Counted from the stretch's first letter, positions 1-64,000 are shown. The stretch: 64,000 bases of DNA from a virus (IMGVR_UViG_3300049926_000042:1-64000), one strand, 5' to 3'. Made by a program: numbers and translations. The notes: generated by a model not told the origin, from the sequence alone.

Positions 1-166
1 CGTAGAACGTGTCCTCGCCGACCATGTTGGTCACGGCCAGCATGACCAGCGCCGACTTGGTGTCGCGCGTCCAGGCCTGGCCACCCTCGAAGGTGGTCGT
101 CGGACCGGTCGTGGTGACCGGGCCGGTCGCTCGCGCTCGCGTACCGGGCTTGTTGAACTTCGACAT
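1..166 (-). CDS. rsr: TROVE/Ro60 (Rsr-like) RNA-binding protein, N-terminal part, truncated by window edge
   Basis: My translation from ATG at 166: MSKFNKPGTRARATGPVTTTGPTTTFEGGQAWTRDTKSALVMLAVTNMVGEDTFY. This resembles the N-terminus of actinobacterial TROVE proteins, and Y-RNA-like repeats lie upstream. Confidence 0.8.
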   Translation of the reverse strand, partial: MSKFNKPGTRARATGPVTTTGPTTTFEGGQAWTRDTKSALVMLAVTNMVGEDTFY

Positions 167-167
167 C

Positions 168-605
168 TTATGATCCCTTGTTCGATATGTACTTGAGTCG
201 ATGCCATTCAGCTTGACATGGCGCGCAGTACCGGCCGACATGAACACCCTTAACGATCTGCGCGGTGTACGGACCTCCGCATTTCGGGCACTGTGTCTTG
301 CGTGCGTTCCGTGCCGACGGACAGTTGCCCCGAGCCATGTTGATCGGTTGCAGAACCAGCTCAAAATGATCTGGGTTGACGCACGGATGATTCCGGCACT
401 GGTGATCTACCTGAAGATCATCGGGTATGGGCCCAACCAAGTACTCCCATGCCCATCGGTGAGCGAGTACGGTTCCCTGCCCTTGACCAAGATTGAAGAC
501 CCCGTAGTTACTGTCCTTGATCACTGCGCTAGTCCACTCCCAGCAGACACCATGAGAATCGACATGGGAGAAGAATCGATCTTCGATCGAGGCAGCTCTG
601 GTCAT
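168..605 (-). CDS. HNH endonuclease (HNH_3-like)
   Basis: CWEW...YG.F...AHRWAWEYLVGPIP..LQVDHQCRNHPCVNPDH motif and a C-terminal CxxC...CxxC. Start taken at MTRAAS. Confidence 0.9.
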   Translation of the reverse strand: MTRAASIEDRFFSHVDSHGVCWEWTSAVIKDSNYGVFNLGQGQGTVLAHRWAWEYLVGPIPDDLQVDHQCRNHPCVNPDHFELVLQPINMARGNCPSARNARKTQCPKCGGPYTAQIVKGVHVGRYCAPCQAEWHRLKYISNKGS

Positions 606-662
606 GGAAATGGCCTCCATCCGGGTAGAGAGGGAGGCCACGTCCATCAGCGGACGCTATGG

Positions 663-740
663 CCTCCCGAGATCAAGAGTGGCTGTTACGGGGGGTTTCT
701 TTCGGAGAGAAGTACCCGTGGTCGCCTTCGCAACGGGAGG
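663..740 (-). ncRNA. Y RNA-like ncRNA 1 (short)
   Basis: On the minus strand, 5' CCTCCCG pairs with 3' CGGGAGG. It shares CCGTTGCGAAG..GTACTTC and GATCTCGG motifs with the two neighbouring copies and lies upstream of the TROVE gene. Confidence 0.65.
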
Positions 741-760
741 TTGCGTCTTAAGTTGTTGAT

Positions 761-867
761 CATCCCGAGATCATGCTGACTGCGATGCCGGATCTATGCC
801 ATTCCACCCCTGAGAAGGGTGCTGCGGGATCGAACCGAAGTAACCGACGGTGCTTCGCAACGGGATG
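761..867 (-). ncRNA. Y RNA-like ncRNA 2
   Basis: Terminal stem CATCCCG/CGGGATG, CCGTTGCGAAG..GTTACTTC motif, T-loop-like CGG-TTCGATC-CCG, and 3' GATCTCGG. Confidence 0.7.
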
Positions 868-879
868 AAGTTGTTGTGT

Positions 880-1018
880 CCGCTCCGAGATCAAACCGCT
901 GATCGGATACGTACGCGCTCTTCTGATTGAGCTACCGACGATCAGATCGCCGACCGGGACTCGCACCCGGAACCTCGTCCTCCAAATGGAAGTAACGATC
1001 AACTTCGCAACGGAGCGG
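880..1018 (-). ncRNA. yrlA: YrlA-like Y RNA with permuted tRNA-like domain
   Basis: Terminal stem CCGCTCCG/CGGAGCGG. Inside: T arm CCGGG-TGCGAGT-CCCGG, loop-closed acceptor stem TCGGCGA-TCTGA-TCGTCGG, then D arm GCTC-AATCAGAA-GAGC. This is the YrlA order. Confidence 0.8.
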
Positions 1019-1083
1019 AAGCTTTACGACGTGGTCCACCGTAGTCGGCCGGTCGGGCAAGCGCAATGCTTAAATCGATTCGA

Positions 1084-1398
1084 TCATCGTACCGGGTTGT
1101 TGCCGTTCAAGATCGACGGGTCGTATGCGGCCGGAGCGATCACGAGCGACGACATCTTGCCCACGTTCTCAGCGAACTGCTGGAGCCAGGTCTCGGCATC
1201 AGCCTTCGAGAGCACTGCGGTCACAGTCGTGTTCGGAACCCGCAGCGTCAAGATCAGCACATCGCCACCGGGTGTCTTCTTGACGTTGGTCGAGAACCAC
1301 GCGGGCGTACCGCCGATCGCGGGGTGTCCTTCGTCGAACGGAGTCGTCACGGGAACCTCTTCCCACTGAGCGCCCACCGGAGGTAGACGGTGAACCAC
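1084..1398 (-). CDS. hypothetical protein (start uncertain)
   Basis: ORF on the coding strand of this block with protein-like composition. Confidence 0.55.
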   Translation of the reverse strand: MVHRLPPVGAQWEEVPVTTPFDEGHPAIGGTPAWFSTNVKKTPGGDVLILTLRVPNTTVTAVLSKADAETWLQQFAENVGKMSSLVIAPAAYDPSILNGNNPVR

Positions 1399-1438
1399 CG
1401 GCCGAATCGAGTGTCCGACGGCCGGGGCGGAACTTTGA

Positions 1439-1522
1439 TCATTTCTTTCTCCGGATCATCTTGACCACGCCAATGCCGATCACAAGTGATCCGACGGCGA
1501 CGACTGCCGCACCCCAGTTCAC
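1439..1522 (-). CDS. micro membrane protein (27 aa)
   Basis: GTG start overlaps the upstream stop; VNWGAAVVAVGSLVIGIGVVKMIRRKK, one TM helix with basic tail. Confidence 0.45.
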   Translation of the reverse strand: MNWGAAVVAVGSLVIGIGVVKMIRRKK

Positions 1523-1614
1523 CGGTTCCTCCGGTTGTACCAGCGAGCGATTCCGAGACCAGCCAGAAGCACGACGGCCCACACCACAGCGAAGATGAAC
1601 CAGTTACCGATCAT
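1519..1614 (-). CDS. micro membrane protein (31 aa)
   Basis: MIGNWFIFAVVWAVVLLAGLGIARWYNRRNR, one TM helix with basic tail. Confidence 0.5.
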   Translation of the reverse strand: MIGNWFIFAVVWAVVLLAGLGIARWYNRRNR

Positions 1615-1621
1615 GCTTGCC

Positions 1622-1738
1622 TCACATCGGATTGTTTCTGTGGAAGTACCAGATCAGAGCCACGTACCCAATGGCCAGTCCGGCGACTACTCCGCAGCCG
1701 ATGCCCACGGCCAGCCAGATCACCGACATACCGATCAT
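1622..1738 (-). CDS. micro membrane protein (38 aa)
   Basis: MIGMSVIWLAVGIGCGVVAGLAIGYVALIWYFHRNNPM; start overlaps the upstream stop. Confidence 0.5.
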   Translation of the reverse strand: MIGMSVIWLAVGIGCGVVAGLAIGYVALIWYFHRNNPM

Positions 1739-2130
1739 GCCCAGTCTCTCGACGCGAGCAGCGCACCGACCGCCCACACAGCCAGGCCTGACAGGACCGG
1801 GGCCGGGATCCCGATCGTGATGTCGGCCGTCGCCGTCACGAGGCCTGCCACCCAGCCGCTCGCACACCACGGGCAGGTGATCAGTTCGGCCAGCCAGTCA
1901 GGCGACCACTTCACGCGGGTGATGTAACGGTTGATCACGCCCTTGATATCCGTCACTTTGCCTAGCTTGTCCTCGTGAAGATGATCACGCTCCGTCGCGG
2001 TGATCGGCCGCCAGCCTCCGGCCAGACGATCACGTAGCCAGAGCACGGGCGGAAGTGTGTCCTTGACCACCAACCGCGTCAGGCGGTAGGTGGCCAAGGA
2101 CATCACGATCAGCAGGAGCCAGGTGCTCAC
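1735..2130 (-). CDS. DUF1360-like membrane protein
   Basis: LATYRLTRLVVKD...WLAELITCPWCASGW motif; GTG start at 2130 coupled to the upstream stop. Confidence 0.75.
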   Translation of the reverse strand: MSTWLLLIVMSLATYRLTRLVVKDTLPPVLWLRDRLAGGWRPITATERDHLHEDKLGKVTDIKGVINRYITRVKWSPDWLAELITCPWCASGWVAGLVTATADITIGIPAPVLSGLAVWAVGALLASRDWA

Positions 2131-2489
2131 GCCACGAGCTTCCCGGACGGGGAGGCTTCGGCCCCGACGGGGGCGGTCGCCTGGGTGTGGACGAAGAAGC
2201 CGAGGATCACGGTGATCAGGCCTACGACGTACGCCTGCTTGTCGGCAGGCCACTCCAGGCCGAACGCCGCGAACAGCGAGAACAGCGCGGTGGTGACACC
2301 GGTGACGAGAGCGATGATGCCGTCGTGCAGGGCGATGGCGGCCGCCACTGCGAACACGAACACGACACCGGCGGTGATCCCGCCCTGCCAGTGGCTGCTG
2401 ACGTTGAGACCGAACGAGGTGAGTACTCCGATCACGGCGGCGATGAGGGCCAGCCATGCGGCCAACTCCCGGCCGAAGATCTTGACCAT
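2127..2489 (-). CDS. holin-like multi-TM membrane protein
   Basis: MVKIFGREL.. start and about 4 hydrophobic segments, typical of actinophage holin-like proteins. Confidence 0.6.
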   Translation of the reverse strand: MVKIFGRELAAWLALIAAVIGVLTSFGLNVSSHWQGGITAGVVFVFAVAAAIALHDGIIALVTGVTTALFSLFAAFGLEWPADKQAYVVGLITVILGFFVHTQATAPVGAEASPSGKLVA

Positions 2490-2541
2490 GGTCAATCCTT
2501 TGCTTGGGTGGAATTCCAACCGGATGGTAGCACCGGATCGA

Positions 2542-5039
<2,498 letters not shown>

Positions 5040-5060
5040 TCAAGTAGTTGATTCGGTCGG

Positions 5061-5135
5061 TCAGAGAACCTGGAGCAGAAGCCAGATCACGAAAATGACG
5101 ATCACGGCGTACACGGCGAACCTGAGCACAGTCAC
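5061..5135 (-). CDS. micro membrane protein (24 aa)
   Basis: VTVLRFAVYAVIVIFVIWLLLQVL preceded by an AAGGAAGAG RBS. Confidence 0.4.
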   Translation of the reverse strand: MTVLRFAVYAVIVIFVIWLLLQVL

Positions 5136-5154
5136 CACCTCTTCCTTGAATTGG

Positions 5155-6177
5155 TCAGTCCAGCCACTCGGGGTGTTCGAGAGTCCAGCTCACAGTCTTC
5201 TTCAGACTGTCGCGCATCCTTACCGGCGGGTGCCAGCCGATGCGGGAGATCTTGCTGCCGTCGAGGGCATAGCGGTGATCGTGACCCGGCCGGGACGAGT
5301 GAAAGTCGACCTTCTTCATGACCGGTCGCTTCCCCATGAAGTCGGCGATCATCTTGACCAACTTCGCGTTGTCGATCTCCTGCTCGCCGACGATGTTGAA
5401 CCTGCTCGGCCGGGCGGATCCGTCCGAGTACGCATGAAGATCCCAGGAGTGACCCTCCTGGTCGATCAACCAGAGCCAGGCGTCGGCCAGGTTGCGAGCG
5501 TGCAAGTAGAAGCGACTCCCCGGAGTTCCGGAGGCGTCGGTGTGAACAGTGATCGGCTTCCCGTCCCTCAGGTTCTTGATGATCATGGGGACGAACTTCT
5601 CGGGATCCTGCATCTCACCGAAGATGTTCATGGTGTTGGTCAGCAGCACTGGCACCCCGTAGGTCCGCCAGTAGCTGATCGCGATGGCTTCCTGGGATGC
5701 CTTGCTCGCGCTGTAGGGGTTGGACGGCAGGATGACGTCCCATTCACGTGACGAGTAGTCGGCCGGGGCCGGGCCATAGACCTCGTCGGTGCTCATCTGC
5801 AAGAACATCCGTGGCTTGACCTCGCGGGCGTAGTCGAGCATGCCCGTCATGATGGCGACATTGTCGCGGATGAACTTCCCGGGCTCGGTGATGCTGCGGT
5901 CCACGTGACTCTCACTGGCCACGTTGAGGATGTAGTCGACGTCCCCGATCATGTTGGCGGTGACCGAGTCGACTCCGCTGCGGAGATCGCAGTGAATGAC
6001 GTCGACTCTCTTCACCCAGTCCTCGTGATCACAGATGCTGGAGGCGATCCGGCCGGGGAGACCGTGATGGCGGAACGTCACCAGACAGACGACGTCCCAG
6101 CCGGTGTGATCGAGAATGTGACGCAGGACGTGAGCGCCCACGAAGCCGGAGGCTCCGGTCAGAAGTACTCGGGTCAT
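5155..6177 (-). CDS. rmlB: NAD-dependent epimerase/dehydratase, dTDP-glucose 4,6-dehydratase-like
   Basis: LLTGASGFVG, ASESHVDRSI, STDEVYG, PSNPYSASK, SRPGHDHRY motifs. Confidence 0.88.
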   Translation of the reverse strand: MTRVLLTGASGFVGAHVLRHILDHTGWDVVCLVTFRHHGLPGRIASSICDHEDWVKRVDVIHCDLRSGVDSVTANMIGDVDYILNVASESHVDRSITEPGKFIRDNVAIMTGMLDYAREVKPRMFLQMSTDEVYGPAPADYSSREWDVILPSNPYSASKASQEAIAISYWRTYGVPVLLTNTMNIFGEMQDPEKFVPMIIKNLRDGKPITVHTDASGTPGSRFYLHARNLADAWLWLIDQEGHSWDLHAYSDGSARPSRFNIVGEQEIDNAKLVKMIADFMGKRPVMKKVDFHSSRPGHDHRYALDGSKISRIGWHPPVRMRDSLKKTVSWTLEHPEWLD

Positions 6178-6200
6178 CGGTGAATCCGCTCTCTTGGTTC

Positions 6201-6932
6201 TTACGGCAGTTCGGCTTCGTGGACGAGATGACGGGGGCCGGTGTGCGGTCCGTAGACGCACGTCTCCGACGTACACCACATCGTGCCTTCCGGTGGGGTG
6301 CCGTCGCAGTCTGGTGATCCACACTTGCATACGCCCAGACGCCTCCGGGCAGCCTCCGCCTTGATGGCCTCCGTGCGCTTGGCCAGCCGGATAGCCTCAT
6401 CCATCTTGGCCTCCGCACAGACCTCCACGAAAAGCTTCTCGGACTCCCCCGGCTTGATCACGCCACCGGTCCTGTACTTCTCGCGGAACGACTTGACCGA
6501 GTGAAGCGGGCAGAGTTCGCGGTCCTCATCGCAGACGCACACCGGCTTCGACCCGGGCCGCCCGGTCTGGTTTCCGGTCTCGGCCTCCGCCTTCAGGCGG
6601 TCGGTCTCGCGCTCCAGCTCCGCAAGCTCCCACGACTTCTCGGTCGATGACTTGAACCTGGCGGACACCGACGTCTGGGCTGTCTTCCGCCCGAGCATGA
6701 ACGCGATCATGACCGGCCCGAAGATCGGCCAGGCGATGAACATGAACCTCGCGGCAGACACTGCTTCGGTGTGACAGCGCTTCCGCTGGAGACGGAACGC
6801 CATCTCGCCCATCTCCGGCCTGATCCAGTCGGCCGTCGACTTCTCGTACTCATGCCGGTAGGTCTGACGGGCGACGGACAGTGAAGCCCCGAGCCAGACG
6901 ACGAACGACGTCACCGCGTACACGAAGATCAT
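6201..6932 (-). CDS. hypothetical membrane protein
   Basis: Two TM segments plus Cys-rich C-terminus; translationally coupled with neighbours. Confidence 0.6.
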   Translation of the reverse strand: MIFVYAVTSFVVWLGASLSVARQTYRHEYEKSTADWIRPEMGEMAFRLQRKRCHTEAVSAARFMFIAWPIFGPVMIAFMLGRKTAQTSVSARFKSSTEKSWELAELERETDRLKAEAETGNQTGRPGSKPVCVCDEDRELCPLHSVKSFREKYRTGGVIKPGESEKLFVEVCAEAKMDEAIRLAKRTEAIKAEAARRRLGVCKCGSPDCDGTPPEGTMWCTSETCVYGPHTGPRHLVHEAELP

Positions 6933-7132
6933 GCGAAGGCTCCCGCGAACGACAGCTTGATCGAGTTGATCAGCCATTCCAGGGCTGCGCGCTCCGCAGC
7001 CTCGGGCGACCAGCCTCGGGAGATCATGTTGGCCTTCACGCCGTCGGCGGCGTCGAACACCGGAGTCATCAGCTCGGTCAGCATGAGCATGTTCTCTTGA
7101 ATGCCACGATAGACATCATCGTCGCGCTCCAT
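6929..7132 (-). CDS. hypothetical protein
   Basis: MERDDD start coupled to the upstream stop. Confidence 0.55.
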   Translation of the reverse strand: MERDDDVYRGIQENMLMLTELMTPVFDAADGVKANMISRGWSPEAAERAALEWLINSIKLSFAGAFA

Positions 7133-7326
7133 CAGTAGCCGCCCTCCGTTCCGTTGCTGTTCCGGAAGTGAGGGGCATCCCAGCTCAGGTACTCGTTGCT
7201 GTTGCGGGGCCTGACGAACGTCGTACGAGGATGAAGGGACGGAGGCGCGAAGCAGTACTTGCAGAGCCAGAACCGCCATCCCTTGTGCTTGTACTCGTGA
7301 GGAGCGCGCAAGATCCGTTCGGTCAT
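7132..7326 (-). CDS. hypothetical protein
   Basis: Coupled ORF with a CxxC motif. Confidence 0.5.
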   Translation of the reverse strand: MTERILRAPHEYKHKGWRFWLCKYCFAPPSLHPRTTFVRPRNSNEYLSWDAPHFRNSNGTEGGY

Positions 7327-8219
7327 GACAGCCCCTGATCATGCGCCCACAGGTCCGCGTATGTCTTCAGCGCACGATTGTTCACAGCCGGGCCGGGCGC
7401 GAACCAGTCCTTGATCTTGTCGTACATCTGCTGATCGGTGATCGGCAGCCGGGGAGCAGGGGAGACAGCCCAGACCGGGACAGTGATGTCACCCTCTTGA
7501 CTGAGCAGCCAGACCATGTCTGCTTCGTGCACCCAGCAGGTACCGCTGATGCCCCACGTCAGTCCCCAGCTGTTGACCACGAGGAAGCGAGAGTTCTCCA
7601 GGTCATAGCCGGAGATCACCAGCTCGTGACCACCGGCCTCACCTGAGCGTGAGTCGACCAGCAGGAAGCCGTCGAGGTTGGTGTCGAACATCGACTCGTA
7701 CCAAACGGTTCCCCACATGACGGGCCCCGACATCAGAGCAGTCTTCAGAGCGTCCAGGGTGAAGGCGTGCGAGTAGCCGGAGGCGAGCCCGAGACGCTGA
7801 AGAGCCTTCGCACAGGACAGACCGTCAGAGCCGGTGTCGTCCGGCGGATAGATCCCCGGGTAGCTGTCGACGCTCGTGACCACGGTGTAGAACGGGAGCG
7901 CGAACTCACTCTCGGACAGCAGATACTGACCTGCCCGGAAGACCCCGTAGCTCTTCATGGCACCGGCCACACTGATCTGAGCGAACATCAGTCCATCGCG
8001 GGCCTTGGAGTCGGTGCCCAGTACACCGGTCCCGGCGTTGGGTACACAGCTCCCGATCTGCCCCTGATCGAGTATCTGACTCCGCCTGGTCCAGAAGGTC
8101 GTCTTGATCGCTGACTTCGGCAGCACAGGGGCTGCGAACTCCAGAGAGCGTGAGTCATGTCTGACGTGACGCCCCAGACGGGGGTCGGTCGGTGTGTACC
8201 GGCGGGCGTAGACCGTCAC
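7323..8219 (-). CDS. papain-family (C1) cysteine peptidase
   Basis: LDQGQIGSC (oxyanion Gln, catalytic Cys), GGHELVISGYD (His), VNSWG (Asn). Confidence 0.88.
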   Translation of the reverse strand: MTVYARRYTPTDPRLGRHVRHDSRSLEFAAPVLPKSAIKTTFWTRRSQILDQGQIGSCVPNAGTGVLGTDSKARDGLMFAQISVAGAMKSYGVFRAGQYLLSESEFALPFYTVVTSVDSYPGIYPPDDTGSDGLSCAKALQRLGLASGYSHAFTLDALKTALMSGPVMWGTVWYESMFDTNLDGFLLVDSRSGEAGGHELVISGYDLENSRFLVVNSWGLTWGISGTCWVHEADMVWLLSQEGDITVPVWAVSPAPRLPITDQQMYDKIKDWFAPGPAVNNRALKTYADLWAHDQGLS

Positions 8220-8359
8220 TGTGATCCATCCTTTGATCGGTTCGGACCGATCCTACCCCTGGAAGCTCTGTGCGCCTCTCTACCGCGTCCGGATGCCGGG
8301 CGCAAGGGTCTGCATCACTCATAGGCCGGGAGTCTCACAGAGACACGAGCACGCAGCGG

Positions 8360-8959
8360 CTAGGGTCCTTCGCCGACGACCTCTGCGTCCACCACTTCGA
8401 GTCGTGCCGCTGCTGCTTCGAGAGCACGCATCCGGTCGGCCGGTGGGAGCTGAAGGGCTTCGGCTGCGGCCAGGATCGCCTCGGTCACGAGATTGGACTC
8501 AAGATCGGACCGCCGGTCGAGAGCGATCTCCAGCTTCTTGGAGGCGTCGGTGCCGTGGAGATTGGACCAGCGTTCCTCGATCCGCAGAAGCATGGCGAGA
8601 GCTGCCAGCGCCGGTCCGTTGTCACGGATGGGGATGTCGTTGTCGTCCTTGACGATCTTGCCGTTCTGGACGAGGTAGTGAGGCGCGACCATGATCGCGT
8701 AGGTTCGTTGACGCATCGCGTCGAGGCGGATGTCCTGAGCCTGGATCATCTGTTCGAGACCCTTTTGCACACCACGCTGGGCTTGCTTGAGAGCAGCCTC
8801 GACGTCTCGACGGGCGTGTGATCCGTCGTAGTACCCGAGCTGCTCCGCGATCTTGGTCCAGTTCAGACCAACGACGTGCTTGAGATGAATGGCCTGGTCA
8901 CGGCGTCGCTCAATGGCAGCGTGATCAGCGCTGTCGCCTGGTGCACCCATCTGAGACAT
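8360..8959 (-). CDS. terS: HTH protein, probable terminase small subunit
   Basis: RRRDQAIHLK..GLNWTKIAEQLGY HTH followed by a coiled region and RIEERWSNLHG, typical of actinophage TerS-like proteins. Confidence 0.65.
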   Translation of the reverse strand: MSQMGAPGDSADHAAIERRRDQAIHLKHVVGLNWTKIAEQLGYYDGSHARRDVEAALKQAQRGVQKGLEQMIQAQDIRLDAMRQRTYAIMVAPHYLVQNGKIVKDDNDIPIRDNGPALAALAMLLRIEERWSNLHGTDASKKLEIALDRRSDLESNLVTEAILAAAEALQLPPADRMRALEAAAARLEVVDAEVVGEGP

Positions 8960-9027
8960 GGCGTAACTTCCTCTGGGGCGGTTCCAGATGGCTCGGCTAT
9001 GTTCGGACCGATCCACTATACTTGAGT

Positions 9028-9426
9028 ATGGCAGCAATCAAGACTCTCACCGTGCACAACCCGTGGGCCTGGGCGATCATCTTCGGTGGCAAGGATACCG
9101 AGAATCGCAGCTGGCCAACGCCCTATCGAGGGCGTCTGATCATTCATGCCGGACAGAAGACTGACCGTCCGGCGATCACCTGGCTCAACGATCACGGCAT
9201 CGACGTCCCGGTCCGCGCTCTCGACAGAGGCGTGATCATCGGGATGGTCGATCTCGTCGACTGCGTTCAGGACTCGACAAGCATGTGGGCCGATCATGGA
9301 GCTTGGCACTGGGTCCTGAAGAACCCTGAGCCCGCTGACTTCATCGTCCCCACTCGCGGACAACTTGGTGTGTACCCGCCACCGGCCGACTGGAGGGATG
9401 CCTTCAGCAGCCGTCAGATCACATAG
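9028..9426 (+). CDS. ASCH domain protein
   Basis: TLTVHNPWAWAIIFGGKDTENRSW..YRGRLIIHAG motif. TATACT at 9017-9022 suggests a leaderless promoter. Confidence 0.88.
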   Translation: MAAIKTLTVHNPWAWAIIFGGKDTENRSWPTPYRGRLIIHAGQKTDRPAITWLNDHGIDVPVRALDRGVIIGMVDLVDCVQDSTSMWADHGAWHWVLKNPEPADFIVPTRGQLGVYPPPADWRDAFSSRQIT

Positions 9427-10112
9427 CGTCCGTCGACATGGCGCAGATTGCTGCGCCTCCAGTCATCGTCCCGGAACGACTCGCGTACGGTCTCCCCCTT
9501 GAAGATCACGCGGGTCGTTCCTTCATCTTCGCCGTAGGTACCGGGCTCATCCCACAGGGGCTCTTCACGGCCGGTGCGCTTCCCGGTCACGACCAGCTCA
9601 CCCTCGACGAGCTTGGCCAAGGAAGCTGCCTGACGCAGAACGTGGTGGCCGGGGGGAGCAGCAAGCACCTTGAAGGCCAGCCACAATCCGGCTGCGGTAT
9701 CCCCCAGATACACCGGCAGATAGCCCAGGTGATCACCCCAAGCACGTGCTTGAGCGATGGCATCGAAGCTCCGTCCGTCAAAGTCGTCGCGCAGTGACAC
9801 CCAGGGCACACCGAGGCGATCAGCCTGCTCGGTCGGATCGACGCCCCACGACTGCCAGGTACTGAGCCTGATGTTGTCGATCACGGCATCGAAGACACCA
9901 GTCTCCAACTCGGTGATCGACTTGGCCGGTCGGGTGTAGACGACCTTCCCGAAGTTGATCCACTCCCACAGCTCGCCACCCCGGTTCAGGCCGAGCATCG
10001 GGTCAGGCGTCGTGCTCGTCCACTTCGCGACAACATGCCCCTGCTCCGCGAGGATCATCCCCGCGTAGGCGGGGGCGATGTACGAACCGATCTCCAGAAT
10101 CCGCAGGCTCAC
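9414..10112 (-). CDS. family III CoA-transferase (CaiB/BaiF-like), compact
   Basis: LRILEIGSYIAPAYAGMILAEQG..V.K N-terminal motif, N.GK, DAVIDN, and GDTAAG with the putative catalytic Asp. Confidence 0.8.
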   Translation of the reverse strand: MSLRILEIGSYIAPAYAGMILAEQGHVVAKWTSTTPDPMLGLNRGGELWEWINFGKVVYTRPAKSITELETGVFDAVIDNIRLSTWQSWGVDPTEQADRLGVPWVSLRDDFDGRSFDAIAQARAWGDHLGYLPVYLGDTAAGLWLAFKVLAAPPGHHVLRQAASLAKLVEGELVVTGKRTGREEPLWDEPGTYGEDEGTTRVIFKGETVRESFRDDDWRRSNLRHVDGRYVI

Positions 10113-11206
10113 GGTGTGCTCGTCTCTCTCGGTGGCCGGTACTCGAAGGCTCGGTTCCCCAGCGCCCGGGGACTGAGTGTCCGCTTGCGCAAGCTCTTGT
10201 CGGTCGAGCTGTTCTGGAGTCTCTTGCGGTGTACCACTTCCTGCCAGCGGGGACTGACGCTGTAGTAGCGCACCATCGCGGGGTGGGTCACCACGTTGTG
10301 GTAGCGGTAACCCTGCTCATACAGATGCTGGCCGAGCCAGTCGTCAAGACGCCCCCCGATGCCCAGACCTTGATAGTCGGGCAGCACGACCAGACGGTGC
10401 CCCATCTTGATGTTCTTCGTCCGTGCGTGGGGGAAGTGCAGATAGCTGGTGAACGCCACAGGCTCTTCACCGATCCAGGCTGTGAAGCACTGCGCACCCC
10501 GGTGGATCTCAGCACTCAGATAGTGATGGCGTGCAAACAGGGACCAGACGGAACGATCAGTCTTGTGGACCCTGACGTCGAGCCTGGGGTGGGGTTGAAC
10601 CGACCTCCAGGCTGACGACTGAGCAGCGGTGTCGTACACCCAGTCGGGCTGTAGCCAGTCGACGACGTCGTAATGGCAGGTGACCGCGATCAGCTGACGA
10701 TCGTCTCTGCGCACCGCCTTCTGGACAGCATGACTCGCGATCTTGGCGACTTGCCTGTCGACCGTGCTGGTGAACTCGTCCACGACCACGAGTCCAGCGG
10801 TCTCCGCCAGGGAGCGGGCCACAGAAGCACGGAAGGCCTCACCGGTCGACAGAGTCCGATAAGGGCGCATCCACGCCGGTGGGCTTCCGAGTCCGACGGC
10901 CGTCAGCAGACCGACCACGGCCTTGATCCCCAACTCGGCCGGAAAGTCGTCGATCAGTGCTCCGTCATCCGCCCACTGATGATCACCTACGGTCTCATCC
11001 GGCCAGAACGATCTAGCGAGCGTCGACTTGCCGGAGCCTGACGGACCGACGATCAGGCCCACGTTCCAGGGCTTGTCCTCGACAGGGAGATCGACATCCC
11101 ATGCGTTCACCAGCTTCTCGGCCAGCGGGACGTCGAACATCGAAGCCATCTGGAGCACACGGGCAGTCTTGTGAACCTCGCTCGACACCTCGATGTGAGC
11201 CTTCAT
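10109..11206 (-). CDS. ABC-type ATPase fused to GNAT (Mom-like) acetyltransferase
   Basis: GPSGSGKST, LSTGEAFR, VVDEFTS, VTCH in the ATPase part; FARHHYL...RLVVLPDYQGLGIG in the GNAT part. Confidence 0.88.
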   Translation of the reverse strand: MKAHIEVSSEVHKTARVLQMASMFDVPLAEKLVNAWDVDLPVEDKPWNVGLIVGPSGSGKSTLARSFWPDETVGDHQWADDGALIDDFPAELGIKAVVGLLTAVGLGSPPAWMRPYRTLSTGEAFRASVARSLAETAGLVVVDEFTSTVDRQVAKIASHAVQKAVRRDDRQLIAVTCHYDVVDWLQPDWVYDTAAQSSAWRSVQPHPRLDVRVHKTDRSVWSLFARHHYLSAEIHRGAQCFTAWIGEEPVAFTSYLHFPHARTKNIKMGHRLVVLPDYQGLGIGGRLDDWLGQHLYEQGYRYHNVVTHPAMVRYYSVSPRWQEVVHRKRLQNSSTDKSLRKRTLSPRALGNRAFEYRPPRETSTP

Positions 11207-11208
11207 GA

Positions 11209-28567: not shown

Positions 28568-29442
28568 TGCCGAAGTTCCACGCACTGGCCGACGCCTTTC
28601 CGCTGATCGAGGGATCCGATTTCGATGAGCTGGTCAAGGACATCGAGGCCAACGGCCTGCTCCAGCCGATCATCATGTTCGAGGGCCAGATCCTCGACGG
28701 ACGTAACCGGTGGCTGGCCTGCCAGAAGCTTGGCATCCCCCACACCGAGATCAAGTTCAGGGGCGACGACCCGGTCTCCTTCGTGTGGTCGACCAACGCC
28801 GTCCGCCGTCAGCTCACCGCGAGCCAGAAGTCTGTCGCCGCCGCCAAGTTGGCCACCGCGTCCAGCGGACGGCCCCAGAGAACCGGACCGGGCGGACCGA
28901 TTTTCGGAGACGAGTTGACCAACACAGAGGTCGCCAAGAAGACAGGGGTGAGCGAGTCATCCATCAAGAGGGCGAAGCGTGTGCTGGCCCTCGGGCTGCC
29001 GTCCGTCGTGACCGCAGTCGAGGACGGCAAGCTCGCCGTCACCGCAGCCGAACGACTGGCACAGAAGCCGCAGGCCGAACAGGCTCACATCATGGCGACC
29101 GTCCCGGTCGCCGACATCCCGAGTGTCGTCCCCGACCCCCGCTGGGATCACAACCTGCGGAGCCCCGACGATGAGCCCAAGGCACCGGCCAAGACGATCA
29201 AGCCCAAGGGCGTCGGCCGGGGACATGTCGCCCCGAAGTTCCAGATGACCGAGCAGCTGAAGCGATCTTCGGCGGCCGGGGAGAAGAGCCGGGTCAAGTT
29301 CTGGACCGAGCACAAGGACCAGATCAAGGATCTCGACCCTGAACTACTGGTCACCTTCGTCGCCGACATGGAAGCGAACCGACGCTACATCAGCCAACTC
29401 CTCAACCTGATCAAGAACGAAACGGAGAACAACGGATCATGA
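28567..29442 (+). CDS. ParB N-terminal domain + HTH protein
   Basis: FHALADAFPL..LVKDIEANGLLQPI..ILDGRNR; HTH TNTEVAKKTGVSESSIKRAK. Confidence 0.85.
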   Translation: MPKFHALADAFPLIEGSDFDELVKDIEANGLLQPIIMFEGQILDGRNRWLACQKLGIPHTEIKFRGDDPVSFVWSTNAVRRQLTASQKSVAAAKLATASSGRPQRTGPGGPIFGDELTNTEVAKKTGVSESSIKRAKRVLALGLPSVVTAVEDGKLAVTAAERLAQKPQAEQAHIMATVPVADIPSVVPDPRWDHNLRSPDDEPKAPAKTIKPKGVGRGHVAPKFQMTEQLKRSSAAGEKSRVKFWTEHKDQIKDLDPELLVTFVADMEANRRYISQLLNLIKNETENNGS

Positions 29443-30227
29443 ACTCTTCCGCAGTCCGGGAAATCCCGGCCAACGAGCTGTCGATTGACCTCCGGGTCCA
29501 GCGGGAACTCGACTACCGCAGGGTCTCCAAGGTGGCCGCCAACTGGAATGATCTGATGGTCGGAGTTCTCACCGTCAGCGAGCGCGCCGACGGCACGAAG
29601 GTCGTGCTCGACGGACAGACCCGCCTGATGGCCCTTCGTCTGGTGTGCGGAGACCCGGAGACCAACTCCCCCGTGCTGGTCCAGGTCCACACCGGCCTCA
29701 CTCTCCAGGAAGAGGCCGCGATCTTCCTGGAGCACAACGACCGCAAGTCGGTCACTCCGCTCGACCGGTTCCGGATCGCGCTGGTGGCGCAGGAGCAGTG
29801 GGCTCTCGACATCGCCGACATCGCCGCCGTCCACGGCTGGTACGTCCAGGGGGCCCCGGTGCCCGAGGAAGTGTTCGGCAAGGCACGGAGGTTCAGCGCC
29901 ATCACGGCCGCCGAAAAGATCTACAAGCTGGACGAGGGAGAGTCCCTCAACCGGGTGTTCGACACGATCGTCAATGCCTGGCCGAAGGAGAGCGGTACCG
30001 TCGGCACCGAGACCCTGAACGGCTTCGGCCTGATGTACTTTCGGCACCCCACTCTCGACCACTACGGGCTGACCCAGAAGCTCGGCAAGCTGGGGTTCAA
30101 CCGGTTCGTCTCCGGGGTCCACGATCACCGCCGGGGCAACGTCGGTACGTCGATCGCGCAGGCCGCGTACACCCACACGCTCGACATCTACAACCTCGGC
30201 CGCCGGACCCGGCGGATCGACTCCTGA
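29439..30227 (+). CDS. DUF6551-like ParB-family protein
   Basis: L.ID..VQR..RV..VA.NW..GVLTVS.R..VLDGQTR..EEAAIF motif. Confidence 0.75.
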   Translation: MNSSAVREIPANELSIDLRVQRELDYRRVSKVAANWNDLMVGVLTVSERADGTKVVLDGQTRLMALRLVCGDPETNSPVLVQVHTGLTLQEEAAIFLEHNDRKSVTPLDRFRIALVAQEQWALDIADIAAVHGWYVQGAPVPEEVFGKARRFSAITAAEKIYKLDEGESLNRVFDTIVNAWPKESGTVGTETLNGFGLMYFRHPTLDHYGLTQKLGKLGFNRFVSGVHDHRRGNVGTSIAQAAYTHTLDIYNLGRRTRRIDS

Positions 30228-30427
30228 TGGCCGGTCAGCACGCAGGGAAGGGCTCCCGTAAAACGGAGCCCTTCCCGGGCTGGGTGGCACCGGTCGACAT
30301 CCCATCCCCGCCAGTCCGCCGACGACGTCGGGCGATGTCCACCGGTAGATTCATCGTCGCCTGGATAGGCTCGATCATCCTGGCAATGTTCTTCATGGCG
30401 ACCATCCTCGCTCTCGCAGGGAAGTGA
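30227..30427 (+). CDS. small membrane protein
   Basis: C-terminal TM helix; coupled ORF. Confidence 0.5.
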   Translation: MAGQHAGKGSRKTEPFPGWVAPVDIPSPPVRRRRRAMSTGRFIVAWIGSIILAMFFMATILALAGK

Positions 30428-31182
30428 CCCCCGTGGCCCAAGCCGTGGCTCAGTACCGCCGGTCAGGACTCGCCCGAAGGACAACCGTGCTCGCGCTCGG
30501 TGCCTTCGCGGCGGCCCCGCTGGCGGCCATGACTCCCGAGATCGTGACCGGGAACTTCGAGGCTCTCAACATCTCGAACGCCGATGTCTTGGGCAGCGGG
30601 ACCTTCCTGATCTTTCTCTCGATGCTGGCGGTCACCCCGTTGATCACGATCACCGGGGCCCGCTGGTTCGCGCCGCTGCGGTGGTGGTTCGGGATCATGT
30701 TCTTCGCCACCGCCGTCATCGATCTGATCATTGCCTCAATCGTGACCGGCGACGACTTCAAAGGTGGCTTCCTCGGCCGGATCGCCGGTCACATTTTCCT
30801 GCTGATCGGCACGACCACCGTCCTGTTGTCGATCGTGCTGGTGATCACCGCGAGCCATCGGGCCCAGAAGAGACTCGGGAAATACTGGAAGCCAATCCAG
30901 AAGATCACCTACGTGGTCTGGGCTTTGATCTTGATTCATCTCCTGTTGCTCTTCGGCATCGGAGAAGATCGGTTCCAGCAGGCGGTCGCGGCCAGCTATC
31001 CGTTGTTCGTTCTCCGGCTGCCGTCGATCAAGAACTGGGTGATCGCCTACCGACGATCATGGATCGTCTGGGTGCTCTTGATCCCTTTGCTCTCGGTCTT
31101 CGTCTTCGGCTACGGCAACTTGATCAATGAGTTCGTCGACAAGGGAGTCCAGGCGGCGAGTCTCAACCCAGTGGACGACTGA
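30424..31182 (+). CDS. ferric-reductase-like transmembrane protein (MsrQ/YedZ-like)
   Basis: LAVTPL, R..FG, TAS..AQKRLGK.W..IQK.TY..H motifs; about 6 TM helices. Confidence 0.75.
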   Translation: MTPVAQAVAQYRRSGLARRTTVLALGAFAAAPLAAMTPEIVTGNFEALNISNADVLGSGTFLIFLSMLAVTPLITITGARWFAPLRWWFGIMFFATAVIDLIIASIVTGDDFKGGFLGRIAGHIFLLIGTTTVLLSIVLVITASHRAQKRLGKYWKPIQKITYVVWALILIHLLLLFGIGEDRFQQAVAASYPLFVLRLPSIKNWVIAYRRSWIVWVLLIPLLSVFVFGYGNLINEFVDKGVQAASLNPVDD

Positions 31183-31184
31183 TC

Positions 31185-31376
31185 ATGACCGGCCGACACC
31201 GCAGGGCGATCCGACGTCAGAAGATCGCTAAGAAAAGAGCGATCACGCTGGTGACGATCATGGTGATGATCGCTCTTTCGGCCGGTGGCTTCGAGCTTGC
31301 TGATCATGGATGGTCGTTTTTCGTAGATCGTCCACCGGGTGTCGGTGCCACTGTCGACGTCCAGACCGGTGACTGA
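31185..31376 (+). CDS. small membrane protein
   Basis: Basic N-terminus plus TM helix. Confidence 0.5.
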   Translation: MTGRHRRAIRRQKIAKKRAITLVTIMVMIALSAGGFELADHGWSFFVDRPPGVGATVDVQTGD

Positions 31377-31590
31377 CTATGCGGCCAGTCCGAGAACTAT
31401 GCAGTCACTCTAAGACATAATAACAGAATCTACTGATGCGTAGGGTAGCAAAAGCCACCAGCGCTCGCCTAATGAGATCGTTTAGGTGTCCGTGTATGGT
31501 TGCATCACCTCTGGCTGCGGGGAGTTTTCGCAGCTCAGAGCATGTATCAGCATATGAGACCGATCTTGGACAACGAGGAGATGTATAAAA

Positions 31591-31809
31591 ATGGCGACCA
31601 TGAAGGCGATCTTTCTCTGGTGCGATGGCTGCGGAGATCAGTTTTCGACTGCCACCATCCCGCCGTACATGACTGTGGCCGACGCAAGGACCGCCGCGCA
31701 CCGGAGGGGCTGGCGACACGACAAGATCAATCGCGACTGGTGCCCGAGTTGCTACCGGCGGCCGACGACTCCCCCCGCCTTGCCGCACCCGAGGAATGGT
31801 CATGCTTGA
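31591..31809 (+). CDS. Zn-ribbon protein
   Basis: CDGC...GW...DWCPSC motif. Confidence 0.65.
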   Translation: MATMKAIFLWCDGCGDQFSTATIPPYMTVADARTAAHRRGWRHDKINRDWCPSCYRRPTTPPALPHPRNGHA

Positions 31810-32092
31810 CAGCCGATACGCAGAGCACAAGCCCGGCACGAAGCCGATCGTCATGGACCCCTGTGACTGCAAAGAGTGTGTCTTCGGCTCCGGCATCAAC
31901 TTCGATCTCAAGCACCGACGATCAAGGGCACTGTCCGAGATCTTCAGCGCGGCCGGGATCGAGGACAAGCAAAGAAGGTTCTGCCACAAGTGCCTGACCG
32001 TGGTGTGGGTGATCAGCATCGACGCCGGGGATCACTGGGCACATACCTGCGTCCCGAAGGGTCACGTGTGGTCGAGCGCGGGTAAGTTCTGA
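31796..32092 (+). CDS. Cys-rich hypothetical protein
   Basis: CDCKEC and CHKC motifs. Confidence 0.5.
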   Translation: MVMLDSRYAEHKPGTKPIVMDPCDCKECVFGSGINFDLKHRRSRALSEIFSAAGIEDKQRRFCHKCLTVVWVISIDAGDHWAHTCVPKGHVWSSAGKF

Positions 32093-32119
32093 TCGAGTCA
32101 ATGAAACGAGGAACGGATC

Positions 32120-32374
32120 ATGAGTGCAGAAAATTTTGGCGGATTTCATCAGGCCGACTGGACTGCTGAGGAGGAGCAGAAGATAGCCGCCCTGAAGGCT
32201 GAGATGCAGAACGAGGACGACGTCCGAATCCGGATGACGGCACTCGCGGCTGCGGCAGAGGTGGCGCGGGGGACTCTGTCGGTGGATGGCCCGCCGGTGG
32301 GCTATGTAGCGACCGGTGTCGTCCAGATGGCCGACGTGTTCGATCAGTGGATTCGGACCGGGCAAGTAATCTGA
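32120..32374 (+). CDS. hypothetical protein
   Basis: GAGGAA RBS with GATCATG start. Confidence 0.6.
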   Translation: MSAENFGGFHQADWTAEEEQKIAALKAEMQNEDDVRIRMTALAAAAEVARGTLSVDGPPVGYVATGVVQMADVFDQWIRTGQVI

Positions 32375-32395
32375 CGGTCAGGCAGGGCAGAATGG

Positions 32396-32426
32396 GACGC
32401 CGGGAGCCAACAGGCCCCGGCGTTTT
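32396..32426 (+). terminator. hairpin terminator
   Basis: GACGCCGGG/CCCGGCGTT inverted repeat followed by TT. Confidence 0.45.
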
Positions 32427-32447
32427 CCGTTCCCCGAGAGGTGACCC

Positions 32448-33383
32448 ATGACCGGTAAGCATGCGCGGCGCAGGCCGCGATGGATGTACCTGGTGATGGG
32501 GGTGATCACTGCCCTGACCATGTCGATGGCGTTGTTTCTGGCTCCCGGGGGAGCCGTCGCCGCCACCCCAAGCCAGGATGCGTGCCACACCGTTGGCAAC
32601 GCCACCCCTCTCGGTGATTGCGGAGCCTTCAAACAGATCTTCCGCGACACCTTCAACGGCCGTACCGTCGCCGTCGGCAAGTTCAGCGACTGCGACCACA
32701 ACGCCGACACCCCTTCGGCCTTCTGCTCCGGTCTCACCGGCAGTGACCGGACCAACTGGTGGGCCTACCCAACCGGCTGGGAAGACACCGCGACCTCCGG
32801 CAACGACGACAACGGAGGCAGAACCCTCGGTGGTATCTACCACCCCGAAAACACCATCAGCATCGGCCAGCAGTCCAGTACCAATACCGACGGAGTCCTC
32901 CGGGTCAGGATGTATCGTCCTCTGGCCGGGGGGCCCGTGCATTCATCTGCACCGGTTCCCAAGAAGTGCATGGCCCTTCGCTACGGGAAGTTCACCGAGC
33001 GCGTCATCGTCCGAACCCGAACCAACGGCTACAAGCTAGCCCACCTGCACTACTCGCCGGACGAGATCGACTATCCCGAGGCCGGGGGCAACTTCGCCAC
33101 TGACACGATCAGTGCCTTCACCCACAAGTTCACCGAGACCAACACCACCGTGGCCCCGAACAGCGCGTGGACGAGCTGGCACACCTACAGTCAGGAGATC
33201 ACGCCTGGGAAGGTGAAGATCTTCTACGACGGCAAGCTCGTACGGACGATCAGTGGTGATTACCCTCGCGCCACCGCATGGGTGCTCCAGAACGAGAGTG
33301 CTTTGGGTGGAGGTTACGCAGCTAAGGGATCATCCGTGATCATCGACACAACGGGTGTCACCTGCTACCGCTACTCGCCCTGA
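32448..33383 (+). CDS. secreted glycoside hydrolase family 16 protein
   Basis: Signal peptide; IFRDTFNG; YGKFTER; catalytic EIDYPE; WHTYS.E.TPGKVKIFYDG. Confidence 0.8.
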   Translation: MTGKHARRRPRWMYLVMGVITALTMSMALFLAPGGAVAATPSQDACHTVGNATPLGDCGAFKQIFRDTFNGRTVAVGKFSDCDHNADTPSAFCSGLTGSDRTNWWAYPTGWEDTATSGNDDNGGRTLGGIYHPENTISIGQQSSTNTDGVLRVRMYRPLAGGPVHSSAPVPKKCMALRYGKFTERVIVRTRTNGYKLAHLHYSPDEIDYPEAGGNFATDTISAFTHKFTETNTTVAPNSAWTSWHTYSQEITPGKVKIFYDGKLVRTISGDYPRATAWVLQNESALGGGYAAKGSSVIIDTTGVTCYRYSP

Positions 33384-33500
33384 TCCCCTATGCTCGAACC
33401 ACACCGATCAAAGGCCCGCGCTGGGGTGCTCACAACGCCTCCGGTCGCGGGCCTTGCCATGTCGGTTATGATCGAACCAAGCCAAAGGAAGGAAGCGCCG

Positions 33501-33743
33501 ATGTGTGCCTGGAAGGGAACCCGGCCCAAGCCGGTCACCGATCGAGACAAGAGAGTGCTCAAGCTTCTCCAGAAGCAGGGAGCGATGACCCGCAACGACA
33601 TCGCCGAACAGCTCAAGCTGTCGCGGTCGCTGACCTATCTGTCCCTCGACCGGCTGCGGACCGCCGGTCAGGCTAAGCGATGCTTCTCGGAGGAGTCCAA
33701 ATACACCCTGTGGACGGCGGAGGTGGATGTTCCTTGCCCGTGA
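33501..33743 (+). CDS. winged HTH protein
   Basis: RVLKLLQKQGAMTRNDIAEQLKLSRSLTYLSLDRL motif. Confidence 0.75.
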   Translation: MCAWKGTRPKPVTDRDKRVLKLLQKQGAMTRNDIAEQLKLSRSLTYLSLDRLRTAGQAKRCFSEESKYTLWTAEVDVPCP

Positions 33744-33982
33744 TCGAGTTCGACACGTATCCGCCCTTCAGCGGAGACGATCCGGTCTGCCCGAAGTGCC
33801 TCAAGATCGGCGCGTCTGTCGAGTACATGGCATACGGCGAGTGCTATCACGACTCGGGTGGTGTCTCGGGCACCATCTTCGGTTTCCAGCCGAACGAGCG
33901 TCTGCATCGTGTGTGCATCCGATGCTCTTACGCCTGGGATGAGAATCTCGCCACCGCAACAACTCCGAGGGCACACCCATGA
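33740..33982 (+). CDS. Zn-finger protein
   Basis: CPKC...CIRC; coupled ORF. Confidence 0.6.
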   Translation: MIEFDTYPPFSGDDPVCPKCLKIGASVEYMAYGECYHDSGGVSGTIFGFQPNERLHRVCIRCSYAWDENLATATTPRAHP

Positions 33983-34530
33983 CGACCCGTGCCAGCTGGT
34001 ACGCCGAAAACGGTGGGACGCTCGGGCCTCCCGTCGTCCCCCTAGGCTCGATCGGTCTCACCCAGATCCATGGAGGCGTCGGCCGGGCCATCCGGGCCGG
34101 GCAGTGGATGCTCGGTGACGGCTTCAAGGACTACGAACACGCCTTCGTGTACGTCGGTGGATACCGGATCATCGAAGCAGAGCCCGGCGGAGCCCTCCGC
34201 TCCAGTCTCGGCCGGTACAACCCGGAGAAGATTCTCTGGCTGCGGTGCCCACCCGAGTTCGGAGAGGCAGTAGCCGCTGCCGCCGTTGCCTTGATCGGCA
34301 CCCCGTACAGCTTCGCCGACTACGGAGCGATCAGTGCCCACCGTCTGCACATCCCGATGCCTCATCTAGATCATTTCATTGAGACGTCGGGGCATCTCAT
34401 CTGCTCGCAGCTCGCCGACCGCGCCGCAGACAAGGGTGGCTGGCACCTCTTCAACGATGGTCGTTGGGTGGGCGATGTCTCCCCCGGCGACATCACCAAG
34501 TTGGCACTTGCACAGGAGCTGGCCGCATGA
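33979..34530 (+). CDS. permuted NlpC/P60 (YaeF/YiiX-like) amidase
   Basis: HAFVYVG..IIEA (His first), IGTPYS, and ICSQL (Cys last). Confidence 0.82.
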   Translation: MTTRASWYAENGGTLGPPVVPLGSIGLTQIHGGVGRAIRAGQWMLGDGFKDYEHAFVYVGGYRIIEAEPGGALRSSLGRYNPEKILWLRCPPEFGEAVAAAAVALIGTPYSFADYGAISAHRLHIPMPHLDHFIETSGHLICSQLADRAADKGGWHLFNDGRWVGDVSPGDITKLALAQELAA

Positions 34531-35222
34531 TCTCTGTTCTGGTCCCCACCCGGGGACGCCCGCACAACATGCGCCGGATGGTCGATTCCGGCCGGGAGAC
34601 CTCGACCGGCCAAGTCGAGTACGTGTTCTACATCGACGACGATGACCCGGCGTCGGTCGAGATGGCCTCGACTCTGCATCACGAGAAGGCAGACGTCTTC
34701 TGGATCACCGGCCCCCGGATCCTGATGTCGTCGATGTGGAACGAGTGCCAGAAGTGCGCGCGGTATGACGTCTACCAGCACTCGTGCGACGAGACGATCT
34801 ATCGCACCGTGGGCTGGGACACCGCAGTGCTGGCCGCGATGGACGAATGGCCGGACAAGATCGGTCTCGTGTACGGCCGCGACGGCATCCACGATCAAGC
34901 ACTGGCCACCCACGGCTTCATCACCCGTAACTGGGTCGAGGCCGTCGGCTACTTCGTACCGCCCTACTTCAGCTCCGACTACAACGATCTCTGGCTGCAT
35001 CAGGTGGCAGAGGCCGTCGGCCGGTTGCACTTCCTGCCTGAGGTCTACACGGAGCACATGCATCCGGCCGTCAACAAGGGTCCGCTCGATCTCACCCACC
35101 AGGAACGTCTGACGCGTCACGGGCAAGACGGCGTGGACGCTCTGTACGCCTCTCTGGCGGGCAAACGGAACGAGGACGTGGAGAAGCTCACGGAGGCAAT
35201 CCAGAAGGCACAGGTGGCATGA
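34527..35222 (+). CDS. glycosyltransferase family 2
   Basis: ISVLVPTRGR, DDDD, CDE, YSD.WL motifs. Confidence 0.85.
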   Translation: MISVLVPTRGRPHNMRRMVDSGRETSTGQVEYVFYIDDDDPASVEMASTLHHEKADVFWITGPRILMSSMWNECQKCARYDVYQHSCDETIYRTVGWDTAVLAAMDEWPDKIGLVYGRDGIHDQALATHGFITRNWVEAVGYFVPPYFSSDYNDLWLHQVAEAVGRLHFLPEVYTEHMHPAVNKGPLDLTHQERLTRHGQDGVDALYASLAGKRNEDVEKLTEAIQKAQVA

Positions 35223-36133
35223 TGCGCGTTCTCGTAACGGGTGCCCAGGGGTTCGTCGGCGGCTATCTCGCCGACGCCCTGCGGCGTGACGATCACGAGG
35301 TCTGGGGGTTCGACACCCGGGGTGCCTTCAGACACGACATCAGGGATTACGAGGCCGTCCACTCAATGATCTCCCGAGCGGAGCCTGATCTGATCTTTCA
35401 TCTCGCGGCCGTGGCTTGGCCGGGGGAATCACTACGTGACCCCCGCCGGGTGATGGACGTCAATCTCGGGGGAACCGCCAACCTGCTGGACGCGGTCAGG
35501 GTCACCGGCTCACACGCCAAGATCTTGTTGGCCGGTACCTCGGAAGAGTACGGCTACGAAGGTCACCCGGAAGGCACCGTTCTCGACGAGGAGACGACGT
35601 GCCGACCGATGACCCCTTACGGGGTGAGCAAGCTCGCAGCGACGACTCTGGGCATGGTGTACGCCCGCCGGTACGGCTTGCACGTCGTGGCCACACGAGC
35701 GTTCAACCACACGGGATGGGGCCGCCAGGCAGTCAATGCCGAGTCCTCGTTCGCCCGCCGGATCGTCGCCTTCGAGCGCGGGGAGACCACCAGCGTCAGC
35801 CACGGCGATCTCTCCGCCATGCGGAACTTCACTGACGTCCGCGATGTCGTCCGGGCATACAAGGCAGTGATCCTCGCGGATCCCGGCATCTACAACGTGT
35901 GCTCGGGCAACACAGTGACTATGCAGCAGGTCATGGACACGCTGGTCGAGATCGCCTCGGAGGACAGCCGGACCCCCGTGATCCTGAAGGAGGATCCCGC
36001 TCTGGTTCACAAGGACGCGGGGATCTTCCCGATCCCGACGTTCGACAAGCTTCATCAGGCGACCGCATGGATCCCGGAGATCTCCCTGGAGGAGACCCTG
36101 AAGACTGTTCTTGAGTACTGGAGGGGCCGATGA
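35219..36133 (+). CDS. GDP-sugar dehydratase/reductase (Gmd/Rmd-like SDR)
   Basis: VLVTGAQGFVG, HLAA, GTSEEYG, PYGVSK, RAFNHTG, RNFTDVRD motifs. Confidence 0.88.
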   Translation: MMRVLVTGAQGFVGGYLADALRRDDHEVWGFDTRGAFRHDIRDYEAVHSMISRAEPDLIFHLAAVAWPGESLRDPRRVMDVNLGGTANLLDAVRVTGSHAKILLAGTSEEYGYEGHPEGTVLDEETTCRPMTPYGVSKLAATTLGMVYARRYGLHVVATRAFNHTGWGRQAVNAESSFARRIVAFERGETTSVSHGDLSAMRNFTDVRDVVRAYKAVILADPGIYNVCSGNTVTMQQVMDTLVEIASEDSRTPVILKEDPALVHKDAGIFPIPTFDKLHQATAWIPEISLEETLKTVLEYWRGR

Positions 36134-37338
36134 CCATCTGCCGGAGCTGCAACGGGACGTGCACCGAAGTACTCAATCTCGGTGATCACCGGCTGTCGGA
36201 TTTCGTCGAGCCTGTCCAGATGGGAGGGATCACTGCCTTCCCACTGCGGATGGTGATCTGCAATGACTGCTCGTTGCTCCAGCTCGCCGACACGACTCCC
36301 CGGAACCTGCTCTATCACGATCGCTACGGCTTCCGATCCGGCACCAACGAGGCCATCCGCGCCGATCTGGCGGACGTCGTCCAGTACGCGCTGGCCGAGT
36401 CAACCGGCACAGTCGGCAACTGGCTCGACATCGCCTGCAACGACGGCACCCTGCTCTCGTTCGTCCCGAAGGACGTCCAGACATGGTGCATCGATCCGGT
36501 GATGGCGATCGTCCGCGATGCCGTCAAACACGCCGACGTCACGATCGGCGATTACTTCCGGCCGTCGTACTTCGATCACGAGAGATTCAACGTGATCACC
36601 TCGGTCTCGATGTTCTACGATCTCGACGACCCGAACGAGTTCGTGGCTGGGGTCGCCGGTGTGCTGGCATCCGACGGCATCTGGGTGATCCAACAGAACT
36701 ACGCGGCGGACATGCTGGCCCGCAACGCGGTCGACAACATCTGCCATGAGCACGTGACTTACTTCAGCGTGGAGTCTCTGCTGCCTCTGCTGGAGCGTCA
36801 CGGGCTGGAGATCAATGACGTCACCTACTCGGACGTCAACGGCGGGTGCTTCCGGGTGCTGGTCACCCATCACGGCAACCGGGCCATCAACAGCTCGGTC
36901 GGAGAGGCATTGGCCAACGAGGGCAAACGCAAGCTGGCCCGGCCGGAGACCTGGCAGGCCTGGGGGCGTGCGGTGGTCGATGAGCTGAGTCTCACCCGGA
37001 AGGCTCTGCTCAGAGCCAAGGAGCGCGGCGAGCGTGTCTTTCTGTACGGCGCGAGCACTCGGGGAGGAACCTTCCTCCAGATGATCGACGCCGGGCCGGA
37101 CCTGCTTCCGTACGCGGTCGAGCGCAACCCCGACAAGTTCGGGAAGATCATGGCCAGTACAGGCATCCCGATCATCTCCGAGCAATCCATGCGCGATGAT
37201 CCTCCGGACGCTCTGCTCGTGAGCCCGTGGTTCTTCCGCGAGGTCTTCCTGAATCGCGAGGCCACCTACCTCGACGGTGGCGGCGTGATGATCTTCCCCC
37301 TCCCGCACTTCGAGATCGTCGGAGGCGATCATGATTAA
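36130..37338 (+). CDS. NDP-hexose C-methyltransferase
   Basis: CRSC..L.LG..CNDCSLLQL Zn domain; LDIACNDGTLL; HEHVTYFS; YGASTRG..ERNPDKFG C-terminal domain. Confidence 0.88.
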   Translation: MTICRSCNGTCTEVLNLGDHRLSDFVEPVQMGGITAFPLRMVICNDCSLLQLADTTPRNLLYHDRYGFRSGTNEAIRADLADVVQYALAESTGTVGNWLDIACNDGTLLSFVPKDVQTWCIDPVMAIVRDAVKHADVTIGDYFRPSYFDHERFNVITSVSMFYDLDDPNEFVAGVAGVLASDGIWVIQQNYAADMLARNAVDNICHEHVTYFSVESLLPLLERHGLEINDVTYSDVNGGCFRVLVTHHGNRAINSSVGEALANEGKRKLARPETWQAWGRAVVDELSLTRKALLRAKERGERVFLYGASTRGGTFLQMIDAGPDLLPYAVERNPDKFGKIMASTGIPIISEQSMRDDPPDALLVSPWFFREVFLNREATYLDGGGVMIFPLPHFEIVGGDHD

Positions 37339-38146
37339 CCGAGGACAGGCCAACTCTTCGGAGTTCAACCGGTCAGGGCTCAACTGGAACGATCAAGTTC
37401 AGGCGTGGTCACATCCGCCGGTCGACGACGTCGGCTACATCTCCTCCGAGGTCATGCTGAGCTGGAGTGACACCAAGCTCCGCGAGACGATCGAAGCCAT
37501 GCGCCGTGTCCGATACGAAGGGTGGCGCAATCACGACGGCTTGTGGCGCGAGCTGATGGGTCTGGACGACGTCCGTGGCAAAGACGTCCTGGACTTCGGG
37601 TGCGGGACCGGCATCGAAGCAGCCGAGTTCGTCCGTGGCCACAACCGGGTCAGTGTCGCTGATCTGTCCCCGGTGAATCTCCGGCTGGCCACCAGGGTCA
37701 TGAAGCTGACGGCACCGGCCGAGTCGATCATCCCGGCCTATCTGGTCGGGTGTCTGCCGCCGTACTTCGAGACCAACAGTGCCAGGTTCGACGTCGTCCA
37801 CTGCTCCGGAGTGTTGCACCACATCCCGTGGGCGCACGCGATCATGAAGAGGTTCTGGGAGATCCTCCGGCCCGGCGGACAGGTCAGGCTGATGCTGTAT
37901 TCCGACGTCGGGTGGACGATCGCGACCGGCAGCAACCCACCGGCGGGACGTCCGTCCGAACACCCGGACTTCATGAAGTTCGTCCGGTACTTCGATGCAG
38001 TCGGCGAGTACGCCGACTGGTACAGCCTGGCGAAGATCAATAACACCTTCGGGGACATGTTCTCCCTCGATCAGTTCGCCTATCTCACGGTCGATCAGCG
38101 CTACTGCGCGGCCGTCCTCACCAGGAAAGGAAACGTGGGGATGTGA
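37331..38146 (+). CDS. class I SAM-dependent methyltransferase
   Basis: VLDFGCGTG, ADLS, FDVVHCSGVLHH, LRPGG motifs. Confidence 0.88.
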   Translation: MINRGQANSSEFNRSGLNWNDQVQAWSHPPVDDVGYISSEVMLSWSDTKLRETIEAMRRVRYEGWRNHDGLWRELMGLDDVRGKDVLDFGCGTGIEAAEFVRGHNRVSVADLSPVNLRLATRVMKLTAPAESIIPAYLVGCLPPYFETNSARFDVVHCSGVLHHIPWAHAIMKRFWEILRPGGQVRLMLYSDVGWTIATGSNPPAGRPSEHPDFMKFVRYFDAVGEYADWYSLAKINNTFGDMFSLDQFAYLTVDQRYCAAVLTRKGNVGM

Positions 38147-39417
38147 CCACAGTCGGAGTCGTTGGACTCGGCAAGCTCGGGCTCATGCTCGCGATGGTGC
38201 TGGACAAGCACGGCAAGTATGACGTCGTCGGCTATGACCCGACCACCAACCCCAACGGGATCCTGTCCGGCCGAGTCCCCCCTCCGCAAGAGGAGGGGAT
38301 CGCGGGACTGATCGAGGACTCCAAGATTCAGCTCGCGCCGGTGCCGAGCGCCGTCGTACGAGCCACGGATGACGTGATCTTCGTCGTGGTGCAGACCCCT
38401 CATCTGCCGGATTATGACGGCACCACACCGTTGACCGGACCACCGGCCGACTTCGAGTACGGGTTCCTGGTTCAGGCCGTCCGGGACATCTCGAAGGCAG
38501 CACGCGAGCAGGGGAAGCCGGTCACCATCGTGATCGTCTCCACCGTCCTGCCGGGCACGATCAACCGCCTGATCCGGCCGTTGCTCAATGACATGACCAC
38601 CCGGCTGGTCTACAGTCCTTCGCTGATCGCGCTGGGGCAGGTGAGAGCAGACCTCCTCGACCCGGAGTTCGTCATTATCGGCACCGACGATCACGCCGAC
38701 GCTCGCTCGGTGATGGAGATATATGCGACCCTGCATGACCGGCCGTTCCAGATCATGAGCATCGAGTCAGCAGAGCTGACCAAGATGGCGTACAACACCT
38801 TCACCAGCCTGAAGATCGTGTTCGCCAACACGATCATGGAACTGGCCCACAAGACAGGGGCAGACTGCGACGCGGTCACAGATGCCCTCTCGCTCGCGAC
38901 CCGCAACCTACTCTCCCCGGCCTATCTCCGTGGCGGCATGGGTGGTGGCGGCTACTGTCATCCGCGTGATGTCGTGGCGATGTGGCATCTGTCGTCTCAG
39001 CTGAATCTGTCCGGTGATCTGTTCGGGTTCCTGCACGGCGCACGCGAAGATCAGTCGTCCTGGCTGGCCGACGTCACCGAGCACTGGGCCATGCTGACCG
39101 GACTACCGATCGCGATCTTCGGCACCTCCTATCGGCCGGAATCATCACTGACCGGCGGGAGCGCATCCCTGCTGCTTCACAATCAGCTGATCGAACGTGG
39201 ACTGGACGTCCAGTCCTGGGATCCAATCGCGGACGGCGGCCGGTCGATCAAGGTGTCGTCGAACACCGTCGCCAACGTCCCCCGGGTCTACGTGATCGCG
39301 ACCAACCACCGGGATTTCCGGACGGTCGCCTTCGCCCCCGGATCAGTGGTGATCGATCCGCACGGCAACATCCCGGATGCCCCCGGCGTGACCGTGGTCA
39401 AGATCGGGAGAAAATGA
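38143..39417 (+). CDS. UDP-glucose/GDP-mannose dehydrogenase family protein
   Basis: VGVVGLGKLG, VQTP, STVLPGT, SAELTK.AYN, GGYC..RD motifs. Confidence 0.9.
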   Translation: MTTVGVVGLGKLGLMLAMVLDKHGKYDVVGYDPTTNPNGILSGRVPPPQEEGIAGLIEDSKIQLAPVPSAVVRATDDVIFVVVQTPHLPDYDGTTPLTGPPADFEYGFLVQAVRDISKAAREQGKPVTIVIVSTVLPGTINRLIRPLLNDMTTRLVYSPSLIALGQVRADLLDPEFVIIGTDDHADARSVMEIYATLHDRPFQIMSIESAELTKMAYNTFTSLKIVFANTIMELAHKTGADCDAVTDALSLATRNLLSPAYLRGGMGGGGYCHPRDVVAMWHLSSQLNLSGDLFGFLHGAREDQSSWLADVTEHWAMLTGLPIAIFGTSYRPESSLTGGSASLLLHNQLIERGLDVQSWDPIADGGRSIKVSSNTVANVPRVYVIATNHRDFRTVAFAPGSVVIDPHGNIPDAPGVTVVKIGRK

Positions 39418-39995
39418 TGATCTCTGGTGTGACCGCCGTCGTTCCCGTGCATCTGCCACGGCTGCGCAGTGGGATCTTCGATCGGGCCATCGAGTCGATC
39501 GAGTGGCAGACTCGGCCGGTGGACGCCATCAGCATCTCCGTCGACACGACACATGCCGGAGCAGCCAAGACGCGCAACCGGGCCTTGGCCGGGGTCACCA
39601 CACAGTGGTCGGCCTTCCTCGACTCGGACGATCAGTGGAGGCCGAACCACATCGCCGCCCTGATGGATCACGCGGAGAAGACCGGAGCCGATCTGGTCTA
39701 TCCGTGGTTCACGGTCCCCGAGGGCTGGGATCCCTTCCCGCAGTTCGAGGGCCAGCCTTTCAGCGCGAAGGCTCTGGAGACCCAGAACTACATCCCGGTC
39801 ACCGTGCTGGTCCGCACCGATCTGATCCGAGAAGTCGGAGGATTCCAGCCGAAGGGACCGCCGGAGAACCCTTGCGACGATTATGGGGCCTGGGACGCTC
39901 TGCTCCGGGCCGGAGCGAAGTTCTCCCATCTGAACATGCGCACGTGGTACTGGCACTGGGGCGACAACACCAACGGACGAGGAGACGTGTGGTGA
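39414..39995 (+). CDS. glycosyltransferase family 2
   Basis: GAAKTRN, AFLDSDD, CDDY motifs. Confidence 0.85.
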   Translation: MMISGVTAVVPVHLPRLRSGIFDRAIESIEWQTRPVDAISISVDTTHAGAAKTRNRALAGVTTQWSAFLDSDDQWRPNHIAALMDHAEKTGADLVYPWFTVPEGWDPFPQFEGQPFSAKALETQNYIPVTVLVRTDLIREVGGFQPKGPPENPCDDYGAWDALLRAGAKFSHLNMRTWYWHWGDNTNGRGDVW

Positions 39996-40150
39996 AGAAA
40001 AAATCAAGGCTCGCCCGATGGTGGTGCGGAGTGTGGACTGGACACAACTTCCTTCCGGAAGGCCACCAGTGGAAGTGTCAGTACTGCGGAGAGCAGCCGG
40101 AGCCATTCACCCTGCCAGCACCGCCACCGCCAGGGAGTGAGAGGCGATGA
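39992..40150 (+). CDS. small hypothetical protein
   Basis: Coupled GTG start; C..H and CQYC motifs. Confidence 0.4.
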   Translation: MKKKSRLARWWCGVWTGHNFLPEGHQWKCQYCGEQPEPFTLPAPPPPGSERR

Positions 40151-40271
40151 TCTACCGAGCACTGATCCAAACGTTCTGGGTTTTCGTGCCGCATCCGTTC
40201 GTCATGGAAAGCCAGTTCGCATCAGCCGTCTGCCGACGCTGCGGCTTCGTTCACTGGGGAAAGTGGTTCTG

Positions 40272-40928
40272 ATGGGCCAGCACAAATACAACAAGGGACA
40301 GCGGCACCTCACCGTGGCCGTCTGCATCCCGACCATCCCTGATCGTGAACTTCAGCTCGTGCGCGCAGAGCTGAGTGTCATGACGCAGCGGCGGCAGCCG
40401 GACCAGCTGCTGATCGAAATGGACTCCGAGCGCACTGGCGCGGCGGCCACCAGAAACCGGCTGCTCCGCCAGGTCACGACCGACGTGATCGCCTGGCTGG
40501 ACGATGACGACGCCATGAAAGACAACCACCTCATGGCGTGCATGCGGGTTCTGGAGCAGAACCCATCGGTGGATCTCGTCTACCCTCGGCCGGTCATGAT
40601 CGGTGGCACCGACCCGACGGCCACCACCCGGGGAGGGATCTTCCCCGTCAGCCCGTGGGGGCTCCGCTTCGGACCCGAGCAGGCGGCCCACATCAGGCAC
40701 GTCGGGAGTTTCATCCCGATGACCCATCTGGTCCGCACGGAAGCAGTCGACCGGATCAACGGATTCCCCGAGGGCAGAACGCTGCCGAACGGCCGGTACC
40801 AGGGCGAGGACGAACGCTACCTGATCAATCTCCTCGACGACGGAGCGACCTTCGAACATCTGGACCGCCCGACCTGGTACTGGCACGTGAACCAGAGGTC
40901 GACGGCCGGGAAGGGGCTACCGAGATGA
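40272..40928 (+). CDS. glycosyltransferase family 2
   Basis: VCIPT, GAAATRN, AWLDDDD, GED motifs; paralog of the gene at 39414. Confidence 0.85.
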   Translation: MGQHKYNKGQRHLTVAVCIPTIPDRELQLVRAELSVMTQRRQPDQLLIEMDSERTGAAATRNRLLRQVTTDVIAWLDDDDAMKDNHLMACMRVLEQNPSVDLVYPRPVMIGGTDPTATTRGGIFPVSPWGLRFGPEQAAHIRHVGSFIPMTHLVRTEAVDRINGFPEGRTLPNGRYQGEDERYLINLLDDGATFEHLDRPTWYWHVNQRSTAGKGLPR

Positions 40929-41152
40929 TCAGCCTGGAGTTCAAGGACGGCAATCTCTATCACGAGGACGGTCGCCTCTACACCGGCCCGAGGGTCTTCA
41001 GCTCAGGTGACTATCTGCCTGACGTCAGGGCGGAGCTGGTGACCGGCCTAAGGGCTTTGCCCGGCGTGGCCAACGATCCCCACACAGTGCCGGACATCAT
41101 GTCTCTGGTGGACACCTACGTCCGCCGGGCGAGGGGACACCATGACGAATAG
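40925..41152 (+). CDS. hypothetical protein
   Basis: Coupled ORF. Confidence 0.5.
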   Translation: MISLEFKDGNLYHEDGRLYTGPRVFSSGDYLPDVRAELVTGLRALPGVANDPHTVPDIMSLVDTYVRRARGHHDE

Positions 41153-41444
41153 CACCAACGAGAGCGGACAGGTGATCATCCGCCGCATCGTGGATGAGGA
41201 CACACTCCGGGAAGCTCTCGACGCGATGGCGGAGCTGAGGACAGTTGTCCGCCGTCTGTCCTCCGCCTTCAGTGAAGCTGTCCGTGTCCTTGACGAAGGG
41301 GACACGGGACAGGACACCGAGGACACCGACCCGCCGTCTCTGTCCTTCGTCCTGTGTCCTGTCCCGATCCACGCATGGGGAGGGACACACCCGCATCAGT
41401 GGACAGGACCGGCCGGACAGCTATGGATGTGTCCTGGCGCATAA
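41142..41444 (+). CDS. hypothetical protein, GGAC/GTCC-rich 3' half
   Basis: GAGGG RBS; coiled-coil N-terminus. Confidence 0.5.
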   Translation: MTNSTNESGQVIIRRIVDEDTLREALDAMAELRTVVRRLSSAFSEAVRVLDEGDTGQDTEDTDPPSLSFVLCPVPIHAWGGTHPHQWTGPAGQLWMCPGA

Positions 41445-41556
41445 CTGTCCCTGTCCCGTCCTTGTCCCCTCTGTCCGCTGGACAGGGGGGACACTCTTAT
41501 GGCCTACTGGACGGATCGAACCAATCGAATCATTGGCTGTCCGGAAGGTGGGGGAC

Positions 41557-42573
41557 ATGAGGCGTCCCGAATGGACGAAGCGTCACGTTGTCCCGGCAGG
41601 GACAGGACGTGTCCCCTGGTGGGTCAGGAAGGCCGTGGACATCGGGACACCGGTGGCCGTCGTCATGATGATGGTGCTGTGTGCGCCCGGTGAGCAGCAC
41701 CTAGCTCACCTCGCTGGCTGGACGACTCACATGGCCTGGCTTTTGTCCGGCCTCGTGGTCGCCTACGCGGGCATCGCGGCCGTGGAAGCCACTTCCCGGC
41801 CCCCCGGTGCCAAGGGCAAATTCTCGGCCGTCCTGGGTGCCGTTGTGGCCCTCGGACTGGCCATGGCCGCACAGCCCATCAGTCACCTGTTCGTCACCGA
41901 CTGGCTGTCGGCCAGTCCGCGTGCCCCTGTCTGGTTGATCGTGTCCGTGTCCTGTGTCCCGCCCTTGATCGTCGGACACCTGCTCCACCTGTCCGCGTCC
42001 CGTCCCGGTGTCTCCGTCCCGTCTGTGTCCGATCACGTAGGCCATGTCCTGTCCCTCATGGAGGAGGGACACGTCCGTGTGTCCGAGGACTCCGGGATAG
42101 AGAGGCCCGTCAGTACGTCCGACCTGATGTCCGCGTTCGGGATCAGTGACAGGACAGAGGGACGGGACATGACGGCTGCTGAGTTCGACGGCGAGGGACA
42201 GAACGTCTCGGACGTCCCGGTCGTCCCGGATCCGGACTGGAGTGGCGGACGTCCCGTCCCGTCCCGGGACGAGGACAGCACCGGGACACAGTCGGACAGC
42301 TGGTACGAGGATGACGGACAGCTCCGGCTGGCCGAGTCCAGTCCTGTCCCGCCCCGGACATGGGGGGCCGGTGTCCAGGACAGTGCCTCGGTTCGTGTTC
42401 GCCGGACAGCGGACGGATCCATGACGTCAGTCGTCAAGAGCGAGTTGTCCCGGGACGAGAACATTTCGGATGACGAACTTCGGGACATCCTGCGGGACAG
42501 GTTCGGACAGGACACGAAGACCAATTCGATCAGCAAGGCGATCAAGAGGGCACGGGAGGCGATGAGCGCATGA
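41557..42573 (+). CDS. Streptomyces plasmid spread protein-like (DUF2637/SpdB-like) multi-TM protein
   Basis: 4 TM helices, acidic low-complexity linker, C-terminal helical domain; directly upstream of the TraB-like gene. Confidence 0.65.
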   Translation: MRRPEWTKRHVVPAGTGRVPWWVRKAVDIGTPVAVVMMMVLCAPGEQHLAHLAGWTTHMAWLLSGLVVAYAGIAAVEATSRPPGAKGKFSAVLGAVVALGLAMAAQPISHLFVTDWLSASPRAPVWLIVSVSCVPPLIVGHLLHLSASRPGVSVPSVSDHVGHVLSLMEEGHVRVSEDSGIERPVSTSDLMSAFGISDRTEGRDMTAAEFDGEGQNVSDVPVVPDPDWSGGRPVPSRDEDSTGTQSDSWYEDDGQLRLAESSPVPPRTWGAGVQDSASVRVRRTADGSMTSVVKSELSRDENISDDELRDILRDRFGQDTKTNSISKAIKRAREAMSA

Positions 42574-44498
42574 GCCGGAGTCGGACCAACAACATGACCG
42601 ACGAGTCGATCAAGATTCAGCGGAGGGGGTACATGCCGATGCGTTACCGCATCGGTCCCTTCGTCACTCCGTGGCTGCTGATCGCCGGGGTCTTCATCAC
42701 CTCCGCGATCACTCACGCGTTCTGCTCCGGGCCACTGGCCTTGATGTTCCTGGCATTCACGATCGCCGGTCTGGTCTGGGTCACCTGGACCACCTGGGAC
42801 CGCAGGCACAAGCACGCGCGCAACGCAGCAACCGCCTTCGCGGCCGTCATGGGCGTCTGGCTGGCCACAGCCACGGCCACCTCCCCGATCTGGCCGCCGA
42901 TGCTGTACGCGTTCGCCATGGGCGGTGGCTTCATGGCCCTGACCTGGGACATCAGGTACGCGGGGATCACCCCGAGCAACAAGCACGACCGGATGGCCGG
43001 AGACATGGCCAACCCCTACGAGGCGATCAAGCGCCTGAAGGACGCCGTCCCGGTCAAGGTCAAAGAAGGCAACGGCAAGGTTCAGATCATCCTTCAGCAC
43101 CACAAGGGCAAGTCGACGACGGCAGACGTCCAGGCGGCCCGCGAGAACATCGCGGGCATCCACGCCGTGGACGGAAACTCTGTGTCTGTGGCCAAGGTCA
43201 AGGGCAGGGGCGACCAGACCGGGATCACAGTGCGGATCGACGACCCGACCGAGCAGGTGGTCAGGTGGCCGGGAGTCTCCGCCCCGGGCAAGAGCATCGC
43301 CGACGCGCCGCTCCGCATCGGTGTCCGCGAGGACGGACAGCCCATGTCCTTCTGGGTGACAGGTGACGATCTGCTGTCCCGCGCCGCCCCTCACACCCTC
43401 TGGACTGGGATGACAGGGTCCGGCAAGACTGCGGCGTTCATCCTGGGCACGCTGGAGATGATCTCCCGCATCGACTGTGCCCCGGTGGTCGCCGACCCCG
43501 AGAAGTTCATGCTGTCCTTCGGCGGTGTGATGGACGCGTTCGCCATCGCCGCCGATGGCCCGGAGCAGACCGAGCAGTTGATCGCCAACCTGCCCCCGGC
43601 ACTCCGCTATCGGGCCAGCCTGCTGGGGTCTCTGGGGTACGAGCAGTGGGAACCGGAGTGCTGGACGAAGTACGGCATCCCGGTGGTGCCGGTTCACATC
43701 GAGGAGGCGGCCGGATATCTGGCCACGAACAAGGACTTCAACAAGGCGATCATCCTGGCGCGTGCACTCGGCATGCCGATCAGCGCGTCACTCCAGGTCG
43801 CAGTGTTCCGCAACCTCCAGCGTGAGGCCCGGAGCCAGTTCGGCAACTCGATCGCGTTCGGTGTGAAGGAGAAGCAAGACGCTCAGTTCGCCCTCACTGA
43901 CGGCACCCTGAATGCCGGTGCGGACCCCACTCGGTGGGGCAACAACGAACCCGGCCGTTGCTACGCGGAGACCGTCGGTGTGCCTTCCGAGGAATGGGCG
44001 GTCAAGGCCCGTACCTTCAAGATCACACCGGCTGAGCGCAGGGCTTCGATCGAGATGGCCGACGAGGCAGGCCGGGCACGTATAGATGAAGGCACGTTCG
44101 ACCTGCTCAGCAGGGGTATCCACCGGCCGGTGCGGATGGTCGGAGTTCCCCAGATTCCGGATCTCTCGCAGGCTCCGACGGTTGAGCTTCCGACCGTCGC
44201 TGACCGGCCGACCTTGACCATGGTCAAGAACGAGGAGGTCCCGGGGGAGCGTCCCCCGCCGGACGTCGCCCGGGAAATGATGATGGACCGGCTGAGCGAG
44301 CTGGAGGACGCGGGCAAGACGATCGTGGTTGTGGCCGATTTCGCCCCGGTGGCCGATCTGCTGGAGCGTCACCGGACCTGGCCCTACACCGAACTCCGCC
44401 GGATTGAGAGGACGGGCCGGGTGGAGAAGGTCAAGGAAGTGGCAGGTCAGTGGCGTATCGTGCCCAAGGCCATGATCAAAGATCAAGAAAAAATGTAG
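42570..44498 (+). CDS. traB: TraB-like FtsK/SpoIIIE conjugative DNA translocase
   Basis: N-terminal TM helices; PLRIGVREDG; HTLWTGMTGSGKT Walker A; VHIEEAA Walker B; ARALG..SLQ; C-terminal wHTH. Confidence 0.82.
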   Translation: MSRSRTNNMTDESIKIQRRGYMPMRYRIGPFVTPWLLIAGVFITSAITHAFCSGPLALMFLAFTIAGLVWVTWTTWDRRHKHARNAATAFAAVMGVWLATATATSPIWPPMLYAFAMGGGFMALTWDIRYAGITPSNKHDRMAGDMANPYEAIKRLKDAVPVKVKEGNGKVQIILQHHKGKSTTADVQAARENIAGIHAVDGNSVSVAKVKGRGDQTGITVRIDDPTEQVVRWPGVSAPGKSIADAPLRIGVREDGQPMSFWVTGDDLLSRAAPHTLWTGMTGSGKTAAFILGTLEMISRIDCAPVVADPEKFMLSFGGVMDAFAIAADGPEQTEQLIANLPPALRYRASLLGSLGYEQWEPECWTKYGIPVVPVHIEEAAGYLATNKDFNKAIILARALGMPISASLQVAVFRNLQREARSQFGNSIAFGVKEKQDAQFALTDGTLNAGADPTRWGNNEPGRCYAETVGVPSEEWAVKARTFKITPAERRASIEMADEAGRARIDEGTFDLLSRGIHRPVRMVGVPQIPDLSQAPTVELPTVADRPTLTMVKNEEVPGERPPPDVAREMMMDRLSELEDAGKTIVVVADFAPVADLLERHRTWPYTELRRIERTGRVEKVKEVAGQWRIVPKAMIKDQEKM

Positions 44499-44530
44499 AT
44501 GTATGTAGAAGGTGCATCGGTGTAAGGGGC

Positions 44531-44597
44531 TGTGAACCGGTCCGTGAACCAGGGTGTGATCATCCTGTGATCGGACCGGTGAATTGATGAGTGATCG
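44531..44597 (+). repeat. clt-like periodic 8-bp repeats
   Basis: GTGA(A/T)(C/T) cores start at 44532, 44544, 44556, 44567, 44579, 44591 (period 11-12 bp), immediately after the traB stop. Confidence 0.65.
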
Positions 44598-44644
44598 ACT
44601 CCCAAGCTGGGGGTCCACGCGAAGTAAACGAGGAGGATCACAGG

Positions 44645-45040
44645 ATGCCCACCGAGGAAGATCGAGTACGCCTCGCGGAGATCGTGGAGTACACCCGCCA
44701 TGATCTTGCGCGCCGGGATGCGGCTGCCGATGTCGTCCCGGGCGGAGCGCAGCACGTGCACATCCATCACCACTACGCGCCGCCCCCGGCCCCCGTGCCG
44801 GTGCCCGAGATGGACATCGCGAGCAGGTACGCCGGGCACTTCGTCCTCGCGGTGTGGGCCATGATCGCCATGGCCGGGGTCGCAGTCGTCTTCGTCATGA
44901 TCGCGCAGGCGCTCATGATCGCGATGATCTCCCTGGCGATCTGCGCTCTGGCCTTCGCGGCGATGATCAAGTCTCTGCGCTACAGCAAGATCGACAAGCA
45001 GCTGGCGGACCAGCGCTCTCGCGGGCGCACGCGTAAGTGA
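44645..45040 (+). CDS. SpdD-like spread protein (2 TM)
   Basis: QHVHIHHHYAPPP followed by a TM hairpin and basic tail; GAGGA RBS. Confidence 0.6.
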   Translation: MPTEEDRVRLAEIVEYTRHDLARRDAAADVVPGGAQHVHIHHHYAPPPAPVPVPEMDIASRYAGHFVLAVWAMIAMAGVAVVFVMIAQALMIAMISLAICALAFAAMIKSLRYSKIDKQLADQRSRGRTRK

Positions 45041-45155
45041 GAGAGCGAGCACATGGATGCCCCCGGCCTACCGGCTGGGGGCATCTTTGGTCTAAAGAAT
45101 CTTGAACTATTTTCTGGCACCCCCTCTGAGCTGCGACGATGCACCATAAGATCAT

Positions 45156-45184
45156 TTGACATGGGGAATGGCCCGCTGTATGTT
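45156..45184 (+). promoter_or_regulatory. near-consensus sigma70/HrdB promoter
   Basis: TTGACA-N17-TATGTT. Confidence 0.7.
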
Positions 45185-45189
45185 TGTGT

Positions 45190-45480
45190 TGTACCGAAAG
45201 AACAACAACAGAACAGCGGGAGCGGCACCGGGAGACCAGAAGATCATCTAGGAATGATCGAATCGCCCGGCCACCGCAGAAAGATCGAAAGATCCCCGCC
45301 AACTGATCCATAAGGTATCGGCCCTAGATGACCGAAGCGCTCGGAGATAAGGCCCCCGAAAAGGCTAAGACCGCAGCAGAGACCATCGACAGAGTCTCGA
45401 AACGAAAAGCCGAAAGGCGAGCAAGATGATCGAATCCCCCGGTCGATCCCGGGGGCGATCATGCTTCACCGGCCGCCGCC
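45190..45480 (+). ncRNA. candidate structured ncRNA or long leader
   Basis: No credible ORF; A-rich with several hairpins (GATC-GAAA-GATC, GCC-GAAA-GGC, GAGAC..GTCTC, CCCCCGG..CCGGGGG); follows the strong promoter. Confidence 0.4.
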
Positions 45481-45539
45481 GTGATCACCGGGTTCGCTCG
45501 TACCCCTAAACGATGCTAGATCGAGTCGGCGGCCAGCAT

Positions 45540-45586
45540 GCTTCGAGGGCAGACAGTATGAGCCGGTTCGAATCCGGCCCGAAGCA
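45540..45586 (+). ncRNA. tRNA top-half mimic (acceptor stem + T arm only)
   Basis: GCTTCG..15 nt..GCCGG-TTCGAAT-CCGGC-CCGAAGC-A. Confidence 0.5.
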
Positions 45587-45667
45587 CTAGATCAGCGCGA
45601 CGACGAGAGGCATCGTTCCTCAATCGCAAGTCGCGCTGATCTTCACCTACGGACCAAGGAGCCGATC

Positions 45668-45868
45668 ATGTCGAACACTTCTTCCGCTCGCTCGTTCCAG
45701 GAAGCACAAGCTGCGCTTGCTTCCATCGACGCTTTCGGCCTCGACGCCGAGATCGTCCGCTACATCTACACCGGCCGCGACCGGGACAACGAGATCTTGA
45801 ACGAGCAGGAAGCACCTCTTCCGACCTGGTACCCCACCGGCCGCACCTACCGTGGGCTCGCGTACTGA
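45668..45868 (+). CDS. hypothetical protein
   Basis: Starts at the conserved start repeat. Confidence 0.65.
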   Translation: MSNTSSARSFQEAQAALASIDAFGLDAEIVRYIYTGRDRDNEILNEQEAPLPTWYPTGRTYRGLAY

Positions 45869-45949
45869 TCACCGCCCGGGTGCACGATCTTCGGATCGTG
45901 CACCCCACGAGGTAGATCAGCCTCTCACCACACGGACTCAGGAGCCGAC

Positions 45950-46327
45950 ATGCTGAACATCACGACGAACGACGGTCAGGCCGTACAGCTTCACCGCACC
46001 CACCTCGTAGCTCAGCACGGGCCGCACGCCGGTCGTACCTTCCGGATTGACGACATCGTCCACGAGGGTGGCAAGCACTTGATCGTGGCCACCCGCAAGC
46101 ACAACAGCCGGATCCGTCACACGGTCAAGGTTCTCCCGGAGATCTTCGGAATCGTGATCAACGAGGTCGAGGAGATCGGCCGCCAGGTGTGGACCGCGAT
46201 CAAGTGGGTGTGGCTGAAGGTAGATGAGGGTCTGTACATGGGCACCGCCGCCTTGATCCCGCTCGCGTACTTCGAGCACTACGACCTGGCGACCAAGATC
46301 GTTGAGTTCTTCAACACGATCGTCTGA
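45950..46327 (+). CDS. hypothetical protein
   Basis: Starts at the conserved start repeat. Confidence 0.7.
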   Translation: MLNITTNDGQAVQLHRTHLVAQHGPHAGRTFRIDDIVHEGGKHLIVATRKHNSRIRHTVKVLPEIFGIVINEVEEIGRQVWTAIKWVWLKVDEGLYMGTAALIPLAYFEHYDLATKIVEFFNTIV

Positions 46328-46418
46328 CTGGACACGCTTCGAGCGTCCGGCCGCCACCACGGGGCCGGACGTTCGCGGGACTGCCCAGTCCACAGCACGT
46401 CAAAGGGAAGTGACCGAC

Positions 46419-46517
46419 ATGGCGATTGGAGCAGGCATCCTGATCGCTTACGTGACGATCTCCGCGATCGTCAGAACGATCATCAAGATCCGCAAGGCCA
46501 GAAGCAGTAGCAGGTAA
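46419..46517 (+). CDS. micro membrane protein
   Basis: MAIGAGILIAYVTISAIVRTIIKIRKARSSSR. Confidence 0.45.
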   Translation: MAIGAGILIAYVTISAIVRTIIKIRKARSSSR

Positions 46518-46535
46518 CGGACCGAGGAGCCGATC

Positions 46536-46907
46536 ATGACGAACAACCTGATCTCGAACATCATGGCGACCAGCACGACCGTGCCCGAGGTGGGCATGGG
46601 AGCAACCGTCTTGATGTGGTCGGACCGCGCACCGGTCACCATCGTCAAGGTGATCAAGTTCGCGTCTGGTGCCCGCAAGGGCCAGGTTCGAGAGATCCAC
46701 GTCACCCCCGACACGTACGAGATCGTTTCTGGGTCCTCGCATGACGGATCCGCTCAGTACGAGATCACCCCGACCGACCCCAAGACCTACGACCGCAAAT
46801 TGCTGAGGGTCGCGATCTACCGGCCGACCGCGAAGGGCTGGAAGTCGCCTTCCGGGAACTCGCTCTCGATCGGCGTGCGTGACGTCTACTACGACCCGTC
46901 GTTCTGA
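46536..46907 (+). CDS. hypothetical phage protein
   Basis: Starts at the conserved repeat; VGMGAT..WSDR.P.TI...LSIG.RD.YYDPSF pattern. Confidence 0.75.
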   Translation: MTNNLISNIMATSTTVPEVGMGATVLMWSDRAPVTIVKVIKFASGARKGQVREIHVTPDTYEIVSGSSHDGSAQYEITPTDPKTYDRKLLRVAIYRPTAKGWKSPSGNSLSIGVRDVYYDPSF

Positions 46908-46997
46908 TCACCGCCCGGACACACGGACCCGCAAGGGCCCGTGTGTCCTGCGAGGACGATCAGCCCTCAACGATCATCACGGACAAAGGAGCCGATC

Positions 46998-47225
46998 ATG
47001 TCGATGACCCGCAAGCACTACGTGGAGTTCGCAGCGATGATCTCTGCCCATCTCGACTCGATCGAGGGGTACAGCGACCGCGCGATCGTCGAGTACGAGA
47101 TCAACAAGCTCGCCACCGACATGAGTCGGATGTTCAAGCGCGACAACCCGCACTTCGACGTCAGCCGGTTCCGCGAGGCTGCCGGACTGAACAAGGACGG
47201 CCGCAACACCCCCGCCCCGTTCTAG
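46998..47225 (+). CDS. hypothetical phage protein
   Basis: Starts at the conserved repeat; MTRKHY..A...DNPHFD.SRF.EA pattern. Confidence 0.75.
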   Translation: MSMTRKHYVEFAAMISAHLDSIEGYSDRAIVEYEINKLATDMSRMFKRDNPHFDVSRFREAAGLNKDGRNTPAPF

Positions 47226-47325
47226 TCCCCCCAAGATCCGCCCGGCCGGAAATGCCCCCTCAACATCGACGGGCTTCCGGCCGGGTGCACCATCTCTCAA
47301 GACCACACGGACCAAGGAGCCGACC

Positions 47326-47919
47326 ATGATCCCCACTCGCGCCACCGATGAGCAGTTCTCGCGCTACGTCAGCAACATCATGGACGTGTACGCACGAGCC
47401 ACCGTCGACCAGGAGGCCCGTGGGCGTGCCTGGTACCGCACCGCCCATCAGCTCGCAGATCTGCTGAGCGAGGGCAATGTCCAGGCCGGTGCCGGAGTGC
47501 TCGCAGCACTGAGCGCGAACAAGTCATGGAACCTGAATGTCAGGCTCGCGACGAACGCGTTCGAGACCGGCATGCCCAACGGACACGTCAAGGACGCGCT
47601 CGTGAAGGTCGCGAAGATCATGGCCGGTGCCGACCCTGCTGACGTCCTGCCGATGTCGAGCAAGACCGGCAACTTTTACCGGGCGATTTTGGACCCGTCA
47701 GATCCTGACGCAGTCGTGATCGACCGGCACGCACACGATGTAGCAGTCGGCGAGGTCTTCGGGAACGAAGATCGCGGACTGTCCAACAAGAACAGGTACG
47801 CCACGTTGGCGCACGCATACCGCGAGGCCGCTCGACAGCTCGGAGTGCTTCCGTCCACTGTTCAGGCAGTCACGTGGGTCGTACAGACCGAAGCCCGGTC
47901 ACGCAGAAAGCACGTCTAA
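47326..47919 (+). CDS. HhH-GPD/DNA-glycosylase-like fold protein (DUF7178-like)
   Basis: RAWY..AH, LAALS..SW..N, KTGNFY, VVIDRHA, PSTVQAVTW motifs. Confidence 0.6.
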   Translation: MIPTRATDEQFSRYVSNIMDVYARATVDQEARGRAWYRTAHQLADLLSEGNVQAGAGVLAALSANKSWNLNVRLATNAFETGMPNGHVKDALVKVAKIMAGADPADVLPMSSKTGNFYRAILDPSDPDAVVIDRHAHDVAVGEVFGNEDRGLSNKNRYATLAHAYREAARQLGVLPSTVQAVTWVVQTEARSRRKHV

Positions 47920-47928
47920 GGAACGATC

Positions 47929-48258
47929 ATGGCCACAGGGCGAGAGTTCGAAGAAATGATGTACGCGATGACCGGTCTACCGGCCGACGCTGTCCAGTAC
48001 GCCACCCCGGGCAAGGCACCGGCCGTGCATCTCGACTTCACCGAGCCTGACTCGGAAGTTGGGGACACCGTGATCTTCCGGGAGTCGCTCGACTGGGGCG
48101 ACGAATGGGAGTTCGGCCACGTGGCCGTCACTGCCCCCGGGCCCGACAACGACATGATCGTCTTGTGGGACGACGGCACGACAACCGTCGAGATCGTCGC
48201 GACAACTCACACGGTCGCCCCGGCGTTCCGGATCCTGCGAGACGAAGCGACCGTTTGA
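47929..48258 (+). CDS. hypothetical protein
   Basis: AAGGAA RBS with GATCATG start. Confidence 0.6.
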   Translation: MATGREFEEMMYAMTGLPADAVQYATPGKAPAVHLDFTEPDSEVGDTVIFRESLDWGDEWEFGHVAVTAPGPDNDMIVLWDDGTTTVEIVATTHTVAPAFRILRDEATV

Positions 48259-48336
48259 TTCCCTGCGCGCGGCGGGTGCCGGTCACGTACCGGCACCCTC
48301 CGGGCATCAGGGCCCAAAGGATCAAGGGAGTACCCC

Positions 48337-49512
48337 ATGAAGCTCAACCTCCGCAACGGCAGCCTGATGGAGCTGGACGCCGAACTCCGCGAGCAGAAGG
48401 AGCGGCAGGCCGATCTGATCGTTCCCGCTCGCGATCTGTGGTCGCGAAACGGTTCCGTACTGGTCCGTGATGCCGGAGTGCCTGTCTTCTCTGACACCGG
48501 GATGACCACCCAGCACCTGAACCTGTCGCCGTCTCCCGTGTTCGACGAGGGTCTGTCCGGCAAGCTGTCCTTGCCGCGTGCCTACGTGCGCACACTGCGC
48601 GAGAGCGGCCGGACCGACATCCTCGACAACATGATCAACCGGACGCTCCACGGCAATGAGGACATCCCGAGCGCCGTCGCCGATGACCGGAAGTTCATGG
48701 TCCGCACCTTCACCGCCGCGAAAGAGAACGGCGTGGGGTACGCTCGCGCGCTGCTCTCGAACAGCTACAAGCCGATCGACAACTGGGACGTCTTGAACGC
48801 GGTGATCATGGGAATGACCGCCGCCGGTCTGGACGCCCACGTCGTCCGACAGGCCGATCTGACGGACCGTCGGATGTACGTCAAGATCGTCGTTCCCGAG
48901 GTTCAGGCACTCGCGCCCAACCTCCTCCGCAACTACGTCTCCCCCTACAGCCGGAACCGTGGGGCCGACAACCCGACCGTGTTCGCGGGCCTCGTGATCA
49001 AGAACAGTGAGACCGGCGGATCCGCCTTCACGATCACGCCGGAACTGACCGTCGAGATCTGCACCAACGGCATGACGATCACCCAGGACGCGATCCGGAA
49101 GACCCACCTCGGGTCCAAGCTCGAAGAGGACGGACTGATCAAGGTCTCGAACGAGACCCAGCAGGCCAACCTCGCGCTGATCACCGCTCAGACGAAGGAC
49201 GCGGTGAACACCTTCCTGGACGTCGACTACATGAAGAACGTCATCGACCGCATCGAGCGTCAGGCGGGCACCGAACTGGTCGCCCCGCAGGACGTCGTGC
49301 AGTCGATCGTCAAGCGGGCAGCGTTCACCGCTGCCGACGCGGACGGGATCATGGACGCCTTCATCAAGGGTGCTGACGTCACCCGTGGCGGGATGTTCAA
49401 CGCGATCACTGCTTACTCGCAGCGCGTCGAGGACGCCGATCACGCCTACGAAATGGACGCTGACGCCCTCGCGGCCGTCGGTATGGTCGGAGTGTCCGGC
49501 CGTTCCGCCTGA
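48337..49512 (+). CDS. DUF932-family protein
   Basis: RALLSNSYKPIDN, RMY.K, GLVIKNSETG, ICTNGM motifs. Confidence 0.75.
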   Translation: MKLNLRNGSLMELDAELREQKERQADLIVPARDLWSRNGSVLVRDAGVPVFSDTGMTTQHLNLSPSPVFDEGLSGKLSLPRAYVRTLRESGRTDILDNMINRTLHGNEDIPSAVADDRKFMVRTFTAAKENGVGYARALLSNSYKPIDNWDVLNAVIMGMTAAGLDAHVVRQADLTDRRMYVKIVVPEVQALAPNLLRNYVSPYSRNRGADNPTVFAGLVIKNSETGGSAFTITPELTVEICTNGMTITQDAIRKTHLGSKLEEDGLIKVSNETQQANLALITAQTKDAVNTFLDVDYMKNVIDRIERQAGTELVAPQDVVQSIVKRAAFTAADADGIMDAFIKGADVTRGGMFNAITAYSQRVEDADHAYEMDADALAAVGMVGVSGRSA

Positions 49513-49627
49513 ACCCTGCCCAACGCCCGGGAATCGCTGCTGTGGCGGTCCCTAGGCCCGAAGTGATGGGATTGCATCACCGACCGGCCGTGCGCCTCAC
49601 AGAGAGGCGTACAGCCGGTCCACACAT

Positions 49628-49730
49628 GACCCCGCAGGTGCATGCTCGGAGATAGCTACCGGGCCCCTCATCCCCGACGTGCGCACGGTAGGGAGGCGGG
49701 TTAAGACCGGTTCGATTCCGGTCGGGGTCA
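49628..49730 (+). ncRNA. tRNA-like element with perfect acceptor stem + T arm and non-canonical interior
   Basis: GACCCCG...ACCGG-TTCGATT-CCGGT-CGGGGTC-A; about 70-nt interior lacks standard D/anticodon arms. Confidence 0.5.
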
Positions 49731-49799
49731 CTCATTTGTATGAATGGATACATCCAGTTTTCCCAAGATCAGATGATCTTCCCCGGATAGGAAACGATC

Positions 49800-50150
49800 A
49801 TGCGCTCGGCAACTTCATCCAGATTCCTCAGCGATCTTCGCAACGCGATCTTCGATGAGCGACCCGTCACCATCTCCTATGTCACAGAGTCCGGCGATCA
49901 CGTCGTCCGGACCATCGAGCCCTACTCGATCATGAAGGTCGAGAGTAGCGGGCATCACCTGATCAAGGCCATGGACCGTGAGCGTCTCGCTCACCGGTCC
50001 TTCCGGCTGGACCGGATCACCGCCTACACCGTGGCCGGTCACCGAAGCAGGTTTCTGATCAACCGACCCAAGCCGGTTGCCGCGCACGAGATTGAGCGCG
50101 GCGATTGGTCCGAAGCAACGTACGACCCGGACGGAGCCTACGGATCATGA
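49800..50150 (+). CDS. stand-alone WYL-domain protein
   Basis: LRNAI..RPVTISY..RTIEPY..L.A.D..R..RSFRLDRI motif. Confidence 0.85.
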   Translation: MRSATSSRFLSDLRNAIFDERPVTISYVTESGDHVVRTIEPYSIMKVESSGHHLIKAMDRERLAHRSFRLDRITAYTVAGHRSRFLINRPKPVAAHEIERGDWSEATYDPDGAYGS

Positions 50151-50317
50151 CGACCGTCTCGACCACGAAGCCCGCCCGCCGGAACCTCCGGCGGGCCACG
50201 GCAACGAAGAGCTTGCACGCGATGAGCGATCACCGCTTCTACGCGTATCTGATCTATCGGCTGATCATGGCCGCGTTGATCGCCGCCGTCCTGCTACCGA
50301 TCACCTGGAAGGCGTGA
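50147..50317 (+). CDS. small membrane protein
   Basis: Basic N-terminus with C-terminal TM helix; coupled. Confidence 0.45.
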   Translation: MTTVSTTKPARRNLRRATATKSLHAMSDHRFYAYLIYRLIMAALIAAVLLPITWKA

Positions 50318-50319
50318 TC

Positions 50320-50706
50320 ATGAGGAACTTCGATGGACCGTCTCCACTCACACAACTCCAGCAGGAGACGGCCGACCAGTTCGGGTACGGGAGCGCGAGG
50401 CTCAGTGCCTCACGCCGGACCCTAGACGGGGCCTTGGTCAAGGCTTTTGACCTCGGGGTCGAGGCCATGGGCGCCAGGCCGAGGGTTGTCCCCGACCGCC
50501 CGGCCAAATACGTCGTGTCACTGGAGCGCGATTCGATCCAGCTGTACGACGAAGACGATCTTATCCAGTACGACACCAAGGAAGAAGCCGGAGAAGCCAT
50601 CAGGAACGGCGTCCACGGCGAGGCCGGTACGCGATACGTCCTCCGGGTCGAACTGTCCGTGAACGCCACGTACGACCGAGCATGGATCGCGATCCGCAAT
50701 GACTGA
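50320..50706 (+). CDS. hypothetical protein
   Basis: GATCATG start after the upstream stop. Confidence 0.6.
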   Translation: MRNFDGPSPLTQLQQETADQFGYGSARLSASRRTLDGALVKAFDLGVEAMGARPRVVPDRPAKYVVSLERDSIQLYDEDDLIQYDTKEEAGEAIRNGVHGEAGTRYVLRVELSVNATYDRAWIAIRND

Positions 50707-51000
50707 TCACGAACACGTCATCGAGACGACGGCCGCCGATCTCCGGGAGATCATAGAGTCCACCCTCCGGTCTTTCGTGACGTCCGGAGGGGACGGAGAC
50801 TCAACCGGCGGCGGTCAGTATCCTCTCGGGTCAGCGATCGAAGAGTCCGGAGGAGAGAAATGAAGATGGAGAGAATCCAGATCCGCAAGACTGCCCGGCC
50901 GACCACTACTCGACCCGAGGACCACCGGACACCTTCCGGCCGTCCGATGCGCTACTGAGACCGGCGTCCCGCCACCCTCTCCGGGCGGGACGCCACCCAA

Positions 51001-51072
51001 GCGTCTGTATCCCAGTCGGCAGAGGAACAGCCTCAAAAGCTGAAAGCGCGGGTTCGATCCCCGCCAGGCGCA
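51001..51072 (+). tRNA. tRNA-Leu(CAA), short variable loop
   Basis: Acceptor GCGTCTG/CAGGCGC; D arm; anticodon loop CT-CAA-AA in a CAGC/GCTG stem; T arm GCGGG-TTCGATC-CCCGC. Confidence 0.8.
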
Positions 51073-51117
51073 CTCAATCCGGGCCGGGCGGCCCGGTTCT
51101 CGTGAGGAGACGAGATC

Positions 51118-51465
51118 ATGACCCACAACGATGACGTGATCCGGGCACTGGCCACCCTCCGCACCTTCACCGGCGCGCACGGGCACATGCTCCCCGGGCA
51201 GATCGTCCAGGCAATCAACGTGCTCGACAACGCAGGCGTCTTCGCCGCTCTGGATGAACAGACCGACTACGTCACGGCAGCCGAGATGGCAGCTGAATCC
51301 GCCGCGATATCGGCGACTGATCCCTGGACGAACATCGCCCCAGACGAAGCACTTCAGGTGATGCACAACACCTGGAACCGGCGCGATGATCACGGCCACC
51401 GGGTGACAGTCAAGAGCGCGGCCGAACGCAAGATGACCGGGGACGACAATCTCCGGTACTCATAA
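51118..51465 (+). CDS. hypothetical protein
   Basis: GAGGAG RBS with GATCATG start. Confidence 0.65.
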   Translation: MTHNDDVIRALATLRTFTGAHGHMLPGQIVQAINVLDNAGVFAALDEQTDYVTAAEMAAESAAISATDPWTNIAPDEALQVMHNTWNRRDDHGHRVTVKSAAERKMTGDDNLRYS

Positions 51466-51588
51466 CGATCTCCGACACAGCCCCCGCCCGTTGCCCCGTC
51501 AGGGAGCACGGTGACCAATCCGGAAGGGCGACCTGAAACAGAGAGATCACATCACCCGGATAGGAACCTCAGGAGAGAGGGATCAATC

Positions 51589-51990
51589 ATGATGACTCGC
51601 GAGCGTGCGATGAGGATCATCAACAACGAGATCACGTTCCACCCTATGTGGAAGATCAGTGCGGAACTTCGTCTCTACGACGCGCTGTTCGGAGGGAACA
51701 CCTTCGGTCTCAGGTTCGCGTACGGGTCGGTGGAGACCAACTTCCTCCCGGACTCGGTCGAGCCGGTGGACATCGACATGACGGCCACGTTCGAGTTCGA
51801 TCCGTATTGGTCGGAGCAGGATCTTCTGCGCGCCGTCCTCAACACTGCCCTACTCATTCAGGAGCACGAGGCCCGCGAGATGTTCAAGGTCAACGGTGTG
51901 GGGGTGTTCAACCCGCACCGGTTGGACGGGAACGAGGCCTGGGACAACACGGCGAAGGTCACCCAGACCCTTGTCACGTCCTCCGCCTGA
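51589..51990 (+). CDS. hypothetical phage protein
   Basis: GGAGAGAGG RBS; IQEHEAREMFKVNG..VFNPH motif. Confidence 0.65.
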   Translation: MMTRERAMRIINNEITFHPMWKISAELRLYDALFGGNTFGLRFAYGSVETNFLPDSVEPVDIDMTATFEFDPYWSEQDLLRAVLNTALLIQEHEAREMFKVNGVGVFNPHRLDGNEAWDNTAKVTQTLVTSSA

Positions 51991-52090
51991 CGGATCACTT
52001 GCCCCCGGCCGTCTCTTGTGCGGCCGGGGGCACTGCTGAACCTTCGTAGTACATCCATAAATTTTCCCTTGATCGGGAAGGGTCCGGATC

Positions 52091-52360
52091 ATGAACACCG
52101 AAGAGCTGTCCCTGTACGCCATCGACAGCCACCGCCCTATCGTCGTCAGTCCGGAGATCGTCTGCGCCGTGGCGTTCGCCGCCCGGCTGGGATGGAGCGA
52201 GAGGACCACCTACCGGTTCGTCACCGCCGTGGTGCTGACCGACAATCTTCGCGATCGAGCCCTGTGGCCGGAGATCATGCGCAAGGTCAAGAACCTTCAG
52301 GTAAACGCCGACCTGGCAGCTCTGGAGATCGGCCAAGACGTACGAGGAGACATCGAGTAG
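52091..52360 (+). CDS. hypothetical protein
   Basis: GATCATG start. Confidence 0.6.
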   Translation: MNTEELSLYAIDSHRPIVVSPEIVCAVAFAARLGWSERTTYRFVTAVVLTDNLRDRALWPEIMRKVKNLQVNADLAALEIGQDVRGDIE

Positions 52361-52362
52361 TC

Positions 52363-52839
52363 ATGAGGGACGTCCTCGAAACCCAGCTCCGGATGTTCGC
52401 CGACCCGATGGCGATCGTCGTCAAGACGGAACGCAAGGCCGGATGGTCGGACGAGAGGCTCCAGAAGGAGCACACCACGGCCGTCAAGAAAGCGATCACC
52501 GATCAACGGCTGAAGCTGGTCGAGTGGCGCGAACAGGACGATCTCAAGACGATCGAGGCCGGGAAGTGGAAGGACCCCGAATGGGCGGAGGTCGGCAACT
52601 GGGCGTACGGACAAGGCGCGGCAAGGAAGGCTGCCGCCCTGGCCGAACACGCCGAACGGTTCGCCAACATGCGCAAGATCGAAGGGACCCTGAGGGACCC
52701 CACCTACTTCAGCAGAGTGACACCGGCCAAAGCCCGCGAGGGATTCGCCAAGGTCGGGTACGCCAAGGACCCGGCAGCGGCCGGTGCCAAAATCATGAGC
52801 AAGTACGGCGATCACGCCGTCACGTTCGAGGAGATCTGA
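52363..52839 (+). CDS. hypothetical protein
   Basis: GAGGAG RBS; adjacent to the upstream stop. Confidence 0.6.
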   Translation: MRDVLETQLRMFADPMAIVVKTERKAGWSDERLQKEHTTAVKKAITDQRLKLVEWREQDDLKTIEAGKWKDPEWAEVGNWAYGQGAARKAAALAEHAERFANMRKIEGTLRDPTYFSRVTPAKAREGFAKVGYAKDPAAAGAKIMSKYGDHAVTFEEI

Positions 52840-52841
52840 TC

Positions 52842-53204
52842 ATGGTGTTTCTTGAGAACGCCGACCCGCCCAAGCACACCGGCGGCGAGAGGTTCACCCG
52901 GTCATTCGCCCTGCGCGAGCAAGGCAGTGACTACGACATCCGGGGTGAGTACGTCCAGTTCGAGTTCCGCCCCGAGATGGTGTACGTCGTCTGGGAGCGC
53001 GCGTTGGGCGGTACCTGGCAGCGCGCGAACTATTTCAAACGAGGCAGCAGGATCGAGGGCCACCGCGTGCTGAAGTCGGGTGAGCTGGGAGATCAGACGG
53101 CAATGGCTCAGGTCTTCACCCGTCAGGAGTTCACCGACTACGCCCATAGCATCCCCGGTCTCGTCGAGGCCGTGAAAGAGGCCGAGAAAGGCCTCCCCGA
53201 GTAA
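52842..53204 (+). CDS. hypothetical protein
   Basis: GAGGAG RBS with GATCATG start. Confidence 0.6.
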   Translation: MVFLENADPPKHTGGERFTRSFALREQGSDYDIRGEYVQFEFRPEMVYVVWERALGGTWQRANYFKRGSRIEGHRVLKSGELGDQTAMAQVFTRQEFTDYAHSIPGLVEAVKEAEKGLPE

Positions 53205-53386
53205 TCATCGGCCGGACAGGCACAGAGAGGCTTGATCATGGCAATCGTGACGATCTTCATAGAGATCGACACCGACACCCCTGTCGAGGCGATCACCTCC
53301 GCCTACAACGACATCCCCCGTGAGTTCAACATCGTCGGACAGACGATCGACGACGTACCCGTGGACGAGGAAGGAGACCCGATCTG

Positions 53387-53704
53387 ATGGCGAACGCCGC
53401 GTCCGTGAGTAGGTTCCTCGGGGAGCTGATGAACACCCGGAGCATGACCTATACGACCCGGGTCAAGGGCTGGAATCACTTCACCGCCGGGTATCAGGTC
53501 ACCAGGTACAACGACAAGGGGATCGTCAAGGTCGAGCACACCATGGGGGACGGACGCTCGACGATGGCGTTCCCCGAACGCCGGGCCGGGGTCGCAGCGA
53601 AGATCGAGGAATATCGCAAGGAACTGTCTGAGCGATACGACGTCGAGGTCTGCAACGCCGACAACCCGAGCGGGGTGCCCTATCTGCTGGTCCGCTCGTA
53701 CTGA
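53387..53704 (+). CDS. hypothetical protein
   Basis: AAGGAG RBS. Confidence 0.6.
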   Translation: MANAASVSRFLGELMNTRSMTYTTRVKGWNHFTAGYQVTRYNDKGIVKVEHTMGDGRSTMAFPERRAGVAAKIEEYRKELSERYDVEVCNADNPSGVPYLLVRSY

Positions 53705-53746
53705 CGTAAGACGGCTGACGGCGGGAGCCGACAATCCCGCCACCCC

Positions 53747-53815
53747 GGGCCCGTAGCTCAACGGCAGTAGCAAGCCTCGTTGCAGACGACTCCGGTTCGA
53801 CTCCGGACGGGTCCA
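53747..53815 (+). tRNA. degenerate tRNA, possibly Cys(GCA)
   Basis: Acceptor GGGCCCG/CGGGTCC, TAGCTCAA..GG D arm and perfect T arm. The anticodon stem is only 3 bp around TT-GCA-GA and there is almost no variable loop. Confidence 0.55.
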
Positions 53816-53856
53816 CGCATCACCTCATCACCCCTAAGGATCAAGGGAGTCGGATC

Positions 53857-54087
53857 ATGTCGGAAGCATACCGACGCGCACGACGGGACAAGGACGGCAC
53901 CGCCGCCGGGCAGGCGATCATGGACGCCGTCTCGGGGAACTACAGCTCGGACGCGGTGCAGAGCTTGCATCACGTAGCCCGGATGAATCAGACGGAGATC
54001 AACGCTCCGGATATCGAGGAGGAGGAGGCCCAGACCGCCAACGTCCAGGTGAACAACTTCTTCGGCCGGGGGAGGCGGAAGGCATGA
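53857..54087 (+). CDS. hypothetical protein
   Basis: GGGAG RBS with GATCATG start. Confidence 0.55.
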   Translation: MSEAYRRARRDKDGTAAGQAIMDAVSGNYSSDAVQSLHHVARMNQTEINAPDIEEEEAQTANVQVNNFFGRGRRKA

Positions 54088-54332
54088 GGGCTGTCAAGAC
54101 CAACGCCTTCATCTGGGCAGCCGTGATCGTGGTCATCGGGCTTAACGAGAGCCTGGCACTGCCTGCCGCAATCGTCGGCTTTCTGTTCGCGGTCATTCCG
54201 GCGTTCACCGCTCCCAAGGTGGTCCCGGTCAGCAACCACGAGAACGGCCACCACGCCGGAACGCTGTACCGGCTGGAGCATCCCGGCCAGCATCAGATGC
54301 CCCGCAATCCGTTGCCGGGCGACTACAAGTAG
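54084..54332 (+). CDS. small membrane protein
   Basis: Two TM segments; coupled. Confidence 0.55.
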   Translation: MRAVKTNAFIWAAVIVVIGLNESLALPAAIVGFLFAVIPAFTAPKVVPVSNHENGHHAGTLYRLEHPGQHQMPRNPLPGDYK

Positions 54333-54369
54333 ATAGCATCGGCCGGACGGGAGCCGTAATCCCGTCACC

Positions 54370-54440
54370 GCCCCTGTAGCTCAATGGCAGAGCCGCTGTT
54401 TCGTAATCAGCAGACGTCGGTTCGACACCGGCCGGGGGCT
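54370..54440 (+). tRNA. tRNA-Thr(CGT)
   Basis: Acceptor GCCCCTG/CGGGGGC; D arm GCTC-AATGGCA-GAGC; loop TT-CGT-AA; T arm GTCGG-TTCGACA-CCGGC. Confidence 0.88.
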
Positions 54441-54470
54441 CTTGTGTTGCCCGGAGAGGGAGAAAGGATC

Positions 54471-54716
54471 ATGAGCAGACACGACTACATCTATCAGGGC
54501 GTGATCGTCGATACGGTCGACCACAAACGTGGAAGTCTGTGGGGTCATGCCCGGGATGACGATGAAGAGATCCACCCCAAGGATCTGATCGACACCGCGA
54601 TTCGGAAGTTCACCGAGGACCCTCAGCTGATCGCGAAGGGCTGGGACAAAGACAAGATCAAAGTCACCTGGTTCGTCTGGACCGAAGACCCGATACACGA
54701 GATCGAAGAGGACTGA
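54471..54716 (+). CDS. hypothetical protein
   Basis: GAAAGGATCATG start. Confidence 0.6.
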   Translation: MSRHDYIYQGVIVDTVDHKRGSLWGHARDDDEEIHPKDLIDTAIRKFTEDPQLIAKGWDKDKIKVTWFVWTEDPIHEIEED

Positions 54717-54718
54717 TC

Positions 54719-54937
54719 ATGGAGCGCGGTTTCGAGATCTTGACGCTGCCCTACATGCCCGCGTATCACACCTGGCAGGAACACCTCGACGGATGCGCGC
54801 AGTGTCTCAAGGTCGAATTGCGTGCGACGCAGGGGGAGATGGTTCCGGACAGCGAACTCTGCTCGATCGGTGAGCCCCTGGTTCACGAGCTGGAGGACGC
54901 GATCTTTCAGCAGCACATCCTGTCCGTACAGAACTGA
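54719..54937 (+). CDS. hypothetical protein with Cys/His motif
   Basis: HLDGCAQC..LCSIG pattern. Confidence 0.55.
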   Translation: MERGFEILTLPYMPAYHTWQEHLDGCAQCLKVELRATQGEMVPDSELCSIGEPLVHELEDAIFQQHILSVQN

Positions 54938-55304
54938 GGAGAGTTCATGTGGGTCTGGGTGATCGACGCGGCTCTGGGGATGGCCGGTTACGGGGGCGTC
55001 AAGGCGACGCTCAAGTACCTCGCCACCGGCCAGAAGCCGGGTGACGGAAAGTCCAAGAAGGGCGGAAAGTGATCATGGCGTGGTTCAGGAAGAACGACAC
55101 CGAGGACAGTGCGCGGGACATGGTCGGCCGGAACCCGACCGGACGTGAGCGCAGGCCTTCGGCCGGTCAGCGTCGCAAGGCGGCGCGTCGACTCGAACAG
55201 GATCTGAAGGGATCCAAGTACGAACGATGATCCGGCTACTGGGCATGGTGGGCGTCTCCGGACGTCCACCGTGCCAGGCAACCGGCCTGAGTAGGAGGAA
55301 CATC

Positions 55305-55499
55305 ATGGGTCTCAGATTCCGGAAGAGGTTCAAGCTCTTCCCCGGTGTCTTCATCAACGTGAGCAAGTCAGGGCTGTCGACCACCCTCAAGGCGGGGCCG
55401 GTCAGTCACACCACCGGCCACGGCCGGAAGACCACCTCCGTCAACCTGCCCGGCCCGTTCGGCTGGACGAAGACGACCAGGAAGGGGCGCCAGTCATGA
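55305..55499 (+). CDS. DUF4236-like protein
   Basis: MGLRFRKRFKLFPGVFINVSKSGLS..G...T.NLPG motif. Confidence 0.8.
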   Translation: MGLRFRKRFKLFPGVFINVSKSGLSTTLKAGPVSHTTGHGRKTTSVNLPGPFGWTKTTRKGRQS

Positions 55500-55945
55500 C
55501 ACAGTCAGGAGTCCACAAGGCACCGGCCCGGGTGTACCCGACCGACCCCAAGAAGGTGGCCGCAGAGACCCTGCGGCTGATCCGGCTCAACTGGGAACGG
55601 TTCGACATGCATACCTGGGCGGACCTGGAGGAAGACGCCGTGGTCTTTCCGGACGGGGACTACTGCGGCACATCCATGTGCGCGGCCGGGTGGGCAGTCC
55701 ACGCTGCCGGATGGGTGATCAAGTTCATTTTCAGCGAGCGTGGTGAATGGATGGTCAGGACCACGGACCCGGAGAGCGGGGAAGAGCTGAGCATCCCCTT
55801 CGCCGCTGCCAAGATCCTTAATCTGACCTACGACCAGACGTTCTGGTTCGCCTCGGAAGAGGCGGCCCTCAACCGTCTGCAAGCCATCGCCGACGGACAC
55901 CCCGTCAGCAACTTCGAAAGCGGGAGGCGGGACGAGCAGTCATGA
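55496..55945 (+). CDS. hypothetical phage protein
   Basis: FDM.TW..CGTSMCAAGWAV motif. Confidence 0.65.
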   Translation: MTQSGVHKAPARVYPTDPKKVAAETLRLIRLNWERFDMHTWADLEEDAVVFPDGDYCGTSMCAAGWAVHAAGWVIKFIFSERGEWMVRTTDPESGEELSIPFAAAKILNLTYDQTFWFASEEAALNRLQAIADGHPVSNFESGRRDEQS

Positions 55946-56373
55946 ACAACACCGAGCGCCTACTCTCCGACGCACTGATCAAGGGGCTCGGGTACACCCG
56001 CGAAGCGGCCGATCACACCGTGATCGAATACCGGATCGATGTCCTGGAGGACAGTGATCACGAGGCGTACCGGATCCTGGCCGACAACATCAGGTCAGCG
56101 ATCCGGGAGGACGGCACAGACCCCTGCGTCTGGACGGCCGGTCGGTCGGAGTTGTCGGCGATCACGCTATATGTGCTCTGGCTGCCAGACATGATCAAGC
56201 ATCAGACGGCCGGAAACATCTACAGGGAGTGGATCAACTCTCGGACACCCGGTCAGTGGGAAATGGCGTCAAAGATCGCCGACTCCATAGACCCCTTCGA
56301 ACGAAGTAGCGGAGGCCAGTGGATCCGCAAGAGCGACGGTCTGCCGGTCCCCTGGCCGATCGTCCGAGACTGA
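55942..56373 (+). CDS. hypothetical protein
   Basis: Coupled ORF. Confidence 0.6.
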   Translation: MNNTERLLSDALIKGLGYTREAADHTVIEYRIDVLEDSDHEAYRILADNIRSAIREDGTDPCVWTAGRSELSAITLYVLWLPDMIKHQTAGNIYREWINSRTPGQWEMASKIADSIDPFERSSGGQWIRKSDGLPVPWPIVRD

Positions 56374-56391
56374 AGAACGAGGAGAAAGATC

Positions 56392-56643
56392 ATGACCACA
56401 ACCGCAGGCCTGAACCTCGGGGATCTCGTGCATGAGGATCTCAACATGGGGGACGGCGAATACACCCGCCGGACCGTCGAGGTGACCACGATCGAGGACG
56501 GCGAGGTCTTCTACCGGGCCTTCCCCCGTCAGGTCTACTTCGTGACCGGCGTGGACGTCCTGACCCGTAAGAAGGTCAAGTGGACGAAGACCCCCTACGA
56601 CCAGATGAGTGTCACCCGGGCGGTGGATCTGCCCAAGATCTGA
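56392..56643 (+). CDS. hypothetical protein
   Basis: GAGGAG RBS with GATCATG start. Confidence 0.6.
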   Translation: MTTTAGLNLGDLVHEDLNMGDGEYTRRTVEVTTIEDGEVFYRAFPRQVYFVTGVDVLTRKKVKWTKTPYDQMSVTRAVDLPKI

Positions 56644-56697
56644 GACACTGCGGCCGGGAGCCGCTGCGGCGAGAGCACCCGCAGTGTCTCCCGGATC

Positions 56698-56781
56698 GTT
56701 CCTGGATAGCTCAACATGGCAGAGCGCCGCTGGGGCCGCACCCTGGGGGACGAAGCGGGTTCGAGACCTGCTCCAGGAGCT
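56698..56781 (+). ncRNA. tRNA-like element with extended acceptor stem and no clear anticodon
   Basis: GTTCCTGGA/TCCAGGAGC 9-bp stem, D arm GCTC-AACATGGCA-GAGC, T arm GCGGG-TTCGAGA-CCTGC; the central arm is non-canonical. Confidence 0.55.
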
Positions 56782-56831
56782 TCGGCCGGTCAAGATCGTC
56801 TTGGCCGGTCAACATCAAACTAAGGAAGATC

Positions 56832-57323
56832 ATGAGCAGGACCAAAGACCAGGCCAGCCGGATAGCGCTCGCCTCCATAGCAGCCGTCGCGGTCCTGCTG
56901 TGCATCTTCGTGTTCGCCGCATGCGGAACCACCACTACTCCGGGGTCTTCATCGGTCAGCGGGAGTCCGAGTACGTCGGCACCGGCCGAAACGATCAGTT
57001 CCCCCAAGAAGGATGTCGCCGACTGGTACGCCACCGTCGGGCCCGACGTCGACACCTTCATCGCCGATCTGGAGGCCGGAGACTACAGCCACGCCGGTCT
57101 CACCCAGATGATCGCTGATGTCCACGCCCTGCAAGTCGATCCGCCGTTCCCCGCGAGCGCTCCGTTCTCCGTCCAACAGTCCTGGAGCAATGCCCTAGAC
57201 GACTTCAAAACCGGACTGGTGGCCGCACAGAACGGCGATCAGGAGACCGGGGCATCCAAGCTCATGGACGGCACCAGCGAGCTATCGGCGGTGACCGACT
57301 ACGTCAACAGCCTGAACACCTGA
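56832..57323 (+). CDS. predicted lipoprotein
   Basis: Signal peptide ending VFAA|C, then S/T-rich linker and helical domain. Confidence 0.7.
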   Translation: MSRTKDQASRIALASIAAVAVLLCIFVFAACGTTTTPGSSSVSGSPSTSAPAETISSPKKDVADWYATVGPDVDTFIADLEAGDYSHAGLTQMIADVHALQVDPPFPASAPFSVQQSWSNALDDFKTGLVAAQNGDQETGASKLMDGTSELSAVTDYVNSLNT

Positions 57324-57331
57324 GCAAGAAA

Positions 57332-57378
57332 GAGCCGCTGTCCCTGGCCTGAGCCGGGGACAGCGGCTTTTTCTTTTT
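57332..57378 (+). terminator. rho-independent terminator
   Basis: AGCCGCTGTCCCTGGC-CTGA-GCCGGGGACAGCGGCT followed by a T tract. Confidence 0.85.
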
Positions 57379-57430
57379 GTCAAGAGGGAGGATGGTTGTA
57401 CAAAACTACGAGCGCTGAAAGGGGGCCTGT

Positions 57431-57859
57431 ATGGACAGCCTCTGGTCAGCGATCCGAACAGACTGGCACGAAAATGCCGCTTGCTTCGGGACATTCAACC
57501 CGATCTTCATGCCAGCAGTGGAGACGGATGCCCTCCTGGAGACCGTCCGCAGCCTGTTCTGCGATCACTGCCCGGTCAGAGCCAAATGCCTCAACTCAGC
57601 ATTGATCAACAACGACACCGGATTCTGGGGTGGCACATCCACCGAGATCCGGCAGGCGATGAAGCGCAAGCGTCACAGAGCCAAGTGCCCGGCCTGCCTG
57701 AGCATCCGGCTCGTGATCATCGATGAGGACGAGACCGACAACGTCTCGCCCTATGAGGTCTGTCTCGCCTGTGGCGCGTCCTGGAAGGGCGAGTCACACC
57801 CGGCACCGGCCACGGTTCAAGAGCCACCTACCGTGGAGGCCGAACTCTCATGTGCATGA
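57431..57859 (+). CDS. whiB: WhiB-family Fe-S transcription factor with C-terminal Zn ribbon
   Basis: W..NAAC...FCDHCPVRAKC...GFWGGTS; extra CPAC..CLAC. TTGTCA-N18-TACAAA upstream. Confidence 0.9.
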   Translation: MDSLWSAIRTDWHENAACFGTFNPIFMPAVETDALLETVRSLFCDHCPVRAKCLNSALINNDTGFWGGTSTEIRQAMKRKRHRAKCPACLSIRLVIIDEDETDNVSPYEVCLACGASWKGESHPAPATVQEPPTVEAELSCA

Positions 57860-58050
57860 CCCTCGAAGAACTGTCCGATCACACCGCCAACGTCCGAGCC
57901 TGCCTCGACGCCAAGCGTCACCAGCTGGCCGATCTCGACCCGGCCACGGCAGCCGTCGTGACTTCTCAGATCAAAGCTCTGACTCCCCGGGTAGCAGAGC
58001 TGGAAGCCGCCTGCGATGCTCTCAGGCGGCTTCCCGTTGTGGCTGCTTAG
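57850..58050 (+). CDS. small coiled-coil hypothetical protein
   Basis: Last plus-strand ORF, convergent with the GT gene. Confidence 0.5.
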   Translation: MCMTLEELSDHTANVRACLDAKRHQLADLDPATAAVVTSQIKALTPRVAELEAACDALRRLPVVAA

Positions 58051-59150
58051 ACCACTATGCGTGACTTCTCCCGGCCGTGCTGGAGCGCGTATGCGTACTC
58101 CCAAGCATCAAGCCAGCGCCAGGCATTCGGTTCCAGCCGGAGACCGTCGGCCACGACACGCCCTCGCTGCGCCAAGTCCTCGCGCAGCTCCGGGCTTTCC
58201 TTCAGTCTCTTGATCGCCTGATACCAGCGACGGGGAGTGTCGGCCAGGATGCCGCACCCGCGCCGGTGCATCCGTTCGTACTCTGCTCGCGGGCTGCCGA
58301 TCCATGGCACACCGAGTGCGCTCAGCTCCAGTGGCTTGAGCCATGACTTGGCCGCGTTGAACTTCGTATCAGCCAGTGGGCACAGTCCGATGCCCAGCTC
58401 AGCCACCGCACCCGGCCACTGGTCGACACCGACCGGATCATGGCCCATTGGGTCTGTGGCGAGCCCGAAGGCTGCTCCGCATCCGGTTGCATCACCTATG
58501 ACCTGAAAGCCGCCAGGGCCCCCGCCAAACCGCGCCACGGCCCCGCCAAGCACGGAGGGGTCGTCCGGGTGTGAGCCCAGATTGGCAGGCCAGCCCACCA
58601 GATCGCTGTCGGTGTGTGGTACGCCGTAGTAGTGCTTCGGCAGATGGTTGTAGATCACTCGCCCACGGCCGTGTCTGGCATAGACGTCGAGCAGAGCAGG
58701 CGTCGAGACCGTGACGAGAGTTGCCTCTCGGCAGGACGCGGACAGATTCAGCCAGCTGTTGCGGCTGTAGCTTCCGGTCTGCCGGTTGCGCCTCCATTCA
58801 TTCTTCGGGTGATAGCCGTCGTACGCCGGGTTCCGGGGGTTGATCCGGGTGAGGTCGTCGTCGATGTCGACGACAACCGCGATCCCCTTCGCCCTCATGA
58901 TCGGGATGGCCTCGGTCATCCACCGGTGGGTGATCCGCTGGAACACGACCACGTCGGCATCCATATCCAGGACGTCCTCGACATAGGCAGCCTTGTCGTT
59001 CTGGCTACCGGCGATCTTCAGCTTGATGTCACGCCGGTCAGGGGTGCGAAGCTCGACCTTGTGGCCCTGCTCGATCAGTGCCTCGCTCGGCCAGATCATG
59101 CGGAAGCTGCCACATCCGGTACTGTCGGCCGGATAGACCGTGATCTTCAC
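58047..59150 (-). CDS. glycosyltransferase, GT-B fold (GT4-like)
   Basis: GCGSFR..WP, VVFQR, VVDIDD, TVSTPAL, N.AKS.LK.LE.SALG.P motifs. Confidence 0.85.
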   Translation of the reverse strand: MKITVYPADSTGCGSFRMIWPSEALIEQGHKVELRTPDRRDIKLKIAGSQNDKAAYVEDVLDMDADVVVFQRITHRWMTEAIPIMRAKGIAVVVDIDDDLTRINPRNPAYDGYHPKNEWRRNRQTGSYSRNSWLNLSASCREATLVTVSTPALLDVYARHGRGRVIYNHLPKHYYGVPHTDSDLVGWPANLGSHPDDPSVLGGAVARFGGGPGGFQVIGDATGCGAAFGLATDPMGHDPVGVDQWPGAVAELGIGLCPLADTKFNAAKSWLKPLELSALGVPWIGSPRAEYERMHRRGCGILADTPRRWYQAIKRLKESPELREDLAQRGRVVADGLRLEPNAWRWLDAWEYAYALQHGREKSRIVV

Positions 59151-59377
59151 TTGCCGGACGTCCCGGCCTTGCCGGTAGCGGAGCCTGCGCGAGCGGTCGT
59201 CGACTGCCCACGGGGAGTAGCGGCAACTGCCGGTGCCTGTGCCTTCTCCAGCGCGCCGACGCGGATGGCGAGATCGTCGACCTTCTTCTCCAGTGCCTTG
59301 ATCCGGCCGTTGATCCGGTCGTCCAGGACGGCGAGACCGGCCGCCAGGGCTTGCTCGAACTGCGCGTACAGGGACAT
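59147..59377 (-). CDS. small coiled-coil protein
   Basis: Located after the endolysin and coupled to the GT gene. Confidence 0.55.
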   Translation of the reverse strand: MSLYAQFEQALAAGLAVLDDRINGRIKALEKKVDDLAIRVGALEKAQAPAVAATPRGQSTTARAGSATGKAGTSGK

Positions 59378-59379
59378 GA

Positions 59380-60300
59380 TCAGGGGCCTTCCGTGACGGT
59401 GATGTTGAGCTTGAGGGTCTCCAGCTTGGCGGCGATCTCCGCCGGAAGCTGGGAGAGATCGATGGCCGCGAGCGTCGCCTTGATCTCGGTGAGCGAAGAT
59501 CCGTTCATGGCGGCTTGCGCGAGAGTGTCCCTGGCGGCCTGCTCGGCTGCACTGGCCAGGTCGTACGCACCTCGCAGAACGTTGCGCGGGAGTTGGTTGG
59601 CGTTGGTCAGCTTGTCCGGAGCAGTGTCCGGAGCGGGCATCCTGTCCTGATCCCAGACCTGGCTGTAGACCAGTGCCTTGATCTTCGCGTCCACGATCTT
59701 GTTGACCTCTGCGGAAAACCACGTCTTGTCCGCCGGTGTGAGCGCCACGTCGTCTATCCCTCCAGCCCATGCGAGCATGCTGGCCCGCGAGTCGAATTGT
59801 GCCACGTCGTGATCGATGCCACCGGCTGTCGAGTACTGGTGGAGCAGCCACGCCGAAGTGATGTTGGGTGATCCGGCCGGATATCCGGCGGTCGCGATCC
59901 ACAGGCCGTCACCGGCGAAACTGCTCCGGTCGAGGCTCTTCCAGAAGTAGCCGTTGCAGTAGAGCACGACTCGATGGCCGGTGCGCCCCTGTACGTAGGA
60001 GATCCACGCGTCCTTTTCGGCACTGGACACGCCGGTGTCTTCCCAGTCCAGACAGAGGACGTCTCCCGGGGAGAGAGCCACCTGCGACAGCATGTGATCA
60101 GCCTGACTGATCATGTTGCCGGGCCGGACGAAGTGATAGAAGCCGATCACCAGTCCTGCGTCACGGCCGGTCTGCCGTTGCTGAACCCACTTCGGGTTGA
60201 CGTACGACGTACCCTCGGTCAGCTTGATGAACACGAAGTCGATGCCGGATTCCCAGCCGGACGCCGCCTGATAGTTGGAGACATCCACTCCCTTGATCAT
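59380..60300 (-). CDS. lysA: endolysin, GH25 muramidase
   Basis: GVDVSNYQ, FVFIKLTEG, GFYHF, CLDWE, LWIA, LHQYS...IDHD motifs. Confidence 0.92.
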   Translation of the reverse strand: MIKGVDVSNYQAASGWESGIDFVFIKLTEGTSYVNPKWVQQRQTGRDAGLVIGFYHFVRPGNMISQADHMLSQVALSPGDVLCLDWEDTGVSSAEKDAWISYVQGRTGHRVVLYCNGYFWKSLDRSSFAGDGLWIATAGYPAGSPNITSAWLLHQYSTAGGIDHDVAQFDSRASMLAWAGGIDDVALTPADKTWFSAEVNKIVDAKIKALVYSQVWDQDRMPAPDTAPDKLTNANQLPRNVLRGAYDLASAAEQAARDTLAQAAMNGSSLTEIKATLAAIDLSQLPAEIAAKLETLKLNITVTEGP

Positions 60301-60309
60301 GACCTCTCC

Positions 60310-60855
60310 TCAGAACGGGATGACGTGGATCGAGCGGAAGGTGTAGGTGGCCGTTCCCGAGCTGGCCGCGTACTTCGCCTTGAAGGTGTTGTTCCCCGGA
60401 GTGAGAGAAGTGGTCCGGAACCAGCGGGACGTATAGATCGCGAACGTCGTGGTTCCAGGGTTGACCATACCGGCCGCCCACGTGTCCGATGCCGCAATCG
60501 TCGTCGCTCCGGACACCTCCCAAGACATCTTCGTACTTGGGGTGGCCACTGTGTTCGGGCCAATACGCCCTCCCACAATCACCAGGGCAATGGTGCCGGT
60601 GGCGCACGTCACCGATGGGCCGGGAGTGGCAGGATCGGCGTAGGTGGCTGACGTCACGGTCTCGCCGGTGGCGACGGTGGCCGTGGCCGGGAGACGCTCC
60701 ACTACCGCGTTGGCAGCTGAGGTGACTGGGAAGCTACCCGGCGTCAAGCAGGCAGCAGCCTCCGACACGAGCAGATTGTCCCGGATGTACTGGTTGAACT
60801 GAGCTGCCGAGACCATGCTTCCGGAGATCGCCGTGTACGGAGATGTCCAGGCCAT
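60310..60855 (-). CDS. minor tail protein, paralog A
   Basis: MAWTSP..A..G...AAQFNQY.RDNL N-terminus shared by three genes; Ser/Thr-rich beta domain. Confidence 0.7.
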   Translation of the reverse strand: MAWTSPYTAISGSMVSAAQFNQYIRDNLLVSEAAACLTPGSFPVTSAANAVVERLPATATVATGETVTSATYADPATPGPSVTCATGTIALVIVGGRIGPNTVATPSTKMSWEVSGATTIAASDTWAAGMVNPGTTTFAIYTSRWFRTTSLTPGNNTFKAKYAASSGTATYTFRSIHVIPF

Positions 60856-60867
60856 GTGATCACCCCC

Positions 60868-61419
60868 TCAGAACGGCAAGACGTTGATGTTACGGACGCT
60901 GTAGGTGCCGGTGCCGGAACTGACCGAGTACTTGGCGGTGAAGGTGTTCAGGCCAGGAGTCAGACCGGTGGCCAGGTACGTCCGGCAGGTGTACACGACC
61001 ATGGTTGTCGTGCCGGAGTTGACTTGTCCGGCCGCCCAGTCGTCGGCCGCCGTGATGGACGATGCCCCGCTGATCTCCCAGCTCATCTTCGTGCTCGGAG
61101 TGGCGACAGTGTTCGGGCCGATGCGGCCTCCGACGGTGACCAGAGCAGTGCTGCCGGTAGACAGAGTGACGGTCGGTCCGGCGATCCCATCGTCCAGGTC
61201 GGTGTAACTGGTGGACGAGGTGACGGAAGACGCGTTGAGAGTCTGCTGACCGATCAGCCGTTCCACGATCTGATTGGTCCCGGCCGTGACGAAGTATCCA
61301 CCGATATTGGCCGCGTGCGCCACGGCTGTCTCGTTCAGGTTGTCCCTGACGTAGGTGTTGTACTGAGCGGCCGTGAAGACGCTACCGGCCACCGCCGTCA
61401 TGGGAGCAGTCCATGCCAT
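60868..61419 (-). CDS. minor tail protein, paralog B
   Basis: MAWTAPMTAVAG..AAQYN.YVRDNL; shares GGRIGPNTVATPSTKMSWE exactly with paralog A. Confidence 0.7.
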   Translation of the reverse strand: MAWTAPMTAVAGSVFTAAQYNTYVRDNLNETAVAHAANIGGYFVTAGTNQIVERLIGQQTLNASSVTSSTSYTDLDDGIAGPTVTLSTGSTALVTVGGRIGPNTVATPSTKMSWEISGASSITAADDWAAGQVNSGTTTMVVYTCRTYLATGLTPGLNTFTAKYSVSSGTGTYSVRNINVLPF

Positions 61420-61425
61420 GATCAG

Positions 61426-61722
61426 TCACCCCAGATCCGGCTGTTGGGTGACACCCTCGTCGTTGTCCCCGGGAGCAGGGACGAAGCCAGGCTGCCGCTT
61501 GTAGATCGCATTCCGGGTGGCGGTCATGGTCGCCTGGAGAGCCACGTCAGTGGTGACTCCGGCGTCCACCAGAGTCTTGAGGATCACAGCCGTGGTCAGA
61601 TCGATGGACAGGACAATCGCCCGCTGTTCAAGCGGACCCCGGGCGAGGTCGGACCCGAGCTGTCTGGCGATGAACTGCTGAGCGTCCCAGAGCTGATTGA
61701 CATAGGCGCGAATGGTGGCCAT
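61426..61722 (-). CDS. hypothetical protein (tail region)
   Basis: GAGGG RBS; within the tail operon. Confidence 0.55.
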   Translation of the reverse strand: MATIRAYVNQLWDAQQFIARQLGSDLARGPLEQRAIVLSIDLTTAVILKTLVDAGVTTDVALQATMTATRNAIYKRQPGFVPAPGDNDEGVTQQPDLG

Positions 61723-61732
61723 GTTCCACCCT

Positions 61733-62011
61733 CTACGAGATGTAAGAGCCCTCTACGAAAGTGGCTCGGACGGTGTAGTCGGACGGATCATGAGTGCTGG
61801 CTGAAACGACGAACGTAACGGAGGACGGATCCACCGATACGGTCAATAGCTGCGCTCCCCCACTTACGAAGGGGACGCTCGTACTCACCAAATTCCCACT
61901 CACCGGGACATACCCTGCGGGTGCGTTGATCGTCACGGTCCCTGTTGAGGACACCAGATATCCCGGAAGCGTCTCTGTCGCATCGAGACTGGTCACACGG
62001 GCGAGCTTCAT
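61733..62011 (-). CDS. small beta-rich tail-associated protein
   Basis: Ser/Thr/Val-rich; within the tail operon. Confidence 0.55.
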   Translation of the reverse strand: MKLARVTSLDATETLPGYLVSSTGTVTINAPAGYVPVSGNLVSTSVPFVSGGAQLLTVSVDPSSVTFVVSASTHDPSDYTVRATFVEGSYIS

Positions 62012-62021
62012 TGCGATCTCC

Positions 62022-62561
62022 TTACAGAGGGATGACGTTGATCTCTCGGAGCTGGAATCCGGCTGTGTTGGATCCGGCCCGGTACTTCATGGTGAAGGTG
62101 TTGGACCCGGCGGTCAGTCCGGTGAAGGTGTGCAAGGTCCCGACCCGGATGTACTGACTGATGGGCAGGCCGTCCACGGACGCCTGCCAGTTGTTGCTGG
62201 CCGCGACGGAGGACACCCCCGACACGGCGACCGAGCAGGCCGCCTCGCTGTTGGCGGTGGTGTTGGACATGCTCGCGGCGATGGACACGATGGCGATGGT
62301 GCCGGTGTTCACCGTGAACGACGGCCCGACCGTGGTCAGGTCTGTGTACGTGGTGGACGCCGTTGTCTGGAGGGTGACCACACTCGCACTGCCCGGAGCC
62401 CTGGCGACGATAGCGTTCGCCGCTGTACTGATGAACATCTGTGATGCCGCCGTGGCCTTGGCCGTCGGGCACTCGTTGAGGTTGTCCCGGACGTACTGAT
62501 TGAACTGGGCGGCCGTGAATGTCGCCCCGGCTACTGCCGTCATCGGACTGGACCATGCCAT
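62022..62561 (-). CDS. minor tail protein, paralog C
   Basis: MAWSSPMTAVAG..AAQFNQYVRDNL. Confidence 0.7.
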   Translation of the reverse strand: MAWSSPMTAVAGATFTAAQFNQYVRDNLNECPTAKATAASQMFISTAANAIVARAPGSASVVTLQTTASTTYTDLTTVGPSFTVNTGTIAIVSIAASMSNTTANSEAACSVAVSGVSSVAASNNWQASVDGLPISQYIRVGTLHTFTGLTAGSNTFTMKYRAGSNTAGFQLREINVIPL

Positions 62562-62565
62562 GTCG

Positions 62566-62928
62566 TCACACCTCCAGTCCGTGTGCTTCGTTTTCGGCCT
62601 TCAGGTCATCGATTGTCTGACCGTGGGGGATGCGGAACCGGGTGGCAACATCGTGGTCGGCCGGATACCAGTTGCGGTTGTCAGGCACCGGCCGCTTCAT
62701 GAGGACGTCCAGGGCCCGGACCATGAAGTCCTGCGGAGGCCACTCGATCGTTCCCTGCATCCCGCAGTAGGAGCACATATAGAAAGGCCTGGGCTGGATT
62801 CGGGGCCCGTTGGGGACGACCGGCATCCACAAGAACTCGACGTTGGCGCAGCCCTCGCGGGGGCAGTCGCCGACCCACTCACCGCAGTAGATGTAGGCCT
62901 GCGTCCTCGGTGTCAGTATCTCGGTCAT
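62566..62928 (-). CDS. Cys-rich tail-region protein
   Basis: W..DCP..GC.N...CSYC...RP.P..RNW.P..T..DL.AEN.AHG pattern. Confidence 0.65.
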   Translation of the reverse strand: MTEILTPRTQAYIYCGEWVGDCPREGCANVEFLWMPVVPNGPRIQPRPFYMCSYCGMQGTIEWPPQDFMVRALDVLMKRPVPDNRNWYPADHDVATRFRIPHGQTIDDLKAENEAHGLEV

Positions 62929-62935
62929 GACTCCC

Positions 62936-64000
62936 TCACGTCCCGTATAGGCCGTAGTCGAAACGGCCCTGGTTGGGGTCGTCAAAGATGAAGACGGTTC
63001 CCGGCCCGTCAGAGGTGATCGGGTCGAACACACCTTGATCGAACCCGGACCCCTTGACGTCGAACCGGAAGGGATTCGCGTTGATCACGAGTTCCTTCTC
63101 ACAGCCGAAGACCACGGAATGGATCGGTGGCTTCCCCGTCTGATTGAGCCGATCGATTCTGTGGGTGATCTGCTCGATGAAAAAGTCGTCATTGATCAAC
63201 ATCTCATCGTTGCGGATGTGGATCCGGTCGGAGATCATCCGGTTGACGATATGGGCGAAATGCTCCGGGTCGTTAGCTGTCAGTCTGAGCTGGACGGTAG
63301 GCCGTCGTTGTGCGTAATGAAGAATGATCATTCCAGCGATGGCGTAAGCATCCTGAGCGTTGGCCCATGGGGCAGTGTTCGGGTAGGAACGCTCGCCGTG
63401 ATCAGTGATGGACCCAGCGTCGGTCCGAGTGACCTTCGTTGTCCGCCTGACCGGAATGGCTTGCGCCCGGAGCTGAAGGTTGGAAACCGTCACTGCTCCG
63501 CCGATGGCCAGGAGAGTCAACGTCACCGACTGTCCGGACGTCCGGGACATGATGATGTTGAGTGTTCCAGCTCCAGTGATCGTGTAGTCGGTGTTCAGTA
63601 CTGGGGTCACGGCATTGATGAACGGGTCAGAGCCGGAGGCGTCGAGGACCCTGGACTCTCCGATGGCCAAGGCGATCGTGTCGTCCGACGTCCAGACGGA
63701 GGACAAGAACGCGTCGGGGGATCGCTCGGCCACGTCGAAACTGACGGAGTTGACGATGTCTCTCCACCCGTGCTGATAGTCGAACGGAGGGGTGAAGCTC
63801 AGGCCGGTGGGAGCAGCAGACGTGCAGTCCCCGAGAGCCTTGGACGAGAACGATCCCTGAGAGTTGATCGAGGGGGTCCGCAGGATTCGATGGTGCCTGT
63901 CTCGGAAGACGAATGTGTTGTCCGGCGAGACATAGGCGATCGATGGCGGTCCCTCGGACAGGACGAGATCCTGTATCGCGCTGAAGGCGCTCGTACCCTC
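62936..64000 (-). CDS. minor tail protein, C-terminal part (runs off the window)
   Basis: The frame stays open to position 64000 (EGTSAFSAIQDLVLSEG..FVFRDRHHR..IVNSV), a baseplate-hub-like pattern; upstream of the tail paralogs. Confidence 0.75.
   Translation of the reverse strand, partial: EGTSAFSAIQDLVLSEGPPSIAYVSPDNTFVFRDRHHRILRTPSINSQGSFSSKALGDCTSAAPTGLSFTPPFDYQHGWRDIVNSVSFDVAERSPDAFLSSVWTSDDTIALAIGESRVLDASGSDPFINAVTPVLNTDYTITGAGTLNIIMSRTSGQSVTLTLLAIGGAVTVSNLQLRAQAIPVRRTTKVTRTDAGSITDHGERSYPNTAPWANAQDAYAIAGMIILHYAQRRPTVQLRLTANDPEHFAHIVNRMISDRIHIRNDEMLINDDFFIEQITHRIDRLNQTGKPPIHSVVFGCEKELVINANPFRFDVKGSGFDQGVFDPITSDGPGTVFIFDDPNQGRFDYGLYGT

Follow-up and report, generated by a model that had tools for sequence, protein, structure and literature searches.

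The complete 87-kb genome of a tailed phage, part of which forms the window (the whole 64,000-nt stretch analysed, IMGVR_UViG_3300049926_000042:1-64000), probably carries a working TraB–clt module for transfer of double-stranded DNA (dsDNA) that belongs to the phage itself. Streptomyces and its relatives grow as compartmentalised, multicellular hyphae, and the plasmids of Streptomyces have a unique one-protein dsDNA pump that evolved for crossing hyphal walls. Because a genuine TraB is found together with repeats at the clt position, it is reasonable to suppose that phage DNA moves independently of virions; by analogy with the plasmids, it may pass between hyphal cells without virus particles.

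The phage nature of the genome is clear from its gene content. The contig closes on itself through overlapping ends and encodes a complete virion module (terminase, portal, major head, adaptor, major tail and tape measure proteins, and endolysin), in addition to a DNA polymerase, a primase and a helicase for replication. The host is a filamentous soil actinomycete. The GC content of the phage genome is 63%, composition is uniform, and the GC3 of traB (0.85) is on a par with that of the neighbouring genes. Searches of the 87-kb genome found no tyrosine or serine recombinase or integrase, no ParA (AAA_31 search, and tblastn with the ParA of the related replicon pS1D4-14.2), no homologue of an XRE repressor and no match to GntR-type TraR/KorA (PF00392); its partition-type genes comprise ParB-like domains only. 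A T-arm-like sequence near position 45563 was considered as a tRNA or attP site and rejected, as ARAGORN predicts no tRNA, no Rfam family matches and the genome lacks an integrase.

The traB gene (42570–44498, plus strand) encodes a 642-residue protein predicted to be a membrane-anchored, FtsK-like dsDNA translocase. It matches the NCBIfam profile NF041214 (plasmid_TraB) with an E-value of 3.1e-112 and 376 bits, the best stretch covering profile positions 5–480 of 639; this score is far under the equivalog cut-off of 800 bits, so that functional equivalence is not guaranteed by the match. In tblastn, TraB matches 51 actinomycete plasmids; identity to annotated traB genes is 26–32% over 93–98% of the protein, and the plasmids matched at that level include pJV1, pSN22 and pWTY27. 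The protein is a true full-length homologue of the pJV1/pSN22/pWTY27-type plasmid TraB, placed on a separate branch and not an equivalog by the NCBI threshold. The closest homologues in Logan are 73% identical. The dN/dS ratio of traB between relatives is 0.27–0.52, showing purifying selection on the gene.

The AlphaFold model of TraB (mean pLDDT 79) and its hydrophobic segments place four transmembrane (TM) helices at the N-terminus (residues 24–132; nt 42639–42965, plus strand), followed by an ATPase core at residues 275–500. Alignment locates a Walker A motif, GMTGSGKT (residues 280–287; nt 43407–43430), and a Walker B motif, IEEA (residues 377–380; about nt 43698–43709), both on the plus strand; among 26 aligned homologues, Gly280, Gly283, Gly285 and Lys286 of Walker A and Glu379 of Walker B are invariant, and Glu378 is nearly so. 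A winged helix with the topology H-E-H-H-E-E is predicted at residues 564–630 (nt 44259–44459, plus strand; pLDDT 81–92). The first-pass annotation had read this gene as a Streptomyces-plasmid-type TraB with N-terminal TM helices and, at its C-terminus, a winged helix-turn-helix (wHTH), and the profile match bears this out, the wHTH being a feature of the model. The best Foldseek matches of the model are the FtsK motor domains 6T8B, 2IUT and 2IUS (E about 1e-14; target TM-score 0.60–0.65), whereas Pfam gives no FtsK_SpoIIIE match for TraB even at an E-value of 10 and a profile search against PDB sequences reaches FtsK only at an E-value of 0.5; it took the fold comparison to identify the motor. 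TraB thus resembles FtsK/SpoIIIE in its motor fold, in its P-loop and arginine-finger region and, as predicted, in sequence-directed loading through a winged helix, but differs in its N-terminal domain and in having target repeats clustered by the gene, whereas KOPS/SRS-type sites are dispersed and polar. Plasmid TraB is described as a hexameric pore that recognises clt by its wHTH and, together with Spd proteins, takes part in spreading within the mycelium (PMC4447253).

Six direct GTGAW[CT] repeats (44532–44596, plus strand) occupy the gap between traB and the downstream gene, 34–98 nt past the traB stop codon. The copies start at 44532, 44544, 44556, 44567, 44579 and 44591, with spacings of 12, 12, 11, 12 and 12 nt, which agrees with the periodic repeats first noticed there. 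Nowhere else in the 87-kb genome do four or more such sites fall within 70 nt. When the same number of sites was placed at random 5000 times, a single placement gave six in 70 nt, for a motif that was chosen post hoc. Related phages have analogous arrays of four to eight copies between traB and the next gene, with cores of GTGA, TGTCA(G) or CTGAC, and arrays of CCGCACA or TGACACC directly follow traB in all nine of the plasmid homologues examined. The clt of pJV1 contains nine CCGCACA(C/G)(C/G) repeats, and that of pWTY27 consists of 16 bp of the tra gene and the adjacent 159 bp, in which the TraB homologue footprints TGACACC repeats (PMC3583192). The phage array lies exactly at the orthologous clt position of pJV1, pSN22 and pWTY27 and is alike in kind, and the earlier designation as clt is supported for position and type; in sequence the likeness is partial, as the core here (GTGAAC/GTGATC) differs from the CCGCACA repeats and from the TGACAC-type core of plasmids and other subclades. 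The array is a putative docking site for the winged helix of TraB.

A second repeated element lies upstream of traB. The pentamer GGACA/TGTCC is concentrated, in both orientations, in a tract at 41100–42600 that runs from small ORFs 5′ of the 4-TM protein gene through that gene, except its TM-coding core, to the start of traB. This 1.5-kb tract contains 62 copies (41 per kb, versus 2.9 per kb in the remaining genome), and the three densest 500-nt bins for the pentamer in the 87 kb are all within it. Among the 5-mers enriched in the 1.8 kb upstream of traB, GGACA ranks first at 9 of 17 loci and within the top four at 12 of the 17. The tract, described here for the first time, appears to be conserved across the lineage; the upstream tract of pS1D4-14.2 is built on a different motif. 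It is far larger than the GTGAWC array, with which it competes as candidate for the real TraB target, and its size is unlike that of any described clt.

Both genes that flank traB encode membrane proteins. The upstream gene (41557–42573, plus strand) is an ORF of 338 residues with hydrophobic segments at residues 26–44, 58–76, 90–108 and 125–143; beyond these come an acidic linker, which is variable, and a small, conserved domain of helices at the C-terminus. Its stop codon overlaps the traB start codon in ATGA, which provides translational coupling, and a multi-TM protein coupled to the ATPase had been correctly recognised at the outset. Homologues with 34–61% identity lie directly 5′ of traB in about 10 related loci. 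The downstream gene, initially read as spread-like, is an ORF at 44591–45040 that more probably starts at ATG 44645, a codon preceded by a GAGGAGG ribosome-binding site; it then spans 44645–45040 (plus strand) and encodes 131 residues, as compared with 149 from 44591. Its product has an N-terminal cytoplasmic part with a His-rich segment (HVHIHHHYAP), a Pro-rich linker, a two-TM hairpin (the single hydrophobic hairpin, of 45 residues) and a basic tail. A profile of this 2-TM family detects a member in each subclade, 0.1–1.6 kb downstream of traB and with pS1D4-14.2 included (E 1e-10 to 1e-19), and none in pJV1, pWTY27, pSN22, pSSPS4.7b, pZL12 or the locus of pCQ3. Among 1.84 billion proteins, the family accounts for only 65 cluster representatives, and no Pfam family corresponds to it.

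The hairpin of the downstream protein is as the first-pass annotation described, but its SpdD-like label has no homology support, and the Spd-like label of the 4-TM protein likewise fails. The flanking proteins have no matches in Pfam, NCBIfam or PHROG and none by tblastn in 72,556 plasmids, a six-frame search of the window genome gives no match to PF10935 or PF19764, and hhalign of the 4-TM protein, for which no family match was found, against the DUF2637/SpdB2-like protein of pWTY27 yields a probability of 0.13%; Spd homology was therefore rejected for both. A DUF2637 lead for the 4-TM protein (protein-language-model score 0.89) and a DUF6251 lead (protein-atlas scores 0.90–0.94) were not confirmed by HMM or profile tests. 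Homologues of SpdB2, a DUF2637-type protein, have been noted in two actinophages, phiC31 and VWB (Thoma et al., 2015, PMC4447253), and are, besides pZL12, a precedent for the proposed transfer or spread function. The 4-TM gene resembles SpdB2 in adjoining, and being coupled to, traB, but its product has no DUF2637 match. In G010, a member of the lineage, the 4-TM slot is filled by a true DUF2637 protein, to which the window protein shows only weak similarity over the last 45 residues or so. The likeness of the flanking proteins to Spd is one of architecture and position only, and the putative partners of TraB here are lineage-specific orphans.

As a whole, the module resembles those of pJV1, pSN22 and pWTY27 in its full-length TraB with TM anchor, FtsK-like motor and (predicted here) C-terminal winged helix, in the short direct-repeat array right behind the tra gene, in the translationally coupled small gene upstream and in the membrane-protein genes alongside. 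Besides the divergence of TraB and of the repeat core, it differs from them in the absence of TraA, of a GntR-type TraR/KorA (a GntR regulator adjoins traB in pJV1, pWTY27, pSN22, pSSPS4.7b and others) and of recognisable Spd proteins, in having its own partners and the GGACA tract, and in being located in a virion-encoding genome.

An alignment-based scan of viral contigs recovered 18 IMG/VR loci with TraB; a scan with the single protein returned nothing. Among 50,697 phage records, from which near relatives may be missing, neither the locus nor TraB, nor the pS1D4-14.2 TraB, found a match by megablast or tblastn. All 10 TraB contigs tested, and one more genome, share the major capsid protein (52–68% identity), and several of the TraB contigs with this capsid carry terminal repeats. 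The lineage includes at least 13 complete genomes of 79–98 kb, some without any lysogeny genes. Each of 12 complete genomes of the lineage has TraB, and TraB, a repeat array and the 2-TM gene recur in pS1D4-14.2 and in no fewer than 12 complete genomes of related phages. Gene order is conserved, with the 4-TM gene, traB and the 2-TM gene following a glycosyltransferase gene, and it is the same in one isolate replicon and in 18 viral contigs that are independent of one another. In the tree, the phage TraBs form one branch relative to the plasmid TraBs (SH-aLRT 100). By these data, the module is an old, vertically inherited core part of the phage lineage, contrary to the initial view of a plasmid piece inside a phage or a hybrid.

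The isolate replicon, pS1D4-14.2 (NZ_CP041606.1), is a 98.8-kb “plasmid” of the cultured strain Streptomyces sp. S1D4-14, from the strain set of Tidjani et al. (2019, PMC6722414). Judged by its genes, it is a phage of the same lineage that has been annotated only as a plasmid and gone unrecognised as a phage. Identities to the window phage are 62% for terminase, 57% for major capsid, 57% for the MuF-like protein, 56% for tape measure, 55% for portal and 32% for TraB, and the two share the repeat array behind traB, the 2-TM protein, WhiB and collinear structural genes. Only pS1D4-14.2 has ParA, a tyrosine integrase, an XRE regulator and a P4-type primase; it also carries ParB, and its GC content is 69%, versus 63% in the window phage. 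The experimental precedent for a lifestyle that combines virions and mating is pZL12/phage ZL12, described as a roughly 90-kb Streptomyces element with tailed virions and an FtsK-like conjugal transfer locus (Zhong et al., 2010, J Bacteriol 192:3747; GQ919031; as summarised in PMC3583192 and PMC4487206). By the summary in PMC3583192, its transfer requires tra and two adjacent genes rather than tra and clt. The lineages are unrelated: pZL12.71c Tra matches the TraB profile only at an hhalign E-value of 2e-3 (probability 14%) and not at all by tblastn, so that kinship was rejected, and pZL12 has ParA/ParB and an integrase, whereas the window genome has neither ParA nor integrase.

In the mechanism proposed for the phage module, TraB would be held by its four-helix membrane anchor and assemble into an FtsK-like ring, its C-terminal winged helix would dock on the phased GTGAWC array behind its own gene, and the motor would drive the unprocessed phage genome across the envelope, either into an adjacent compartment or into another hypha that is in contact. 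Membrane or septal partners, analogous to plasmid Spd but with no homology claimed, may be provided by the coupled 4-TM protein and by the His-rich 2-TM protein that is inherited along with the module. We infer DNA binding, pumping, partners, cargo and the timing of transfer in this scheme. In temperate relatives such as pS1D4-14.2, the same module might support plasmid-like conjugation of the prophage. For the window phage, spread of the replicating genome through the compartmentalised mycelium is favoured over stable plasmid conjugation because integration, partition and TraR genes are absent. Against a working transfer module stand the score of TraB below the cut-off, the missing Pfam FtsK_SpoIIIE match, the absence of TraR, the lack of Spd homology in the flanking proteins, the divergent repeat core and the competing GGACA tract; a host-killing phage also has a less obvious need for conjugation. 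A bolder reading is less likely than not: a phage without recognisable lysogeny functions would use a plasmid-derived TraB–clt pump, with orphan proteins as its membrane partners and the GGACA tract for landing, and would drive replicating genomes through cross-walls as well as into hyphae that are in contact. In that case, one infection could extend across the multicellular mycelium with no virion stage outside the cells, which would be a new way for viruses to pass from cell to cell in bacteria. The presence of a pump, docking repeats and dedicated partners in the core of a phage lineage suggests that, for viruses of mycelial bacteria, it may be routine to combine spread by virions with direct transfer of DNA between cells; such transfer would bear on how host range of phages, plaque formation, defence and gene flow in soil are understood. 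Even if the module merely duplicates the pZL12 case, the virion-plus-mating lifestyle would have arisen a second time, independently. Direct tests are possible, as pS1D4-14.2 resides in a cultured Streptomyces strain.

Other explanations are less probable. In one alternative, the main reading of the first-pass annotation, the element is a conjugative plasmid-prophage, maintained extrachromosomally and using TraB–clt for classical Streptomyces conjugation between mycelia, as with pZL12. The relative pS1D4-14.2 fits this, being extrachromosomal in a cultured Streptomyces and encoding ParA, ParB and a tyrosine integrase, as does the 39% identity between its ParB-like protein and that of the window genome. 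However, the window genome lacks ParA, tyrosine and serine recombinases, an XRE repressor homologue and GntR, and among 12 related genomes only four have integrases, all in a distal subclade, and one has ParA; the alternative is therefore unlikely for the window phage, and the phage-plasmid or AICE lifestyle proposed earlier is shown for pS1D4-14.2 only. An artefact, either a chimeric assembly, which the first-pass annotation wished to see excluded, or an AICE or plasmid fragment recently inserted into a phage, would suit the metagenomic origin of the contig, but its probability is close to nil: the synteny in independent assemblies, the lineage-wide occurrence of TraB and the monophyly of the phage TraBs led to its rejection, composition is uniform, and no integrase, direct-repeat border or plasmid replication gene was found beside the module.

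TraB might instead serve segregation, the clt-specific pump moving or clearing phage genomes across septa that close in vegetative growth or sporulation, so that spores or daughter compartments receive them, as FtsK, SpoIIIE and SffA do for chromosomes. The FtsK-motor fold as best structural match, the description of TraB as derived from septal translocators (PMC4447253) and the conservation of the gene in members with and without lysogeny genes are compatible with such a role, to which a low probability is given, since the characterised members of the TraB family all act in intermycelial transfer and spreading and there is no sign that these phages persist in spores. The chance is smaller still that the module has been co-opted for mobilisation of host chromosomal or plasmid DNA, for exclusion of incoming conjugative elements or phages, or as a membrane tether acting with the GGACA tract in replication or partition. 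Co-option would accommodate the exceptional size of that tract, the orphan partners and the finding that TraB can mobilise chromosomal markers in trans through clt-like sites (PMC6722414), but the phased array at the orthologous clt position on the phage’s own DNA points to the phage genome as the cargo.

The region at 41557–45040 contains all of the elements listed in the first-pass annotation, which had read it as a Streptomyces conjugative module: a multi-TM gene, a coupled FtsK/SpoIIIE-type ATPase gene, periodic repeats, and a 2-TM gene. The ATPase gene, traB (42570–44498, + strand), encodes a 642 amino acid protein that matches the NCBIfam model NF041214 for plasmid transfer protein TraB (E = 3.1e-112) with a score of 376 bits, which falls below the 800-bit equivalog cut-off of that model. 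A Pfam search with this protein gave no match, even at E = 10. In a tblastn search of 72,556 plasmids, TraB matched 51 records, 45 of them from Streptomyces, and it aligns with annotated traB genes, including those of pJV1, pSN22, and pWTY27, at 26–32% identity over 93–98% of the protein. An AlphaFold model built from 26 homologues (mean pLDDT 79) has four N-terminal helices (residues 24–132), followed by a β-rich domain, an ATPase core (residues 275–500), and, after a disordered linker, a winged helix at the C-terminus (residues 564–630). The solved structures closest to this model are the FtsK motor domains 6T8B, 2IUT, and 2IUS (E ~1e-14; target TM 0.60–0.65), and the next-ranked matches are the conjugative coupling protein TcpA and EccC. 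In homologues down to 31% identity, the Walker A motif GMTGSGKT, Glu379 of the Walker B box IEEA, Arg421, and Gln423 are invariant, and Glu378 is nearly so.

Six copies of GTGAW[CT], spaced by 12, 12, 11, 12, and 12 nt, lie at 44532–44596 between the traB stop codon (44498) and the 2-TM gene, and form the sole such cluster in the genome. Short direct repeat arrays directly 3′ of traB are present in all nine plasmid TraB homologues examined, with CCGCACA repeats in pJV1 and pSN22, and TGACAC(C) repeats in pWTY27, pSSPS4.7b, pRL1, pCQ3, and plasmids of Amycolatopsis, Thermobispora, and Nonomuraea. The repeats of pJV1 and pWTY27 are the published clt loci, the DNA sites recognized by TraB: pJV1 clt consists of nine 9-bp repeats, pWTY27 transfer requires 16 bp of the tra gene and the adjacent 159 bp, and the TGACACC repeats of pWTY27 are footprinted by its TraB homologue (PMC3583192). 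Phage relatives of the window genome have arrays of 4–8 copies, 10–14 nt apart, at the same site. The core is GTGA in the subclade of the window, TGTCA(G), the complement of CTGACA, in the next subclades, and CTGAC/GTCAG or TGTCGG in the subclade of the Streptomyces element pS1D4-14.2. A segment of the TraB winged helix tracks these motifs (R-x-R-T-W in the GTGA group, R-x-R-(P/G/A/V)-W elsewhere), a correlation that is confounded with phylogeny. By analogy with the plasmids, the array at 44532–44596 is the positional equivalent of clt and probably its functional equivalent, with TraB as the putative binding protein. The TraB and clt components of the initial reading are supported.

The 4-TM gene (41557–42573, + strand) encodes 338 amino acids with four hydrophobic segments, and its stop codon overlaps the traB start codon as ATGA. 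The 2-TM gene, the next after the array, most likely starts at 44645, preceded by a GAGGAGG ribosome-binding site, and encodes a 131 amino acid protein with a two-TM hairpin. The claim that these proteins are homologues of the Spd plasmid spread proteins was not borne out: neither has a Pfam, NCBIfam, or PHROG family match or a tblastn match in plasmids, and a protein-atlas lead linking the 4-TM protein to DUF2637, to which the SpdB2-like protein of pWTY27 belongs, was not confirmed by further tests. The label "Spd-like" thus describes a similar position and architecture and does not assign the proteins to a family. The 4-TM protein is kept in about 10 loci. In one related genome (G010), the slot upstream of traB is occupied by a true DUF2637 (SpdB2-type) protein (4248–5306 of locus L021; E = 2e-15, Pfam E = 2.7e-13), which has only weak C-terminal similarity to the window 4-TM protein. 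With a profile of the 2-TM family, a copy is detected a short distance 3′ of traB in members of all subclades, pS1D4-14.2 among them (E = 1e-10 to 1e-19), and none in pJV1, pWTY27, pSN22, pSSPS4.7b, pZL12, or the pCQ3 locus. Among 1.84 billion proteins, the family has only 65 cluster representatives, none of which is within DUF6251. The 2-TM protein has a conserved His-rich motif, HVHxHHHYAP (residues 36–45; window 44750–44780), also found in the homologues at loci L004–L021, which is followed by a proline-rich linker and the TM hairpin; this region could serve to bind metal or to span the wall.

The source of the window is a genuine tailed phage. The full IMG/VR record is 87,315 bp long with a CheckV completeness of 96%, and the window covers its first 64 kb. 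The first ~125 bases of the contig (window 1–150) recur at 87165–87315, ahead of a poly-G artefact, so that the assembly closes on itself; the genome therefore assembles as a closed circle or is terminally redundant, although it is classed as linear by IMG/VR. It encodes a large terminase (2542–3918, − strand), primase, family-A DNA polymerase, helicase-nuclease, and endolysin, and its last 23 kb encode portal, a MuF-like fusion, major head protein, head-tail adaptor, major tail protein, and tape measure. GC content is even along the genome (60–65%), and the GC3 of the module genes is in line with that of adjoining genes.

A search of 5.8 billion proteins yielded 88 TraB homologues with 31–73% identity, many on contigs of 78–89 kb, and an alignment-based IMG/VR scan yielded 18 loci on viral contigs of 29–98 kb, which share the order glycosyltransferase genes, 4-TM gene, traB, 2-TM gene. 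The major capsid protein of the window genome is encoded on all ten TraB contigs tested (52–68% identity), several of which carry direct terminal repeats and have a completeness rating of 100%, and a capsid-first scan added one more complete genome, likewise with TraB. A chimeric module is ruled out by the gene order shared among the 18 loci and by the presence of TraB in all 12 members of the lineage with complete or near-complete genomes. A maximum-likelihood tree separates 17 phage TraBs from nine plasmid TraBs by one branch (SH-aLRT 100), and pairwise dN/dS is 0.27–0.52. From this conservation, phylogenetic separation, and dN/dS, the module is old in the lineage and kept by selection; the hybrid origin first proposed is not supported, the module being part of the core of these phages. 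A more distant genome, G012 (82.9 kb, terminal repeats; capsid 44% identical), has a divergent 590 amino acid FtsK-like protein (754–2526 of locus L056; hhalign E = 2.4e-5 over 232 columns) in place of a recognizable TraB.

One IMG/VR locus is pS1D4-14.2, a 98,815-bp "plasmid" of Streptomyces sp. S1D4-14 (NZ_CP041606.1) annotated with portal, major capsid, tape measure, and terminase, and also with ParA, ParB, a tyrosine integrase, an XRE regulator, and WhiB. Its structural proteins are collinear with those of the window genome (55–62% identity), and its TraB is 32% identical to that of the window. The element was deposited as a plasmid and typed as non-mobilizable, yet it has a full virion module, TraB, ParA/ParB, and integrase. 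By its gene content, pS1D4-14.2 is a phage-plasmid, so far unrecognized, of a cultured strain. Strain S1D4-14 is a member of the forest-soil population studied by Tidjani et al. (2019), in which extrachromosomal elements of 98.8 to 394 kb were predicted in silico or seen by PFGE (Tidjani et al., 2019; PMC6722414). Since pS1D4-14.2 belongs to the lineage, Streptomyces-like bacteria are among the hosts of these phages, of which at least one lives as an extrachromosomal prophage. The pS1D4-14.2 homologue (L023 28898–31084) of the window gene at 58047–59150 (− strand) is annotated as a LAGLIDADG homing endonuclease, and its product aligns with the window protein only at the two ends (residues 1–254 and 627–720), which suggests an intein or homing-endonuclease insertion that is absent from the window gene.

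A plasmid lifestyle, as first proposed, is supported for relatives such as pS1D4-14.2 but not for the window genome, which lacks tyrosine and serine recombinases, ParA, and GntR, as well as homologues of the integrase, ParA, and XRE regulator of pS1D4-14.2. Of 12 relatives, four, all in the distal subclade, have integrases, and one (G010) has ParA. TraB is thus retained irrespective of recognizable lysogeny functions, which argues that its role extends past conjugation of a resident plasmid-prophage. As the best explanation, held with moderate confidence, TraB and the clt-like array constitute a functional module, which would move phage dsDNA between hyphal compartments or cells with no need for virions. 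For the window genome, we lean toward spread of a replicating genome over conjugation of a stable plasmid.

A precedent, pZL12/phage ZL12, is a 90.4-kb Streptomyces plasmid-phage whose transfer locus is reported to have been defined by experiment (Zhong et al., 2010, via PMC3583192, PMC4487206). The two lineages are unrelated: tblastn gave no match, and hhalign of the pZL12 FtsK-like protein with the TraB profile gave E = 2e-3 (probability 14%). Homologues of the spread protein SpdB2 have been noted in the actinophages phiC31 and VWB (Thoma et al., 2015; PMC4447253). Some deposited phage proteomes in BFVD contain FtsK-like proteins by fold, the top matches being unnamed and 14–18% identical. 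In the literature covered, which is incomplete, no published account was found of a phage lineage in which a TraB–clt module is conserved. In the 14-kb conjugative plasmid pWTY27, a gene annotated as "phage major capsid protein" lies just downstream of traB–clt (L029 10642–12102).

A feature new here is a tract of 62 GGACA/TGTCC pentamers in both orientations at 41100–42600, where their density is 41 per kb versus 2.9 per kb elsewhere, and which holds the three densest bins of the genome. It contains palindromes (for example GGACA-N2-TGTCC) as well as a perfect inverted repeat of 13 nt, and extends from the leader over most of the 4-TM gene, with the TM-coding core left free, ending at traB. 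In an unbiased count over the 1.8 kb upstream of traB at 17 loci, GGACA ranks first among enriched 5-mers at 9 and within the first four at 12; the loci with this enrichment cover all subclades. GGACA is one base away from the plasmid repeat core TGACA(C/G). Possible roles of the tract are those of a second loading zone for TraB, of a regulator or centromere-like site, or of a target for the C-terminal domain of the 4-TM protein. Behind the 2-TM gene is a 630-nt non-coding stretch (45040–45667). A tRNA T-arm-like sequence, GGTTCGAATCC, near 45563 gave no tRNA in ARAGORN and no family in Rfam. The stretch also contains ATGATCGAATCNCCCGG three times (45254, 45328, and 45426) and the sole sigma-70-like promoter match of the region (45156–45184).
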